Below are positions 1-64,000 of a stretch of 64,000 nt of DNA, in pieces (position 1 is the stretch's first letter; the number at the start of each line of letters is the position of its first letter). The notes below the pieces were generated by a model. That model saw nothing but the letters and a program-made list of their open reading frames with translations, did no database searches and was not told the DNA's origin. The stretch covers positions 32,001 to 96,000 of the forward strand of contig JBCCHT010000024.1 in NCBI GenBank assembly GCA_039028615.1. Reading direction: 5' to 3'. This DNA comes from Myxococcota bacterium (lineage in GTDB: Bacteria > Myxococcota_A > Polyangia > Nannocystales > Nannocystaceae). Both the position numbers and the translations under genes were made by a program.

Positions 1-59
1 TGGCCGATACCGTGGCGAAAACGCGGGCCTAGCTTGGTCGGGCAAGAGGCACCGACCCC

Positions 60-956
60 ATGAACCCGTTCTCCTCCGACACCTTCATTTCCCTGGTCGA
101 CCAGCTCGGTCCCGCCATCGTGCGCATCGAGGCGCCCCGCCAAGGGGGGACCACCGGTCTGCTCTGGTCCGATGACGGGCTCATCGTCACGGCCCACCAC
201 GCCCTGCGCCGCGACGAGTCGATCCGCGTGGTTATCGGGTCCAACGAACCCCGACCCGCGCAGTTACTGGGGCGCGATCCCGCCACCGACCTGGCGGTGC
301 TGAAGGTCGACCTCGAAGGCCTGGACGATCCACCCGCCGCGCCAAAGTGGCGCGAGGTGGGAGCGGTCGGCGTGGCCGAGGTGGGTCTCGCTCTCGCCCG
401 CCCGGGGCAGACGATTCGCGCCGCGCTCGGGTTGGTCGCGGTGGTCGGCGAGCGCCTGCACACCCCCCGCGGTCGCGCGCTCACTCCGTATGTCGAGCTC
501 GACCGCGTGCTGCCGCGAGGCTTCTCCGTGGCGCCCTTCGTCGACTTGCAAGGGCAGGTGGTGGGCTTGGCCACGGCCGGGCTCGCCCCCGACACCACCG
601 TCCTGCTCACCGCGGCGAACATTCGCGAGTCGGTCGAGGCCATCGTCGAGCACGGTCGCGTACCCCAAGGGTTCTTGGGCGTGGGGGTCTCGCCCGCGCG
701 CCTGCCCTCGACGCTGCGCGAGTCGGTCGGCCAAGGTCGCGCCCTCGCCATCGTCGGCGTGGCCGAAGGAGGTCCCGCCGCGGACGCCGGCCTGCTCGTC
801 GGTGACTTGATCCTCGCCGTCGACGGCGGCGCCGTGAAGTCCCCCGCGGGGCTGCGTGCGCAGCTGTCCGACCGCGCGGGCCAACCCGTGGCCCTTCGCC
901 TGCTTCGCGGCGGCGAGACCACCGAAATTCAGATCACCGCCGGAGAACGCCGGTAA
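60..956 (+). CDS. S1C/HtrA-like trypsin serine protease with C-terminal PDZ domain
   Basis: LIVTAHH (His), DPATDLAVLKV (Asp) and RGFSVAP at the GxSGGP position (Ser), followed by a PDZ domain (GFLGV...GPAADAGLLVGDLILAVDG). Confidence 0.85.
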   Translation: MNPFSSDTFISLVDQLGPAIVRIEAPRQGGTTGLLWSDDGLIVTAHHALRRDESIRVVIGSNEPRPAQLLGRDPATDLAVLKVDLEGLDDPPAAPKWREVGAVGVAEVGLALARPGQTIRAALGLVAVVGERLHTPRGRALTPYVELDRVLPRGFSVAPFVDLQGQVVGLATAGLAPDTTVLLTAANIRESVEAIVEHGRVPQGFLGVGVSPARLPSTLRESVGQGRALAIVGVAEGGPAADAGLLVGDLILAVDGGAVKSPAGLRAQLSDRAGQPVALRLLRGGETTEIQITAGERR

Positions 957-1038
957 CGACGACCTCGGGGACGACGGTCAATTGGATGCCGCTGCTCCCC
1001 GCACTCGCCCACATCGCTTCATCAAGGAACAGCCAGCC

Positions 1039-3420
1039 ATGTCCACGCACAACTATCCCAGCACCTTCGCCCTGCTTCCCCTTCGCCGCGGCGTCCTGCT
1101 GCCCGGCACTACGCTCAGCGTGCCCATCGGACGCAAGCGCTCCGTCGCCTTGGTCGAGAGCCTGCACGTCGGCGACATCATCGGCGTCGTCGTCCAGCGC
1201 GACCCCGCCACCGAGGAGCCCGTGATCTCCGATATCCACGGCGTGGGCACCTACGCCAAGGTCTCGCGGATCGGCAAGTCCCGCGACGGGCGAAGCTATC
1301 GCCTGGTGCTCGAGGGGCTCGATCGCTTCGAGCTGCGAGAGATCGAACAGTCCGACCCGTACTGGTTCGGACGCGGTGACCCGGCCATCGACGACGACAG
1401 TAGTGACGAGGCCGAGGTCCTGGCGGACGAGATTCGCTCCTACCTGCGCAAGGCGGTGGGCAACAAGAACAAGACCCTGAGCGAGATTCTCGAGTCCGGG
1501 TCCGAGCCAGGACGGCTCGCCGATCGCTTGGTCTCCGCCCTCGATGTGGATCGCGATCGCGAGATCCAGGTCCTGCTCACCCTCGACGTCCCCGCGCGGC
1601 TGCGCTTGGCGGTGGAGATCGGGGCCGAGGCCAAGGCCCGCTGGGAGCTGACCCAGAAGATCGGCCACGAGGTGCGGCGCGAGCTCGAGAAGGACCAGCG
1701 CAAGCACCTGCTGCGGCAGCAGCTGCGCGCCATCCAGAAGGAGCTGGGCGAAGGTGAGGAGGGCGGCGACGCCCAGGACAAGCTCGAGGCCAAGCTCGAC
1801 GCGCTCGAGCTGCCCGAGGAAGCCCGCGAGGTCGTCGAGCGCGAGATGGGGCGCCTGCGGAGCCTGGGCGGCAACTCGCCCGAGACGCACGTCATCCGCA
1901 ACTACCTCGAGTGGATCGCCGAGCTGCCCTGGGATACCCGCGCAGAGCTGTCCGAGGACATCGACGCGGTGGCCGAGAAGCTCGACGAGGACCACTTCGG
2001 CCTGGAGAAGGTCAAGCAGCGGATCCTCGAGCACCTCGCGGTGCGACGGCTGTCGGGCAGCAACAAGGGCTCCATCCTCTGTCTCGCGGGCCCTCCGGGG
2101 GTCGGCAAGACCTCGCTGGGGCAGTCCATCGCCGACGCCACGGGGCGACCCTTCATTCGCGTCGCGCTGGGCGGGGTCCGAGACGAGTCGGAGATCCGCG
2201 GTCACCGACGCACCTACGTGGGGGCCCTGCCCGGCCGCATCGTCAACGCGCTGCGCAAGGTCAAGGTGAAGAACCCGGTCATCTTGCTCGACGAGGTCGA
2301 CAAGCTCGGCCAGGGCTGGATGGGCTCGCCCGAGGCGGCGCTGCTCGAGCTGCTCGACCCCGAGCAGAACCAGACCTTCACCGACCACTACCTCGAGCTG
2401 CCCTTCGACCTGTCCGAGGTGCTGTTCATCGCCACCGCCAACAGCCTCGAGCCGATGTCGGCCCCGCTGCGCGACCGCATGGAGATCATCCCGCTGTCCG
2501 GGTACACGCCGCCGGAGAAGCGACAGATCGCCCGCGGGCACCTCATCCCCAAGCAGCTCGCCGACCATGCCCTCGACGCCGATGCGCTGACCCTCGACGA
2601 CGAGATCCTCGACACCATCATCCGGGACTACACCCGGGAGGCGGGCGTGCGTCAGCTGGGGCGGCAGATCACCAACCTGTGCCGTACCCTGGCGTTGCAG
2701 GCGGTGCGTAGCGCCAGCGCCGATGCACCCAAGCTCGAGGTCACCCTCGACGTGCTGCGGGAGTCGCTGGGCAAGCCGCGCTTCTTCAACGAGGTGGCCG
2801 AGCGCAGCTCGGTGCCGGGGGTCGCGACCGGCCTGGCCTATACCCCGGTGGGCGGTGACATCCTGTTCATCGAGACCTCGCGGATGAAGGGCAAGGGCGG
2901 CCTGCAGATCACCGGGCAGCTGGGTGACGTGATGCAGGAATCGGCCAAGGCGGCGCTGACCTTCGTGCGCAGCCACGCCGACCGGCTCGGCATCGACACG
3001 GCGGCGCTCGAGTCCCACGACGTGCACATCCACGTGCCGGCGGGGGGCATCCCCAAGGACGGGCCCTCGGCGGGGGTGACCATGTTCACCGCGCTGACCT
3101 CCCTGCTGTCGGGGAGAAAGGTCCGCTCCGATACCGCGATGACCGGCGAGTGCTCGCTGCGCGGTCGGGTCCTGCCCGTGGGTGGGATCAAGGAGAAGGT
3201 CATGGCCGCCCACCGGGCGGGCATCGAGCGGGTCATCCTGCCCGCGCACAACGAGCGGGACGTCGACGACATCCCCGAGGAGACGCGAGCGGCACTGGAG
3301 CTGATCTTCGTCAGCGACATGCTCGAGGTGTTGGACGCCGCATTGGAGCCGGTCGGAACGGCGGGCGCCGACGGGGCCGGCTCGATGGACGCCCACTGGC
3401 AGGGAGGTACTGCCGCATGA
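1039..3420 (+). CDS. lon: ATP-dependent protease La (Lon)
   Basis: Lon N-domain (LPLRRGVLLPG), Walker A GPPGVGKTS, Walker B ILLDEVDK, catalytic KDGPSAG and PVGGIKEK. ATG 1039 follows AAGGA. Confidence 0.97.
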   Translation: MSTHNYPSTFALLPLRRGVLLPGTTLSVPIGRKRSVALVESLHVGDIIGVVVQRDPATEEPVISDIHGVGTYAKVSRIGKSRDGRSYRLVLEGLDRFELREIEQSDPYWFGRGDPAIDDDSSDEAEVLADEIRSYLRKAVGNKNKTLSEILESGSEPGRLADRLVSALDVDRDREIQVLLTLDVPARLRLAVEIGAEAKARWELTQKIGHEVRRELEKDQRKHLLRQQLRAIQKELGEGEEGGDAQDKLEAKLDALELPEEAREVVEREMGRLRSLGGNSPETHVIRNYLEWIAELPWDTRAELSEDIDAVAEKLDEDHFGLEKVKQRILEHLAVRRLSGSNKGSILCLAGPPGVGKTSLGQSIADATGRPFIRVALGGVRDESEIRGHRRTYVGALPGRIVNALRKVKVKNPVILLDEVDKLGQGWMGSPEAALLELLDPEQNQTFTDHYLELPFDLSEVLFIATANSLEPMSAPLRDRMEIIPLSGYTPPEKRQIARGHLIPKQLADHALDADALTLDDEILDTIIRDYTREAGVRQLGRQITNLCRTLALQAVRSASADAPKLEVTLDVLRESLGKPRFFNEVAERSSVPGVATGLAYTPVGGDILFIETSRMKGKGGLQITGQLGDVMQESAKAALTFVRSHADRLGIDTAALESHDVHIHVPAGGIPKDGPSAGVTMFTALTSLLSGRKVRSDTAMTGECSLRGRVLPVGGIKEKVMAAHRAGIERVILPAHNERDVDDIPEETRAALELIFVSDMLEVLDAALEPVGTAGADGAGSMDAHWQGGTAA

Positions 3421-3520
3421 AGTGACCGACTACGTTTCGTTTCGCAGGCAGAATGAAAGCGGCGGCGATGGGCACGGGAGGCTCATCGTCGCCGCTCTCT
3501 ATTTGCGGCCGTGGAGGCCG

Positions 3521-4141
3521 TCAGCAGATGCCCCGGACTGCTTCCTTGATCTTCACGCCTGCGAGGTACTTGAAGAACTCGCGGCTGTCCTCGTTCTGCA
3601 TGAGTTCTTTGAAGGCGGGGTCGCGGACGAGCTCCTCGAGCGGCGGCAGGTTGGCGCCTGCGAGCCCGGTGAGCCCGAACTCCTTCATGACCTCGAGCGC
3701 TCGATCGGTCTCGAAGCTCATGCCGAGCTCGGATCTGCCGCTGCTGACCATCGAGCCCAGGCCCTCGGAGCGGCTGTCGACGAACTGCTCGAAGCCCGAC
3801 TCGGTCGAGGTCTCCACATAGCGGGCCGTGGTCGTGCCCAGGTTCCAGAACCCGTGCGAGATGCCGCGCGGCTTGAGCACATGACAGCCAGGCCCGGCCG
3901 TGAAGCGAATGCCATCGACCCCGCCGACCTCGAAGTGCAGCTCGCCCTCCATGATGTACATGTGCTGGTCTTCGTTGGCGTGGGTGTGAAAGGCCAGCAG
4001 CTCCCGCGGCCGCACTTCGCCCTCCATGATGGAAAAGTGCCCCGCGAGCTTGGCCGAGCGATAGATCATCACCATGTCGGCCGAGGTCTGCTCGCCGGCC
4101 CCGGGTAGCACCACCAGATTGTCTGCATCGAGATTCGCCAT
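3521..4141 (-). CDS. cupin domain protein
   Basis: Cupin motifs FHTHANEDQHMYIMEGEL and GCHVLKPRGISHGFWN; GGGAG RBS upstream. Confidence 0.85.
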   Translation of the reverse strand: MANLDADNLVVLPGAGEQTSADMVMIYRSAKLAGHFSIMEGEVRPRELLAFHTHANEDQHMYIMEGELHFEVGGVDGIRFTAGPGCHVLKPRGISHGFWNLGTTTARYVETSTESGFEQFVDSRSEGLGSMVSSGRSELGMSFETDRALEVMKEFGLTGLAGANLPPLEELVRDPAFKELMQNEDSREFFKYLAGVKIKEAVRGIC

Positions 4142-4392
4142 GATTGTCTGCTCCCACGACGGCGCCGCGCCTCGCTCCCGTCCCGGACGCGCCCCACCTC
4201 GGGGCGCCTCGTCCGGCCTCGGGAGCCGATGACCGCCGCGCGTCGTTGTCTGTGGTTTAGACCTCGGGCCGGGTCGGGGTCAGGGACAATGGGCGCCGAA
4301 GACCGGGCAATTGACGTCCGGCCGCACTCGAGGCCGTCCACGAGCCGATACGAGTCCGCTCGGTTGCCGCATACGGAGAGTGGACGGGTTCG

Positions 4393-4446
4393 AAAACGAA
4401 AGCGCGGAGGCCTCGAACCGCGATTGAAACGGTGAGGCTCCGCGCT
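4393..4446 (-). terminator. probable intrinsic terminator of the 4479..5033 gene
   Basis: Minus strand reads AGCGCGGAGCCTC...GAGGCCTCCGCGCT followed by TTCGTTTT, about 30 nt after the stop codon. Confidence 0.6.
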
Positions 4447-4478
4447 GTCGGTGACCGGCGCTGCCGGTCCGGGCTGGC

Positions 4479-5033
4479 CTACTCCTCGGTGCAGCTGTCG
4501 AGGCAGCAGTCCGGCATCAGGCACATCTTGGGGTCTTCGGGCAGAGCGATGAGCGGCAGCTGCCGGCAGATGTAGCCGTCGCGGTTGCACTGCGCGTCGT
4601 CGCTGCACACGATGCCGCAGCGCTGGAAGGTGCCCATGACGCCGATGCAGGCGACGCCGCCGTCGGGGTCGCAGCCGGGGTCGTCGAGCACGGACTGGGT
4701 CTGCATGTCCGGGAGCTGGCAGGGCTTGGTGCAGTAGCCACCGGGCAGCTCGTAAACGACCGCCATGTCGTCGCAGATGGCTTCGGGGTCGCCGATGAGG
4801 TCGATGCAGTCTTGGTCGGAAGTGCACGGCGCACCCCAGGTCTGCATCAGCGGATCGGCGGCCCCGTCGGTGCCCATGCCTACGGCACCGGCCGCACAGC
4901 CGAGTTCATCGACCGTGCCCGCAGTGTCGTCGGCCCCCGTTTCTCCGTCGTCGTTTTCCGTGGTGCAGGCGAGCGGCAGCTGCAGCGCGAGAGCAATGAG
5001 GGCCACAGGCCAAACGAAGCGCATCCGGATCAT
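4479..5033 (-). CDS. Cys-rich lipoprotein, function unknown
   Basis: Signal peptide with lipobox (LPLAC), acidic linker and many Cys (PGGYCTKPC, CSDDAQCNRDGYIC). Confidence 0.75.
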   Translation of the reverse strand: MIRMRFVWPVALIALALQLPLACTTENDDGETGADDTAGTVDELGCAAGAVGMGTDGAADPLMQTWGAPCTSDQDCIDLIGDPEAICDDMAVVYELPGGYCTKPCQLPDMQTQSVLDDPGCDPDGGVACIGVMGTFQRCGIVCSDDAQCNRDGYICRQLPLIALPEDPKMCLMPDCCLDSCTEE

Positions 5034-5261
5034 GCGGTGACCGTACGAAGGCATCCCAAGGCCGGTCAATCGTTGTTCGAGGGCCTACTGTGCTGTAGGC
5101 CACAGCGTCGTGAGCCAACGCGAAACCCGGCTCCAGGTTCACGGCGCAACCGTGCAGAGCAATGCACGGCGCGCGGCAGGGTTCGGCTCGGGATGGACGT
5201 CGTTCGAGTCGAACCGATGCTGCCCGGTCGGGTCGGCCACCACGGTGACCGACCCTTCCCA

Positions 5262-8200
5262 TCAGACCGGAGGCCCGGAGGTGAGCGTCAACGTTTTTCC
5301 TCCGGTGAGCCCCAGCTTGAGGGTGGTGCCGGGCGGAACGCGGAGCAGCTTGTCGTAGCGACCGCTGTTGAGCGCGGTCACGTTCATGCCATCGATCTCG
5401 ATGATCTCGTCGCCGACGGCGAGACCCACCTTGGACGCGGGCCCGCCGGGACGCACGAACGCGACGATGTTGCGTGCCTCTTCGGGCTCGATGTCGGGGT
5501 CGAGAGCCTTGCGCTTGAACCCGAGGTCGCCGGCCTCCTTGCCGCTGTCGAGCCGTTTTTTGACGAGCTCCACCTTGCCGATGTCCTGCTCGCGGGGCTC
5601 GGTGGGGATCCGGCGTGCCATCCAGGTCCAGCCGTAGTCGCTGTCGTTGAAGCTCGGGGCCATGACCATGACGGTGACCTTGCCCGTGGCGGCGTTCTCG
5701 ACCTCGAAGCGACCCTGCTCGTCGGAGATGTCCTTCTGGTCGCCCTTGGTGTCTCGCATGCCGCCGAACGAGAAGCCGCCCGCGGACGCGGTGACCCGCA
5801 GCCCCGAGACCGGCTCGCCCGTCTCCGCATCGACGAGCTGCCCGATGAGCTTGACCCGAGGCTTTAGCACGATCTCGGCGGTGGCGACCCCGGCCTCGGC
5901 CGTGAGCTCGACGGTGACCTTGGCGTTGCCTTCGTCGGAGTTCGCTTGGACCTCGTAGGTGCCCGGGGCGAGGTTGTCGAACTGGAGCTTGCCATCGGTG
6001 CGGAAGAAGTCGTCGCTGGCGTAGTTGCCCTTGGTGCGGTCGCTGACCTGGACCCGGAAGGACTCGGGGAAGCCCCCGCCTTCGAGCTTGACGATGCCGT
6101 TGATCTCACCCGTCTCGGCGATGGAGACCTCGACGTCGGTGCCGACCGCGACGTCTTCGGTCATGCCTCGACCGCCGCCCTTGCGGTTGGCCACCACGAT
6201 ATAGGTGCCTTCGGCCGCGAGGTGCTCGAGTTCGAATCGGCCGTCTTCGTCGGTGAGGATCGGCTTTTCGTTCCAGTTGCCCCAGCGAGCCATACCGCGG
6301 CCGCCCTGCTTGGAGGCTGCGACGCTGTCGCTCTGCCGCGAGGCATGCACGAAGGCGTCGATGACCGGCTCACCCGACTCATCGACGACGCGACCCGTGA
6401 TCCGGCCGTTCTGCGACTCGACCACGAGGTCGACGGTGGTGGTCTCTCCGGCGGCGATCTGGATTCGCTCGCCCGCCTGGTCGTCGTCGGAGGCCCCGGG
6501 CGCGCGCATCTTCTCGGACCACCCGCGGCGCGCCTGGATGCGGTAGTCGCCCGCGGCCGCGTTCTCGATGACGAACGCGCCTTCGTCGTTGGTCTGCACG
6601 CCGCCACCCCAGCGCGGGCCCTGCAAGAACACGTTGACCTGGGCGACGGGGGCCCCGTTTTGGTCGCGCACCGTCCCCTCGACGTTACCGCCCGTGGGGA
6701 GCTCGATCTCGATGTCGGACGTATCGACGCCGGCCTCGACGGAGGCTTCGATCGGATCATCCCGTCTCGGGTAGTCGTCGTGGGAGGCGCCGACCTCGTA
6801 CTTCCCCGGGAGCAGGCCTGCGATCTCGTAGTTCCCTTTGCCGTCGCTGCGCGCCCCGTAGGCGTTGACCCGGCGCCCGCGTGGGTCATTTTCGTCGGCC
6901 TTCATGTTGGCGCTGACCCGGGCGCCCTTGACCGGCTCGCCCTTGTCGTCGATCACCCGCCCGCGGATTGCCCGGGCCTCGTGGACCGACCAGCGCAGGC
7001 CGTCGACGGAGGCATCGGCGATCACGATGTCTTCGTATTCCTCTTCGCCCAGGTAGCCCTCGCAGGTCACGGTGACCTCGTAGGTGCCCGGGAGCACGCC
7101 GGACACGAGGATCGACCCGTCTTCCTCGGCCCCGGAGCGGTAGCTGCGATTGCCCTCGCTCTTGGGCTCGGCCAGCCTGACGGTGGCGAACGAACAGGGG
7201 GTCTCGTCGTCGACGAAGACCTGGCCGCGCACCGAGACGGCGCCGTGGACCTCGATGATGATGGTCTCCGAGGTCTCGCCCATGCCCACGTGCACGCGCT
7301 TGTCGGACCGACCGGTGAGCTCCGGCCCGGAGACGCGGACCTTGTAGGACCCGGGGTTGAGGCCGTCGAGGCGGAACACCCCGTTGGCGTCGCTATAGGT
7401 CGAAGCGCCGCGCCATTGTCGGGCCGAGACCTTGGCGTCGGCGACGGGTTTGTTCGTCCCGGCCCAGACCAGCTTGCCCTCGATGACCGACTCGGGCGTC
7501 AGGAACAGCTCGACGAAGGTGCCGGGCACGGCCACCTCGCGCGAGCCAGTGGCGTAGCCATCGGCGAAGGCCTTGACGTCGACCTCGGGTCCCGCGACCC
7601 ACAGGGAGAAGCGGCCCTCTTCGTCGCTGCGGGTGAAGGACCCGCCGACGCCCCGCCACCACGAGCCTCCGGTGGAGACATAGGCCCCGTCGACCACGCC
7701 GCCCGCGATGTCCTTGACCACGCCGGCCACCTCGACGCCGCCCTCCTTCAGGACGAAGTCGATGCCTTCGCGGGTGTTGCCGGCGAGCAGGTCGACCCGG
7801 GTGCTGAGGGTCTGTTGGATTCCAGTGCGGGACTCGTAGCGCGTGGGGATGTAGCCCTTGGCCGAGGCGAAGAGCCGATGCTCGGCCCCCAGCAGCTCGC
7901 CCAGGCGATAGGTGCCGTCGTCGCGAGTGACGGTGCAGTCGGGGGGCCGACGATCGGTGCCCGCGAGGTCGCGGTCCTCGACGCGAGCGCAGACCTGCGC
8001 GCCCGCGATGGGCTGGCCCGCTTCGTCGCGGACGGTGCCCGCGATGCCGGCCTTCGCAGCCTTGAAGGGATCGATGTCGCTGCGCCGCAGGGCCTTGGGA
8101 GCCAGCCCGCCGCCGGCCGCTGCATCGCCCGCCTTGGCGGTGGCAGCCGCTTTGTCGCTGCCCTTGGCGTCTTGGTCGTCGTCGCCCGACATCCACCACC

Positions 8201-8267
8201 ACAGGCCGAGCGCCAGACCAGCCAGCAGGAGTACGCCGTAGATTTTCGTCTTGCTGCTATCTGCCAT
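5262..8267 (-). CDS. membrane-anchored protein with tandem carboxypeptidase-regulatory-like (Cna-B/transthyretin-like) domains and C-terminal PDZ
   Basis: N-terminal TM helix, repeated GxVxDxxGxPVxGAxV...TDxxGxF units and PDZ (GGPASKVGLAVGDEIIEIDG). Confidence 0.88.
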   Translation of the reverse strand: MADSSKTKIYGVLLLAGLALGLWWWMSGDDDQDAKGSDKAAATAKAGDAAAGGGLAPKALRRSDIDPFKAAKAGIAGTVRDEAGQPIAGAQVCARVEDRDLAGTDRRPPDCTVTRDDGTYRLGELLGAEHRLFASAKGYIPTRYESRTGIQQTLSTRVDLLAGNTREGIDFVLKEGGVEVAGVVKDIAGGVVDGAYVSTGGSWWRGVGGSFTRSDEEGRFSLWVAGPEVDVKAFADGYATGSREVAVPGTFVELFLTPESVIEGKLVWAGTNKPVADAKVSARQWRGASTYSDANGVFRLDGLNPGSYKVRVSGPELTGRSDKRVHVGMGETSETIIIEVHGAVSVRGQVFVDDETPCSFATVRLAEPKSEGNRSYRSGAEEDGSILVSGVLPGTYEVTVTCEGYLGEEEYEDIVIADASVDGLRWSVHEARAIRGRVIDDKGEPVKGARVSANMKADENDPRGRRVNAYGARSDGKGNYEIAGLLPGKYEVGASHDDYPRRDDPIEASVEAGVDTSDIEIELPTGGNVEGTVRDQNGAPVAQVNVFLQGPRWGGGVQTNDEGAFVIENAAAGDYRIQARRGWSEKMRAPGASDDDQAGERIQIAAGETTTVDLVVESQNGRITGRVVDESGEPVIDAFVHASRQSDSVAASKQGGRGMARWGNWNEKPILTDEDGRFELEHLAAEGTYIVVANRKGGGRGMTEDVAVGTDVEVSIAETGEINGIVKLEGGGFPESFRVQVSDRTKGNYASDDFFRTDGKLQFDNLAPGTYEVQANSDEGNAKVTVELTAEAGVATAEIVLKPRVKLIGQLVDAETGEPVSGLRVTASAGGFSFGGMRDTKGDQKDISDEQGRFEVENAATGKVTVMVMAPSFNDSDYGWTWMARRIPTEPREQDIGKVELVKKRLDSGKEAGDLGFKRKALDPDIEPEEARNIVAFVRPGGPASKVGLAVGDEIIEIDGMNVTALNSGRYDKLLRVPPGTTLKLGLTGGKTLTLTSGPPV

Positions 8268-8344
8268 GGACCCCAGTCGTCTCGGCTATGAAACCACGAC
8301 TTTGGCTCTTGGTTTCAACCCCGCGGCAAAACGACCCCTTGGCG

Positions 8345-9265
8345 TCAGTCGGACGCCGGCTCCGTATCGAAGACCCACTGGGAGGGTTTGACCTTTTCCG
8401 CAATGAAATCCAGGAACGTGCGGACGGCGGGGCTCAAATGATGTCGGCTGGGGTACAGCGCATGCACGGTGCTATGCGTATCGCCCCACTCACGTAGCAG
8501 GGGCACGAGGGTTCCCGCGCGAAGGCCCTCGCAGCACAAGAATCCGGGCAGGTGCGCGATGCCGAGCCCCGCCTGGCAGGCCTGGAGTGCCACCGGGTAG
8601 CTGTTGACGACGAGCTTGCCCGTGATCGGCACCGAAAACGACTGGCCGTCGGCGTCCTCGAACACCCACGGCGTGCGGGTGCGGTCGGGACTGAAGGCGA
8701 CGCACTGGTGGTCTCGCAGATCACGAGGCGTCTGCGGTCGGCCGTGCTCCTCGAGGTAGGCCGGGCTCGCGCAGACGTAGCGAGGGGCGGGGGCCAGCTT
8801 GCGCACGATGTGCCCCGAGGGCTCCAGCGGCCCCACGCGAATCGCGAGATCGAAGCCCTCCGCGACCAGGTCCACCCGACGGGTGGCGAGGTACATGTCG
8901 AGCTCGACCTTGGGGTACTGCCGCAGATACTCGAGGCACCACTCCCCGAGGTAGGTCTCCGCCATCAGCACCGACGTGGTGAAGCGGAGCTTGCCCTGCG
9001 GCTCGACGCCCTGCGAGCTGATGCTGGCGGTCGCGTCCTCGAGCTGCCCGATGAGCTCCCGACACCGCTCGTAGTAAGTGCGCCCCGCTTCGGTCAGGCT
9101 GAGCTTGCGCGTGCTGCGTTGGAGCAGCCGCACACCCAGCGAGGCCTCGAGCTCATCCACCCGGCGGGCCACGGTGGACTTGGGGATCTCGGCCGCCCGC
9201 GCGGCGCCCACGAAGGTGCCCGCCTCGACGACCTTGACGAAGATGGTGATGGCGTTGAGATCCAC
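8345..9265 (-). CDS. LysR family transcriptional regulator (CrgA/DmlR type)
   Basis: LysR HTH (FVKVVEAGTFVGAAR...LGVRLLQRSTRKLSLTEAG), DLVAEGFDLAIR and ASPAYLEEHGRP. GTG start inferred. Confidence 0.93.
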   Translation of the reverse strand: MDLNAITIFVKVVEAGTFVGAARAAEIPKSTVARRVDELEASLGVRLLQRSTRKLSLTEAGRTYYERCRELIGQLEDATASISSQGVEPQGKLRFTTSVLMAETYLGEWCLEYLRQYPKVELDMYLATRRVDLVAEGFDLAIRVGPLEPSGHIVRKLAPAPRYVCASPAYLEEHGRPQTPRDLRDHQCVAFSPDRTRTPWVFEDADGQSFSVPITGKLVVNSYPVALQACQAGLGIAHLPGFLCCEGLRAGTLVPLLREWGDTHSTVHALYPSRHHLSPAVRTFLDFIAEKVKPSQWVFDTEPASD

Positions 9266-9379
9266 GGCCCGCGTCGACCATAGCCAATCTTCCCAGCCGC
9301 AGGAATCTGCTTCCCACCCGTGGGTCGATGGCCCCGGGCTGCCCCGTGGCATGGTGGTGGCTCCGGCGAGGAGGAGACC

Positions 9380-10318
9380 GTGGCCCTACCGATTACGCTC
9401 GATCAGCTCGAGGTGTTCAGCGTCGTTGCCCGCACGGGAGGGTTTGCCGACGCGGCGCGGGAGCTGTCTCGGACCCAGTCCGCGGTCAGCAAGGCCATCG
9501 CGGCCATGGAGAGGCTGCTCGACTTCAAGCTCTTCGTTCGCTCCGCGCAAGGGGCCCGCTTGACCACCGAAGGCGTGTCCATGCTGGCCAGCGCGCGATC
9601 GGTGCTGGACACCGCCAGCATGTTCCAGGCCGACGCCTCGCGGGTGGGCTCGGCCGCGGCCGAAGGGGTGATCTCGGTGGCCATCGACGTCTTCTGCCCC
9701 GGGGCGCCCGTATTCGACGCCCTGGGCGCGCTCGAGCAGCAGTTCCCGGGGACGGCGGTGGTCGTGCGCACCGAGCAGCTGGCCTGGCTGTCGCGCCTGG
9801 TGCAGGGCGGGACCTGTGCGCTCGGCGTCTGCGGTCCGCGGGGGGTCGACCATCGCGAGCTCGACTCCGAATTCTTGGGCACGACCTGGATGGTGCCCGT
9901 CTGCAGCGCGGAGCACCCGGTGGCGGACCTCATGGCCGAGCGCGGGGCCGTCTCGCGGGAGGCCCTGGCCGCGCACACCCACCTTTACCTCACCGAGCGT
10001 GCGGACTGGCAGGAAGAGTCCGCGCCCGCACCCAACGAGGGGGTGACCGAGCGCCGCTGGTGGAAGCTCAGCGACCTCCACACCAAGCACCAATGCCTCC
10101 GCCGCGGCTTCGGCTGGGGGATGATGCCGCTGCACGTGGTGCAGCCGGAGCTCGACGCAGGAACGCTCGTTCGCTTGCGCATCGAAGGGCGAAGGGAGCA
10201 GTGGCCGCACGAGCACTACCTGGTGCGTCGGAGGGGCGAAGCCATGGGTCCGGTGGCTGAATTCCTCTACGCGCGACTGCGGGAAAACCTGCACCAGGGC
10301 TCGAAGACGGCCGAGTAG
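9380..10318 (+). CDS. LysR family transcriptional regulator
   Basis: TLDQLEVFSVVARTGGFADAARELSRTQSAVSKAI HTH and GFGWGMMP. GAGGAG RBS precedes GTG 9380. Confidence 0.93.
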   Translation: MALPITLDQLEVFSVVARTGGFADAARELSRTQSAVSKAIAAMERLLDFKLFVRSAQGARLTTEGVSMLASARSVLDTASMFQADASRVGSAAAEGVISVAIDVFCPGAPVFDALGALEQQFPGTAVVVRTEQLAWLSRLVQGGTCALGVCGPRGVDHRELDSEFLGTTWMVPVCSAEHPVADLMAERGAVSREALAAHTHLYLTERADWQEESAPAPNEGVTERRWWKLSDLHTKHQCLRRGFGWGMMPLHVVQPELDAGTLVRLRIEGRREQWPHEHYLVRRRGEAMGPVAEFLYARLRENLHQGSKTAE

Positions 10319-10412
10319 AGGGGGTATTCCACCGGCTCCGGGGAGGCGAGAACCCTATTCGCTACCGGGCTCGACAGGTCGTCGCTATCCCGAGGATCGA
10401 AGGAACGATCCC

Positions 10413-11612
10413 ATGAACGACTTCCACTTCATGCGTCACACTCTCGCGTCCGTTGCCGCCATGAGCTTGCTCGCCGCCTGTCCCTCCGACGACGGCGAGG
10501 GGCCCGAGGACGCCCAAGAGGCCAGCACCAGCGAGCCGGCGACCGAGCCCGCCGAGAGCACGGGGGGCGAGCAGCCCGGCACCAGCGATGGCGAGGCGAC
10601 CGACGCCACCGAAGGCGAGACGGCCGACTCTTCCGAGGGCGGCGACACGACCGGTGCCTTCGGAGACTACGAGCCCAACTGTGATGGCACCTTCGAGGTG
10701 ACCGCGCCCGATCCCAACTATCCGTGGACGCCGCTGTCCATCCAGCTCGCCTCCGAGGAGCTGAGCCCCGGCGTGTTCGTGGCCTACGACGAGCGTGCGC
10801 TCGAGCTGACGCCCGAGCAGGCGCCCTTGGCCACCAGCGCGGGCTTCATCATCGGCGAGGACGGGGTGTTGCTCGTCGAGTCGATGATCAACCAGCAGCT
10901 CGCCTGTCAGCTCTACGACCTCGTGCGCGAGCAGACGGAGCTGCCCATCCTGTACATCGTCAACACCAGCCACCACGGCGACCACAGCTACGGCAACCAC
11001 TTCTTCGGCCCCGACACGCAGATCGTCCAGCACGAAGAGACGGCCGACTTCATCAGCCAGCACTTCGAGGCCGACCGCGCCTGGATGATCCAGAACTTCG
11101 GCGCCAACCAAGGCATGGAAGAGGTGCAGCCGCGCGAGGCCGACGTTCGCGTGGGCGAGGAGGGCTGGTCGGTCGATCTCGGTGGCGTGACCGTCGAGGC
11201 CCGCTACTTCGGCTTCGGCCAGACCCACGGTGACCTGTGGGTCTGGCTCCCCGACCAGCACGTGCTGTGGGCCGGCAACGCCCAGGTCAGCGGCAACCCG
11301 GGCTTGCCCTGGTTGCTCGACGGCAACGGCGAGGCCTCCATGGCCACCACCCAGAACGTGGCCGACTTCTTGCCGCCGGATGCCATCGTCATCCCCGGGC
11401 ACGACGCGCCGCAGACCCCGGACGTCTTCGACTTCACCATCGACTACCTGCAGACCTTGCTCTTCGAGGTCGGCGAAGCGGTCGATGCCGGCCTGAGCCT
11501 CGAGGAGACCCTGGCCACGGTGACGATGGACGACTTCCGGGGCTACGTGCTCTTCGACTGGGTGCACCCGGTGATCAACGTGACCAATACCTACGGCGAC
11601 CTGACCGAGTAG
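10413..11612 (+). CDS. MBL-fold metallo-hydrolase lipoprotein (cyclase-like)
   Basis: Lipobox LLAAC, S/T/E/G linker, NTSHHGDHSYGN and IVIPGH. Confidence 0.85.
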   Translation: MNDFHFMRHTLASVAAMSLLAACPSDDGEGPEDAQEASTSEPATEPAESTGGEQPGTSDGEATDATEGETADSSEGGDTTGAFGDYEPNCDGTFEVTAPDPNYPWTPLSIQLASEELSPGVFVAYDERALELTPEQAPLATSAGFIIGEDGVLLVESMINQQLACQLYDLVREQTELPILYIVNTSHHGDHSYGNHFFGPDTQIVQHEETADFISQHFEADRAWMIQNFGANQGMEEVQPREADVRVGEEGWSVDLGGVTVEARYFGFGQTHGDLWVWLPDQHVLWAGNAQVSGNPGLPWLLDGNGEASMATTQNVADFLPPDAIVIPGHDAPQTPDVFDFTIDYLQTLLFEVGEAVDAGLSLEETLATVTMDDFRGYVLFDWVHPVINVTNTYGDLTE

Positions 11613-11623
11613 CGGAGACGGTA

Positions 11624-11658
11624 GAGCACGGGGCGGGGGAGTCCCTCGCCCCGTGCTC
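11624..11658. terminator. GC-rich hairpin between convergent genes
   Basis: Inverted repeat GAGCACGGGGCG...CGCCCCGTGCTC between the stops at 11612 and 11676; no U tract. Confidence 0.6.
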
Positions 11659-11675
11659 GAAATTCGGGCCGAGCT

Positions 11676-13013
11676 TCAGGCGGTGGGGTCGACGACGCGA
11701 CCCATGAACAACACCGCGCCCGAGACCCGGTCACGCACGAAGAAGAGGAAGGGCCGGTCGACGATGAACTCGGCCGGGTCCTGAGGCATCGAGGTGGGGA
11801 CCATCATGTCGGCGGTGGCGGCCGCCGCCTCGGTGCCCTGCTCGTCGACCTCGATGAAGGCCTGGTGGTACGCGTCGTGGATGTACAGGCCCTTGTTGCC
11901 GGGGAGCATCCCGTAAAACTCAGCACGGTGGGCCTCGAAGGCCCGGTGCACCCCCATGGCGTTCAGCGTCTTCCGCAAGGAGATGGACGGCGGGGTGAGC
12001 TTGAACTTGGGCAGTCCCACCTGCACGGCCCGCATGGCGCTGCGGTCCTCGAGCGTTTCGACCCATCGCGCCAACGTGGCCTCGCTCAGGCCGGCCTCGA
12101 CCGATGCGAGCCCCGTTGGTTCGGTGGGGCGCACGATGAGCATCGCGAGCCGGTCGCCGAGATAGGGGAGCTGCACGAAGTCGACGCCCGCGTCGGGGTC
12201 TTCGGCGTAGGCCAACGAGCGCATCAAGGAGCGCATCATCGGGACCTCGACATCGCCGCGGGGGGTATGGAAGGCCTGAGGGCGAGTCTTGCCGGGCATG
12301 AAGGGGCGGTGCCACCCCGCCTTGAAGTAGATGGCGTTGACCAGGGTCAGGCGGGTCTCGCTGCTGACGGAGCCCTCGGGCAGCACCTCGACGATGCGGT
12401 CTCGTGTTTGCTCGGCGACCCACGCGTTGATGCTGCGCCGAGATCCATCGGCGTCGTGGCGGAAATCCATCGTGACCAGCGGCGCTCGGTAGGCGGAGTC
12501 GGTGAACTCGATGAACTCGGGATCGATGGGCTCGGACTGCTCCCCGTAGAGTCGGTTGGCGATCGTCAGCTCGAGTTGTTTGAGGGTGTCCCAGTCGGTC
12601 AACAGCCCCGAGAACCCGTGGTGGATGGTGGCGGCGTCACCTCGCGGGGCGGGCGGAAAGTGGAAGGCCCGCGCCAGCTCCTCGGCGGTTTCGCCATTAC
12701 TGCCACCGAAGGCCATGCCGAACGCCATGGAGATGCTGGCGGGCGAGAACACCAGGTTGCTGGCGTTGCCCGTGGCGAGGGCCTGGCGGTGGAAATCGAT
12801 GGCGAACGCGTTGATGGAGGTTGCGGCGTCCGCTGCCACCACGGGGTCGCTCGGTAGGGATGCGGGCGGCTCGGACGGGGCCGGCGTGCCGGGTTCAGAC
12901 ACGGTTGCGGGGGCGCTCGGGCTCGCGCTAGGCGGAGCGGCGGGCCGGCATGCGGAGCCGACGAGCGAGACCAGGGACAACGAGAGCGGGAGGAGCCGAG
13001 TACAGCGAGACAT
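11676..13013 (-). CDS. serpin family protein (lipoprotein)
   Basis: NLVFSPASI, LVNAIYFKAGW, hinge EVDEQGTEAAAAT and FIVDRPFLFFVRD...VLFMGRVVDP; lipobox VGSAC. Confidence 0.95.
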   Translation of the reverse strand: MSRCTRLLPLSLSLVSLVGSACRPAAPPSASPSAPATVSEPGTPAPSEPPASLPSDPVVAADAATSINAFAIDFHRQALATGNASNLVFSPASISMAFGMAFGGSNGETAEELARAFHFPPAPRGDAATIHHGFSGLLTDWDTLKQLELTIANRLYGEQSEPIDPEFIEFTDSAYRAPLVTMDFRHDADGSRRSINAWVAEQTRDRIVEVLPEGSVSSETRLTLVNAIYFKAGWHRPFMPGKTRPQAFHTPRGDVEVPMMRSLMRSLAYAEDPDAGVDFVQLPYLGDRLAMLIVRPTEPTGLASVEAGLSEATLARWVETLEDRSAMRAVQVGLPKFKLTPPSISLRKTLNAMGVHRAFEAHRAEFYGMLPGNKGLYIHDAYHQAFIEVDEQGTEAAAATADMMVPTSMPQDPAEFIVDRPFLFFVRDRVSGAVLFMGRVVDPTA

Positions 13014-13096
13014 GGGGGTGCGGGTCGGAACGCATCGTAGAGACTTTCGCTTTCAGAGAACGTCGATTTGCGTCCCTGATGGGGCAAAACCGGCCC

Positions 13097-14170
13097 TCAT
13101 CGCTTGCGGCGGTCGAGCACCACCCGGTAGGCGGGGGTCCGAGTCTTCCGCCCGTTGGCCTCGGTGGCCCGGGCGAAGAACTTGCGGGCACCGCCCGTGC
13201 TCGGGGTCAGCGTGAACACGTAGGTCGAGCCGCGTCGCTCACACTCGAAGGGGATGGGCCCCGCCTCGCCACACTTCAGCGTGTAGCCGCGGCGGGCGTA
13301 CCAGAACAGCTCCACCGTCTCGACCTGGGCATCGCCCACGTCGACGTAGACGGAGAACTCGCGGCCGGCCATGGCATCGGCCGAGCGGCGGACCTCCATG
13401 TGGGGCCGCACCGAGGCGAGCTGGGTGGGCGGCTGCGCGGGGGCGAGGGGCTCGACGACGCTCGGCGTCCGGGTGCCCACCGCGTGCGCCAGGTGGTGGT
13501 GCGAGTTCTGGGAGTGCTCGCCGTTTTCACACTCGCGGTCTTCCCACTCGCCGCAGGGGGCGTGGGCGAGCCGGAACTCCTTGGGGCCACACTGCTCGTA
13601 GCTCATGATGTCCGAGCAGTCGCGGGAGTGATCGAGGCCGAGGGTATGGCCGATCTCGTGGGCGGCCGTCTCGCACAGGGCCCGGGTGTTCACGCCGCGC
13701 GGCTGGAACACGAACACGACCGAGTTCTCGAGCACGCGATTGGCGTGGGGAGCGATGCCGCCGACGGTCTCGGCGAAGCCGAGCAGGTCGGGCTTGCCGC
13801 CGACGTAGGCAACGGAATACGCACCACTCTCCGGGGCCTCGTCGACGACCTCGACGTCGAAGCCGTCGAAGCGATCCTGGACACAGCGGACGAAGCTGTC
13901 CCACTGCGCGTCGCTGCCCCGGAAGGCGGGGATCTGCGCCGAGTGCATGCCCTGGCGCGATAGGATTCCCGACAGCGCGCGACTGGGATCGTCGTCCTCG
14001 GCGGCGTAGACGGTGCCGCCATCGCGGTGCAAGACCACGGTGACGGGAACGGGACCGCGCGCGAGGCCGGGCAAGGCCCATCCGCGGTCGTGTGCAACGG
14101 CGAGGGTGGCGACGCCGACCGCTGCCGTCGTCGTCAATCCCGCGAGCACTCCAAGTAAGACCCTGGCCAC
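13097..14170 (-). CDS. secreted matrixin-like zinc metalloprotease (metzincin)
   Basis: HEIGHTLGLDH, Met-turn DIMSY and an N-terminal hydrophobic signal. Confidence 0.88.
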   Translation of the reverse strand: MARVLLGVLAGLTTTAAVGVATLAVAHDRGWALPGLARGPVPVTVVLHRDGGTVYAAEDDDPSRALSGILSRQGMHSAQIPAFRGSDAQWDSFVRCVQDRFDGFDVEVVDEAPESGAYSVAYVGGKPDLLGFAETVGGIAPHANRVLENSVVFVFQPRGVNTRALCETAAHEIGHTLGLDHSRDCSDIMSYEQCGPKEFRLAHAPCGEWEDRECENGEHSQNSHHHLAHAVGTRTPSVVEPLAPAQPPTQLASVRPHMEVRRSADAMAGREFSVYVDVGDAQVETVELFWYARRGYTLKCGEAGPIPFECERRGSTYVFTLTPSTGGARKFFARATEANGRKTRTPAYRVVLDRRKR

Positions 14171-14321
14171 GAAACGATCGACGTGAGGCGGCGCTGGTCA
14201 TTCGTAAAGCGGGCGCAAAGCGCACCTTGCCCCACCGTGGCGCGTCGCCACACATGCCGATAGGGCCACGATCCATGGGTCCTATGCCCCATTTGCACTC
14301 CCTTCGTGGTACGGAATCGAC

Positions 14322-16811
14322 ATGAAGTACGGATGGCTCGGGGCGGCGGCGGGGTTGGCGTTGGCGTTGGGCGGCTGTGGCGACGACGCGCCGGCCATGG
14401 CCGAGGGCAGCGCCTCGTCCAGCGGTGGTGCCGTGGGGACCTCGACCTCCGGGGCGGCCGATTCCACGGGGACCGACGACGGGCCGGCCGACAGCTCGTC
14501 GGGCGAGGAGCCCGAGCCCGTGCCCGAGCCGCCTCCGGTCGCGCCATTCTTCGAGCCCGAGATCGTCGAGGTGCCGGTGTGGATCACCGCGCCCGTCGAC
14601 GACAACCCCGACCTCGTACGCGAGGCCATCGACACCGGGGTGTTCACGCTGCCCGAGGTGGGCGAGGCGTACGGCTCGACCTGGTCGGAGCACGTGCCGG
14701 GGGAAAACGGAGAGCTCATCGCGGCCTCGGCCGATTCGCTCTACGCCGCGGCCGAGATCGAGGTGCCGGACGACCGCTTCGTGTTCGTGCGCGACGACAC
14801 CGTGCGCACCATGTTCACCAACAACACCAACCCGCAGCCGGGGGACGTGTATGCGAGCGGCCGAACGCGGGTGCCCTTGGCGGTGCAGGGCGACCCGGCC
14901 ACCGACTTGGTGATCGTGCAGGCCTACGGGCGTCGCGGTACGCCCGAGGTCCAGCTATGGAGCACGCCCGACGAGCTGTCCTTCAACTTCGCCGACATGA
15001 CCCTGCCGCAGTACCCGGTGGGGGATGGTTCCGAGCAGTACGTCGGGGTGCCGATCCTCAACAACACCTCGAGTGACACCCGGCATCTGCGGGCGCACGT
15101 GATCGAGAACGAGTACTTCGAGGAGACGATCATCGAGTACCCGGGGCTGCCCGCGATCTCGGCCTCGCAGATCGCCTTCCGGCTGCAGCCCAAGGCGCCC
15201 TTCGACACCGAGGGCATGGAGGTCCCCGCGATCCTGCGCATCGAGCCGCTGTGGTTCGAGCACTCGTACGAGCGCGAGGTCATGGTCCAGACCGTCTCCG
15301 ACGACGCGGTCTACCGCCGCACCCGACGCTCGGAGGTCGATGGCTCGGTGCAGTTTTACGGCGTGCGGCCCCCGGTGGAGGTCGAGCCCGAGCACAACTA
15401 CGGGCTCATCCTCACCCTGCACGGGGCGGGCGTCGGCGGGGCGGGGCAGGCCGCGGCGTACTCCTCGAAGCAGTGGGCGTACATCATCGCGCCGACCAAC
15501 CGCCGCCCCTTTGGCTTCGACTGGGAAGAGTGGGGCCGGCTCGACGCGCTCGAGGCCCTCGAGCACGCGGAGTCGTTCTTCTCCATCGACCCGCAGCGGA
15601 TTCACCTCACCGGACACTCGATGGGCGGCCACGGCACGTGGCAGCTCGGCGTGCACTACCCGACTCGGTTCCGCGTGATCGCCCCGAGCGCAGGCTGGAT
15701 CTCGTTCGATACTTACGGCTCGCTGGGCATTCCCGACGGCGTGCCCGGGGCGGCTCGGGCCGCGAGCAAGACCATCGAGTACATCACCAACTTCGAAAAG
15801 AGCCCCGTCTACATCATCCACGGCACGGCCGACGACAATGTGCCGTCCTTTCAGGCGCAGACCATGTTCGACGCGCTGCAGGGCATCGCGCCCGAGCTTT
15901 GGTACCACGCGCAGCCGGGGGCGGGGCACTGGTGGGACGCCGACCCGACCGAGCCGGGGGCGGACTGCGTCGACTGGGAGCCGATGATCGACGTGATGCG
16001 CGACCGGGCCGTCGACCCCGATCCGCTCGACTTCCGCTTCATCAGCGCGGGGGCCTGGGTCAACCCCGAGCACTCGTACGCGCGGATCTTGTCCGAGGAC
16101 AGCCCGCTGGCGCACCCCGAGCTGCTGTCGACCCTCGACGGCGACGCGGTCACCCTCGAGACCACCAACGTGCGCTCGCTCGAGATCGACGTGGCGCAGC
16201 TTTTGGGGCAGGGCATCACGTCGCTGACCGTCGACGGTGACGATGTGCCGCTGGACGGCAACGTGGTCACGCTGGGGCCCACCACGGGCAAGACCCCCGA
16301 GGTGCACGGACCGCTCAACCAGGTGTTCCACGAGCCGGTCTGCTTCGTCTACGCCGAGGACGGGGCGCCGCAGTATCGCGAGTACGCGGCCTTCCTGACC
16401 TCGTGGTGGTCGGTGATCGGCAACGGCCAGGCGATCACGGTCGAGGTCGGGGACCTGACCTCGGAGATCGAAGAGAACTACAACATCATCCACCTCGGGA
16501 TCCCGCGCGACGAAATCCTCGACTTGCCCGATGCGATGGATTTCGAGCTAGTCGACGGCGGGCTCGTGTTCGGCGGCCAAGAGTTCACCCAGGCCGCGCT
16601 GGCGTTCGTGTATCCGGCCGCGACGGGACGCTTGTCCGCGGTATGGACCACGGCGCCCGGCTTCGAGTACCTGCTGTTCCGCTACATGCCCTTCAGCTCG
16701 CGCAACGGGCAGCCGGACTACTACATCTGGCGCGCCAACAACTTCACGCGGGTGGGCGGCTTCTTCGACGCCGACTGGGAGTTCGATCCGTCGCTGGCCG
16801 AGGTGTACTGA
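14322..16811 (+). CDS. alpha/beta-hydrolase (S9/prolyl oligopeptidase-like esterase) lipoprotein
   Basis: Lipobox LGGC, LTLHGAG, nucleophile GHSMGG, IIHGTADDNV (Asp) and GAGHWW (His). Confidence 0.88.
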   Translation: MKYGWLGAAAGLALALGGCGDDAPAMAEGSASSSGGAVGTSTSGAADSTGTDDGPADSSSGEEPEPVPEPPPVAPFFEPEIVEVPVWITAPVDDNPDLVREAIDTGVFTLPEVGEAYGSTWSEHVPGENGELIAASADSLYAAAEIEVPDDRFVFVRDDTVRTMFTNNTNPQPGDVYASGRTRVPLAVQGDPATDLVIVQAYGRRGTPEVQLWSTPDELSFNFADMTLPQYPVGDGSEQYVGVPILNNTSSDTRHLRAHVIENEYFEETIIEYPGLPAISASQIAFRLQPKAPFDTEGMEVPAILRIEPLWFEHSYEREVMVQTVSDDAVYRRTRRSEVDGSVQFYGVRPPVEVEPEHNYGLILTLHGAGVGGAGQAAAYSSKQWAYIIAPTNRRPFGFDWEEWGRLDALEALEHAESFFSIDPQRIHLTGHSMGGHGTWQLGVHYPTRFRVIAPSAGWISFDTYGSLGIPDGVPGAARAASKTIEYITNFEKSPVYIIHGTADDNVPSFQAQTMFDALQGIAPELWYHAQPGAGHWWDADPTEPGADCVDWEPMIDVMRDRAVDPDPLDFRFISAGAWVNPEHSYARILSEDSPLAHPELLSTLDGDAVTLETTNVRSLEIDVAQLLGQGITSLTVDGDDVPLDGNVVTLGPTTGKTPEVHGPLNQVFHEPVCFVYAEDGAPQYREYAAFLTSWWSVIGNGQAITVEVGDLTSEIEENYNIIHLGIPRDEILDLPDAMDFELVDGGLVFGGQEFTQAALAFVYPAATGRLSAVWTTAPGFEYLLFRYMPFSSRNGQPDYYIWRANNFTRVGGFFDADWEFDPSLAEVY

Positions 16812-16838
16812 GGGCGAACGGAACGGTCGCGGCCGCCC

Positions 16839-17771
16839 TCACGACGGGGTCGGCGCATCGGAGCGGTGTGCGAGTTCGTTGACGATGCCCGCGACGCACA
16901 TATAGCCGTCGTGGGCGGCCGCGGTAATGCCTCCGAAGACCCGCTTGAGATCACCGACGACATACACGCCGTCGACGGCGGTCTTTCCGAAGTCGTCGGC
17001 CTCGTAGTGCTCGGCTCCCATGAAGGGGTGGAGGGCCGTGGGGACCCCCAGGCGCGCGGGTAGGTCGGTCCCCAGTTCGGCATGCGGCTCACCCAAGAAC
17101 CCGACGTCGCGCGCCACGCTGCGCCCATCGGCCAAGACCACGCGGCTCATTTTCCCTTCTCGGTGCTCGAGCCGGTCGATGGGTGCGTCTTCGATCGGGA
17201 TGGCGCGGGCGTCCAGCTGCTCGCGGTCTTCCGGGGTGAGCGGGTGTCCGTTGGTGAACACGATGACGTCGCTCGACCACATGCGAAGCAGGGGCCCCAT
17301 GTGAGCGGCGGCGACCGAGGCGAACACCGCGACGCGGCGATCGGAGAACTCGAAGCCGTCGCAGAACGGGCAGGGGAACACCGTGCACCCGTAGACCGCC
17401 TCGATGTTTTCGATGCCCACCGGGCGCAGGTCGGTCCGAAACCCGGTGGCGAACACGACGCGCTCGGCCAGCCGCTCGTGTCCGGCCGTGGTCACGAGGC
17501 GAAAGCCGCCGTCGGTGGGCACCACGTCTTCGACGCGCTCGGCCACGGTGCGGACGGTGGGGTACTTGTGCAGCTGTGCCTGGGCGATGTCGTGGAGCTC
17601 GGAGGCATGGGCCCCGTCGCGGGTCAGGAAACCGTGGCTGGCGTGGGCGACCGCGTTTCTCGGGTCATTGGCGTCGAGCAGCAGGGCGTTCAGTCGAGCA
17701 CGGCCGGCGACCAGTGTCGCCGCCATGCCCGCCGGACCGCCGCCGATGATGGCGAGCTGAGTGTGGGTCAT
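16839..17771 (-). CDS. NAD(P)/FAD-dependent oxidoreductase, thioredoxin-reductase-like
   Basis: IIGGGPAG FAD motif, VFATG, redox CPFC and GVYVVGD. Confidence 0.9.
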   Translation of the reverse strand: MTHTQLAIIGGGPAGMAATLVAGRARLNALLLDANDPRNAVAHASHGFLTRDGAHASELHDIAQAQLHKYPTVRTVAERVEDVVPTDGGFRLVTTAGHERLAERVVFATGFRTDLRPVGIENIEAVYGCTVFPCPFCDGFEFSDRRVAVFASVAAAHMGPLLRMWSSDVIVFTNGHPLTPEDREQLDARAIPIEDAPIDRLEHREGKMSRVVLADGRSVARDVGFLGEPHAELGTDLPARLGVPTALHPFMGAEHYEADDFGKTAVDGVYVVGDLKRVFGGITAAAHDGYMCVAGIVNELAHRSDAPTPS

Positions 17772-17853
17772 GGAAATGAGCGTGGGTCGCCGCGAGGCCC
17801 GGGCAAAGTGGGCGGGCTTGGCATTCGATCGGCCGATCTTTAGATTCGTCCCC

Positions 17854-18699
17854 ATGGGTCGAGCCGAGGCGCCGGGGGTCCACGCGATCGCCGTCCATCA
17901 CCGAAGCGGTCGGCTCGAGCCGCATGCCTCTCGGAGCCACTCATCGCATGTGCTCGGCTACATCGTGACCGGCGAGCTGCGGCTGCAGTACGGCGCCGTC
18001 ACGAGCGCCACCGCGGGCTGCATGGGCGTGATGCCGGCCGGCGTCCCGCACGAAGCCCTCGGAGGTCGTGGGGAGTGGTGGTTCGCCGAGTTCTGTGCGC
18101 CCTGTCATCAGCTCGACGAGATGCAGGCGCTCATGCGGCCCTTCGATCGCGTGCGCCGGGGCGCGACCCCCATCGTGCCCATCGCTGCGTCGCGTCGACG
18201 AAGGGTCGTTCGCCTGTTTCGCGACCTGCAGGAAGAATGCGAGCGGCGCGAGCCGGAGTCGCTGGACTTGGCTCGGAGCCTGCTCAACCTTTTGCTGGGC
18301 GAGGCGTGTCGCGCTGCGCCTCGCGTCGATCCGCCTGCGCCCAACGGCCTGGTCATCGACGCGCTGCAGTTCATTCAGCGCCGCGCGCTCGAGCCCATCT
18401 CGCTGCGCGACGTCGCCCGGGCGGTGCACCGCAGCCCCGCGCACGTGGCCGCCGTGGTCAAAGACGCGACGGGCCACACCGTGGGTGATTGGATTCGAGC
18501 CGCTCGGGTCGCCGAGGCCGCGTCGCTACTGGAGCACAGCAACGCCTCGCTCGACGCAATCGCGGAGCGGGTGGGGTGGCGCGACAAGACGCACTTCATT
18601 CGCCAGTTTCGCAAGGTGCAGGGACAGACTCCAGCCGCGTGGAGGCGAGCGCATCGACTCGGTGCGGCGGGGGATGGCACGAATGATCACGGGGATTGA
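17854..18699 (+). CDS. AraC family transcriptional regulator
   Basis: N-terminal cupin sensor and C-terminal double HTH (SLDAIAERVGWRDKTHFIRQFRKVQGQTPAAWRR); divergent from the oxidoreductase. Confidence 0.92.
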   Translation: MGRAEAPGVHAIAVHHRSGRLEPHASRSHSSHVLGYIVTGELRLQYGAVTSATAGCMGVMPAGVPHEALGGRGEWWFAEFCAPCHQLDEMQALMRPFDRVRRGATPIVPIAASRRRRVVRLFRDLQEECERREPESLDLARSLLNLLLGEACRAAPRVDPPAPNGLVIDALQFIQRRALEPISLRDVARAVHRSPAHVAAVVKDATGHTVGDWIRAARVAEAASLLEHSNASLDAIAERVGWRDKTHFIRQFRKVQGQTPAAWRRAHRLGAAGDGTNDHGD

Positions 18700-21600
18700 C
18701 TGACGGAGGATCCCCTCGTTCCGCGGAGGCGCGTGAGGCCCGAGGCGATGCGGATCCGGCAGGGATGGCTTCAGGTGCGCCCCCGCCGGGGCCTGCTAAA
18801 CTCCCTGCCGGCGGAAGAGGTCCCCCTCAGGTCGTGAATTCCGAGTTCGATGAATCGCAAGACCTGGTAGAGACGCGGACCGGAGCCACCCCGTCCGCTC
18901 GCAAGGGCTCGCGGCGGCGCTCCGATGCGCTCGTACCCGGTATGCCGCTCGGTCGGTACACCATCCTCACCACCATCGGGGCGGGGGGCATGGGGGTCGT
19001 CTACGCTGCGTACGATCCCAATCTCGATCGCAAGGTCGCGATCAAGGTGCTCGGCTCCGAAGACAGTGACGCGGCCGCCCGGGCTCGGCTGGTTCGCGAG
19101 GGGCAGGCGCTCGCTCGGCTGACACATCCGAACGTGGTCACCGTGCACGAGGTCGGCGAGGTCGACGGGCGGGTGTTCCTCGCGATGGAGTATGTGCGGG
19201 GCTCGTCGCTCCTGGAGTGGCTGGCCGAGCGCCCCGACCCGGCGACGCGCCGCAAGGACGGCATCGCCGATCTGTTGCTGCAGGCGGGGGCGGGGCTCGA
19301 GGCAGCCCATCGCGCGGGGCTCATCCACCGCGACTTCAAGCCGGGCAACGTCATGGTCGGCGACGACGGGCGCGCCCGCGTGGTGGACTTCGGCCTGGCG
19401 CGGGCGGCCGAGAATGAAGGCATCCCGTTCGTCACCATCTCGAACTCCGAGCCGAGGTCGCCCGGATCCGGCGAACTCACGGCTACGGGCAAGGTGGTGG
19501 GCTCGCTGAAGTACATGGCGCCCGAGCAGTACGCCGGAGAGCGCCTCGACGCGCGCTGCGATCAGTTCTCGTTCTGCCTGGTGGTTCACGAGGCGCTGGC
19601 CGGGGTCTACCCCTTCACCGGGCGCACGCCCTTCGAGCTTCGCGAGGCGATGGAAGAGCGGAGCATCGAGCCGCCCTCGGCCGTCGACATGCCGGCGTCG
19701 TTGTGGAAGGCGGTCGAGCGCGGTTGTGCGTGGAAACCCGCTCGCCGCTTCTCGTCGCTCGAGCCGATCTTGGACGAGCTGCGGGCCTTCGCGGGCATCC
19801 AGCGTATCCGGGACCGCCCCATCTGGCGGGTCGCGGCGGTGTCGCTGGTGGTGGCGGGCGCGGTCGCCTTGGGCTCACGCGTGGCCGCGACCGACGAGGG
19901 CCCGACCTGCGACGACGGGGTGAGCCAGCTCGAAGTCGCCTGGGGAGCCGACCAGCGGGCGAAGGTCGAGGCGGCGCTGAGCAAGCCCGAGCTGAACGTC
20001 TCCGAAGATTCGACCGCGCGGGTGGTGGCGGCCCTCGACGACTACGGGCGGCGGTGGGCCGAGGTCTACGACGACTCATGTCGGGCGACCTGGCATCGCG
20101 GCGAGCAGTCGTCGGCGATGCTCGATCTCCGATCTCGCTGCTTGCGAAAGGCTCGCGCCGGTTTCGGCACGGTGGCCGAGCTGCTCGGCGATGCGGATGC
20201 CAGCCTCGCGGGCGGGCTCGACACGCTGCTCGAGTCGTTGCCATCGCTCCAGCGTTGCGTCAGTGAGACCGAGCTGGCCGCCATCCGGCAGCTCGACGAG
20301 CGGTACCCACCCCCTCCCCAAATCGACGAGTGGGAGCAAAAACTCGCTCGCGCCAACGTCCTGACGGTGGCGGCACGGGATTCCGAAGCCGAAGCGCTGT
20401 GGGCGGAGATCGAAGCGGGGCTGCAGACGCAGCCCTATCTGCCCGTCGAGGTCTCGATGCGGTCCGCTCGCTTGTTTCCGATCGCGATGGATCGCTCCGC
20501 CAAGGCGCGGACGGAGCTCGAGGAGACCTTTGCCGCTGCCCTCGAGACGGACCAGGTGTCGATCGCGATGGAGGTCGCCGCCCTGGGGGTCGTTCGCTCC
20601 ATTCAGATCGACGAGCGGTCGCAGGCCGAGTTTTGGATGCGCCTGGCCACGAGCCTCATGCAGCGCATCGACGACCCCATGGAGCACATTCGCATGGGGT
20701 TCATTCAGGGGTGGCTCGCCTCCACCGAAGCCCGCTACGACGACGCCAAGGAGCACTTCAATCGGGTCCTGAAGCTGACCGACGAGCATCCGTACCCCGA
20801 CTATCGCTCGCAGGCGCAGCAGGGGTTGGCGAGGATCCTTCGCAGCGAGGGGGCGTTGGTCGAGGCCGAAGCGATGGCCAAGGCCGCGCTGGAGACCATT
20901 CGCAGCAGCTACGCGCCCAACCAACAGATCGTGGCGCAGCAGCTCATGGCCCTGGGGTCGGTGGCTCACGATGCGGGGCGCCACGACGAGGCGCTGGCCT
21001 ATCGGCAGGAGGCGGTGAAGTTGTTTCGCGAGCACGGTCGCGGCGGCATGAATCTCTGCCTCGCGTTGGCGAGCCTCGGCGATTCGTTCCTCGTGCTCGG
21101 GTCCTATCCCGAGGCCCACGCCGCCTATACCGAGGCCAGAGACGAAGCGGCGGTGACCAACGGCCCCGACACGGAGCTGGTGGCCCTGAGCAACGTGGGG
21201 CTCGGCCAGGTGCTCTTCGAGCAGGGGCAGCTCGACGAATCTTGGTCGAACTTGCAGACGGCCTCGCGGCAGTACGAAGCGGCGGTCGGACTCGAGCATC
21301 CCGCCCTGGTCACGCTGCACCTGTCCGAGGGCGCGACCCTGCTCGAGCTCGGTCGCTTCGAAGACGCTGTACGCAAGTACGAGCGGGTGAACGAGCTGGC
21401 GGAGGAGGCCGACTACAAGACGGAGCTGGTGCTCGGCCACCAGGGTCTGGGTCTGGTGTATGAGCGCAAGGGCGAGCTTCCGCGTGCCACGGACTCGCTG
21501 CAGACCTCTCTCGCCGTGCTGGAGAAGATCGGCAGCGGCGGTCCGGGGGTGATCCTCGGGACTCGCCGCGCCCTGGGCGTCGTGCTGTCCAAGCGTGGCG

Positions 21601-21854
21601 AGTGGGCCAAGGCGGTCGAAGTGCTCGAGCCGCTAGTGGCGATGCACGTCGAGCAGGACAACGACCCCGGCGAGCTCACGCTGGCCCGCGGCCTGCTCGG
21701 GTGGGCATTGATCAACGCTGGCCGCGACGAGTCGCGAGGGCGTGCCTTGCTCGACGAGGCGCTGAAGGCTCGCGAAGGTCTGAAGCTGCCCGTCCAGCCC
21801 ATGGCCGCGTTCGAGTGGCTGGTGGCTGCCCAGCGCGAGCGCACCGAGCCCTAG
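18696..21854 (+). CDS. Ser/Thr protein kinase with TM segment and TPR repeats (true start probably downstream, e.g. 18765)
   Basis: IGAGGMGVVY, VAIK, HRDFKPGN, DFGLA, YMAPE, then a TM helix and C-terminal TPR-like repeats. Confidence 0.93.
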   Translation: MTDGGSPRSAEAREARGDADPAGMASGAPPPGPAKLPAGGRGPPQVVNSEFDESQDLVETRTGATPSARKGSRRRSDALVPGMPLGRYTILTTIGAGGMGVVYAAYDPNLDRKVAIKVLGSEDSDAAARARLVREGQALARLTHPNVVTVHEVGEVDGRVFLAMEYVRGSSLLEWLAERPDPATRRKDGIADLLLQAGAGLEAAHRAGLIHRDFKPGNVMVGDDGRARVVDFGLARAAENEGIPFVTISNSEPRSPGSGELTATGKVVGSLKYMAPEQYAGERLDARCDQFSFCLVVHEALAGVYPFTGRTPFELREAMEERSIEPPSAVDMPASLWKAVERGCAWKPARRFSSLEPILDELRAFAGIQRIRDRPIWRVAAVSLVVAGAVALGSRVAATDEGPTCDDGVSQLEVAWGADQRAKVEAALSKPELNVSEDSTARVVAALDDYGRRWAEVYDDSCRATWHRGEQSSAMLDLRSRCLRKARAGFGTVAELLGDADASLAGGLDTLLESLPSLQRCVSETELAAIRQLDERYPPPPQIDEWEQKLARANVLTVAARDSEAEALWAEIEAGLQTQPYLPVEVSMRSARLFPIAMDRSAKARTELEETFAAALETDQVSIAMEVAALGVVRSIQIDERSQAEFWMRLATSLMQRIDDPMEHIRMGFIQGWLASTEARYDDAKEHFNRVLKLTDEHPYPDYRSQAQQGLARILRSEGALVEAEAMAKAALETIRSSYAPNQQIVAQQLMALGSVAHDAGRHDEALAYRQEAVKLFREHGRGGMNLCLALASLGDSFLVLGSYPEAHAAYTEARDEAAVTNGPDTELVALSNVGLGQVLFEQGQLDESWSNLQTASRQYEAAVGLEHPALVTLHLSEGATLLELGRFEDAVRKYERVNELAEEADYKTELVLGHQGLGLVYERKGELPRATDSLQTSLAVLEKIGSGGPGVILGTRRALGVVLSKRGEWAKAVEVLEPLVAMHVEQDNDPGELTLARGLLGWALINAGRDESRGRALLDEALKAREGLKLPVQPMAAFEWLVAAQRERTEP

Positions 21855-23086
21855 AACCCGCGTCGACGACGGAGGCCCGCCACTCCGAGCAGGGCGAGAG
21901 CCATCAGCCACGGCGACGATCGGCGCTCGCTCGGGTCGCTGTTGCACGCACAGCCCTCGCTCGCACCGTCTCCCGTCGCGTTCGGGCCCACGCCCGTGTC
22001 TTCGGCACCGCCCGCGCTCGAGTCGAAGCCGTGCCCGGTCAGGCCTTCGTCAGCGCTTCCCGAACCGCGTGTATCGTCGCCGCTTTCGTCGGCCCCGGGC
22101 ACGGGATCGCCCCAGGGATCACATCGCTCGGAGTCCCAGCGATCGCCGTCATGCTCGCAGACGTAGGGCTGACCTTCGCAGCCGAAGAGCCCCCCCGGAT
22201 TCTCGATCGGGTGGTCGCCCAACACGTCGGCCATGCCCTCGCCAAAGCACTGCTCGGGCCCCTCCCAGAGCACACCGCGGGCGAGGCTCACCACTTCCAT
22301 GCGCGCGCACATCGGTTCATGGGCCCACAAATCGGCCGTGGTTTCCCCTCGGGGAGCGTTGTCGAACTCTTCTCCGTCGGTCCTCACCATGCGCACGACG
22401 ATGTCGGCTTCGACGTGGGACTCGAGCTCGATTGGGGGCAGCTCGCCGTGGACATGCAACGTGCCGCGGTTCACCACCGACGAACACTCGCCTTCGAACC
22501 AGCGCAGCTCGCCACAGTCGTCGAGGCTCGGGTACGCGTCGTCGCAGCACACGACCGTATCGAGGTCGTGGGCCTCGGCCACGGACGATTCCTCGCTCAT
22601 GACGGGGTCCTCGAACGCAAGCTCGGGCAGCGGCTCCAAGGTGGTCGTGACGCTGCGGGCCGCTTGCGAGTCGCCGATGCAATGAACGCCCTCCGGATCG
22701 ACCGCGTCCGAGATCGCGTCGTTGTCGATGCCGATGCTGACCGAGTGCTCCGTGCCCGGCGCGAGGGGGGCATTGGGGCGCCACACCACGATGTCGAGGG
22801 CTTCGTCGTACTCGAGGGCCCCGTCGACGGCGCTGGAGTTGGCGAAGACGCGTACGTCCACGAACGGCAGCACCGGTTCCAGACCTGCCGAGCCCCCGTA
22901 TTGCACCGCGTGGAAGCGAATGACCCCATCGGGGGCGAGGGTCGACACGGCGGGCTCGAATTCCTCCAATCCGTTGGAGCAGGAGCACTGATCGAAGGTG
23001 GGGCGACACTGAGTCGATGCCCACGCGGTGGCGGGAACCGAGGCCACGAGGGCCATGACGACGACGACGAGCGAGGGACGGAGCAT
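21851..23086 (-). CDS. secreted MYXO-CTERM sorting-domain protein
   Basis: Signal peptide; C-terminal GCAC + hydrophobic helix + RRRR. Confidence 0.85.
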   Translation of the reverse strand: MLRPSLVVVVMALVASVPATAWASTQCRPTFDQCSCSNGLEEFEPAVSTLAPDGVIRFHAVQYGGSAGLEPVLPFVDVRVFANSSAVDGALEYDEALDIVVWRPNAPLAPGTEHSVSIGIDNDAISDAVDPEGVHCIGDSQAARSVTTTLEPLPELAFEDPVMSEESSVAEAHDLDTVVCCDDAYPSLDDCGELRWFEGECSSVVNRGTLHVHGELPPIELESHVEADIVVRMVRTDGEEFDNAPRGETTADLWAHEPMCARMEVVSLARGVLWEGPEQCFGEGMADVLGDHPIENPGGLFGCEGQPYVCEHDGDRWDSERCDPWGDPVPGADESGDDTRGSGSADEGLTGHGFDSSAGGAEDTGVGPNATGDGASEGCACNSDPSERRSSPWLMALALLGVAGLRRRRGF

Positions 23087-23292
23087 CGGTATCTCGTGGG
23101 TGTCCGCCCGATTGCGTTTCCGTCACGGGCCTACGGCAATGATTCGAAGGGACTCCGCGTGATCGGCTCGGCAACCGCCGACGGCGAGACGGCGACGCAT
23201 GGGAAGGGCGGCCGGTCGACCGGGCGAAACGTCGCGGACCCGTGATCCGATCCTGGCCTCGGGGCTCTACCCGGGCGAAGGACGACATCTCG

Positions 23293-23877
23293 ATGCCCTG
23301 GTCCCACTCCGTCTTCGACACGCTGATCGAGCACTACGTTCGTGAGCTGCAACCTTCTTCGATGCTCGACATCGGTGCCGGGGCCGGAAAGTACGGCGCC
23401 ATGGCGCGGCGGGTGAGCCCGCAGACCTGGACGGTCGGGGTCGAGATGCAATCCGAGTACGTCGAGCACTTCGAGCTCGAGAGCATCTACGACGAGGTGG
23501 TGGTGGGCCGAGCCGAGGACATCTTCTTGGACGAGCCCGACGTGGTGACGGACCTGGTGATCTTCGGCGACAGCATCGAGCACATGCGCAAGTCGGTGGG
23601 CGTCGACTTGTTGCATTACTTCGCCTACCGCAGTCGGTGCATCATCTGTGTGTACCCGACCAAGTACGTGCAGTACTCGCTCGACGGGCGTGCGGCCGAG
23701 GCCCATGTCTCGGTCTGGGGCCCCCAGGATTTCGGGTACTTCGACACCGAGCATCGCGAGCACGAAGGCATGAATCTCGCGCTGGTGACCGGCTTTCTCG
23801 CGGACCCCGAGGCCACGCTGGCCACCGACGGCGCCCAGCCGCTGGGGCCCACCCCCGGGGTCGCCAAGGCCAGCTGA
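23293..23877 (+). CDS. class I SAM-dependent methyltransferase
   Basis: MLDIGAGAGKYG motif I and FGDSIEHM. Confidence 0.82.
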   Translation: MPWSHSVFDTLIEHYVRELQPSSMLDIGAGAGKYGAMARRVSPQTWTVGVEMQSEYVEHFELESIYDEVVVGRAEDIFLDEPDVVTDLVIFGDSIEHMRKSVGVDLLHYFAYRSRCIICVYPTKYVQYSLDGRAAEAHVSVWGPQDFGYFDTEHREHEGMNLALVTGFLADPEATLATDGAQPLGPTPGVAKAS

Positions 23878-23991
23878 CGGCGGCGTGCCCCGCTCGGTCG
23901 ACGCTGAAGCAATCGGGGCAAAACCGGCCGTTTTCCCGCGGTCGGCCCTCTCTTATGCTCCGATTCGCCTGCGGGCCCTCGGAGCCACGTC

Positions 23992-24930
23992 ATGTCCACC
24001 AACGAGATCATCCACGTCTTGGGCGTTCCCATGGATCACGGTGCCGGGCGCCGCGGAGTCGGCATGGGCCCTTCGGCGATACGGGTGGCGGGGCTGCACG
24101 CTCGGCTCGAGCGCCTGGGCTACCGGGTGACCGACCACGGCGATCTCAGCATTCCCGCGCCCGAGACGGAGCCGCACGGGGAGGAGAATGCCAAGTTCCT
24201 GTCGCTCATCACCGCGACCTGCGTCGAGCTGGCCGAGGCCGTGCCCGGGATGTTCGAGGGCAGCGGGCTGCCGCTGGTGCTGGGTGGTGACCACTCGATC
24301 GCGGTGGGGACGATCGCGGGGGTCGCTCAGGAGCTTCATCGTCGCGAGGGCACCACGCCGGAGGGGCCGCCTCCGCTGGGGGTCATTTGGTTCGATGCGC
24401 ACGGCGACATCAACCGCCCCGAGACCTCGCCCAGCGGCAACATTCACGGCATGCCCGTGTCCTGCTTGTTGGGGCAGGGGCCGGCCTCGCTCACCGATTT
24501 GGGTTATCCCGCGCCCAAGGTCACGCCCAAGACCTTCTGCCAGATCGGCCTGCGCGACATCGACGAGGTCGAGCGTCGCCTGCTGCTCGAGTCGGGGATC
24601 CACACCTTCACCATGTCGGACATCGACCGCCGCGGCATGTTCTCCGTGATGGAAGAGGCGTTGCGCCTGGCCACCGACGGCACCTCGATGCTGCACTGCA
24701 GCTTCGACATCGACTCGGTCGATCCGCGCGTGGCTCCGGGCACGGGCACGCCGAAGCTGGGCGGCCTGACCTACCGCGAGGCGCACCTGGCCCTGGAGAT
24801 GATCGCGGAGTCGGGCAAGCTGACCAGCATGGAGATGGTGGAGGTCAACCCCACGCTCGACGACGCCAACAAGACGGCCGAGCTGGCGGTGGAGCTCATC
24901 GGCTCTGCCCTCGGGGCTCGGATTCTCTGA
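23992..24930 (+). CDS. rocF: arginase
   Basis: LGGDHSIA, WFDAHGDIN, SGNIHGMP, SFDIDSVDP, GTGT and EVNP. Confidence 0.95.
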   Translation: MSTNEIIHVLGVPMDHGAGRRGVGMGPSAIRVAGLHARLERLGYRVTDHGDLSIPAPETEPHGEENAKFLSLITATCVELAEAVPGMFEGSGLPLVLGGDHSIAVGTIAGVAQELHRREGTTPEGPPPLGVIWFDAHGDINRPETSPSGNIHGMPVSCLLGQGPASLTDLGYPAPKVTPKTFCQIGLRDIDEVERRLLLESGIHTFTMSDIDRRGMFSVMEEALRLATDGTSMLHCSFDIDSVDPRVAPGTGTPKLGGLTYREAHLALEMIAESGKLTSMEMVEVNPTLDDANKTAELAVELIGSALGARIL

Positions 24931-24954
24931 GCCCCGGGCGTCGGGTCTCGGGCC

Positions 24955-25404
24955 TCAGGCCGCGACCGCGTTCTCCTGGAAGCGGGTCTTTCGCTTGGTC
25001 GCGAAGCGCACGATCACGTAGGCCAGCAGCCCCAGGGGTCCGAGCATCAGCGTCAGGATGAGGCAGGGGACGACGAACAAGTGCGGCACCCCGTGGCGTC
25101 GCGCGTCGCGAGACTCCCACGCGCCGATGAACAGATCGAAGATCAGGTAGTGGATCCAGCCGCCCACCACGTTGTGCGGCACGCTGAAGCCTCGGACCAC
25201 GGCATCGAGGGTCGAGAAGTCGAGGGGCTCGGAGGGGCCGGGGTAGCCGAAGAGCATATAGGCGTAGAGGGGTGCCAGCAGCACCACCGCGATGGGTCCG
25301 TGCACGAGGACGTCGGTCCCGCGCCACCGCGGGGCGACGAGCAGCAGGAGCCAAAAGGGCATGACCGAGGCGTTCGCGATGGAGAAGATCGTGTCGGCGT
25401 TCAT
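24955..25404 (-). CDS. ABA4-like (DUF4281) membrane protein
   Basis: Four hydrophobic segments; GWIHYLIFDLFIGAW and LMLGPLGLL signature. Confidence 0.88.
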   Translation of the reverse strand: MNADTIFSIANASVMPFWLLLLVAPRWRGTDVLVHGPIAVVLLAPLYAYMLFGYPGPSEPLDFSTLDAVVRGFSVPHNVVGGWIHYLIFDLFIGAWESRDARRHGVPHLFVVPCLILTLMLGPLGLLAYVIVRFATKRKTRFQENAVAA

Positions 25405-25747
25405 GATGGGGCGACTTCACCGAAGTCGAACTCGATCTTCCCACGCCTGGTCGAAGGCTGCTGGGCGGCTGCGAACATCGCCCCCAGGCGGCGAAAAACC
25501 GCAGCCTCGGGCCGTTGTCGATGCCGATCGATCGAGCGGCCGAGCAGCGTCGCGCACTCCCGGTTTTCCCTGATCCGCTGGCCCCTTTCGGGCGACCGCC
25601 ATCGGTGGCTTTTGCGTCCTCGGCCACGGCGCCGTGCGGGAGTTGCCGCGGCGCTGGAGCCTCCGGGTACCTTCAGTCGACCACGTTCTCCTACAACGTT
25701 GCGGGATCGTTTTCTTCTCGTCGTCGGCACGTCGTGGGGGTCGTGAC

Positions 25748-25763
25748 TGGCACACCGACTGCA
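25748..25763 (+). promoter_or_regulatory. putative sigma54 (-24/-12) promoter
   Basis: TGGCACACCGACTGCA matches TGGCACG-N4-TTGCW with correct GG/GC spacing, ~125 nt upstream of ATG 25890. Confidence 0.6.
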
Positions 25764-25889
25764 CATTGGTCGCGCGAATCGAACCGAGGGTCCCGGTCCG
25801 TGGTTCGCACGTCTCCCGTGTGCGAGCCAGTCGCGAGTGTTCGTCGGCGAGGCCTGCGGTTCGGCACGCAACGCAAAAGCGAAAACCAC

Positions 25890-27302
25890 ATGATCAACGG
25901 AACTCTCCTCGTTTCCCACCAAGTGTCCTTCCTCGTTCGAATCTCTCCCGCGGCCGCGCTCGGAGCCATGCTCTGGGCTCCGCTGGCCACGGCCCATGCC
26001 GCCACGTTTCATGTCGATGGAGCGGCCGGCTCGGATGCCAATGGCGGCACCTCGGCCGCTCCCTTTGCCACCATTCAACGCGCCATCGACGAAGCCGACG
26101 AGTCCACCACGCCTGGCGCCGACACCATCATCATCGAAGAAGGCACCTATGAAGAAATCCTGACCATCGAAGACGACGACGCGCTGACGCTCCAGGGCAA
26201 CGGTGACGTGATCTTCGACGGTGACGAAGATGCCGACGGCTACTATGGGTTCAACGCCATCATCGTCACGGATACCGACCTGACCCTGGAGCGGATGACC
26301 ATCACCGACGATGCCAACGAGGCGACCTTCCATGTCGACCAGGATGGGGGGGCGCTGACCCTGACCGATGTCGACTTCATCGGCGGCGGGCGCTTCGCGG
26401 TGATGGCCCGCGGCCTCGATGCGCTGACCGTATCCGGCAGCACCTTCACCGGTTTCTACCAGTCGGCCATCGATGCCGAAGCGGACGCGATCACCATCAC
26501 CAACAGCACGCTGTCCGACAACGGCTGGTACGGGCTCTATCTCGGCGGATTCACCACGCTCCAGCTCACCCAGGTCGACGCCGACGACAACGGACAATCG
26601 GGCATCTACATGTCGGCCAGCAGCTCGGAGACGGAGGACGTCACCATTCAGAACAGCAGCTTCGACGGCAACGGGATTCACGGCATCTCGGGCAGTCCCG
26701 ATACGATGACGATCAGCAATACGACCGCGAGCGACAACAACGCGTTCGGCCTGAGCATGTATGTCGATGACCTGACCTTGTCCAATGTCGTCGTCAGCAA
26801 CAACCTGAGCAACTTCATCGGGGGCGAGCTGATCGACATCTCCAACCTGACGGCCAACGCCAATACCTATGCCGGCTTGAGCCTGAGCGCCGACGATGTA
26901 TCCATCTCCTCGTTGACCCTCGACGGCAACGGTAGCTACGGGACGTATATCAGCGGTGGTGCCCACGACTTCGCCAATGTCCAGGCCACGAACAACGTGG
27001 CGGGCGGCGTGTTCATCGACCGCGCCGACGACGTCTCGCTGTCGGCGATGAACATTCAGAGCAACGGGGGCGACGGGCTGTTCATCGACCGCTCGGGTGA
27101 CGTCGTGCTGCAGAACCTCAACGCACCGAACAACGGGGGCGACGGCATCCATGTCGAGGATTCCGGCACGGTCGACCTGTCGGGCGCCAACGCCAACAAC
27201 AACGGCGACGATGGCCTCGAGGTGCTGCGCTCGGGAGCGGTGACCCAGTCGGGCTCGAACTTCAACAACAACGGCGGGGACAACGTCTCCATCGTCCCCT
27301 GA
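25890..27302 (+). CDS. secreted right-handed parallel beta-helix repeat protein (DUF1565-like N-terminus)
   Basis: Signal peptide ending AHA, TFHVD...GSDANGGTSAAPFATIQRAI and many N-G-x-x-G-I PbH1 repeats. Confidence 0.88.
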   Translation: MINGTLLVSHQVSFLVRISPAAALGAMLWAPLATAHAATFHVDGAAGSDANGGTSAAPFATIQRAIDEADESTTPGADTIIIEEGTYEEILTIEDDDALTLQGNGDVIFDGDEDADGYYGFNAIIVTDTDLTLERMTITDDANEATFHVDQDGGALTLTDVDFIGGGRFAVMARGLDALTVSGSTFTGFYQSAIDAEADAITITNSTLSDNGWYGLYLGGFTTLQLTQVDADDNGQSGIYMSASSSETEDVTIQNSSFDGNGIHGISGSPDTMTISNTTASDNNAFGLSMYVDDLTLSNVVVSNNLSNFIGGELIDISNLTANANTYAGLSLSADDVSISSLTLDGNGSYGTYISGGAHDFANVQATNNVAGGVFIDRADDVSLSAMNIQSNGGDGLFIDRSGDVVLQNLNAPNNGGDGIHVEDSGTVDLSGANANNNGDDGLEVLRSGAVTQSGSNFNNNGGDNVSIVP

Positions 27303-27323
27303 GCCGCCGCGGCCGACCCGGCC

Positions 27324-29672
27324 CTATCCGGCGATATTGCACTGGATGGGGCCGTGCGTGCGGTTGTTCTCCGCCCGACACTCTTCCCAGGGGTGCTCGG
27401 GCATGCCGTCGTCCACGACGACCCACACGTCCACGTCGCCCGCCCGCAGGGCCTCGGAGGCGTCGGGGAGCAGCAGGTCCAGGTCCTCGGCCTCGGCCGG
27501 GTAGAGGGTCTTGGTGGTCAGCAGCGAGCCCAGCAGGCTGCCGCCCGCGGCGGGGTCGCCCTCGTAGAAGCCGACCACCACGCCCTCGGGCACGGCGGCT
27601 CGGCCGAGGTTGCGGATCCGTGCGGTCACGCCGAACTCGCTCGGCGAGCAGATGGGCAGGATGCTCGCGACCAAGTCGGGCGCGGCGAACTCCCCCTCGG
27701 GCTGGACGTTCTGGCGGAAGTTGTTGAGCCCGGTCACCGACCAGTTGCTGGTCTCCATCACGGGCACCACCCCGTTCTCCTCGATGTTGGTCACGTGATA
27801 GGCGTGCTGGTTCCACACCGGCCGCGTGCGGACCCACTGGTCGTCGCCGAAGACCCGCAGGCCACGCTGCTGAGACCCATCGAGGGGGCAGGTGATGCTG
27901 TGGTAGTCGTTGCTGATCACCACGATGTCCGCGTGCCCGTCGTTGTCGACGTCGGCGACCAGCGGGTACTCCTCGAGGGTCCCGGTGGTGTTGCACTCCT
28001 CGAGCACCACCGCCCCCGTCGCTCCGTCGTAGATCCGCAGGTACTGCTCGTCGCCGTACACGACCTCGGCGCTGCCGTTGCCGTCGAAGTCGAACACCGA
28101 GGAGCCCGTGCGCCGCGAAGAGCAGTCCTGGGCAGGCGTGATCCACATCAGCGTATCGGCGTCGGCGATTGCGGGGTTCATGAGCGCCGCGCCGTCGAAC
28201 ACCGCATAGCCCACGCCCGCGGCCACGCCGACGTCGGGCGTGCCGTCCCCGTTGAAATCGGCGATGGTGGGCGGGCCGCCGCCCGTGCCGCCCGTACAGG
28301 CCCCCAGCGCACCGTTGATGTTGATGTTCTGGCGGATGATCTGCGCCCCGCCCGGCATGGCCGGGTCGACCCGCCACAGATACAGGGTGTGGTTGTTGGT
28401 CTGGATGACCGCGATCTCGGCCCCGCCGTCCCCGTCGAAGTCAGCCACTGCCGCGTGCTGCCCGTTGATGCCCACGTCGGCCACCTGGGTGCCATCGGGG
28501 TCGAAGACGTAGCGCGGGCCCACGACCTCGAGCTGGCCGTCCCCGTCGACGTCGGAGGTCACCACCGAGAACTGCGAGGCGAAGGTGATCTCGGTCATGC
28601 CGGTCACGCCGTCGATGATCCCCGCCTGCTCGATGATCTCGGCCGTGCCGTCCTGGTCGAGGTCGGCGATGGAGGGCATGAAGCAGCCTCCCGAGTAGTC
28701 GGAGGTCCACAGCTCGCTGCCGTCGTGATCGAAGGCGCGGACGCGGCCGGTGTTGGTGCAGGTGACGATCTCGTTGCCGGGGGTGCCGTCGATGTTGCCG
28801 CCCGCGATCGAGCGCCCCGGGTGGATCTGGTTGGCGTCGCCCGCGGTCACCGACCACTTGTCGACGAGCACGCCGTCGACGATCGAGATCGCGTGCAGGG
28901 TGCCGTTGTTGTTGTAGTCGTTCCCGAGGAAGGTGGTGAAGATCATCTCCGGGAGGTCGCGCTCGTCGACGACGGCGTCGCAATTGTCGTCGTCGAGCTG
29001 CACCACGATGGGGGCCATCATCGAGTTGCCCTGGTCCCAGTGGTACTTGAGCTCGGGCGCGAAGCTGGTCTCGGGGATGACCTCGCACTGCGGCAGGCAG
29101 TCGATGTCCTCGCCCTCGGTCGGCTCGACCCCGGCCGGGCACTCGGGGGGCTCGGGCAAGCAGCGACCGGTGGCCGGGGACACGCCGCCCTGGCACATGC
29201 CCCCGCCGCCGCCCTTGCCCGGCTCGCCCAGCGAGTACTCGCAGTAGTGATCATCGGGGCACTCGCTGGCGTCGACGCACTCCTCTCCCGGCACGACGCA
29301 CTGCTGGAACGAGCACACTTCGGTGTCGCCACAGCACACCTCGTCGCAGGCTTGCTCGACGGCACAGCACACGCCCTCGATGCACTCGCCCTCGCATTCG
29401 TCTCCGCAGGTCGGTCCGGTCTCGGTGCCCGTGTCGTCGACGCCTTCGGTGTCGCTCGCGTCGTCGGTCTCGCCGCCCGTGCTCGTGCCCCCGCCCGCGG
29501 TGATGATCCCGGGATCGGTGCCGCCTCCCGCTCGGCCGTCGTCGCCGGAGCACGCAGTCAGCGCCAATGCAGCGCAGGGCAGGCAGACAATGAGGAAGGG
29601 GCGGGGGCGGAGGGGCAGGCGCAGGACTCGAGGCACGATGGGGGGCTCCAATGTATGACCTTTGGACACCAC
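27324..29672 (-). CDS. FG-GAP/VCBS beta-propeller lipoprotein with Cys-rich region and CARDB-like C-terminus
   Basis: Lipobox LTAC, repeated DxDGDG..E motifs, SSVFDFDGNG and WNQHAYHVTN. Start uncertain. Confidence 0.88.
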   Translation of the reverse strand: MVSKGHTLEPPIVPRVLRLPLRPRPFLIVCLPCAALALTACSGDDGRAGGGTDPGIITAGGGTSTGGETDDASDTEGVDDTGTETGPTCGDECEGECIEGVCCAVEQACDEVCCGDTEVCSFQQCVVPGEECVDASECPDDHYCEYSLGEPGKGGGGGMCQGGVSPATGRCLPEPPECPAGVEPTEGEDIDCLPQCEVIPETSFAPELKYHWDQGNSMMAPIVVQLDDDNCDAVVDERDLPEMIFTTFLGNDYNNNGTLHAISIVDGVLVDKWSVTAGDANQIHPGRSIAGGNIDGTPGNEIVTCTNTGRVRAFDHDGSELWTSDYSGGCFMPSIADLDQDGTAEIIEQAGIIDGVTGMTEITFASQFSVVTSDVDGDGQLEVVGPRYVFDPDGTQVADVGINGQHAAVADFDGDGGAEIAVIQTNNHTLYLWRVDPAMPGGAQIIRQNININGALGACTGGTGGGPPTIADFNGDGTPDVGVAAGVGYAVFDGAALMNPAIADADTLMWITPAQDCSSRRTGSSVFDFDGNGSAEVVYGDEQYLRIYDGATGAVVLEECNTTGTLEEYPLVADVDNDGHADIVVISNDYHSITCPLDGSQQRGLRVFGDDQWVRTRPVWNQHAYHVTNIEENGVVPVMETSNWSVTGLNNFRQNVQPEGEFAAPDLVASILPICSPSEFGVTARIRNLGRAAVPEGVVVGFYEGDPAAGGSLLGSLLTTKTLYPAEAEDLDLLLPDASEALRAGDVDVWVVVDDGMPEHPWEECRAENNRTHGPIQCNIAG

Positions 29673-29806
29673 CCCCGCCGAAATCTCCGTCCGAACCCGT
29701 ATTGAGCCATGGGACGGTGTTTACGGCGCTCTATTCGCGATGAGACCGGCCAGCGATGGCACGGTGCTGGTCGCTCGGCGCAGCCTCGGGCTACTCTGCC
29801 GCCGCC

Positions 29807-30595
29807 ATGAAGCCTCCGCGAACAGCGCAGCTGCTGACCGTTTCCGCGCTGGTCACCGCGTTCGTCGTGGGGCCGGTGCCGGTCGCCATCGCGGCGCCCG
29901 CGGCCGAGGGCAGCACGGCCGAGCCCGAGACGGTCGACGCGGCCGAGAGCACGGACGCGCCTGCGGACGACTCGGCGCCCGAAGCCGCGGGAGAACCCGA
30001 GGCGGAGCCCGCCGCCGAGGCGGAGTCCGAGTCGCCGACAGAGGGCGAAGGGACCGAGCCGGACCCGGCCGCAGTCGAAGAGCCTGCACCCGAGCCGGAG
30101 CCTGCACCGGAGCCGGAGCCCGAGCCGGAGCCCGAACCCGAGGCTGCACCCACGGTCACGGTGAAGCCGGGCGAAGTCTCCATCGGTCCGTCGGCGGGCA
30201 AGTCCACGGGCGACGTGCCTCCGCAGGAGAGCCTGGTCGACGAGCGTCGCACCCGGGCCGACGAGCGGATGTTGCTGCGCGCGAGCGGTCTGTCGTTCGG
30301 CGTGGCCGCGGTGGCCTTGGTGCCGATGATTGTCGGATTGCAGCAAGCCAACGCGGCGCAACGCGAGCGCTCGGCGCTCGGCGGCAGCGATCCGGCCATG
30401 GCCGCCGATCTCGAGAACACCGAGCAGCAGATGACGACGCTGGCCATCGCCGGTGGCGTGGTCGCGGGCGCCCAGCTGGTGACCGGTGCGGTGCTGCTGG
30501 GCTTGGCCCTGCGACGTCCCGCGTCCGAGCGCCACGCCTTCGCGCCCGCGGTCGGTCGCGGACAGCTCGGCGTCGTCTGGCGGGCTCGCTTCTAG
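29807..30595 (+). CDS. exported protein with Pro/Glu linker, two hydrophobic segments and C-terminal Phe
   Basis: Signal-like N-terminus, (PE)n tract and C-terminus GVVWRARF. Confidence 0.7.
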   Translation: MKPPRTAQLLTVSALVTAFVVGPVPVAIAAPAAEGSTAEPETVDAAESTDAPADDSAPEAAGEPEAEPAAEAESESPTEGEGTEPDPAAVEEPAPEPEPAPEPEPEPEPEPEAAPTVTVKPGEVSIGPSAGKSTGDVPPQESLVDERRTRADERMLLRASGLSFGVAAVALVPMIVGLQQANAAQRERSALGGSDPAMAADLENTEQQMTTLAIAGGVVAGAQLVTGAVLLGLALRRPASERHAFAPAVGRGQLGVVWRARF

Positions 30596-30596
30596 C

Positions 30597-32153
30597 TCAC
30601 TGGCACTGCTCGCCGCAGGGCCCGAACACACACTCGAGCAGCGCGTCGAAGAGCGGGGGCGTGCGGGTGAGTCCGCAGGGCTCGAGGCACTGCTCGACCG
30701 GCTCGTCTTCGGCGACGCAATCGGCCACGCACTCGCAGTCGGCGTCGCGGTAGCACGCGACGAGCTGAGACTTGCAGGTGGTGTCGATGCACGTGTCGCA
30801 CTCGTCTCGCCCGCCGCCCTCCACGAACTCGGGGCAGGTGTCGATGCCCCCCGCGATGGCCTGAAGCTGGAGCTGCACCCGCAAGTCGATCGCGTCGCGC
30901 AGCTCTTGCACCGCCCCGGCATCGACCGCGTCGCCCAGGACCGGAAGCACCGCGTCGAGCCGGTCACTGAGGCTCTGCGGCGACGCGGCGCCCATCAAGA
31001 AGCCCTCGAGGATGCCCAGGTACTCCTGCACGCGCGTGGGGTCGGCGAGCAGCTTGTTGGAGATCGGCCACTCGGTGGTATTGCGCCCGTAGCCGCAGGG
31101 ATCGGGCAGGACCCCCTGCGAGAAGTTCATGTCCCACGGCAGCATGATGAAGCGCCCCGGGGTGGACTCGTACAGGTAGTAGTTGTGCCCGAACGAGGCG
31201 TAGTAGTCGTAGTTGCCCACGCCCACGTTCATGGCGTGATAGGTCAGCGCCTGGGTCTCGTCGAGCACGGGGGCGAAGGCCTCGACGCCCTGCTCGTTGA
31301 TCACGGTCAGCAGCTGGAGCAGCGAGGCATGGTCGGTCCCGGAGGCGTCGGGCCACTTGAACTGGATCTCGGGCTCGTAGTCGCCGATGGTCGGCCCGCG
31401 CCACGCCAGGTTGCCGATGGGTTCCTCGGGCTTGTACAGGTCGCCGAAGGGCTCGTCGTAGTGGCAGCGGATGAACTTGCCCTGCAGGTGCTCGACCATC
31501 GTGTACAGGCCGAGCTCTTCTCCGTTGACGGTCACACGGGCAAAGCCCACTCGGGCGGTGGGCACCCCGTGGGCCCGGATGGCGCCGTAGCTCAGGTACT
31601 CGTTGACGGTGGTGATGCCATCGAGGTTGGTGTGGAGGTTGAGCTTGGTCAGCCCGTCGAAGGATTGTTCGGGGTCGACCCGGTCGAAGTCCAGCTTGAG
31701 CGGGAACGAGTGCCCTTGCTCGCGGGCGACGAGCAACGACGAGTGACCTTTGAGCCGCACCGCCAGCGGCGAGGCCAGGGGCACGCCGTCGAACTGGAAT
31801 TCGGCGTCGAAGTAGGTCTTGTCGGGGCCGCCGTACTCGGGGCTGTCCTCGGCCTCTTGGATCATGGCGGCCCAGTCGGCGTCGGAGAGCTGAAGGCTCA
31901 GCTCGTGCACCACGGTCTCGTCGAAGACCATGGCCCCGCGGGCGCAGGCCTCCACGTCGCCGCCGGTCGGGTTGCTCCCCGTGTCGTCGGCCATGCCTTC
32001 GGTGGTGTCGCTGGCGCTGGTCGAGCCGGTACCGCCGCTGGTGGTCGAGCTGCCGCTGCCCGTGCCTCCGCCTCCCCCTCCGCCGCAGGCGAGCGAGGCC
32101 ACCAAGAGGCCGGCGAGGGGCCAGGCACGGCACAGTTCGACGGAGACCAACAC
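30597..32153 (-). CDS. CotH kinase family lipoprotein
   Basis: Lipobox SLAC, VRLKGHSS, PLKLDFD, NEYLSY, LGLYTMVE, HNYYLY and LPWDMNFS; Cys-rich tail. GTG start inferred. Confidence 0.88.
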   Translation of the reverse strand: MLVSVELCRAWPLAGLLVASLACGGGGGGGTGSGSSTTSGGTGSTSASDTTEGMADDTGSNPTGGDVEACARGAMVFDETVVHELSLQLSDADWAAMIQEAEDSPEYGGPDKTYFDAEFQFDGVPLASPLAVRLKGHSSLLVAREQGHSFPLKLDFDRVDPEQSFDGLTKLNLHTNLDGITTVNEYLSYGAIRAHGVPTARVGFARVTVNGEELGLYTMVEHLQGKFIRCHYDEPFGDLYKPEEPIGNLAWRGPTIGDYEPEIQFKWPDASGTDHASLLQLLTVINEQGVEAFAPVLDETQALTYHAMNVGVGNYDYYASFGHNYYLYESTPGRFIMLPWDMNFSQGVLPDPCGYGRNTTEWPISNKLLADPTRVQEYLGILEGFLMGAASPQSLSDRLDAVLPVLGDAVDAGAVQELRDAIDLRVQLQLQAIAGGIDTCPEFVEGGGRDECDTCIDTTCKSQLVACYRDADCECVADCVAEDEPVEQCLEPCGLTRTPPLFDALLECVFGPCGEQCQ

Positions 32154-32292
32154 CGAGCGAGGATCCCCCACTTTCGGGCCCGGGCTCAAGTCGAGTCGGG
32201 CCGGGGGCGCTTGGCAGGGTCGGCGACCTCGTCGACAATGCGGCCTCGGATCGACGCATGCGGACGACGCAAAAACCCTACGGAGAGCAGCG

Positions 32293-33459
32293 ATGCCCCG
32301 CCTACGTCTGAAACGGTCGCTCGCGCGCACGATCCGTCGCGGTCACCCGTGGGTCTACCGCGACGCGCTCGAGGGGCGCATCCCCGCGCCGGGCACCGAG
32401 GTCTCGGTGACGGACGAGCGCGGCCGCGTCGTCGGTCGAGGCCTGGCCGAAGCGGGCCCGATCGGCGTTCGCATGTGGACGGTCGGCGACGAGCCCATCG
32501 ACGACGCGCTGATTGGCCGTCGCCTCGACGCCGCGGTGGAGCTGCGCCGACGGATGATGCCCCGCAAGACCGACGCGGTGCGGCTGGTGCACGGCGAGGG
32601 GGATCGCATGCCAGGGGTGGTCGTCGATCTCTACGGCCCGCACGCGGTGCTGGCCCTCGACGGAGAGGCGGCGCTCGCTCGTCGTGAGCCAGTGCTGGCG
32701 GCACTGCGGCCACGCCTCCATGCGCTGGGCGTGCCCACCGTCCTCAGCCGCTCCGGGCCCCGGGGGCAGCGGACGATCGAGCACCTCGAAGGACCCGAGC
32801 CTCCCGCCATCGTGCAGGTTCGCGAGCACGGCATGGTGCTGTGCGCCGACCTCATGAAGGGCCAGAAGACGGGCCTGTTCCTCGACCAACGCGACTCCCG
32901 GGCCATGGTGCGGCGGCTCGCGAAACGAGGCCGGGTGCTCGACCTGTACTCCTACGTCGGCGGGTTCTCGGTGGCGGCGGGCAAGGGCGGCGCCCGCGAG
33001 GTGGTCACGGTGGACATCGCCAAGCCGGCGATCGGGATGGCCCGGCAAGCGTGGGCCGCCAACGAGCTGCCGCCCGAGCGCCATCGACCGGTCTCCGCCG
33101 ACGTGCCGGTCTTGCTCGAGACCATGGAGCACGACGGGGAGCGCTTCGATCTCATCATCGCCGATCCGCCGAGCTTCGCCCCGTCGGCCGAGACTCGCGA
33201 GCGAGCGCTGCGGGCGTACACGAAGCTGCATCAGTCCTGTCTCCAGTTGCTGGAGCCGGGTGGCCTATTGTTGGCCGCAAGCTGTAGCAGTCACGTCGAT
33301 CGCCCTGCGTTCGAAGGGGCGCTGATGCAGGCCGCGGACTCGGCCCGGGCCGTTCTACAGGTGATCGACCGGTGGGCTGCACCGCCCGACCATCCTCGCC
33401 TGCTCGCCTTCCCCGAGGGCGATTACCTCACCGTAACGTTGGTCCGTCGCGTTGCATGA
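32293..33459 (+). CDS. RlmI/RlmK-family class I SAM-dependent rRNA methyltransferase
   Basis: PUA-like RRGHPWVY, RLVHGEGDRMPG, GQKTGLFLDQR, VLDLYSYVGGF and DPPSFA. Confidence 0.92.
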   Translation: MPRLRLKRSLARTIRRGHPWVYRDALEGRIPAPGTEVSVTDERGRVVGRGLAEAGPIGVRMWTVGDEPIDDALIGRRLDAAVELRRRMMPRKTDAVRLVHGEGDRMPGVVVDLYGPHAVLALDGEAALARREPVLAALRPRLHALGVPTVLSRSGPRGQRTIEHLEGPEPPAIVQVREHGMVLCADLMKGQKTGLFLDQRDSRAMVRRLAKRGRVLDLYSYVGGFSVAAGKGGAREVVTVDIAKPAIGMARQAWAANELPPERHRPVSADVPVLLETMEHDGERFDLIIADPPSFAPSAETRERALRAYTKLHQSCLQLLEPGGLLLAASCSSHVDRPAFEGALMQAADSARAVLQVIDRWAAPPDHPRLLAFPEGDYLTVTLVRRVA

Positions 33460-33562
33460 GCGGCCCACCGGTCGTTCGGATCGATGCGTACTCGAGACCT
33501 CGCGTCAGGGCTGACGGGCCCGCGTTTTGCCCTGTACCCTCGGGGCAACGAGGAACCCCACC

Positions 33563-34174
33563 ATGCGCACACAGTTCTTGCTCGTACTCTCGATGGTTTT
33601 GACGGTTGCCTGCGACGCCAATGAAGATGGCGTCAAAGTGGGCGGCAAAGATGGTGTCGTCGTCGGCAAAGACGGGGTGAAGGTCGGCGGCAAAGATGGC
33701 GTGGTCGTCGACAAGAACGGGGTGAAGGTCGGCGGCAAAGAAGGCGTCAAGGTCGGCGAGAAGGGCGTCGTGGTCGGCGGCAAGGATGGCGTGAAGGTCG
33801 GCGAGGACGGAGTCAAAGTCGGCAAGGACAATGTCGTCGTCGGCCCGGGCGGCGTTCAGATCGACGGCAAGAAGCTCGCGGTGGGCGAGACCGAGATCGA
33901 GGGCAACGACGCGAAGTACCGCTGCCCGACCGGCGACTGTGCCCAGTCGTGTGCCGAGGGCAAGTCGTGCAAGGCGAGCTGTAGCGGCGGCGGCTGCAAG
34001 CAAGACTGCGGCAAGTCCAGCGACTGCAAGCTGTCGTGCAGCGGAGGCAACTGCGAGCAGACCTGCCCCGCGTCCGCGCCCAAGTGCAACCTGAGCTGCA
34101 GCGGCGGCGAGTGCAAGCAGGCCTGCGACGGGCCCGACTGCAACAAGAGCTGCTCGGGCGACGGCTGTGCCTGA
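33563..34174 (+). CDS. repeat-rich lipoprotein (DGVKVGGK repeats + 18-Cys C-terminal repeats)
   Basis: GAGGA RBS, lipobox TVAC, ~11 x [D/E/N]GV[K/V]VG repeats and periodic Cys. Confidence 0.8.
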   Translation: MRTQFLLVLSMVLTVACDANEDGVKVGGKDGVVVGKDGVKVGGKDGVVVDKNGVKVGGKEGVKVGEKGVVVGGKDGVKVGEDGVKVGKDNVVVGPGGVQIDGKKLAVGETEIEGNDAKYRCPTGDCAQSCAEGKSCKASCSGGGCKQDCGKSSDCKLSCSGGNCEQTCPASAPKCNLSCSGGECKQACDGPDCNKSCSGDGCA

Positions 34175-35267
34175 GCCCCACGGCATACCGTTGCAGCGAG
34201 TCATCGGGCCGAGCGGACTCGGCCTGATGCTGCTGGCGGGCTGTCAGCTCGCCAGCCAGGGCGGTGGTTCGGCGGGCGCCGATGCGGGCGTCGCCGAGGG
34301 CACGACCACCACCGGGGAATCGTCGTTGACGCTCATGCCCTCGACCAGCGGGGTGGGCGAGCTGCCCGACTCGGGGGAGACGAGCGGTGTCTCGACCGGC
34401 ACGCCCACGGACGACCCCACCACGAGCGTCGACGAAACCGGCGAGGACACGGACGAGACTGGGACGGGGGAACGACCGTTGCCGCCTCCGCCTCCCTTTG
34501 TCGACGTCACGCTCGCGCCCAACCTCGGGTCGGATCAGCACGACTTCGGGCCGACCCTCCGTTCGGACCTGCTCGAGATTTACTTCGTGTCCGATCGCTA
34601 CAACGACCTGGACATCTTCGTGGCCACCCGAGTCTCGACCGATCAACCCTGGGGGCTGCCTCAGCTGGTCTACGGCGGCGTCAGCACGCTGGCCAACGAG
34701 ACCCATCCCGAGCTGTCGCCCGACGGCCTGGCCCTGGCGTTCTCCAGCGATCGCGACAGCGATGACTACGAGGTCTACTTCATCGTCCGGGACAATGTCG
34801 GCGGGCTGTGGAGCCAACCCGAGGTGATCCCGAGCCTCGGATCGCCGGGGCAGGAGTTCGCGTTGACGGCTCAGGCCGACGCTCAGACGGTGCTGTTTTG
34901 CTCCGATCGATCACCGAGCGATGGGATCGATGTCTGGCGGGTTCTGTTCGACGGCGCGCGCCATTCCGAGCCGGAGCGGCTGCAGGATCTGGCCTCGCCG
35001 GGCACCGACTGTCCGGGCACCAGCTCGGGCGACATGACTTGGCTCGCGATGGGCTCCGATCGAGCGGGGGGCATGGGCGACTCGGACCTGTGGATCGCCC
35101 AACAAACAGAGTCCGGCGAGGGTTACTGGCCACCGCATAACCTCGCCGAGCTCAACACCACCGCCGCAGAACGCGATCCCTGGGTGTCCGAGGATCTGGG
35201 AGTCATCTACTTCGCCAGTGATCGGTCGGGAGACCTGGAGATCTATCAGGCCCGCGCGCAGCGTTGA
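34167..35267 (+). CDS. TolB-like/PD40 beta-propeller lipoprotein
   Basis: Lipobox LAGC, Thr/Ser linker, repeated P.LS.DG..L.FSSDR units. Start uncertain. Confidence 0.82.
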   Translation: MPEPHGIPLQRVIGPSGLGLMLLAGCQLASQGGGSAGADAGVAEGTTTTGESSLTLMPSTSGVGELPDSGETSGVSTGTPTDDPTTSVDETGEDTDETGTGERPLPPPPPFVDVTLAPNLGSDQHDFGPTLRSDLLEIYFVSDRYNDLDIFVATRVSTDQPWGLPQLVYGGVSTLANETHPELSPDGLALAFSSDRDSDDYEVYFIVRDNVGGLWSQPEVIPSLGSPGQEFALTAQADAQTVLFCSDRSPSDGIDVWRVLFDGARHSEPERLQDLASPGTDCPGTSSGDMTWLAMGSDRAGGMGDSDLWIAQQTESGEGYWPPHNLAELNTTAAERDPWVSEDLGVIYFASDRSGDLEIYQARAQR

Positions 35268-35300
35268 GGGCGGTTGCATCCCCGCAGGGGGTGCTCCAAA

Positions 35301-35945
35301 GTGGCCTCGGTGCCCGACGACGAGGATCAGGAGATCGCGCTGCTCTATGCGTGGCGGGCAGGCGATCGTGGCGCGGGCGACCGCCTGATGCGTCGGTACT
35401 ACGGACGCGTGCTCGGGTTCTTCCGGCTGCGTGCGATGACGGCCGCCGAGGACCTGACCCAGCGGACCTTCCTCGCATGCACCGAGAGCCGCGAGCGGCT
35501 TCGGGTCTCGAGCTTCCGGGCGTTCTTGTTCGGGGTCGCGCGCAACATGCTGCTCAAGCACATGGAAGCCGAGTCGCGGAAGGCCCAGACCATGGACGAG
35601 TTCGGGGTGGGCCGACCCCAGAGCGTGCTGAGCCCCAGCGGCGTCGTGGCGCAGCGGCGCGAGCACTGGCTGTTGCTGCGCGCGCTCGACCGCCTGCCCG
35701 ACGAGTCCCAGACGATAATTGCGCTGTTTTATGTCCAGGGGCTGCGGGCGCGGGAAATAGCCGATGTTCTGGGTATGCCGACGAGCACCGTCACTACGCG
35801 ATTGTCGCGTTCACGGGACACTCTGCGGTCCGAAGTGGAGCAACTTCGGGCGCCAGTCGAGGTTCGGCGCTCGTTGCTCTCCGATTTGGAGACCTGGGCC
35901 CGCTCTTTGGGCGCTCTGACCGAGTCGGAGTCTCACCCACGTTGA
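35301..35945 (+). CDS. ECF-family RNA polymerase sigma factor
   Basis: sigma2 (AEDLTQRTF, FRAFLFGVARN) and sigma4 (EIADVLGMPTSTVTTRLSRSR). Start uncertain (35274-35310). Confidence 0.92.
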   Translation: MASVPDDEDQEIALLYAWRAGDRGAGDRLMRRYYGRVLGFFRLRAMTAAEDLTQRTFLACTESRERLRVSSFRAFLFGVARNMLLKHMEAESRKAQTMDEFGVGRPQSVLSPSGVVAQRREHWLLLRALDRLPDESQTIIALFYVQGLRAREIADVLGMPTSTVTTRLSRSRDTLRSEVEQLRAPVEVRRSLLSDLETWARSLGALTESESHPR

Positions 35946-35981
35946 GGTGTCCCGCCATGGTCCCTATCATGGGACCCCGGC

Positions 35982-37439
35982 GTGAACCTCCCCGCCAACC
36001 GGCAGCACACCATTCGCGGACTCTCGCCGGGCACCCGGTTGGGTCGCCATGTCGTAGTGCGTCGACTCGGCAGCGGCGGCATGGCCGAGCTGTACTTGTC
36101 GCGACTCGATGGTCCCGAGGGATTCGTCAAGCCGGTCGCGCTCAAGTTGATGCACCCGCACCTGTCGGACGATGCTCATTTCGCGCGCATGTTCCTCAAG
36201 GAAGCGCGAATCGCGGCCACGCTCGAGCATCCGTCGATCGTGCAAGTGCTCGACGTCGGAGAGTTCGGCGGCGAGTACTTCATGGCCTTGGAGTACGTGC
36301 ACGGCCGAGACCTGCGTCGCATCTTGGCCGACCAAAAGGGCAAGCCGCCGCCGCTCGGATGTGCGCTTCGAATCGTGCTGGAGATCGGGCGAGCGCTGCA
36401 CTACGCCCATCGACTTCGTGACTCCACCGGTCGCGGCATGGGCATCGTTCATCGCGACGTGTCGCCCAGCAATGTGCTCATCTCGTACCAAGGTGCGGTG
36501 AAGCTGGCCGACTTCGGCGTGGCCAAGGTCGTCGAGCGCAGCACCGCCACCGCCTCGGGTTCGCTCAAGGGGAAGATGGGCTACATGTCGCCCGAGCAGT
36601 GCTTGCAAGAGCACGTGGACGCTCGCAGTGACGTGTTCGCCCTCGGGGTGGTGCTCTACGAGACGACCACTGCCCGCCGGGCGTTCCGTGGCGAGCAACC
36701 GGTGGCGGTGATGAACGACGTCATCGACGGGGTCTGGAAGGCGCCGTCCGAGCTGGTGTCCGACTACCCGTCGCGCCTGCAACAGATCGTGACCCGGGCG
36801 CTCGAGGTCGACGTCGAAAAGCGCTACGCGAGCGCGGAGGCGATGGTCGAAGAGATCGAGGCCTTCGCTCGGGAGGCGGGCATCGACACCCGCGTGGAGG
36901 TCCTGGCCGAGTTCCTCAGCGAGCGTTACGGGCAGCCCGCATTGCCCGACCTCGAAGTCGAGCAGCCCGAGGCCCCGCAGATCCGCAGCCTGGTCGCGGA
37001 GATGTCCGGCCAGGCGCCCATCGTCGAGGGCCCGGCGGCCAACCCCTCGCGACGCTGGGTCACCGGCCTGGCGTTGATGGGGGTGCTGGCGCTCGGGGGC
37101 TTGTTGGGCTGGCAGGCGGGGCGCTCTTCCGACGACCCCGCGGCCTCCGATCGAATCGATGCCCGGCCCGCGCCCGTCCAAGACATGGCGACCGCGGTGC
37201 CGCCGAACTCCGAAGCCGCGGTGGTCGAGCCCGCCGTGCCCGTGGCGGTGGCCAAGCCCGGCGAGGCTCAGCCCACCAAGGCTCCCTCCGTCGACCCGAC
37301 CACCGAGACGCCGACGGCAGCAACCGAGCCGGCCGAGGCCGCGCCCAAGCCCAAGGCCAAGCGACGCCGTCGAAAAAAGAAGCCCCGCAAGACCGAGACC
37401 GAGCGGGCGCGTGAGATCCTGTTCCCCGGCTCTCCATGA
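35982..37439 (+). CDS. membrane Ser/Thr protein kinase
   Basis: LGSGGMAELY, VALK, HRDVSPSN, DFGVAK, GKMGYMSPE, then a TM helix and Pro/Ala-rich tail. Confidence 0.95.
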   Translation: MNLPANRQHTIRGLSPGTRLGRHVVVRRLGSGGMAELYLSRLDGPEGFVKPVALKLMHPHLSDDAHFARMFLKEARIAATLEHPSIVQVLDVGEFGGEYFMALEYVHGRDLRRILADQKGKPPPLGCALRIVLEIGRALHYAHRLRDSTGRGMGIVHRDVSPSNVLISYQGAVKLADFGVAKVVERSTATASGSLKGKMGYMSPEQCLQEHVDARSDVFALGVVLYETTTARRAFRGEQPVAVMNDVIDGVWKAPSELVSDYPSRLQQIVTRALEVDVEKRYASAEAMVEEIEAFAREAGIDTRVEVLAEFLSERYGQPALPDLEVEQPEAPQIRSLVAEMSGQAPIVEGPAANPSRRWVTGLALMGVLALGGLLGWQAGRSSDDPAASDRIDARPAPVQDMATAVPPNSEAAVVEPAVPVAVAKPGEAQPTKAPSVDPTTETPTAATEPAEAAPKPKAKRRRRKKKPRKTETERAREILFPGSP

Positions 37440-38209
37440 AGACCCTCGCTCTCCTCGCCGCCTTGGCCTCGGCCGAGCCCGCCGCGAGCCCCAGCCCCGA
37501 CGCGGAGGCCGGGGTGAAGGCGTTCGCCGAGGGTCGCTACGAGGACGCGGCCGAGATCCTGGCGCGCGCCTATGAGGACGACCCGCGACCCGAGCTGTTG
37601 TTCGCGTGGGCTCAGGCGGAGCGTTACGCCGGGCAGTGCGAGGGGGCCATCGTGCGGTATCGGCAGTTCTTGCAGAGCGAGCCCGCGGCCGACGTCGAGC
37701 AAATGGCCCAGGACGCGATCGAGGCGTGCCAAGAGGAACTCGACGAGGCCGAGCCCGAGCCGGAACCCGAGCCCGAGCCGGAACTCGAGCCCGAGATCGA
37801 GCCGCAGACCGCTGCCCCACCGGATGACTCCGGTCGGATCGATCGAGTCCCCCGGCGGGGCGTGGATGCAGCCATCCGCGATCCATGGGCCCACGCGTTC
37901 ACGTGGTCGGGAATCGCGGTGATCACGGTGGGGACGGGGTTGGTGGGCGAGGCTCATCGCCGCCGCGGGGTCTCCCGCCAAGCCATCGACGAGCAGGCCT
38001 ATCGCGACGCGCTCGAGGGCGCGCCGACGCTGAGCCGAGCCGGAATCGCCGTGATCGCGGGGGGCGCCGCATTGTTCGTAGCCGGAGTCGTTCGCTTTTC
38101 GGTGGTGGCCGCCCGAGGAGAGCCCAAGCGGGCCAAAGTCGCGTGGCAGGGCCCTGGGCTGACCTGGAAGTTCGACCTTGCTCCCGGGCGGGCCCGCGCA
38201 CTACGTTGA
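37436..38209 (+). CDS. exported TPR protein
   Basis: TPR (AFAEGRYEDAAEILARAY...LLFAWAQAER), PE linker and two hydrophobic segments; ATGA overlap with the kinase. Confidence 0.8.
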   Translation: MKTLALLAALASAEPAASPSPDAEAGVKAFAEGRYEDAAEILARAYEDDPRPELLFAWAQAERYAGQCEGAIVRYRQFLQSEPAADVEQMAQDAIEACQEELDEAEPEPEPEPEPELEPEIEPQTAAPPDDSGRIDRVPRRGVDAAIRDPWAHAFTWSGIAVITVGTGLVGEAHRRRGVSRQAIDEQAYRDALEGAPTLSRAGIAVIAGGAALFVAGVVRFSVVAARGEPKRAKVAWQGPGLTWKFDLAPGRARALR

Positions 38210-38213
38210 GCCC

Positions 38214-39656
38214 ATGCGCTGGGCTTGGGCCGCGGTCGCGACGATCGGCGGGGCCATCACTGGCGCCTGTGTAGACCTTCAGGCCTACCAGTGCACCGAC
38301 GACGCCGAGTGCCGGTCCACCGTGGCGCAGGGGTGGTGCGAGCCCACCGGGTTTTGCAGCTATCCCGATCCCGAGTGCGACTCGGGTCGGCGGTACAGCG
38401 ATCTGGCGGGCCCGCACGAGCGCGAGTGTGTCGAGGGCGGCGCGAGCTCGGGCGTGCTCTCCGAGACCACCGAGGACGGCGAAGGCAGCACCGCGGTGAG
38501 CAACCAGCCCGTCTGTGGCAACGGCGTGGTCCAGGGCGACGAGGAGTGCGACGAGCTCGATGCGGTCGACGGCGACGGGTGCAACACCGACTGCGTCGCC
38601 GGGGGCTCGGTCCGGTGGAGCGCGATGGTGGGCGGAGAGGTCGGCGGCGACGATCGCCTCTTCGGGCTCACGCGGCTCGTGTCCGGCGACGTGGTCGCAG
38701 TGGGCTACATCCAGGGCCGGTCGCGCGACGTCCTGGCCGTGCGCTTCACCATCGAAGGCGAAGAGGTCCAGCGCGTCGCCTACGACATCCACGGCGGAGG
38801 CGACGAGGCCGAGTCGGTCGTGCAGGACGCCACCGGGCAGCTCTACATTTGCGGGCTGTCGGTCGACGGGAGCATCACCAACCCGTGGATGGGCCTGTGG
38901 GACGCCCAGCTCGATGGTCCGCCTGACTTCGACATGCAGCTGCCCTTCGGGCTCATGGGCATCTGCCACGACATCGTGCACATGGCCGACGAAGACTTCG
39001 TCGCGGTCGGGGGCAGCGGAAACACGGCGTGGAGCTATCGCTTCTCGGCCTCGAACATCGACGGGGGCGTGGCCTCCTCGCCGCCCGGCGGAGGCGGGGG
39101 CGGCGAGAGCCGGCTGCGGGCGTCGTTTCAAGACCCCGAGGGCGCTCTGTGGGCCGCGGGTCAGCTCGGCGGGTCCGGGGTCGCGTACATGGTGCCGCCC
39201 TCGGGTGAGCTCGGGACATCGATCTTCGAACTCCCGGAGACCCAGCTCCAGGCGATGGCCGTGGCTGGCGACACCATGATCGTGGGGGGCTTTCGCTCCA
39301 CCGTCGAGAGCCTCGCCGACCTGTGGATCTCGGGCCACGGCTTGGGCGGGGAGCAGCGCTGGAGCTTCAACCCCACCGAGCACCTGCTCGACGACGAAGT
39401 CGAGGACCTCGCGCTCGATCCCGCGGGCAACATCTACGCCATTGGCCACGTGTCCCGGGACAACCCCGATCGATGGGTCATCAAGCTCGATCCCGAGGGG
39501 CAGGTCATCTGGGAGCGCGACGACTACGAAGGCTCGGACGGCATCGATCGCGGCCGCTCGATCGTGGTCCTGCCCAACGGCGACCTGATGGTGGTGGCCG
39601 AGGTCACCACCGAAGCGGGTGACCTCGACGGCTGGATTGCTAGACTCGCCCCGTGA
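38214..39656 (+). CDS. lipoprotein with myxobacterial Cys-rich repeat and beta-propeller
   Basis: Lipobox TGAC, CGNGVVQGDEECD...DGCNTDC motif and propeller blades (LDPAGNIYAIG). Confidence 0.8.
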   Translation: MRWAWAAVATIGGAITGACVDLQAYQCTDDAECRSTVAQGWCEPTGFCSYPDPECDSGRRYSDLAGPHERECVEGGASSGVLSETTEDGEGSTAVSNQPVCGNGVVQGDEECDELDAVDGDGCNTDCVAGGSVRWSAMVGGEVGGDDRLFGLTRLVSGDVVAVGYIQGRSRDVLAVRFTIEGEEVQRVAYDIHGGGDEAESVVQDATGQLYICGLSVDGSITNPWMGLWDAQLDGPPDFDMQLPFGLMGICHDIVHMADEDFVAVGGSGNTAWSYRFSASNIDGGVASSPPGGGGGGESRLRASFQDPEGALWAAGQLGGSGVAYMVPPSGELGTSIFELPETQLQAMAVAGDTMIVGGFRSTVESLADLWISGHGLGGEQRWSFNPTEHLLDDEVEDLALDPAGNIYAIGHVSRDNPDRWVIKLDPEGQVIWERDDYEGSDGIDRGRSIVVLPNGDLMVVAEVTTEAGDLDGWIARLAP

Positions 39657-41263
39657 GCACTCGTGAGCCCGACCAGGCTCTGGCCACGGAGCTGCTGAGG
39701 CTCCGCGTTTCGTCGCCACGCGGGAGTGCGCGGGCCGGGCAGATCCTGAATGAACTCGAGGGATCGGGGCGGATGGCGGACGCCTATGCGCTCGTGCGCA
39801 TGGCCGTGGGGTCGAGCTGGCCCCGCGCGCTGCGGGTGCGGGCGGCGGCGGTGGTGAGCACCGTGGTGGCTCGAGTGCCGCCCGCTCGCCTGCCGCGGCT
39901 GGACGAAGGCGTCCGCGACATGGGCTGGGGCCGGGAGGTGACCGGGATCGACTCGTGGGCGGCCTTGAGCCCCGCCGACCTGCCCGCGGCCGTGCCGAAC
40001 ATGGCCGACCCGACGCCGCTCTACGGTCTGCTCAGCTGCCATCGCAGCGGCTACGTACGAGAGGCCGCCATCGCTCGGCTGGCCACCGCACCCGGTGGTC
40101 TGCGTTGGTTGTTGCTGCGCGTCAACGACTGGGTCGCGCCAGTTCGCATCCGAGCCCTCACCGCGATCACCGAGCGCTTCGAGGGCGAGCAGCCCGGCGA
40201 GGTCATGGCCTGCCTCCCCCTGGTGTTTCGCCTCCTGCGGCTGTCGCGGATGGATCACCGCGGGCTGGTGAAGCGCTTCGTCGACCGACTGGGGGACATC
40301 TCCGTCGAAGCCCTGGGGCAGGGGTTCGAGGCCGGCGATCGATATACCAAGCGAGCCGTGCTGCGATGGATGTCCGAGTCCGGGCGCATCCACCCGGAGC
40401 TGGTAGCCCGGGGAATCGACGACGACGACCTGGTCGTGCGGTTGCGGGCGGCGGCCCTCGTCGGGGAGTGCCCCGAAGAGCACGCCGAGGTGCTGCGCGA
40501 GCGCCTGTGCTGGAATCGTTCGAGTCGGCTGCGTGTGCAGGGCTTCGAGCTGCTCCTGCAGGCGGGGTCGCGCCGGTTGCTCACGTGGATGCGCCGCGGC
40601 ATCGATGACGTCGATCGAGATGTTCGCAAGCTCGCGTCCGAGTGGTGGAGGCAGCGGCATCCCGGCTTCGATCTTCTCGCGCACTACCGGGCAGAGATCG
40701 ACGCCGGTCGGGCCACGCCGGGCAAGCTCCGAGGCTTGGCGGCGGCAGGGGAACCGGCGGATTGGGAACGCCTGGTGGAGTGCCTCGATGCCCGGCCGGC
40801 GGTGGCCCGAGAGGCGCTCGAAGCCATGCGTCGGCTCGACGCCGAGGGCTCTCGCGAGTGCCGCATGATGATGGTCGACGACGAGCGGGGGGGCGTCAGC
40901 CGGGTCGCCACGTACACGCTGGTCCACGAGGTTCGAGCCTCGGACGAGCCCGTCTTGCGCGAGTATCTCGGCTCCGAGCATCGTCACGTGCGGCGCCGAG
41001 CCATGCGCCTGGTCTCGAACCTGACGCGCTGGAGGCCGGGGCTGGTCTTGCTCGAGGCCGACCTCGATGCGGAGGACGATGAGTCTCGGTACGCGGCGCT
41101 CGATCGTTGGGCAACGATCATCGGCAGCTATCGCGCGGAGGTGACCGGCGAAGAAGCGCGGGCGCTGCGTCGTCTGCTGCAACGCCACCCCAATTGGCCC
41201 CGTGCACCGCGGGTGTTGCAGCTGCTCGAGATCGTCGAGGCCGACGTGTCTGCAACCAACTAA
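39653..41263 (+). CDS. HEAT-repeat protein
   Basis: LSCHRSGYVREAAI, LLLRVNDWVAPVR and further helical VR..A repeats; GTGA overlap. Confidence 0.75.
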   Translation: MSTREPDQALATELLRLRVSSPRGSARAGQILNELEGSGRMADAYALVRMAVGSSWPRALRVRAAAVVSTVVARVPPARLPRLDEGVRDMGWGREVTGIDSWAALSPADLPAAVPNMADPTPLYGLLSCHRSGYVREAAIARLATAPGGLRWLLLRVNDWVAPVRIRALTAITERFEGEQPGEVMACLPLVFRLLRLSRMDHRGLVKRFVDRLGDISVEALGQGFEAGDRYTKRAVLRWMSESGRIHPELVARGIDDDDLVVRLRAAALVGECPEEHAEVLRERLCWNRSSRLRVQGFELLLQAGSRRLLTWMRRGIDDVDRDVRKLASEWWRQRHPGFDLLAHYRAEIDAGRATPGKLRGLAAAGEPADWERLVECLDARPAVAREALEAMRRLDAEGSRECRMMMVDDERGGVSRVATYTLVHEVRASDEPVLREYLGSEHRHVRRRAMRLVSNLTRWRPGLVLLEADLDAEDDESRYAALDRWATIIGSYRAEVTGEEARALRRLLQRHPNWPRAPRVLQLLEIVEADVSATN

Positions 41264-41264
41264 A

Positions 41265-41319
41265 GGGCCGAGCCCCGGCCGCGAGCGGGTGCTCACGGCG
41301 GGACTCGGCCCGTTTCGTT
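41265..41319 (+). terminator. hairpin/terminator between convergent HEAT and RNA ligase genes
   Basis: Long imperfect stem GGGCCGAG...CTCGGCCC followed by GTTTCGTT. Confidence 0.6.
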
Positions 41320-41332
41320 CGGCCGTGGTGGC

Positions 41333-42688
41333 TCAGAGCCCCGCGACCTTGCCTCGGTACCAGCGCTGGCCGGCGTGGGCGACCGCCTTGGCGACGTTCT
41401 TCCACTCGAGGTTCGAGGCCTCCAGCTCCAGCACGGACTCCTTTTTGACGTCTCGGCCGAGCCACTTGAGGAAGTCCCCCATGCGCCGCATGTCGAACTC
41501 GCCCTCGCAGGCCTCGGTCACACCCTGCTCGAGGCGAGGGACGGTGACGAACTGGTCGACGAAGGCCGCGGTGGAGGCCGAGACCTGCGGATCGACCCGG
41601 ACGGCCTTGGACTGCTTATTGACCCGATGGGCCTCGCCCTTGGCCTTGAACATCAGCTCGAAGTACGCATCGCGCTCGGTGCTGCCTCGCTCGTCGAAGT
41701 CGACGCCGTCGATGGGGTACAGGACCACGCCCTCACCCACACCTTCGACCCCGAACTCGGCCTGCACCCACGGGTCGACCTGCTCCACGGCGGAGACCAT
41801 CTCGTTGATCTTCGCCGCGCCTCGCTCCAGCCCGCTGTCGGAGTGGAAGTCGAGAGAGACGGTCTCGCCGTGCCAGGGCAGGACCCGCACGTCGGGGTGC
41901 TCGGGGAGCATCGCACGGATGCGATCGGGGTCGACGACCAGGCGGGCGTCGGCCTCGTTGGGATCGCCGAGCACGATGGCGAACACGGCGAAGATCTTCC
42001 GTTCGATCGAGGTGATGGCTACTTTCTTCTGGATGCCGGGACCACACCACTCGCCGTAGACCAGCACGCGGCCGTGCCGTTCGAAGAGCCCACCGAAGAA
42101 CTCGGCGGCCGAGCCGTGGACCCAGGCCGCAAAGCCGTAGTTGTCCTTCTCGGGGGTGATGAGCCGGGTTCGGCTCTGGGCGACGACCTTGCCCTCGCCG
42201 AAGACCTGAACCCCGGCATTGGTGCCGTCGAGCTTGATCTTGGCGCGGTAGCCCAGGGTGGGCGCGATGATGGCTCCGGGATCGAGCCGCACCTGCATGC
42301 GCACCCCCTTGCGGACCGCGGGTAGGCCTTCGATGCTGGCCCACTTCGCCATCTTGGCGCCCTCGGGGCGCGCGGGCGCGGAGGGCAGGGGAACCTCGAT
42401 CTGGCCGTGCTCGGCGTTCAGGTCTGTGCCGATCTCGGCGTCGGTCGGGCCGACGATCATGCCGTGCGAGTCGAGACCTCGCAGCCGGGCCCGGCGAATC
42501 TTGGTGCCGTCGCGCAACGTGGCGCCCACGCGGGCGACGGCCAGGACATCGCCCGGTGCGTATTCGCCTTCCTGGTTGGCCACGACGACCAGACCCTCGA
42601 TTCCCGGGGCCTCGAACCGGAGCACCCGCAGGGTGTCGGCATTGGGATGATCGTCGATTCGGACGACCCGCATTGCAATGATGGACAT
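41333..42688 (-). CDS. Rnl2-type ATP-dependent RNA ligase with N-terminal tRNA-binding (PheT-B2/Trbp-like OB) domain
   Basis: N-terminus DHPNADTL...VARVGATL...IRRARLRGLDSHGM. Nucleotidyltransferase motifs I KLDGTN, Ia QSR, III YGEW, IIIa FAVF, IV EGVVL and V FKAK. AAAGGA RBS 9 nt before ATG. Confidence 0.88.
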   Translation of the reverse strand: MSIIAMRVVRIDDHPNADTLRVLRFEAPGIEGLVVVANQEGEYAPGDVLAVARVGATLRDGTKIRRARLRGLDSHGMIVGPTDAEIGTDLNAEHGQIEVPLPSAPARPEGAKMAKWASIEGLPAVRKGVRMQVRLDPGAIIAPTLGYRAKIKLDGTNAGVQVFGEGKVVAQSRTRLITPEKDNYGFAAWVHGSAAEFFGGLFERHGRVLVYGEWCGPGIQKKVAITSIERKIFAVFAIVLGDPNEADARLVVDPDRIRAMLPEHPDVRVLPWHGETVSLDFHSDSGLERGAAKINEMVSAVEQVDPWVQAEFGVEGVGEGVVLYPIDGVDFDERGSTERDAYFELMFKAKGEAHRVNKQSKAVRVDPQVSASTAAFVDQFVTVPRLEQGVTEACEGEFDMRRMGDFLKWLGRDVKKESVLELEASNLEWKNVAKAVAHAGQRWYRGKVAGL

Positions 42689-42735
42689 TGGAAACAGTCC
42701 TTTCTTCACTTCGCATTCGCCTCCGAAGGGGCGAC

Positions 42736-42770
42736 AAAAAAAAAGAGCCACCGGGTTTCCCTGGTGGCTC
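42736..42770 (-). terminator. intrinsic terminator in the RNA ligase leader (attenuator)
   Basis: Minus strand GAGCCACCAGG-GAAA-CCCGGTGGCTC followed by T9, ending 48 nt upstream of the ligase ATG and in the same orientation. Confidence 0.9.
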
Positions 42771-42824
42771 CACATGCCTCGAAACGGCCGAATTCGGTCA
42801 TTTACGAGTCAATGGGAGCCTCCA
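42762..42824 (-). promoter_or_regulatory. antiterminator hairpin, mutually exclusive with the leader terminator
   Basis: TGGAGGCTCCCAT (42824-42812) pairs with ATGTGGAGCCACCA (42775-42762, includes the terminator 5' arm). The inner stem CTCG/CGAG, AAA/TTT, CCG/CGG continues the helix. Confidence 0.75.
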
Positions 42825-42911
42825 CGGACATGGGTACATCGCACGACGTCCCTGGAGGGATGTCGAACGCGTGCGTCCTTGGGCGTAGGTCTTTTCCGAG
42901 CACGTCTTCAT
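42798..42911 (-). CDS. putative leader peptide (uORF, 37 aa MKTCSEKTYAQGRTRSTSLQGRRAMYPCPWRLPLTRK)
   Basis: First ATG after the predicted TSS; its last codons cover the antiterminator 5' arm. The RBS is weak and other short frames are possible. Confidence 0.45.
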   Translation of the reverse strand: MKTCSEKTYAQGRTRSTSLQGRRAMYPCPWRLPLTRK

Positions 42912-42931
42912 GACGAGACTTTCCGACCCAT

Positions 42932-42960
42932 CGGATAGCAGGCAGCATTGTGACTGTCAA
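42932..42960 (-). promoter_or_regulatory. sigma70-like promoter of the RNA ligase leader
   Basis: Perfect TTGACA, 17-nt spacer ending in TGc (extended -10), then TATCCG (imperfect -10). Confidence 0.6.
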
Positions 42961-42993
42961 ACGAATATTCTGGAGTCGGAGGGTAGGGCATCG

Positions 42994-44118
42994 ATGTCGA
43001 ACGCACCGTGGGTCGGGATCTGGAACAACGAAGCGCTCGGTATTCAGCTCTCGCTCGAGCTCGGCGGGACCTTCGGGTTCGTGGGGCCGACCGGATCGAG
43101 CACGGGTCGGTTCGAGGTGCGCGGCGATCAGCTGTGGTTTCAGGAAGCCAACGGCAACGTGCTGGCGTATCGCATCGCCAGGCTCGACGAGCAAACGATG
43201 GACTTGCTCGATGCGATGGGCACCATGCTGCACTACCGACGAAGCGCGGTGCCTTCGCTCGCGCGGGGGCAGGTGCTCGCCGAGGCGGGCGGGCTGCAGC
43301 TGACCGAAGGAGAGGTCGACGTCGGCCTCGATCTCGTTCGCTTGCTCATCGACACCGACCCTTCGGCGCAGGAACGCGAGGCGCTGACGCAGCACTCCGT
43401 CGACGACTTTCGGCAGCACCCGGCGGCGTTCCTCGAGCAGCTGCGGCAGATCGCGGCCAGCGTGCAGCAAGTCCGTGCGCTGCGAAACCCAACCGAGGTT
43501 GCCCTGGCTCGGCAGGCGATCTTCGCGAGCCTCTACGCTGCGGTCGAGCCGATGGAGCCCGCGACCCGCCCACCCTTGATGCAGGTGGTGCTGAGCCACG
43601 TGCAGGTGCGGGCCTTCGATCCGCGGACCCAGCTTCTGTGCACCAGCCGCGACTTGGCGGGCGCGGTGGCGCTGGCCGAGTTCGAGGCGATGCTGGCGGG
43701 GCGGCCCCTCGAGCTGACGCCGCAGCAACGCACCGAGATGGAGGCCGAGCTGGTCACCGCGTTCCAGACCGGCGGGCTCGAGGTGCAGCAGCGGCTGTGC
43801 GTGGCGGGGCCGATGTGGGCGATGACCGAGGCGAACTGGAGCCGCTTCGACGAAGCCCAGCGCGAGCAGCTGAGAGCTCAGTTCCGGGCGTCGTTCGGGG
43901 GTGGGGCGGCATACGCCGAAGTGCCGGGCGTGGAGGTGCCCGAGCCTGAGCCCGCGTCCGCCGAACCGCCGACGTCTGCCGTCGGTGATGCCTATGCGGC
44001 CCGCGTGAACGCAGAGACCTTTCGCATCATGCAGGAGATGTCACTTCAGCATCATGCGACCACGCTCAACATCATCGAGAACATGGGCGGCACGGGGAAC
44101 TACTGGGAAGTCGTGTGA
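42994..44118 (+). CDS. hypothetical protein (N-terminal beta domain, helical C-terminus)
   Basis: Long ORF with host-like codon usage and a GGAGGG upstream element; no recognised motif. Confidence 0.7.
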   Translation: MSNAPWVGIWNNEALGIQLSLELGGTFGFVGPTGSSTGRFEVRGDQLWFQEANGNVLAYRIARLDEQTMDLLDAMGTMLHYRRSAVPSLARGQVLAEAGGLQLTEGEVDVGLDLVRLLIDTDPSAQEREALTQHSVDDFRQHPAAFLEQLRQIAASVQQVRALRNPTEVALARQAIFASLYAAVEPMEPATRPPLMQVVLSHVQVRAFDPRTQLLCTSRDLAGAVALAEFEAMLAGRPLELTPQQRTEMEAELVTAFQTGGLEVQQRLCVAGPMWAMTEANWSRFDEAQREQLRAQFRASFGGGAAYAEVPGVEVPEPEPASAEPPTSAVGDAYAARVNAETFRIMQEMSLQHHATTLNIIENMGGTGNYWEVV

Positions 44119-44136
44119 GGCGGTCGGGCGCCGGGC

Positions 44137-44550
44137 TCACAGGTCTTCGCCGCACTCGGTACACAGCCACGAGCGCGGGGCATCGGGGTCGTCGCTCATC
44201 CCGATGAAGGCGCGCTGACCCGCGGGCATCTCGGTGGTGCAGCGGGAGCACTGGGCGGCGCGACCGAGGATCACCGAGTTCCACGCGATGACATGGTCGA
44301 GCGGAGGCGGGGTGACCTCGGCCTTGGTCTCCGGGTCGATGATCGGACCGGTCCCGGGTTCGGCCAGACCGAAGGCATCCTCCAAGATGTTGCGCACCAG
44401 GTTGGACACGGAGATCCGACGGCGCTTGGCCTGCTCGACGAGTACGCGCTGCAGCCGACGATCGACCCGTGTCTGGATCAGCCGGTCCTTGCGGAGCTCC
44501 TTTTGTCGGAGTCGATCCTCTTTGCGCAATTTGCGGAGATCGGTGCTCAT
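44137..44550 (-). CDS. putative ribbon-helix-helix DNA-binding protein with C-terminal CxxC...CxxC Zn finger
   Basis: RLIQTRVDRRLQRVLVEQAKRRRISVSNLVRNILEDAF fits the RHH pattern; CSRC...WLCTEC. Confidence 0.72.
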   Translation of the reverse strand: MSTDLRKLRKEDRLRQKELRKDRLIQTRVDRRLQRVLVEQAKRRRISVSNLVRNILEDAFGLAEPGTGPIIDPETKAEVTPPPLDHVIAWNSVILGRAAQCSRCTTEMPAGQRAFIGMSDDPDAPRSWLCTECGEDL

Positions 44551-44562
44551 ACCGTCATCAAG

Positions 44563-44571
44563 TGTATTACA
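44563..44571. promoter_or_regulatory. operator-like palindrome TGTA-T-TACA (site 1)
   Basis: Same core as the 44661 palindrome; 12 nt upstream of the RHH gene start. Confidence 0.55.
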
Positions 44572-44660
44572 AGTGATGGCTCGTGTCTCCTTGTCTCCCC
44601 TCCTCTCGCCCAATATCGACACGAGGCGATAATTCTCTCCACATGGGCTTGTCGTTGTCT

Positions 44661-44679
44661 TCGATTGTATTACAATCGA
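44661..44679. promoter_or_regulatory. operator-like 19-bp palindrome TCGATTGTA-T-TACAATCGA (site 2) overlapping a TACAAT -10
   Basis: Perfect 9-bp arms, AT-rich in a ~70% GC context, 4 nt before the desaturase ATG. Confidence 0.7.
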
Positions 44680-44683
44680 TTGC

Positions 44684-45796
44684 ATGACAATCAACGTCGC
44701 TCCCATGGCGTCCGAGGCCGAGAATTCTCGCGATTTGCGCGCATTTGGGGAAGAGATCGACGCGGTCCGAGCCCGATTCGAAGCCCAGTTCGGTGCTCCC
44801 GACGTCGCCTACATCAAGCGAGTCGCCCGCTTTTCCCGAGTGATGGAAGTCCTCGGTCGCGGGCTCATTCACTTCAGCTTCGAGCCCATCACCTTCGGGC
44901 TCGGGGTGCTCTCGCTGGCCATCCACAAGCAACTGCACGGGGCCGAGGTCGGCCACACCGTGCTGCACGGTGCGTTCGACAAGCTCCCCGACGCGGAGGG
45001 CTACCGCAGCAAGGACTACTGGTGGGAGACACCCATCGACGAGCGCAGCTGGCACGCGGGCCACAACATCCGCCATCACCAGTACACCAACGTCGCGGGC
45101 AAGGACCCCGACTGTCGGTACGGCACGGTACGGCTCAACCACCACGTCGAGCACCGCCCCGAGAACAACCACCAAGAGCTTCACCCGCTGTTCATCTGGC
45201 CGAGCTTCACCTTCAACATGGCGATGCACTTCAGCGGGATGATCGACCTCTATACCCGCAAGCCGGGGGAGTACGACGTCATCGAAGATCGTAGCTGGGC
45301 GACGATCAAGCAGACGCATCGCCGGGCGCTGCGCAAGGCGGTGCCCTACTACGCGAAGGAGTACGTCCTCTTTCCGCTGCTCGCCGGCCCGATGTTCTGG
45401 AAGGTCATCCTCGGCAACTGGATGGCCGAGGTCCTGCGCAGCGTGTACTCGGCGGCGACCATCTTCTGCGGCCACGTGGGGGAGGACGTCAACGCCTACG
45501 CGTCGCAGACCAAGGCTCGAGGCCGGGCGCAGTGGTATGCGATGCAGGTCGAGGCGGCCAACAACTTCGAGGTGCCGCTGCCGATCTCGATCCTGTGCGG
45601 GACCCTCGACCGACAGATCGAGCACCACCTGTTCCCCAAGTGGCCGACCAATCGCCTGCGCGAGGTCTCGCCCGAGATCCGGGCGATCTGCGAGCGACAC
45701 GGGGTGCGCTACCGAACCGCCTCGTGGGGCACGGTGCTGCGGGGTGTCTTCCGGCAGCTCCGTGCGCTGGGTCGACCCACCCTGGCGCAGTCGTAG
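44684..45796 (+). CDS. membrane fatty acid (acyl-CoA) desaturase, DesA3-like
   Basis: His boxes GHTVLHG, HNIRHHQYTN and QIEHHLFP. Confidence 0.93.
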   Translation: MTINVAPMASEAENSRDLRAFGEEIDAVRARFEAQFGAPDVAYIKRVARFSRVMEVLGRGLIHFSFEPITFGLGVLSLAIHKQLHGAEVGHTVLHGAFDKLPDAEGYRSKDYWWETPIDERSWHAGHNIRHHQYTNVAGKDPDCRYGTVRLNHHVEHRPENNHQELHPLFIWPSFTFNMAMHFSGMIDLYTRKPGEYDVIEDRSWATIKQTHRRALRKAVPYYAKEYVLFPLLAGPMFWKVILGNWMAEVLRSVYSAATIFCGHVGEDVNAYASQTKARGRAQWYAMQVEAANNFEVPLPISILCGTLDRQIEHHLFPKWPTNRLREVSPEIRAICERHGVRYRTASWGTVLRGVFRQLRALGRPTLAQS

Positions 45797-45808
45797 GCGC
45801 GCCCGGGC

Positions 45809-47389
<1,581 letters not shown>

Positions 47390-47533
47390 GGGGAACCTCG
47401 GGGCGGAACCCGCACGCCATAGCACCCCTTGCTACGCCATGTGCCGAATCGGCGATGGCGCGACTGCCCCGTTCGCTCACATCACGGGGCGGTCTCTCGG
47501 TCCACGTACCCGTAAAACGGGCGTTGGACCCGC

Positions 47534-49624
47534 TCAGTTGCAGACGTCGGGGGTCTGTTCGCCCCGCCCGCATTGCCCCAGGTCGGGGAAGCTGCACACG
47601 CCGTCGGGGCAATGGTTGGTGATGACACCCGTCCGCAGGAACTCGTCGATTTGCTGGCGGGCCGAAGGCAGCCGGCGCAGGTCGCCGTGCGGGTCGTCGC
47701 AGGCGGTCTGCGGAAGGTTGCAGACCGGGTCCTCGGGCAAGCCGAAGTCGTACTCGACCAGCGCCGAGCCCTCGTGGCTCCCGGTGGCCGTCTCGAAGCC
47801 CCAAATCTCGCGGAGGCCCGAGTCGAGGTGCACGGCGCCGACCGACCGGGCCATGTGATGCGCCCCGAGAGTCGTGACCTGGTGGTCGCCCAGCGCGGCG
47901 GTCATCAGCACTTCGTGGGCCATGGTGCCGGGCAGCGGATCGCGAATGCGGTGGCTATAGCCGGCCGGCTCGGCCCGGTCCCAGAGGATCTGGAGCACGC
48001 CCAGCACGTAGGCGAGGTCGACCGGGTCGGGGAAGCGCACGCGCATCAGGTCGAAGAAGGGGTCGAAGTCTACGCTGCGGGTCAGCAGGGTGTTGTAGGG
48101 CTGGCCCAGCACGTCCAGCACGCCGCGCTCCACCTCGGTGGTGGTGGCCATGTAGACCCCGCCCAAGATGCCGCCTTGGCTGATGCCGTAGTAGTAGCGC
48201 TGGTCGGCATCGATGAGGCCCATCAGCAGGGGGTCGTTGGCGAGGCCGTATCGAGCGACGCGCATCGCGAGCAGCTGGTTGAGCGCGCCCTGCTGCATGC
48301 GGTCGGTCATGTGGGCGAGGCCTTCGGTGTTGCCCTCGGTCACCGTCGCCGCGATGAACAGCTGGTCGATGCCCGCCATCCCGATCCAGTCCACGCCGAA
48401 GACGGCGTAGTTGTAGGTGGTGGCTATCTCGCGGAAGTGGCTGCCCTCGATCTGTGAGCCGGAGCCCAGCAGGCCGTGTCCATGCTGCATGAGCGGGGCG
48501 GGCTCGGTCATGGCGGACTCGGGGATGATCATCCAAAAGGGCACCTCCATGGTGCCGTTGACGGTGGGGGTGCCGTCCGCGTCTCGGTTGATTCGCGAGG
48601 CGTTGGGGGCCGGATCCACGAGATAGAGCGGCACCTCCATGGTGCCCTCGATTCGGTAGGTAATGCCCTCGTTCCAGTCCGTTTCGGCGATGTCGATGGT
48701 GTAGGGCGGGAAGCCCTCGTCGCCGAGGTCGGCGAAGACCTCGTCGCGCATCTGGAGGACCTGGCCCGTGATGCTCTCGTCGCTGCCCGTGTGGAAGTCC
48801 CAGGCGATCTGGAGGTCGGCTCGAGCTACGCCCGCGTCTGCGAGGCGGTAGAAGATGTCGCCGTACAGCTCGCGGCGAGCCTCGATGGAGTCGTCGTCGG
48901 GATACTCGGTGCCGTCGCGCAGGGCCGCGAAGGCGGGCGAGGCGGGCAGGGGCTCGCCCGCGGCATCGACCACGTTGCGCAGCGCCACGATGTAGCGGCG
49001 ACCGGCCGGCAAGCGCGTGGCGGGGCGAATGAAGATCGAGCGACGCTCGGGGTCCATGCCGCTGAAGTCGAGCTCGGACCAGTGGGCGATGTGCTCGCCG
49101 GTCTCCGCGTCGATCAGCACGATGGGCGAGTCGTCGGCCAGCGACGCGCCGATGTCCAGGTGCGTGGGGAACCCGGTCTCGGTCGCGCCCTCCAGGAACA
49201 CCATGACCGCGGAGCTGGGCGAGAACCCATCGGAGTAGCTCCAGGGCTCGTTGTCGCCGTTGGTGAAGATGTCGACCGGAATCTGCAGGCGGCGCCCGGT
49301 GGGCGTGTTCGCGTCGGCGACGGTGAACACGTTCGAGGGAAACGGGAACGCGCAGTAGTCTGCAGCGATGGGATCGCAGTCGAGGGTCGGCCACTCGAGC
49401 TCTTCGGGATCGAGAGGGCTGCCGCCGTCGCTACTGCCACCGCCATCGGTGGTGTCTCCGGTATCGTCGACCGCCGCGGTCGTGCCGGGATCGCTGCCAG
49501 TACTGCCGGTCGAGGCCGTTCCGGTCGAGCCTCCGCTCGAGGAAGGGAGGTCGTCGCCACATCCCGCGACGGCCAGCGCGAGGAGCGAGCAGCCCGCGAT
49601 CGTTCGATAAGCCGAGGTCACCAT
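47534..49624 (-). CDS. alpha/beta-hydrolase-fold lipoprotein with N-terminal Ig-like domain (lipase-like)
   Basis: Lipobox VAGC, PFPSN, DGFSP, HGHGLLG, nucleophile elbow GISQGG and DPHG. Confidence 0.78.
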   Translation of the reverse strand: MVTSAYRTIAGCSLLALAVAGCGDDLPSSSGGSTGTASTGSTGSDPGTTAAVDDTGDTTDGGGSSDGGSPLDPEELEWPTLDCDPIAADYCAFPFPSNVFTVADANTPTGRRLQIPVDIFTNGDNEPWSYSDGFSPSSAVMVFLEGATETGFPTHLDIGASLADDSPIVLIDAETGEHIAHWSELDFSGMDPERRSIFIRPATRLPAGRRYIVALRNVVDAAGEPLPASPAFAALRDGTEYPDDDSIEARRELYGDIFYRLADAGVARADLQIAWDFHTGSDESITGQVLQMRDEVFADLGDEGFPPYTIDIAETDWNEGITYRIEGTMEVPLYLVDPAPNASRINRDADGTPTVNGTMEVPFWMIIPESAMTEPAPLMQHGHGLLGSGSQIEGSHFREIATTYNYAVFGVDWIGMAGIDQLFIAATVTEGNTEGLAHMTDRMQQGALNQLLAMRVARYGLANDPLLMGLIDADQRYYYGISQGGILGGVYMATTTEVERGVLDVLGQPYNTLLTRSVDFDPFFDLMRVRFPDPVDLAYVLGVLQILWDRAEPAGYSHRIRDPLPGTMAHEVLMTAALGDHQVTTLGAHHMARSVGAVHLDSGLREIWGFETATGSHEGSALVEYDFGLPEDPVCNLPQTACDDPHGDLRRLPSARQQIDEFLRTGVITNHCPDGVCSFPDLGQCGRGEQTPDVCN

Positions 49625-49817
49625 GCCCTCAGTTGTACCTGTGAACGTCGGGGATTACCCCGCTGCCGCCGCAGGGAACGATCACTACCGCGCAAACGTG
49701 TGTGTTTCGTAACAATGCTTCGCGGGCTGCCGTGTTGTTTTCACGGAGGCCCGGTGATGTGGGGCAACCCACTTCTTAGGCATTTCGAGTAAAGTACGGG
49801 GCAGGCTGGGGGAAGCC

Positions 49818-52703
49818 TTGGGGACAGAGGGTCTACGGGATACGAGAATCCGCACGACGTGCGATGCTCGGGCGCCAGAGTCCAGTGATTCGGGAGAACC
49901 CGAGTTACTCGAGTCGGGCGCGACCGTCGGCCGTTACCTGATCCTCGACGTTCTCGGCTCCGGTGGCATGAGCGTCGTCTACGGCGCCTACGATCCGCAG
50001 CTCGATCGTCGCGTCGCGCTCAAGCTGATGCGGACCGCCGACGACGGTCGTCTCCGACAGCACGTCCGTGATCGCCTGATGCGAGAGGGGCAGGCGCTCG
50101 CTCGCCTCGCCCATCCCAACGTCGTGGCGGTGCACGACGTCGGCATGCTCGCCGACCAGGTCTTCGTCGCGATGGAGTACGTCGAGGGCCAGACGCTGGC
50201 GGAGTGGCTCGACGACGAGCACTCGCGCGACGATGTGCTCGAGGTGTTCCGTCACGCGGGCGAAGGCCTGGCCGCGGCCCACGCCGAAGGGCTGGTGCAC
50301 CGCGACTTCAAGCCGGCCAACGTGATGATCGACCCCAGCGGTCGCGTGCGCGTGGTGGACTTCGGCCTGGCTCGGCCCAGCGGTGCGCAGTCCAGCGACG
50401 TGGTCGGCGGTGACTCCGACTTGATGGCGGTTCGAACCGCGCTCAGCGGAGACGGGGCCCAGAGCACCGATGCGTTGGGCGTGCCGCTGACGGTGACTGG
50501 CGCGGTGATGGGGACGCCGGCGTACATGGCCCCCGAGCAGCACAGCGGCGGCCGCAGCGGTCCGGCCACCGATCAGTTCGCGTTTTGTGTGGCGCTGTTC
50601 GAGGCGCTGTACGGCCGCCGGCCCTTTGCCGGCCGAAGCCGCGCCGAGCTGCGGGCCAACGTGCTGCACGGGCGCCTGCGAGAGCCGCCCCGCCGCCGCG
50701 ACGTTCCTCGTCGATTGCGGCGGGCCATCCTCCGGGGCTTGTCGGTGCACCCGATGCATCGTTGGCCATCGATGCGGGCGCTGCTGGCCGAGCTTCAGCA
50801 CGTACCTCGGGCGCAGCGTCGACGCCGAGTGGCGGTGGTCGTGGCCGTGCTGGGGGTCGGTGCCATCCCGCTGAGCAACAGCGCGCTGCTGGGGAGCGAC
50901 CCGGGGGCCTGCGTCGAAGCGCTGTCGATGACCGGGGTGTGGGACGAGGCTCGCCACGCTGCGCTGGCCAAGCGCATGAGCGCGAGCGAGGTCCCGTGGG
51001 TCGCCGAGGCGTGGCCCGACATCGCGGCTCGCCTCGACACGCACGCCGATCGATGGACCCGCGCTCGCGATGCGGTCTGCGAGATCGAGCCCGAACCTTC
51101 CATGGCCCAGCTCGATTGCCTTCGCGACGAGCGGACACACATGGGCGAGGTGCTCGCGGTGCTCGGGCAAGGGGGACCCGACGCGGTTCAGCTGGCCTAC
51201 GAGCGTCTGTCCGCGATGCCGGATCCCTGGAGCTGCGGTGACTCGGACTCCACCGAAGCACAGATCGCCGAAGTCGCTCCGACGGTCGCCGACCTGCGGC
51301 AGCAGCTGATGGATCTGCAGATCCAGCTCGCCGCCGTGGATGCCCGTGCCGTGCCCGAGCACAGCATGGGGCTGTTGGCGGCGGCCGAAGAATCGGGGGA
51401 CCAGGGGCTCGAGGCCGAGGCGTGGTTGCTGCACGGCCGGGTGCTCATGGCGGCGGAGCGCTGGGACGACGCCGAGCCGGCCCTGGAGCGAGCGTGGCGT
51501 CGAGCAATCTCGGCGCAGGACGACGCCACCGCCTTCTCGGCCGCCCTCGCCCTCGTGCACGTGAGCTCGGCGAAAGGGCGCAGCCGTGATGCGCTCGGTT
51601 GGGTCCGCGACGCGGCGGCCTTCGAAGCGCGCGGCGGGCAGGGGCCCTTGGATCGAGCGCGGCTTCGGGTGGCCGAGGCGCTCGCCGACCGTGGCCGAGG
51701 GGAGACCGACCTGGCGCGGCAGCGGCTGAACGAAGCGCTGGACGTTCGCCGCTCGATCTTGGGCGCGGGCTCGCCGGGCGTGGCCGAAGTTCGGCTCCAG
51801 CTCGGTGCGCTCGAGCGAGCCGAGGGACGCACGTCCGAGGCGGTGATGCATTACCGGGAAGCCAAGGCGGCGCTCGAGCGGAGCCTCGGCCCGGAGGATC
51901 ATCGCGTCATCGAGCTCGAGCTGCGCCTGGGCGAGGCCCTGCTCGCGGCGGGCGACACCCAGCCCGCCCAAGAGGCCCTCGGGCGAGGCTTGGCGACGGC
52001 TCGTCGAGTGTTTGCCACCAATGCACCGCAGCTGGTCGGTGCGCTGCTCGAGGCGGCCGAAATTCATCGCGCGCTCGGCCTCGTCGAAGACGCCGAGTCG
52101 CTGCATCGCGAGGCCGAGTTCGTCGCGCGGGCCCGGCTCGAGCCGCGTGACCCTCGCTTGGCGCGTGCCGTGTTCCGCCGGGCCGTCGATCTGCGCCGTC
52201 GCGATGAGCTGGAAGACGCCGAGACGCTGCTGCGAGAGGCGCTGGAGCTCGAGCGGGCGGCGGGACCCCATCATCCTCGAGTGGCAGCGGTGCTCGACGA
52301 GCTGGCCCGGGTTCGACGCGCGCGCGGTGAGCCGAAGGACGCGCTCGCGTTGTCCCGCGCGGCCGAGTCGATCTGGCGAGCCGAACCCGATGCCGCTGCC
52401 GGACTCGCGCAGTCGTTGGTGCTCGCCGCCTGGTCGCTGCTCGACGACGACGATCCGGGCATGGCGCTGGCCAAGCTCGATCAGGCGCTGGCGATCATCG
52501 AGCGTCGACGAATCCCCGGCCCGCTCGAGGCGCGGGCGCGGTTGCTGAGGGCACGCGGACTCTTGGCCGTCGACCCGGACTCGGTGCTCGCTCGTCGCGA
52601 GGCCCGAGCCGCGGCGGCGCATCTCGATGCGCTGCGAACGACCCACGCCACGCTGCGCGACGAGGTCGACCGCTGGCTGAGTGCGCACGACGACCAGCCC
52701 TGA
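49818..52703 (+). CDS. Ser/Thr protein kinase with TM segment and TPR repeats
   Basis: LGSGGMSVVY, VALK, HRDFKPAN, DFGLA, GTPAYMAPE and C-terminal TPRs. Confidence 0.93.
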   Translation: MGTEGLRDTRIRTTCDARAPESSDSGEPELLESGATVGRYLILDVLGSGGMSVVYGAYDPQLDRRVALKLMRTADDGRLRQHVRDRLMREGQALARLAHPNVVAVHDVGMLADQVFVAMEYVEGQTLAEWLDDEHSRDDVLEVFRHAGEGLAAAHAEGLVHRDFKPANVMIDPSGRVRVVDFGLARPSGAQSSDVVGGDSDLMAVRTALSGDGAQSTDALGVPLTVTGAVMGTPAYMAPEQHSGGRSGPATDQFAFCVALFEALYGRRPFAGRSRAELRANVLHGRLREPPRRRDVPRRLRRAILRGLSVHPMHRWPSMRALLAELQHVPRAQRRRRVAVVVAVLGVGAIPLSNSALLGSDPGACVEALSMTGVWDEARHAALAKRMSASEVPWVAEAWPDIAARLDTHADRWTRARDAVCEIEPEPSMAQLDCLRDERTHMGEVLAVLGQGGPDAVQLAYERLSAMPDPWSCGDSDSTEAQIAEVAPTVADLRQQLMDLQIQLAAVDARAVPEHSMGLLAAAEESGDQGLEAEAWLLHGRVLMAAERWDDAEPALERAWRRAISAQDDATAFSAALALVHVSSAKGRSRDALGWVRDAAAFEARGGQGPLDRARLRVAEALADRGRGETDLARQRLNEALDVRRSILGAGSPGVAEVRLQLGALERAEGRTSEAVMHYREAKAALERSLGPEDHRVIELELRLGEALLAAGDTQPAQEALGRGLATARRVFATNAPQLVGALLEAAEIHRALGLVEDAESLHREAEFVARARLEPRDPRLARAVFRRAVDLRRRDELEDAETLLREALELERAAGPHHPRVAAVLDELARVRRARGEPKDALALSRAAESIWRAEPDAAAGLAQSLVLAAWSLLDDDDPGMALAKLDQALAIIERRRIPGPLEARARLLRARGLLAVDPDSVLARREARAAAAHLDALRTTHATLRDEVDRWLSAHDDQP

Positions 52704-52716
52704 AAATCCGAGCGCC

Positions 52717-53598
52717 TCAGCGGCGCACGACGACGCTCGTGGCGACGGCCTGACTCCAGACGTTGCCGCGGTTCCACAGCTCAGTGTCGGAACCATCGCA
52801 GTGGATGGGGCGGTACCCGAGTTTTGTTGCCAAGTAGACGTCGCCCTCGTCGCTACGGATGGTCAATGGACCTCCATCGAACCTCTCTACGAGCTGGCCT
52901 CGGGCATCGAGGGCCGATACGCCCGTGAGCGCCAGGCACTCGAACTCGTCGTAGGGGTCTGGAAGGAGTTCGTCGTCGATGCAGGGCTCTGGGAATCGCG
53001 CCGCTCCCAGTTCCAGGGCCGATATGCGCAGGTCGTCGGTCTTCTGGAGCAGCATGGTCTCGCCGCGCTGCACTCTCATGCTGTACACGGCCTCGTCGCC
53101 GTGGGTGTGACGGGGCCCGAGCTCGCGGAAGTAAGAGAGCGTGAGGGGGTCGTCGCCCAGATCGATGCCGAGCCCCGAGACCACGAGTTCGACCGTGCCG
53201 CCCTTTTCAAAGGGCGCTTCGTTGTCGACGCAGGTGAGCGTGATGGTGGTGACGAGCGTCTCCGTGCTGTCGTCGATGTGACTGGTCGAGACGCTGCAGC
53301 CCAGCTCGGCCGTGAAGTTGTTGGCCCAGGGAGATTCTTCGACCACCTCGGCGACACCGCGGTTGGGGTCGGAGATGGAGAAGCTATTGGCCGGCTCGGG
53401 GCAAGCCGGGATGCCGTCCGCTTCCGTTTCTTCCTCGGGTTCTCCGGGTTCATCGCCCGTGGAGGGGTCTGGTTCGTCGTCGGTGTCTTCGGCGCTGCTC
53501 CCGGGCAGGGGATCGGGGCCGGGGTCGCAGCCGGCGAGGAGCGCTCCGCACACAGCGGCCAGCGCCCAAGGACGCCTGTAGTCTTTGAAATAAGCCAT
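52717..53598 (-). CDS. hypothetical lipoprotein
   Basis: Lipobox LAGC and acidic Pro-rich linker; no recognised domain. Confidence 0.7.
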   Translation of the reverse strand: MAYFKDYRRPWALAAVCGALLAGCDPGPDPLPGSSAEDTDDEPDPSTGDEPGEPEEETEADGIPACPEPANSFSISDPNRGVAEVVEESPWANNFTAELGCSVSTSHIDDSTETLVTTITLTCVDNEAPFEKGGTVELVVSGLGIDLGDDPLTLSYFRELGPRHTHGDEAVYSMRVQRGETMLLQKTDDLRISALELGAARFPEPCIDDELLPDPYDEFECLALTGVSALDARGQLVERFDGGPLTIRSDEGDVYLATKLGYRPIHCDGSDTELWNRGNVWSQAVATSVVVRR

Positions 53599-53750
53599 GG
53601 TGAGCCACGAGTCGCGACCGCAGCGGATTCGATCGGTTTGAAACGCGATGAAAGGTCGTCGCCCCGCCGTGGGCGCGTTTTCGGTAGAATTGAGGGCGAA
53701 ACGGCATTCTTCGAGCCGATCTTGGCTCGTCGTTCGCTCTAGCTTCTCAG

Positions 53751-55265
53751 ATGCGTCGCTCATCGTTCCCCCCGGCATCGATCTGTTTGTGCGCTGCGCT
53801 GTTGTGCGCGAGTGCGTGCGGGCCGAGCATCGTTCCCGAGGGCGACGGCACGGGGGGCGACGATCTCCCGCTGACCTCGACCTCGGCCGCGACCCCCGGG
53901 GAAGACGAGACCTCGGTCCCGGAGCCCATCGACGATGTCGAGCACGGTGACGTCGGCGAGCCCGAGTGCACGGGGACCCCGGATTGCCCGCTGTCGCTCG
54001 ACGTCCTGGTGGTCGTGGACAACTCGAACACCATGGCGGGCCAGCAGGCGCTGCTGAACTCCACGATGGTGCAGCTCGGCCGACAGCTGACCGAGATCGA
54101 AGATCTCGATGGCAACCCGCTGGTCATCGACAACCACGTCATGGTGACGACCACGGACCTGTCCAATCCGCTATGCGAGCCCTTCACGCCGGCGGGCTAC
54201 GAGCCCGCCGCCGGGTCTCCCGTCTCGACGGCGTGCACGGACCGCTTGGAGCACTTCACCGCCGCTTCGGGTGACCCCTCGATCCCCGAGGCGTGCACGG
54301 ATATCTGCCCGCAGGGGGTGGCCCCGGACGGGCCCTTCGTCATTTTTGGTGCCGACGAGTCGAACCTCCCCGACGTCGAGCCCATCGACGTCGATGGCGA
54401 TGGTGAGTCGGACTCCCCGGCGTCTCAGGCCCTGGCATGCCTGGGCGCGGTGGGGATCAGCGGCTGCGGCTACGAGTCACCGCTCGAGGCGATGCGGCGA
54501 GCGCTCGATCCGGGGGCCGCGCACAACCTCGGGCCCGATGCCTTCCTGCGCCCGAACTCGATCCTCGCCATCATCATCATCACCGACGAACTCGATTGCT
54601 CGGTCCAAGACGAGTCGCTCATGGAGGACCCGTCGGCGTGGAGCGTCGATCCCGACCTGGGCATGCCCTTCCCCTCCTCGGCGCTGTGCTGGAACGCGGG
54701 GGTGGAGTGCGAGGGCCCCAATGCGCAAGGCGAGTACGGTAACTGCGTTTCGATCGCAGACGGGCGGCTGCACACCGTCGATGGCTACGTCGAGTTCCTG
54801 AACACGCAGCTGGGGGCGGTGACGGACCGCGACGTGTTCATGTTGCCCATCGTCGGGGTGCCCGTGGTCCTGGCCCACAACGCCAACCCGCCCTTCGAAC
54901 CAATCGCAGGCGGGGCGCCGGATATGGTCTATCGCGACTGGGTCGATGCCCCGTTCCCCGCAGGTGATCTGTCCGAGGAGGACCTGGCCGAAGGCATCGA
55001 CGCGGACGACAAGCGCTTCGAGTACGGCATCGGCCCCGGTTGTTCGACCTTCGGAAACCCGCCGACCACCCTGCGCCAAGGCATTGCGCCGCGCCGGATG
55101 CTGGATGTTTGCCAGAGCCTCAACTCCAAGGATGGAGAGGGGCAGGAACGGATTCGGTGCTGCGTGGAGTCGATCTGCGACGACAGCCCCCGCGGCACGA
55201 TGAATTGCCTGAGCGGGATGGTGGGGTCGCAGTACGGCTCTCTCAGCCCCCTCCCCAAGGGCTGA
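53751..55265 (+). CDS. vWA-domain Cys-rich lipoprotein (CglB-like myxobacterial family)
   Basis: Lipobox ASAC, MIDAS-like DVLVVVDNSNTM, GCGYESPLEA and FLRPNSILAIIIITDELDCS. Confidence 0.8.
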   Translation: MRRSSFPPASICLCAALLCASACGPSIVPEGDGTGGDDLPLTSTSAATPGEDETSVPEPIDDVEHGDVGEPECTGTPDCPLSLDVLVVVDNSNTMAGQQALLNSTMVQLGRQLTEIEDLDGNPLVIDNHVMVTTTDLSNPLCEPFTPAGYEPAAGSPVSTACTDRLEHFTAASGDPSIPEACTDICPQGVAPDGPFVIFGADESNLPDVEPIDVDGDGESDSPASQALACLGAVGISGCGYESPLEAMRRALDPGAAHNLGPDAFLRPNSILAIIIITDELDCSVQDESLMEDPSAWSVDPDLGMPFPSSALCWNAGVECEGPNAQGEYGNCVSIADGRLHTVDGYVEFLNTQLGAVTDRDVFMLPIVGVPVVLAHNANPPFEPIAGGAPDMVYRDWVDAPFPAGDLSEEDLAEGIDADDKRFEYGIGPGCSTFGNPPTTLRQGIAPRRMLDVCQSLNSKDGEGQERIRCCVESICDDSPRGTMNCLSGMVGSQYGSLSPLPKG

Positions 55266-55284
55266 GGCCCACGCTCACGGGCGC

Positions 55285-55743
55285 CTAGCGCTTCGGCAAG
55301 AGGCCGTCGAGTGGGTTCTTGCGCTCGGGAGCGGGCGGCGGCGGAGCCCCCGACTCGTCGAGGATGCCGACGATGGCAATCTCGCCCGGGTCCTCGGCGT
55401 CGTAGCGAATGTCCAGCTTGGCCCCGCGGACGTAGGTTTGCAGCTGGATGGCATCGAAGACCTCGTACACGATGGCTCGGTAGGCCTCGCCCTCCTTCGG
55501 CACGACCTCGAGGGTGAGCTTGATCTCCGGGTTGCGGTTGTACCGGTTCCCCGTGTCGACCAGCTCGACGATGGTCGCGGTGGCGGGCTGGCCCGTGGCG
55601 CGCAACTTCTTGGCGCGCTCGGCCGCGCAGAACTGGCTGCCGAACACGATGCTGACCGCGAAGATCGCGATCGTGAACACCACCAGCGGAACGAAGCGGG
55701 CGGGGTTGTCTTTGTTGGACGCGGCGCGGTCGGACTCGGACAT
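55285..55743 (-). CDS. small membrane protein, DUF3592-like OB domain
   Basis: TM helix, then TGQPATATIV...IRYDAEDP. Confidence 0.7.
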   Translation of the reverse strand: MSESDRAASNKDNPARFVPLVVFTIAIFAVSIVFGSQFCAAERAKKLRATGQPATATIVELVDTGNRYNRNPEIKLTLEVVPKEGEAYRAIVYEVFDAIQLQTYVRGAKLDIRYDAEDPGEIAIVGILDESGAPPPPAPERKNPLDGLLPKR

Positions 55744-55814
55744 GATTCGGGTGCTCGGCGTAGATGTTCCCACGCCGACGCGCCCGGATCACTGGAGCCC
55801 AAAATGGCCCGCGC

Positions 55815-58178
55815 TCAGCCGATGGGCATGCAGACCTCGAGCGGCCCCGTCTCGTTGTTGTCCTCGAGGCACTCGTTGAAGCTGCCCATCGAGTTGCCCG
55901 CATCGTCCACGACCACCGTGATCTCGAAGGGCGCGTTGCCCGGGTTGGGGATCTGGACCTCGAGGGTCTCGGAGCCCCCCGCCGGAATGGGGTTCTGCGT
56001 CTGCACGGTGGTCAGCAGGCCCTCGTCGGAGTCGTAGATCGAGACGTTGACGCCGGGGCCCACGCCCAGGCAGCCCTGGTTGAGGACCTTGACCGTCAGC
56101 TCGATGTCCGGGCAGGGCAGGGACGGGATCATCAGGTCGGTGGCCACGAGGTCGGGGGCGCACAGCTGCTCGAGGTCGCCCTGACCGTTGCGCCGATAGC
56201 TGTTGAAGGACTCCCAGTTGGGCGTCTCGACGGCGGGGATCGAGCCGTCGATCTCCACGTTGGTCACGTGATAGGTGTGCTGATTCCAGATGGGCCGGGT
56301 GCCGACCCAGTTGTCGAGGCGGTCCTCGAAGACCTCGATGCCCGCGTCACCGATCGCGCCCTGACCGGACTCGTTGTTCGTACTGATCACGATCTCGGCT
56401 TTGAAGTCGCCGTCGACGTCCGCGACGATCGGGTACTCGCTGCGCGTTCGCGAGGAGTTGATGTCGAAGAAGAGGATCTCCTCGTCGGTCATCACCCCGT
56501 CGCAGTTGGCTCCGCCGACGTCGCAGTCGGGCTCGGTGCCGGGGTAGATCCGCAGGTGCCACTCGTCGCCGTAGATGACCTCGGAGCGTCCGTCGCCGTC
56601 GAAGTCGAACACCGAGGAGCCCGTGCGCTGCGAGGAGCCGTCCTTGGTCTCGGCTTGCCACAGCTCGGTCATGCCGTCGACGGCGTTGTAGCGCGCGACG
56701 ACGTAGTTGTTGCCGCCCGCGGTGCCCACGTCGGGGAAGCCGTCGCCGTCGAAGTCGGCGATGTTGGGCGGGCCGCCCGAGCCACCGCCAGGGATGGTGA
56801 GCGAGCCCAGCGTGGCGCCGCTGAGGCCGTCGTAGATGTAGATGCTGCCGCTGCGCACGTTGACGACCTCGGGGCTGCCGTCGAGGTCGAAGTCGGCCAC
56901 GCCGCAGTAGCCGTCGCTTTGGGCCGCGGTCCACATCTCGGAGCCGTCGAAGTCGACGCCGACGGTCCCGGTGAAGGTGTACACGGTGCCGCCCGCGATG
57001 AGCTCGGGGCGGTCGTCGCCGTCGAGGTCGGCCACGCACGACAGCGGCCCCACGCTGCCGTTGGACCCCACCGCGCCCGAGGTCATGTTCCAGATGAGCA
57101 GGCCGTTGGCATCGAACACGTTGCGGCCATGGACGATCTCGGGCAGGCCGGTGTTGTCCATGTTGACGATGGAGGGCGAGCCGCTGCGGCCTCCTCCGCT
57201 GTGATTGTCGGAGACCCAGATCGGAGTCCCCGTGGCACCGTCGACCGCGATGAGGTTCTGACCCGTGCCCGGCACCACGATCTCGGGCATCCCGTCGCCG
57301 TCGATGTCACCGATGGCGGGGGTCGAGCCGGGGTCGGTACGGTAGGCGTCGTCGCTCAGCGTCCACACGTGGCTGCCGTCCGAGCCGCTGATCGCCCGCA
57401 GGATGCCGTTCGCCGTGTAGGCCGAGTTCTGATAGGTGTTGAAGATGATCTCGGGGGTGCAGTCGCCATCGACGTCGGCGACCATCGGCGACATCACGCA
57501 CTGGTGAAACTCGGGGAAGTCGTCCTTGGCGATCTCCACGTGATTCCAGGTGGGCTCGCAGAAGCCGTCGACGCAGATTTCCTCGACCTGGCAGCCGAGG
57601 TCGCAGGCGCGTTGCTGCCGGGTGCCCCAGGTGAAGCGGGGAATGGGGTCGAACACGCCGATGTCCGGCTCGAAGGCGCAGGTGGGGTCGGCGAAGTTGG
57701 GCACGCACAGGCCCAGCTGCGGGTCACAAATCTCGCCGTCGTTGCAATCCGACTCGACGGTGGTGGCACACACGGCGGAGTTGCACGAGCCGCCCGGGAC
57801 GATGCACTGACCCACGTAGCAGACCTCGCCGCCGGCACAGCACACGTCGCCGCAGGCGGGCTCGGCCCCGCAATCGGGCACGCACACGCCGGCCTCGCAG
57901 CTGTCGCCCGGGTCGCAGCAGTTTTCGCCGCAGACCAGCTCTTCGGCGCAGCCACCCGCCGTGGTGTCGGCGCCCGTGCCTTGGCTCTCGTCGCCGAGGT
58001 CGTCACCGTCCGTCGCGGTACCCGTGCCCGTGCCCGGGACCGGGATGCCGCCGCTGTTCGTGTCGTCCGTGCCGTCGCCGCTGCCCCCCGGGCAGGCGGT
58101 CAGCGCCAGCGAGGTGAGCACGAGCAGGAACGGGGCGCGGACGTCCAGGTGTCGGGACACACGGAAAGAGGCCTTCAC
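55815..58178 (-). CDS. FG-GAP/VCBS beta-propeller lipoprotein with CARDB-like C-terminus (paralog of 27324..29672)
   Basis: Lipobox LTAC, DxDGDG repeats, SSVFDFDGDG, WNQHTYHVTN and ECLEDNN. GTG start inferred. Confidence 0.88.
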   Translation of the reverse strand: MKASFRVSRHLDVRAPFLLVLTSLALTACPGGSGDGTDDTNSGGIPVPGTGTGTATDGDDLGDESQGTGADTTAGGCAEELVCGENCCDPGDSCEAGVCVPDCGAEPACGDVCCAGGEVCYVGQCIVPGGSCNSAVCATTVESDCNDGEICDPQLGLCVPNFADPTCAFEPDIGVFDPIPRFTWGTRQQRACDLGCQVEEICVDGFCEPTWNHVEIAKDDFPEFHQCVMSPMVADVDGDCTPEIIFNTYQNSAYTANGILRAISGSDGSHVWTLSDDAYRTDPGSTPAIGDIDGDGMPEIVVPGTGQNLIAVDGATGTPIWVSDNHSGGGRSGSPSIVNMDNTGLPEIVHGRNVFDANGLLIWNMTSGAVGSNGSVGPLSCVADLDGDDRPELIAGGTVYTFTGTVGVDFDGSEMWTAAQSDGYCGVADFDLDGSPEVVNVRSGSIYIYDGLSGATLGSLTIPGGGSGGPPNIADFDGDGFPDVGTAGGNNYVVARYNAVDGMTELWQAETKDGSSQRTGSSVFDFDGDGRSEVIYGDEWHLRIYPGTEPDCDVGGANCDGVMTDEEILFFDINSSRTRSEYPIVADVDGDFKAEIVISTNNESGQGAIGDAGIEVFEDRLDNWVGTRPIWNQHTYHVTNVEIDGSIPAVETPNWESFNSYRRNGQGDLEQLCAPDLVATDLMIPSLPCPDIELTVKVLNQGCLGVGPGVNVSIYDSDEGLLTTVQTQNPIPAGGSETLEVQIPNPGNAPFEITVVVDDAGNSMGSFNECLEDNNETGPLEVCMPIG

Positions 58179-58383
58179 GGTTTGGTTAGACCCCGGAAAC
58201 CCGGTTTTATCTGCCGGCCAATAGCGGTCGATGATGCCCGGGCCCGTCGGGCTCGACAGCATCCAACGAGGCTCTGCGTGACGGAATTCGAGGCCGAGCA
58301 TTCCGCGCGGAGCGGCGGCCCGCGAATTGTGCGCAAGAAAAACTCGACTGCGACACCCCCGCGCTACTCTCGTCTTGCTTCTC

Positions 58384-59979
58384 GTGAGGACACTACGGCC
58401 GAGCATCTGGGGATTCGCGTTGATCTTGATCGGCTGCGGTGGCGACGACGGGGGGGCCACGGGCGCGGGCTCGAGCGGCGCGACCTCGGACACGGGCTCC
58501 GACGGCGACGGGACGGGACCCGGCGGTGGCTCGACCGCCGCGACCACCGATGAGCCGGGCGAAGACACCACCGCGGGCTCCGAGGGAGACACGGACTCGG
58601 ACTCGGACTCGGATACCGAGGGTCCACCGCCCTGCGAGGCGGAGAGCTTCGACGGGGCGGGCACCGAGTGGTCCCTGCCTGCGTTGGGGGGCCAGGTGCT
58701 CAACGACATGGCGGGGATCGAGGATTGCCCCGACACCACCAATGGCTTTCGCTACGCGACGACCGATCTCGATGGCGACGGCGGGCCCGACCTGGTGCTC
58801 ACGCGGGATTGCGATGGCGGCGGTATCAGCACCAACCACTGGCGGGTGCACGCCAACGACGGCAGCGGCTTCGGGGCGGCGACCGAGTGGTCGTTGCCCG
58901 ATCTCGGCGGCCAGACACTCAACGATCTGTCGGGCATCAACGACTGCCCGGACACGACCAACGGCTTTCGGTATACCTCCGCCGATCTCACGGGGGACGG
59001 GCGCGCCGACTTGGTGCTGAGCCGAGACTGCGACGGCGGAGGCATCGCGACGGACCTGTGGCGGGTGTACGAAAACGACGGTAGTGGCTTCAGCGCGACC
59101 GCGACCGCGTGGTCGTTGCCGGACCTCGGGGGGCAGGCGCTCAACGATCTCGCGGGCATCAACGACTGCCCGGGGACGACCAACGGTTTTCGCTACGCGG
59201 TGGTCGATCTGACCGAGGACGGGCGCGCGGACCTGGTGGTGACCCGCGACTGCGAGGGCGGAGGCATCGCCACCGATTTTTGGCGGGTGTACGAAAACGA
59301 TGGCAGTGGTTTCAGTGCGACCGCGACCGAGTGGGCGCTGCCCGACCTCGGAGGCCAGGCGCTCAACGATCTGGCGGGGATCAACGACTGCCCCGATACC
59401 ACCAACGGGTTCCGCTACGCGACCACCGACCTGACTGGAGACGGGCGACCCGACCTGGTCATGACGCGCGACTGCGACGGGGGAGGGATCGCGACCGACC
59501 ACTGGCGGGTGCACGAAAATACCGGGAGCGGGTTCTCGGACACGGCGATCACGTGGACGCTGCCCGATGCGGGAGGCCCGGCGTACAACGACCTGGGCGG
59601 GATCGAGGACTGCCCCGACACCACCAACGGCTTTCGCTACGGCACGGTGGACCTGACCGCCGATGGTCTTCCCGATCTGGTGATGACCCGGGACTGTGAC
59701 GGGGGAGGAATCGCGACCGATTTCTGGCGCGTGTTCCCCAACGACGGCGACGGGTTCGCGGCCACAGGCTTCGAGTGGCCCTTGCCCGATCAGGGCGGGC
59801 AGGCGCTCAACGACCTGGGTGGAATCGAGGACTGCCCCGACACCACCAACGGCTTCCGGTTCGCCACCACCGATCTGACCGGCGATGCACGCACCGACCT
59901 GGTGATGACCCGGGACTGCGGCGGCGACGGCATCGCGTCCGACTATTGGCGGGTGTTTGCGGGCGTATGCGCACGGTAG
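58384..59979 (+). CDS. lipoprotein with six tandem ~74-aa FG-GAP-like repeats
   Basis: Lipobox LIGC, linker, then six near-identical units (W.LP..GGQ.LND..GI.DCPDTTNGFRY...DLTGDG..DLV.TRDC.GGGI.T..WRV). Confidence 0.88.
   Translation: MRTLRPSIWGFALILIGCGGDDGGATGAGSSGATSDTGSDGDGTGPGGGSTAATTDEPGEDTTAGSEGDTDSDSDSDTEGPPPCEAESFDGAGTEWSLPALGGQVLNDMAGIEDCPDTTNGFRYATTDLDGDGGPDLVLTRDCDGGGISTNHWRVHANDGSGFGAATEWSLPDLGGQTLNDLSGINDCPDTTNGFRYTSADLTGDGRADLVLSRDCDGGGIATDLWRVYENDGSGFSATATAWSLPDLGGQALNDLAGINDCPGTTNGFRYAVVDLTEDGRADLVVTRDCEGGGIATDFWRVYENDGSGFSATATEWALPDLGGQALNDLAGINDCPDTTNGFRYATTDLTGDGRPDLVMTRDCDGGGIATDHWRVHENTGSGFSDTAITWTLPDAGGPAYNDLGGIEDCPDTTNGFRYGTVDLTADGLPDLVMTRDCDGGGIATDFWRVFPNDGDGFAATGFEWPLPDQGGQALNDLGGIEDCPDTTNGFRFATTDLTGDARTDLVMTRDCGGDGIASDYWRVFAGVCAR
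58663..59960 (+). repeat. intragenic tandem repeat, 6 x ~219-222 bp
   Basis: An ACCAA(C/T)GG(C/T/G)TT core recurs about every 220 bp from ~58740 to ~59850. Confidence 0.9.
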
Positions 59980-60022
59980 GTCTCCGGCCGCGGCGCTGGG
60001 GTCGCGATGTCCTCGGCGATTG

Positions 60023-60055
60023 ACCAAAACAGGAATTCTAGATACCTGTATTGGT
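60023..60055. promoter_or_regulatory. AT-rich inverted repeat (operator candidate)
   Basis: ACCAAAACAGG-AATTCTAGATA-CCTGTATTGGT, centred on TCTAGA, overlapping TTGACC and ending 3 nt before ATG 60059. Confidence 0.55.
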
Positions 60056-60058
60056 GTG

Positions 60059-62221
60059 ATGACGGGGCGGGGCCGGTTCGGACGCTGGATCTTCGCCCTG
60101 GCCATTGTCGGGGCGGGGTGTCGGTCCGACGAGGAGCCCGCGGCGGCGGACACTGGAACGTCCACGGGAGCCGCGGGAGACTCGACCGGGACCGTCGAGC
60201 CGGGGATGCCACCGCCGCCCCGACCCGAGACTCGTCACTGTCGTTTCGATGGCTGGGCGCCCGGCTTACTGCCGAGGGTCGAGCGCATCGATGTCGTCGA
60301 GACGGGCGTCGACTCGGTGTCCGCGCTGGCGGCGACCGGGGACGGCGAAGTGTGGCTGGGCTCGACCGCGGGGAGCATCTTTGCCGTCGACCCAAAGACC
60401 GGGGAGGCGACCGAGGCGCTGACGACCCTCGACGCCGCGGCGGTCACCGGTCTCGCTCGCCATGGCTCGTGGCTCTTCGTTCGCTCCGAGACGCAGGTGC
60501 CGGTGTCGGCCACCCGCGTCGACCGCTACGACCTGGTCGATGGCCATCCCGATCCCGCGAGCGTGGTGCGCGTGATTCGAGTTCTCCACCCGGACGCGGT
60601 GCGGGCCGGGGCCGGCCTGAGCATCGACGACCAAGGCCTCTTGCTGGTGCCGCTGGGTGATCACGCGGATGAGGCCGGGTCCGATGCCGCCCGCGATCCG
60701 ATGCAGGACGCGGGCAATGTGCTGCGGGTCGACGTCTCCGAGCTCGGCTCGGACTATGGCTACGCGATCCCGCCCGACAACCCGTGGGGCGACGAGACCT
60801 GGGCGGTGGGGCTGCGCGACCCGGCGGGTTGCACCGTCGATTCGGAGTCCGATGAGGTGTGGTGCGTGGACCGGGGCGAGTCGGTCTCCGAGGCCTCGAT
60901 GGTCTCCGCGTCCGCCGATCTGGGCTGGCCGGTCATCGAAGGCCGTACGTGCCTGCTGCCCAACAATGTCTGTGCGCGGTTCGACCTCGCGCCGCCGCAG
61001 CTGGTCTACGAGCACGATTCCGCCGGCTGCGGTGCGACGCCCGGGGCCGTGTATCGCGGCGGCGACCCGCTGTTGCAGGGCGCGTTGCTGATCGGGGATC
61101 GGTGCTCGGGAGAGCTATGGGGCGTTCGGGTCTCTACCGATGGGTCCCCCACCGTGCGGGCCAAAGTGGCGCAGTGGTCGACGCCACCGGTCGCCATCGA
61201 CGACGATGCCCAAGGTCAGCTGTGGGTCGTGGATGCGGCGGGAGCCTTGGGCCGGCTACGCTCCGTGCCGCTGGAAGGGGAGTTCCCCACCTCGATCTCC
61301 GAGAGCGGCTGCTTCGATCTGCTCGACCCGCTCACCGGGGCGGCCGACGTGGTGCCCTACGAGATCAACGCGCCGCTATGGACCGACGGCGCCGCCAAGG
61401 CGCGGGCGATCATCCTGCCCCCGGGTGAGCAGCTGGGCGTCCACGACGACGGCTCGCTCGAGTTCCCGCTGGGCACGACCATCCTCAAGACCTTCTCCTT
61501 TGCCTTCGACGATGCCCAGCCGGAGCAGAGGCGCCCCGTCGAGACCCGGGTGATGCTGCGCCGCGAGTACGGGTGGGAGTTCCACAGCTACCAGTGGAAC
61601 GAGGAGGGCACCGACGCGCAGCTGCTCGACGATCGGGTCTTGGTGGAGCTGCCACTGATGCGTGAAGGCGCGTTGAGCGAGCTTTCGTATGCGTTCCCGT
61701 CCCGGGCGACCTGCGCCGTGTGCCACGGCTCGGGCGAGGGCCGAGTGCTGGGGGCACGGCTCGATCAGATGTCGAGGGTCACCGACTACGGCACCGGTCC
61801 CATCGCGCAGCTCGAGGCGCTGTCCAGCATCGGGATGTTCGACCGCGACCTGCCCTCCACCACGCCGATCGCGAACTACGAAGACGAGGGCGAGTCGCTC
61901 GAGATTCGCACGCGAGCCTATCTGCACGCCAACTGCGGGCACTGCCACCGACCGGAGGGGTGGGTGCCCGAGGACCTCGAGATGGACCTGCGGTGGACCA
62001 CATCGCTTTTGGACACCGGCCTCTGCGATCCGGTGCAGTACGGCACGCCGCTGTTTCCCGTCGACCATCGCATCGCGCCGGGCGACCCCGAGCAGTCGCT
62101 GGTGTGGCTCCGGGCCTCCGACCGCGGCGACGCACAAATGCCGCCGACCGGGACCTTCATCGTCGACCCGGCGGCGGCAGTGATCGAGCAGTGGATCGAG
62201 TCGATCGACGACTGCCCCTGA
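60059..62221 (+). CDS. lipoprotein: glucose/sorbosone-dehydrogenase-like propeller fused to SO2930-like diheme cytochrome c
   Basis: Lipobox GAGC, YAIPPDNPW..ETWAVGLRDP, DLGWP, PYEINAPLWTDGAAKAR and heme motifs CAVCH and CGHCH. Confidence 0.85.
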   Translation: MTGRGRFGRWIFALAIVGAGCRSDEEPAAADTGTSTGAAGDSTGTVEPGMPPPPRPETRHCRFDGWAPGLLPRVERIDVVETGVDSVSALAATGDGEVWLGSTAGSIFAVDPKTGEATEALTTLDAAAVTGLARHGSWLFVRSETQVPVSATRVDRYDLVDGHPDPASVVRVIRVLHPDAVRAGAGLSIDDQGLLLVPLGDHADEAGSDAARDPMQDAGNVLRVDVSELGSDYGYAIPPDNPWGDETWAVGLRDPAGCTVDSESDEVWCVDRGESVSEASMVSASADLGWPVIEGRTCLLPNNVCARFDLAPPQLVYEHDSAGCGATPGAVYRGGDPLLQGALLIGDRCSGELWGVRVSTDGSPTVRAKVAQWSTPPVAIDDDAQGQLWVVDAAGALGRLRSVPLEGEFPTSISESGCFDLLDPLTGAADVVPYEINAPLWTDGAAKARAIILPPGEQLGVHDDGSLEFPLGTTILKTFSFAFDDAQPEQRRPVETRVMLRREYGWEFHSYQWNEEGTDAQLLDDRVLVELPLMREGALSELSYAFPSRATCAVCHGSGEGRVLGARLDQMSRVTDYGTGPIAQLEALSSIGMFDRDLPSTTPIANYEDEGESLEIRTRAYLHANCGHCHRPEGWVPEDLEMDLRWTTSLLDTGLCDPVQYGTPLFPVDHRIAPGDPEQSLVWLRASDRGDAQMPPTGTFIVDPAAAVIEQWIESIDDCP

Positions 62222-62230
62222 GCGCGAGGC

Positions 62231-62938
62231 TCAGCAGCCTTCGTTGTTGGCCCGGGTGGACCAGTCGTCGCGAGGCTCGGACGGATCGGTGATGCCCGCG
62301 CCCACGGCGTTGACCGAAGACAGGCACAGCGAGGGGTTGTGGGTGATGGCGAACAGGGCCCCGATGCGACGCAGGCTGCGGAGGCCGTCGATGTGCTCGA
62401 GCGAGTCGTTTTCGCGAATGATGAGGCTGGTGGCCACCGTGCTCAGCGAGCTCAGGCCGGAGATCTCGGTGAGCGCGGGGTTGCCCCGGATGATGAGGCT
62501 GTCGCCGATGCCGGTCAGCTCGTCGAGGCCGCCGATGGTGGCGAGCCCGGCGTTCTCCGAGATGATGACGCCGCCGCCGACCGTCTGCAGGGCATCGAGG
62601 CCGTCGAGATCGGTGAGGCCGTCGTTGCCGAAGATGGTGAGCTCGCCGCCGACTTGCTCGATGCAGCCGAGGGCGTCGAGGTTGGTGAATTCGGTGCGGT
62701 TGAGCTGCAGCTCGCCCTCGATGGCTCGGACCCCGTCGAGCGCGTCGAGGTCGGCCTGACTCTCGATGACGAGGTGACCGGAGAGGGTCGCGTCACCGCA
62801 GTTGAGGGGCGCGGGGCTGTCGTCGCCGCCGACCGAGCCTCCCTCGCCCTCCGAGCCGTCTGCACCACCGCCACCGCCGCACGCGAGGGTCAGTGAGAGG
62901 CTCAGGCCAAGTCCAATGCGGGTCGCTACGCGATGCAT
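62231..62938 (-). CDS. receptor-L-domain/leucine-rich repeat lipoprotein
   Basis: Lipobox TLAC and repeats L..L..VGG.L.I..N..L..L.GL. Confidence 0.82.
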   Translation of the reverse strand: MHRVATRIGLGLSLSLTLACGGGGGADGSEGEGGSVGGDDSPAPLNCGDATLSGHLVIESQADLDALDGVRAIEGELQLNRTEFTNLDALGCIEQVGGELTIFGNDGLTDLDGLDALQTVGGGVIISENAGLATIGGLDELTGIGDSLIIRGNPALTEISGLSSLSTVATSLIIRENDSLEHIDGLRSLRRIGALFAITHNPSLCLSSVNAVGAGITDPSEPRDDWSTRANNEGC

Positions 62939-63084
62939 GCGAGCCAGGGTCGCGCGGTTTGAGGGGAATGCCGGTCGGAGGCCTGATTTGGGGTGCACGA
63001 GTTCGAGACACGGCCAAACCCCGCCGAGGTTTCCCTCCGTGACGGGGTTTGGCCCCAGGTCGCGGACACCCGGTGGAGGCACGC

Positions 63085-64000
63085 TCACGGCTCGGGGCAG
63101 TGCGGCAGGCGAGGCGACGCCGGCTCGTTGGGAGGCTCCGCGTAGCCCACGGGCGGGACCTCCATGAAGCACTGCTCGGTGGTCGCCGCGTCGTCGTCGA
63201 ACTCGAAGCGCATGTAGCCGTAGCGGGGGATCCCGATGCCCTGGTACGCGCCGCCGGTCCCCACGATGACTTCCCGCAGGGTGACGTCGCCGACCGGAAT
63301 GTCCTCGTAGTCGCGCAGGGCGTGGCTATGCCCGGCCACCACCAGGTCGGCGCGCTCGCGGGCGAGCTCGACGAGCAGCGCGGCCGCGTCGTCTTCGCGG
63401 GACCAGCCCGCCCCCGTGAGCCCGGCGTAGGGCGGATGATGCATGCCCGCGACCAAGAACGTGGCCCCGTTGCGGTCGATGAGCTCGGGTACCCGCGCTT
63501 GCACCGAGGGCGCCACGCTGCCGCTGCCCGAGTCGAGCAGGGCGAGGCGGAGCCCGCAGATGTTGGCGGCATGATTGCCGGGCCCGAACTTGCGGTTGAA
63601 ATGCGGCCGCGTGGGTCGGTAGATGTCGTGGTTGCCGGGGGTCAGCGCGGTCGGGATCGGCAGCCGGCCGAGGACCTCGCCGATCGTCTCGAACTCGTCG
63701 TCGCGGGAGGCCTCGGTCAGGTCGCCCACGATCACCAAGCCCACCAGGGGGACGCCCTCGGCCAGGCTCGAGCGGGCATCTTCGGCGAGGCGGTCGGCGA
63801 TGCGCTCGAACTGGGTGGGGTTGGTCTGAATGTCGCCGACCACGGCCAGGCGATAGCGGCTCGGGCAGGCTCGGTCGCCGCGGATCCACCGGACCTGGCC
63901 CGGGGCGAGCACGAGGTCGAGCTCGCGCCGGGTGGAGTCCGTGCCCGGAATCTCGGTCTCGCCATCATCGCCGCTGAGGGTCACCGTCGCGGCGGGGTCG
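63085..64000 (-). CDS. calcineurin-like metallophosphoesterase (5' end beyond window)
   Basis: VGDIQ, VGDLT, PGNHD, MHHPP and AGHSH motifs. Confidence 0.88.
   Translation of the reverse strand, partial: DPAATVTLSGDDGETEIPGTDSTRRELDLVLAPGQVRWIRGDRACPSRYRLAVVGDIQTNPTQFERIADRLAEDARSSLAEGVPLVGLVIVGDLTEASRDDEFETIGEVLGRLPIPTALTPGNHDIYRPTRPHFNRKFGPGNHAANICGLRLALLDSGSGSVAPSVQARVPELIDRNGATFLVAGMHHPPYAGLTGAGWSREDDAAALLVELARERADLVVAGHSHALRDYEDIPVGDVTLREVIVGTGGAYQGIGIPRYGYMRFEFDDDAATTEQCFMEVPPVGYAEPPNEPASPRLPHCPEP

What the first reader, a model, noticed from the sequence alone, without database searches (positions are those of the whole stretch)
42689..42960. Ribosome-coupled transcription attenuator controlling an RNA ligase: candidate translation-stress-induced RNA repair switch
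Seen on the minus strand, in order: (1) TTGACA-17-TATCCG with an extended -10 TG; (2) a 37-codon uORF at 42911-42798; (3) a ~63-nt imperfect hairpin at 42824-42762 whose 3' arm is the 5' arm of (4) a strong intrinsic terminator (8-bp stem, GAAA loop, U9; 42770-42736); (5) the RBS and ATG of the ligase. The two hairpins are mutually exclusive. The antiterminator 5' arm is made of the uORF's last codons (TGG AGG CTC CCA, W-R-L-P). Established: this layout matches ribosome-mediated attenuation as in whiB7/wblC, vmlR and Listeria hflXr/lmo0919. There, complete uORF translation masks the antiterminator and causes termination, while early stalling allows read-through. Inference: ligase expression is switched on when translation stalls (antibiotics, ribotoxin-cleaved tRNA or rRNA). 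I know of no such attenuator on an Rnl2-type ligase; the well-known RtcB repair system uses RtcR/sigma54 instead.
Basis: partly seen in the sequence, partly recalled or inferred. Interest (0 to 1): 0.9.

Follow-up and report, generated by a model that had tools for sequence, protein, structure and literature searches.

The report
Ribosome-sensing attenuator before tRNA-binding RNA ligase
The 300 bases in front of this myxobacterial RNA-ligase gene hold a promoter, a small reading frame, and two competing RNA hairpins, one of them a transcription stop signal; the layout recurs before the same gene in a dozen other bacteria and probably switches the repair enzyme on when ribosomes lag.

Summary
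On the minus strand lie, in order:
- a promoter (TTGACA, 17 nt, TGc-TATCCG);
- a 37-codon uORF (42911-42798);
- an antiterminator (42828-42758);
- a terminator (42770-42745, then U9);
- the ligase gene (42688-41333).

The same layout precedes full-length homologues of this tRNA_bind + RNA_ligase protein in 13 loci: 5 genomes of the family Nannocystaceae and 8 further metagenome contigs.

In all 13, the RNA folded without the terminator's 3' arm pairs the terminator's 5' arm with the last codons of the uORF. Shuffled leaders rarely do. The uORF always ends 21-38 nt before the terminator, while its stop codon varies (TGA, TAG, TAA). In 9 of 11 complete leaders its start sits 6-12 nt after the -10, so the uORF is nearly leaderless.

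The antiterminator is more stable than the terminator. The default is therefore read-through, and a ribosome at the uORF end is needed for termination. No Rfam family matches, and no expression data could be found.

The logic is that of whiB7 and of PA5471.1-armZ (an RtcB-like ligase), so this is a new member of a known kind, on an unrelated ligase family. Earlier notes of this scan reported similar leaders before rtcB in other genomes, not before this ligase.

The parts
42955..42960 (-). -35 hexamer TTGACA
   Evidence: Read. TTGACA occurs in 7 of 11 complete homologous leaders and TTGNNN in all 11; the spacer is 17 nt in 10 of 11.
42932..42940 (-). Extended -10: TG, one base, TATCCG
   Evidence: Read. 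TA starts the -10 in 11 of 11 leaders, and TG precedes it in 9 of 11. The simple scan does not call it.
42798..42911 (-). uORF, 37 codons plus TGA
   Evidence: Listed. Homologous leaders carry a uORF of 35-48 codons ending 21-38 nt before the terminator arm. The chance of such an end is 5-10% per leader.
42812..42828 (-). Antiterminator 5' arm, inside uORF codons 28-34
   Evidence: Fold of the RNA cut before the terminator's 3' arm: 15 pairs with 42775-42758. 0 of 200 shuffles match it.
42788..42797 (-). Small apical hairpin (palindrome around AATT) just after the uORF stop
   Evidence: Present in the folds. Its sequence is kept in the close relatives but not in the distant leaders.
42758..42775 (-). 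Antiterminator 3' arm, which contains the terminator's 5' arm
   Evidence: The two hairpins share 42770-42758 and so exclude each other.
42745..42770 (-). Terminator hairpin (outer stem 8 bp, inner G-C pairs, GAAA loop)
   Evidence: -18.6 kcal/mol alone. The AGCCACC / GGTGGCT core is invariant in 13 of 13 leaders. The same stem serves as an ordinary terminator elsewhere in the family.
42736..42744 (-). U tract, nine T
   Evidence: Read.
42698..42703 (-). Ribosome-binding site AAAGGA of the ligase gene
   Evidence: Read; it lies 9 nt before the ATG.
41333..42688 (-). Ligase gene, 451 aa: N-terminal tRNA-binding OB domain, nucleotidyltransferase domain, C-terminal helical domain
   Evidence: The lysine motif KLDGTN and the EG and KxK motifs are invariant in 25 homologues.

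Best explanation
This is a ribosome-dependent (leader-peptide) transcription attenuator that gates a monocistronic RNA-ligase gene.

Transcription starts a few bases after the extended -10. The first thing on the RNA is a 37-codon uORF. The last codons of the uORF form the 5' arm of a long hairpin (the antiterminator). The 3' arm of that hairpin contains the 5' arm of an intrinsic terminator.

The antiterminator is made first and is about twice as stable as the terminator. A naked transcript therefore reads through into the ligase gene.

When the leading ribosome keeps pace and reaches the end of the uORF, it covers the antiterminator's 5' arm. The terminator then folds, and the transcript ends at the U tract near 42736. 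The stop codon lies 21-38 nt before the terminator arm in the 11 complete leaders, so a terminating ribosome masks the antiterminator arm but not the terminator.

Anything that makes the leader ribosome late or stalls it early leaves the antiterminator intact and turns the ligase on. Examples are translation inhibitors and depleted or cleaved tRNAs.

Shown by computation: the anatomy, its conservation, the competing pairings and their energies. Inferred: that the uORF is translated, where the transcript starts and ends, and which stress induces read-through.
For: 1. Anatomy in the window.

2. The same order of parts occurs before full-length homologues of the ligase in 13 loci. These are the window, L002, L003, L004, L068, L069, L070, L074 (L075 is identical), L076, L078, L079, L094 and L098. 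In the genome set of the order, 5 of 73 genomes carry it. All four Nannocystaceae genomes that the protein search found to hold a full-length ligase (the window's genome included) carry it; the fifth, G062, was found by the DNA pattern and carries ligase and leader side by side.

3. Folding the RNA without the terminator's 3' arm pairs the terminator's 5' arm with a segment in the 36 nt before the uORF stop in 13 of 13 leaders; two of them are cut by contig ends. For the seven core bases of that arm, 8 of 11 complete leaders have 6 or 7 paired in this way. Dinucleotide shuffles reach the observed value in 0-21 of 200, and in at most 2 of 200 for six leaders.

4. The arms change together. Distant leaders pair differently shifted or extended segments that match their own terminator flanks (L074, L078, L098, L070). 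A short-form ligase leader, L040, has an unrelated terminator sequence and still shows 8 of 9 arm bases paired to its uORF end.

5. Energies. The antiterminator alone is -23.0 to -37.9 kcal/mol, and the terminator alone is -16.9 to -20.2 kcal/mol. The full-length minimum-energy fold keeps the antiterminator in 3 of 11 leaders.

6. Signs that the uORF is read.
- In each leader its start is the first start codon after the expected transcript start, 6-12 nt after the -10 in 9 of 11.
- Its length is 35-48 codons.
- The stop position is kept while the stop codon varies: TGA 6, TAG 3, TAA 2 among the 11 complete leaders.
- Per leader, 5.1-9.6% of shuffles place the first in-frame stop in the same 26-nt window. 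The product over 7 lineage groups is 1.7e-8.
- In the close pair L078/L079, 8 of 13 differing codons are synonymous, and the stop changes from TAA to TGA.

7. No Rfam family reaches its threshold in the window or in 10 homologous loci.

8. The element is single-copy in this 12.3-Mb genome. Its neighbours are not conserved, so ligase plus leader form a self-contained unit.

9. Published precedent for the logic.
- whiB7: efficient uORF translation gives termination, and knock-down of tRNAs or tRNA synthetases activates it (passages of PMC10274678).
- PA5471.1-armZ (passages of PMC12057347; abstract of PMC13041342).
Against: - No transcript start, 3' end or expression data exist. No RNA run was listed.
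- The -10 lacks the usual final T, and the tool's promoter scan finds nothing here.
- The seven-base core of the terminator stem is invariant in all 13 leaders, so it offers no covariation. The same stem is a common ordinary terminator in this family: 15 of 21 pattern hits in 73 genomes are not next to the ligase.
- In 5 of 13 leaders (L003, L004, L068, L076, L094) the U tract is broken by C and G. Termination there may be weak.
- The middle of the peptide is not conserved, and its composition is what random GC-rich DNA would give.
- Open frames are common at this GC content. The stop window used was chosen after seeing the data, and the lineages are not fully independent.
- The window's uORF crosses the antiterminator arm in a different frame from its relatives.
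- Pairing with the seven core bases is only 3-4 of 7 in L002, L069 and L074; their helices lean on flanking bases.
- Several close homologues lack the leader. L066 and L067 have a similar promoter directly before the ligase start, and L167 and L168 have no leader terminator.
Confidence: 0.74

Rival explanations
1. The two competing hairpins are real, but a trans-acting factor sets the switch, not the ribosome. Candidates are the ligase itself through its tRNA-binding domain (feedback), a tRNA or tRNA fragment, or a small molecule. The open frame would be incidental.
For: - The terminator core is invariant across leaders whose ligases are only 45-66% identical. That could mean a sequence-specific binding site.
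- The ligase carries a tRNA-binding OB domain.
- The peptide is poorly conserved.
Against: - The invariant stem is also an ordinary terminator after other genes in the family.
- No sequence block conserved across all leaders exists outside the arms, so there is no candidate aptamer.
- The start codon keeps its place near the -10. The frame is kept through length changes, and the stop position is kept with changing stop codons. An incidental frame would not explain these.
- No Rfam riboswitch or T-box match was found.
Confidence: 0.12
2. The leader is a constitutive partial terminator, or a separate small gene or small RNA with its own terminator. It merely keeps ligase transcription low, or it makes a roughly 190-nt RNA or 37-aa peptide with its own job. 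There is no regulated switch.
For: - A promoter, an ORF and a strong terminator are what an independent small gene looks like.
- Attenuator-derived RNAs and leader peptides can act in trans in Sinorhizobium (abstracts of PMC7298713 and PMC7968998 in the listing).
Against: - An independent small gene needs no antiterminator, yet the pairing between the uORF end and the terminator arm is kept and co-varies in 13 leaders.
- The peptide is not conserved.
- Only 19-96 nt separate the terminator from the ligase start, and no second conserved promoter is seen there by eye.
Confidence: 0.1
3. It is a classical amino-acid attenuator (trp/his/leu type) that senses one amino acid through a run of regulatory codons and an anti-antiterminator.
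For: In the window, the full-length fold pairs an upstream uORF segment (codons about 18-22) with the antiterminator's 5' arm. This gives a 1:2 / 2:3 / 3:4 picture.
Against: - No shared run of any codon occurs upstream of the arm in the 11 uORFs.
- The 1:2 pairing is not seen consistently in the other leaders.
- The gated gene is an RNA ligase, not a biosynthetic operon.
Confidence: 0.03

Closest known systems
whiB7 / wblC uORF attenuator of mycobacteria and Streptomyces
   Same: A promoter-proximal uORF of a few dozen codons with a poorly conserved peptide is followed by an intrinsic terminator and a competing antiterminator. Efficient uORF translation gives termination, and impaired translation gives read-through. 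Knock-down of tRNAs and tRNA synthetases activates it (passages of PMC10274678).
   Different: The phylum is different, there is no sequence relation, and the gated gene is an enzyme rather than a transcription factor with positive feedback. No enrichment of one amino acid such as alanine is seen here.
PA5471.1 leader peptide - armZ (PA5471, RtcB-like ligase) of Pseudomonas aeruginosa
   Same: A leader peptide followed by terminators gates an RNA-ligase-family gene. It is induced by ribosome-targeting drugs and, in a cca mutant, by defective tRNA 3' ends through ribosome stalling on the leader (passages of PMC12057347; abstract of PMC13041342).
   Different: The ligase there belongs to the GTP-dependent RtcB family and also acts as an anti-repressor. 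Here it is an ATP-type nucleotidyltransferase ligase (Pfam RNA_ligase) with a tRNA-binding domain. The leaders share no sequence, and the mechanism in Pseudomonas is itself described as still needing confirmation.
Leaderless short-ORF attenuators of mycobacteria
   Same: The uORF begins at or next to the transcript start and controls downstream genes (abstract of bioRxiv 10.1101/834739 in the listing).
   Different: Those sense cysteine through poly-Cys codons. No codon run is shared here, and the transcript start here is predicted, not mapped.
E. coli trp operon leader (trpL)
   Same: The alternative hairpins are 2:3 (antiterminator) and 3:4 (terminator). A ribosome at the leader stop codon masks segment 2 (recalled textbook knowledge, from no call).
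   Different: There are no regulatory codon run and no conserved 1:2 anti-antiterminator. Lack of translation should therefore give read-through here rather than super-attenuation.
RtcR / sigma-54 control of rtcBA
   Same: The purpose is the same: to raise an RNA-repair ligase when translation components are damaged (recalled).
   Different: That system uses a protein activator and a sigma-54 promoter. This leader has a sigma-70-type promoter and no activator gene next to it. Two of this genome's own rtcB copies have sigma-54-like -24/-12 motifs by eye.

Membership tests
Ribosome-dependent (leader-peptide) transcription attenuators | Small ORF between the promoter and the regulated gene, with a usable start codon | tested here: met
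   37-codon ATG uORF. Homologous uORFs of 35-48 codons occur in 11 of 11 complete leaders, starting 6-20 nt after the -10.
Ribosome-dependent (leader-peptide) transcription attenuators | Intrinsic terminator between the uORF and the gene | tested here: met
   Hairpin of -18.6 kcal/mol followed by U9. It is present in 13 of 13 leaders, with an interrupted U tract in 5.
Ribosome-dependent (leader-peptide) transcription attenuators | Antiterminator that excludes the terminator and overlaps the uORF, so that ribosome position decides the fold | tested here: met
   The 5' arm lies in the last 36 nt of the uORF in every leader.
Ribosome-dependent (leader-peptide) transcription attenuators | The uORF is translated, and its translation changes termination | not testable with these tools
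   There is only indirect support: kept frame and stop position, and 8 synonymous of 13 differing codons in one close pair. No RNA runs were listed.
Amino-acid biosynthesis attenuators (trp, his, leu type) | Run of codons for the sensed amino acid in the leader peptide | tested here: not met
   No shared codon run was found in the 11 peptides.
Known cis-regulatory RNA families (riboswitches, T-box, Rfam leaders) | Match to an Rfam covariance model at its gathering score | tested here: not met
   The best hit is BjrC68 at 24.1 bits against 39, a generic two-hairpin plus U-tract match. There were 0 hits in 10 homologous loci.
Rnl2-family RNA ligase (NCBIfam TIGR02307) | Score above the curated cut-off | tested here: not met
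   21.2 bits against a cut-off of 197.15.
ATP-dependent RNA ligases of the covalent nucleotidyltransferase superfamily (Pfam PF09414) | Domain match above the cut-off, catalytic lysine motif and ligase fold | tested here: met
   - PF09414 scores 48.2 bits against 27.
- The lysine, EG and KxK motifs are invariant in 25 homologues.
- The model has pLDDT 89.6.
- Best Foldseek matches are Naegleria gruberi RNA ligase (E 3e-12) and T4 Rnl2 (E 1e-10).

The most novel reading that the evidence does not exclude
The ribosome itself is the damage sensor of a closed repair loop. When tRNAs are cleaved or depleted, for example by anticodon nucleases of competitors, the ribosome on the near-leaderless uORF falls behind RNA polymerase. 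The default antiterminator then stands, and the tRNA-binding ligase is made. Repaired tRNAs restore translation and re-arm the terminator.

In 7 of 13 leaders the uORF ends in two or three prolines close to its stop codon (directly followed by one or two residues and the stop in 6 of them). The proline codons are the antiterminator arm itself. Such an ending could act as a built-in brake that parks the terminating ribosome on the arm long enough for the terminator to be transcribed.

Cyanobacterial homologues of the same ligase sit inside tRNA gene arrays. In Anabaena, arrays of that kind are switched on by translational stress through a different, promoter-based mechanism (PMC8421152). Two unrelated control devices would then wire one ligase family to the same signal.
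Probability: 0.3. Interest if true: 0.75.

Novelty: new member of a known kind. Interest (0 to 1): 0.6.

Why it matters
Very little is known about how bacteria decide to make RNA-repair enzymes. The textbook case is RtcR/sigma-54 for rtcBA.

Here a second, unrelated ligase family is gated by a leader that reads ribosome progress. The family is an ATP-type ligase fused to a tRNA-binding domain, and its cellular role is unknown. The leader follows the same logic as the one known for the RtcB-like ArmZ of Pseudomonas.

Unrelated ligases converge on ribosome-sensing control, and cyanobacterial homologues are placed inside tRNA arrays. Together these points argue that the enzyme repairs tRNAs. They also give a direct, testable handle on when it is used.

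A cultured relative, Paraliomyxa miuraensis SMH-27-4, carries the leader, so the prediction can be tested.

Tried and rejected
- **RNA-seq evidence.** No RNA holder was listed for 41300-43100, so no reads were laid.
- **Simple scans.** The promoter and terminator scan did not flag the elements. The reason lies in its rules, not in the sequence.
- **Rfam.** Only sub-threshold generic hits appeared, with BjrC68 at 24 bits.
- **Repeated element or regulon.** The leader is single-copy in the genome. A pattern search of 73 genomes of the order found the leader only next to the ligase. The other hits are ordinary terminators. At least four of them follow what read by eye as tRNA 3' ends, and several are bidirectional.
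- **Conserved neighbours.** There are none. The divergent gene (start 42994) and the convergent gene have no homologues in any other locus.
- **Formal covariation counting.** A MAFFT alignment was judged uninformative. The arm core is invariant, and MAFFT misaligns the 5' arms of the distant leaders. Per-leader folds with shuffles were used instead. No covariance model was built.
- **Other ligase loci with upstream terminators** (20 of 50 loci with at least 250 nt upstream).
  - L101 is the terminator of an upstream gene.
  - L043 and L171 show no clear antiterminator.
  - L033 gave an antiterminator in one folding window but not in another, so it is left open.
- **Anti-antiterminator (1:2 pairing).** It is seen in the window only and is not conserved.
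- **The genome's rtcB copies** (6 family matches at 5 places): no similar leader was found.
- **Wider sampling.** 8 of 301 genomes of the phylum hold the ligase at E <= 1e-30. The new full-length loci L167 and L168 have no leader terminator by eye. The first attempt at this search returned a machine error.
- **Literature.** Four of the five full-text searches were aimed at such a leader and found none described on an Rnl2/Rnl5-type or tRNA-binding ligase; the fifth looked up the PA5471.1-armZ precedent. The library holds open-access papers only.

Full report
**What is in the window**

Read on the minus strand, the 305-nt gap between the divergent gene and the ligase gene is filled almost completely by one ordered set of signals. 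The divergent gene starts at ATG 42994 and is preceded by GGAGGG. The ligase gene starts at ATG 42688. The signals are:
- TTGACA (42960-42955), a 17-nt spacer, TG (42940-42939) and TATCCG (42937-42932);
- a 37-codon ORF from ATG 42911 to TGA 42800-42798;
- a long imperfect hairpin;
- a terminator hairpin (42770-42745) with nine T (42744-42736);
- the ligase RBS (42703-42698), 47 nt after the terminator.

The tool's consensus scans did not flag the promoter or the terminator. Their rules demand a T at the end of the -10 and a loop of 3-8. The 251-nt leader folds better than 199 of 200 shuffles, with z = -2.82.

**The gene behind it**

The 451-aa product has an N-terminal tRNA-binding OB domain. 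Pfam tRNA_bind scores 24.5 bits, just under its cut-off of 27, and the best sequence matches in the PDB are the B2 domain of PheRS beta. It also has a Pfam RNA_ligase domain at 48 bits.

A model built on 25 homologues has pLDDT 89.6. Its best fold matches are the Naegleria gruberi RNA ligase (Rnl5, which also has an N-terminal OB domain) and T4 Rnl2. The catalytic lysine motif and the later nucleotidyltransferase motifs are invariant.

It fails the NCBIfam Rnl2 model, with 21 bits against a cut-off of 197. 'Rnl2-type' is therefore only approximately right.

The gene stands alone. The next gene downstream converges on it, and neither neighbour recurs in any other locus.

**The leader is conserved**

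The protein search covered 60 relatives. Full-length orthologues exist in 3 of the 5 other genomes of the genus, and all three have the leader. One of them (L004) is cut by a contig end 144 nt upstream. The search found full-length orthologues in no other genus of the family.

Scans of species genomes and metagenome contigs with an alignment of the four proteins gave 35 and 80 loci. Of 26 metagenome loci encoding the N-terminus of the full-length form, 10 carry the leader. L074 and L075 are identical. A pattern search of the 73 genomes of the order added one more genome, G062, whose terminator motif is identical to that of L069.

This gives 13 distinct leaders, 11 of them complete. The element is single-copy in the window's 12.3-Mb genome.

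**Promoter and uORF**

- The -35 is TTGACA in 7 of 11 leaders and TTGNNN in all.
- The spacer is 17 nt in 10 of 11.
- The -10 begins with TA in all, with TG before it in 9.
- The uORF start codon lies 6-12 nt after the -10 in 9 of 11 leaders. The uORF is therefore leaderless or nearly so. The distance is 18 nt in L002 and 20 nt in the window.
- The uORFs are 35-48 codons long.
- They always stop 21-38 nt before the terminator's 5' arm.
- Their stop codons vary: TGA in 6, TAG in 3 and TAA in 2.

At this GC content open frames are common. In shuffles, the first in-frame stop falls in the same 26-nt window in only 5.1-9.6% of cases per leader. Taking the largest value in each of 7 lineage groups gives a product of 1.7e-8. 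The window was chosen after seeing the data, and the lineages are related, so this figure is indicative only.

The peptide is conserved only at its ends. The start reads MS(T/L/I)... in five leaders. In the close pair L078/L079, 8 of 13 differing codons are synonymous, and the stop changes from TAA to TGA.

**The two hairpins**

When each RNA is folded up to, but not including, the terminator's 3' arm, the terminator's 5' arm pairs with a segment in the 36 nt before the uORF stop. This holds in 13 of 13 leaders. In the window that makes 15 pairs, between 42828-42812 and 42775-42758.

For the seven core bases of the arm:
- 8 of 11 complete leaders have 6 or 7 paired in this way;
- dinucleotide shuffles of the upstream part reach the observed value in 0-2 of 200 for six leaders and in 6-21 of 200 for the other five.

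The core of the terminator stem (AGCCACC / GGTGGCT) is invariant and therefore cannot co-vary. The flanks do change together.
- L074 has lost one base on both sides of the pairing.
- L078, L079, L098 and L070 pair extended segments that match their own inner terminator stems.
- L040 is a short-form ligase leader with a wholly different terminator sequence, yet it shows the same arrangement, with 8 of 9 arm bases paired to the uORF end.

The invariant stem is also used as an ordinary terminator elsewhere in Nannocystaceae. Of 21 pattern hits, 15 are not next to the ligase, against 6 hits of the reversed control pattern. This argues that the stem really terminates transcription. It also argues against a special binding role for it.

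**Which state is the default**

The antiterminator hairpin alone has -23.0 to -37.9 kcal/mol, and the terminator alone has -16.9 to -20.2 kcal/mol. In 3 of 11 leaders even the complete RNA prefers the antiterminator.

Because the antiterminator is also transcribed first, an untranslated transcript should read through. Termination needs something to hold the 5' arm, and that arm lies inside the last codons of the uORF. A ribosome at the stop codon would cover the arm but would not reach the terminator, which begins 21-38 nt further on.

This is the logic described for whiB7 (passages of PMC10274678). It is not the trp logic. No conserved anti-antiterminator and no codon run were found.

**A speculative detail**

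In 7 of 13 leaders the uORF ends with two or three prolines close to the stop; in 6 of them only one or two residues separate the prolines from it. The proline codons are the antiterminator arm read in that frame.

This may be a by-product of the RNA constraint, or it may slow termination and park the ribosome on the arm. The window's own uORF crosses the arm in another frame and lacks the motif, so the motif cannot be essential.

**What is known**

No Rfam family matches.

Of five full-text searches, four looked for such a leader on this kind of ligase and found none; the fifth followed up the PA5471.1-armZ lead. However, notes of this scan on other genomes pointed to the PA5471.1 leader peptide of Pseudomonas aeruginosa. 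I checked this in print.
- ArmZ is listed as an RtcB-like RNA ligase whose expression is controlled by PA5471.1 through transcription attenuation upon ribosome stalling. The mechanism is said to need further confirmation (passages of PMC12057347).
- Loss of the tRNA CCA-adding enzyme raises armZ through that leader (abstract of PMC13041342).

The idea of an RNA-repair-type ligase wired to ribosome stalling is therefore not new. What is new is its independent appearance on an unrelated ligase family in Myxococcota.

**A second line pointing to tRNA and translation stress**

Cyanobacterial homologues of the ligase lie inside tRNA gene arrays. Within about 4 kb there are 12, 9, 8, 5, 3, 3 and 3 tRNA genes in L084, L077, L072, L108, L035, L073 and L034.

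In Anabaena, long tRNA arrays are silent and are induced by translation inhibitors, together with rtcB (PMC8421152: passages, section 22). That paper lists Acaryochloris marina MBIC11017, the source of L034, among the array carriers. I could not see its figure to confirm that this ligase is one of the embedded genes.

**Verdict**

The physiological trigger and the very existence of the short transcript remain untested.

It is a new member of a known kind of switch. Interest is moderate to high, because it gives an uncharacterised tRNA-binding ligase family a testable regulatory context.

Noticed in passing
L084, L077, L072, L108, L035, L073, L034 (whole loci): Cyanobacterial full-length homologues of the ligase sit inside tRNA gene arrays, with 12, 9, 8, 5, 3, 3 and 3 tRNA genes within about 4 kb. 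In L035, ARAGORN calls one tRNA with anticodon CTA as tRNA-Pyl, that is, a possible amber suppressor.
   Followed up: partly
L066:1441-1512 and L067:1441-1512: Two close ligase homologues (56% and 54% identical) have no leader. A promoter of the same type (TTG..., about 17 nt, TGCTA/TGCTC) ends 6-10 nt before the ligase start codon, which suggests a leaderless ligase mRNA.
   Followed up: no
window 42717-42734, minus strand: A small hairpin lies between the terminator and the ligase RBS. L002 keeps it with a longer stem, but the other leaders lack it. Its role is unknown.
   Followed up: no
loci L147, L149, L160, L163 and others: The stem AGCCACC-loop-GGTGGCT followed by a T tract is a recurrent ordinary terminator in Nannocystaceae. 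It often has an A tract on the other side, which makes it bidirectional. At least four copies follow what read by eye as tRNA 3' ends.
   Followed up: partly
G000 contigs C4, C16, C8, C28, C25 (loci L174-L177): The genome has RtcB-family matches at five places. Two of them (C16 and C25) are preceded by sigma-54-like -24/-12 motifs (TGGC..., 8 nt, TGCT) by eye. None has a leader like the one studied here.
   Followed up: partly
window 42994-44118, plus strand: The divergent neighbour is a 374-aa protein with no Pfam match and no homologue in any fetched locus. Its start lies only 34 nt from the leader's -35.
   Followed up: no
L036 / L169 (Polyangiales), about 100-190 nt upstream of the ligase start: A palindrome of about 90 nt flanked by T and A tracts (a bidirectional terminator) lies before a ligase gene that appears interrupted: tblastn gives two pieces, and the open frame is 349 aa.
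   Followed up: no
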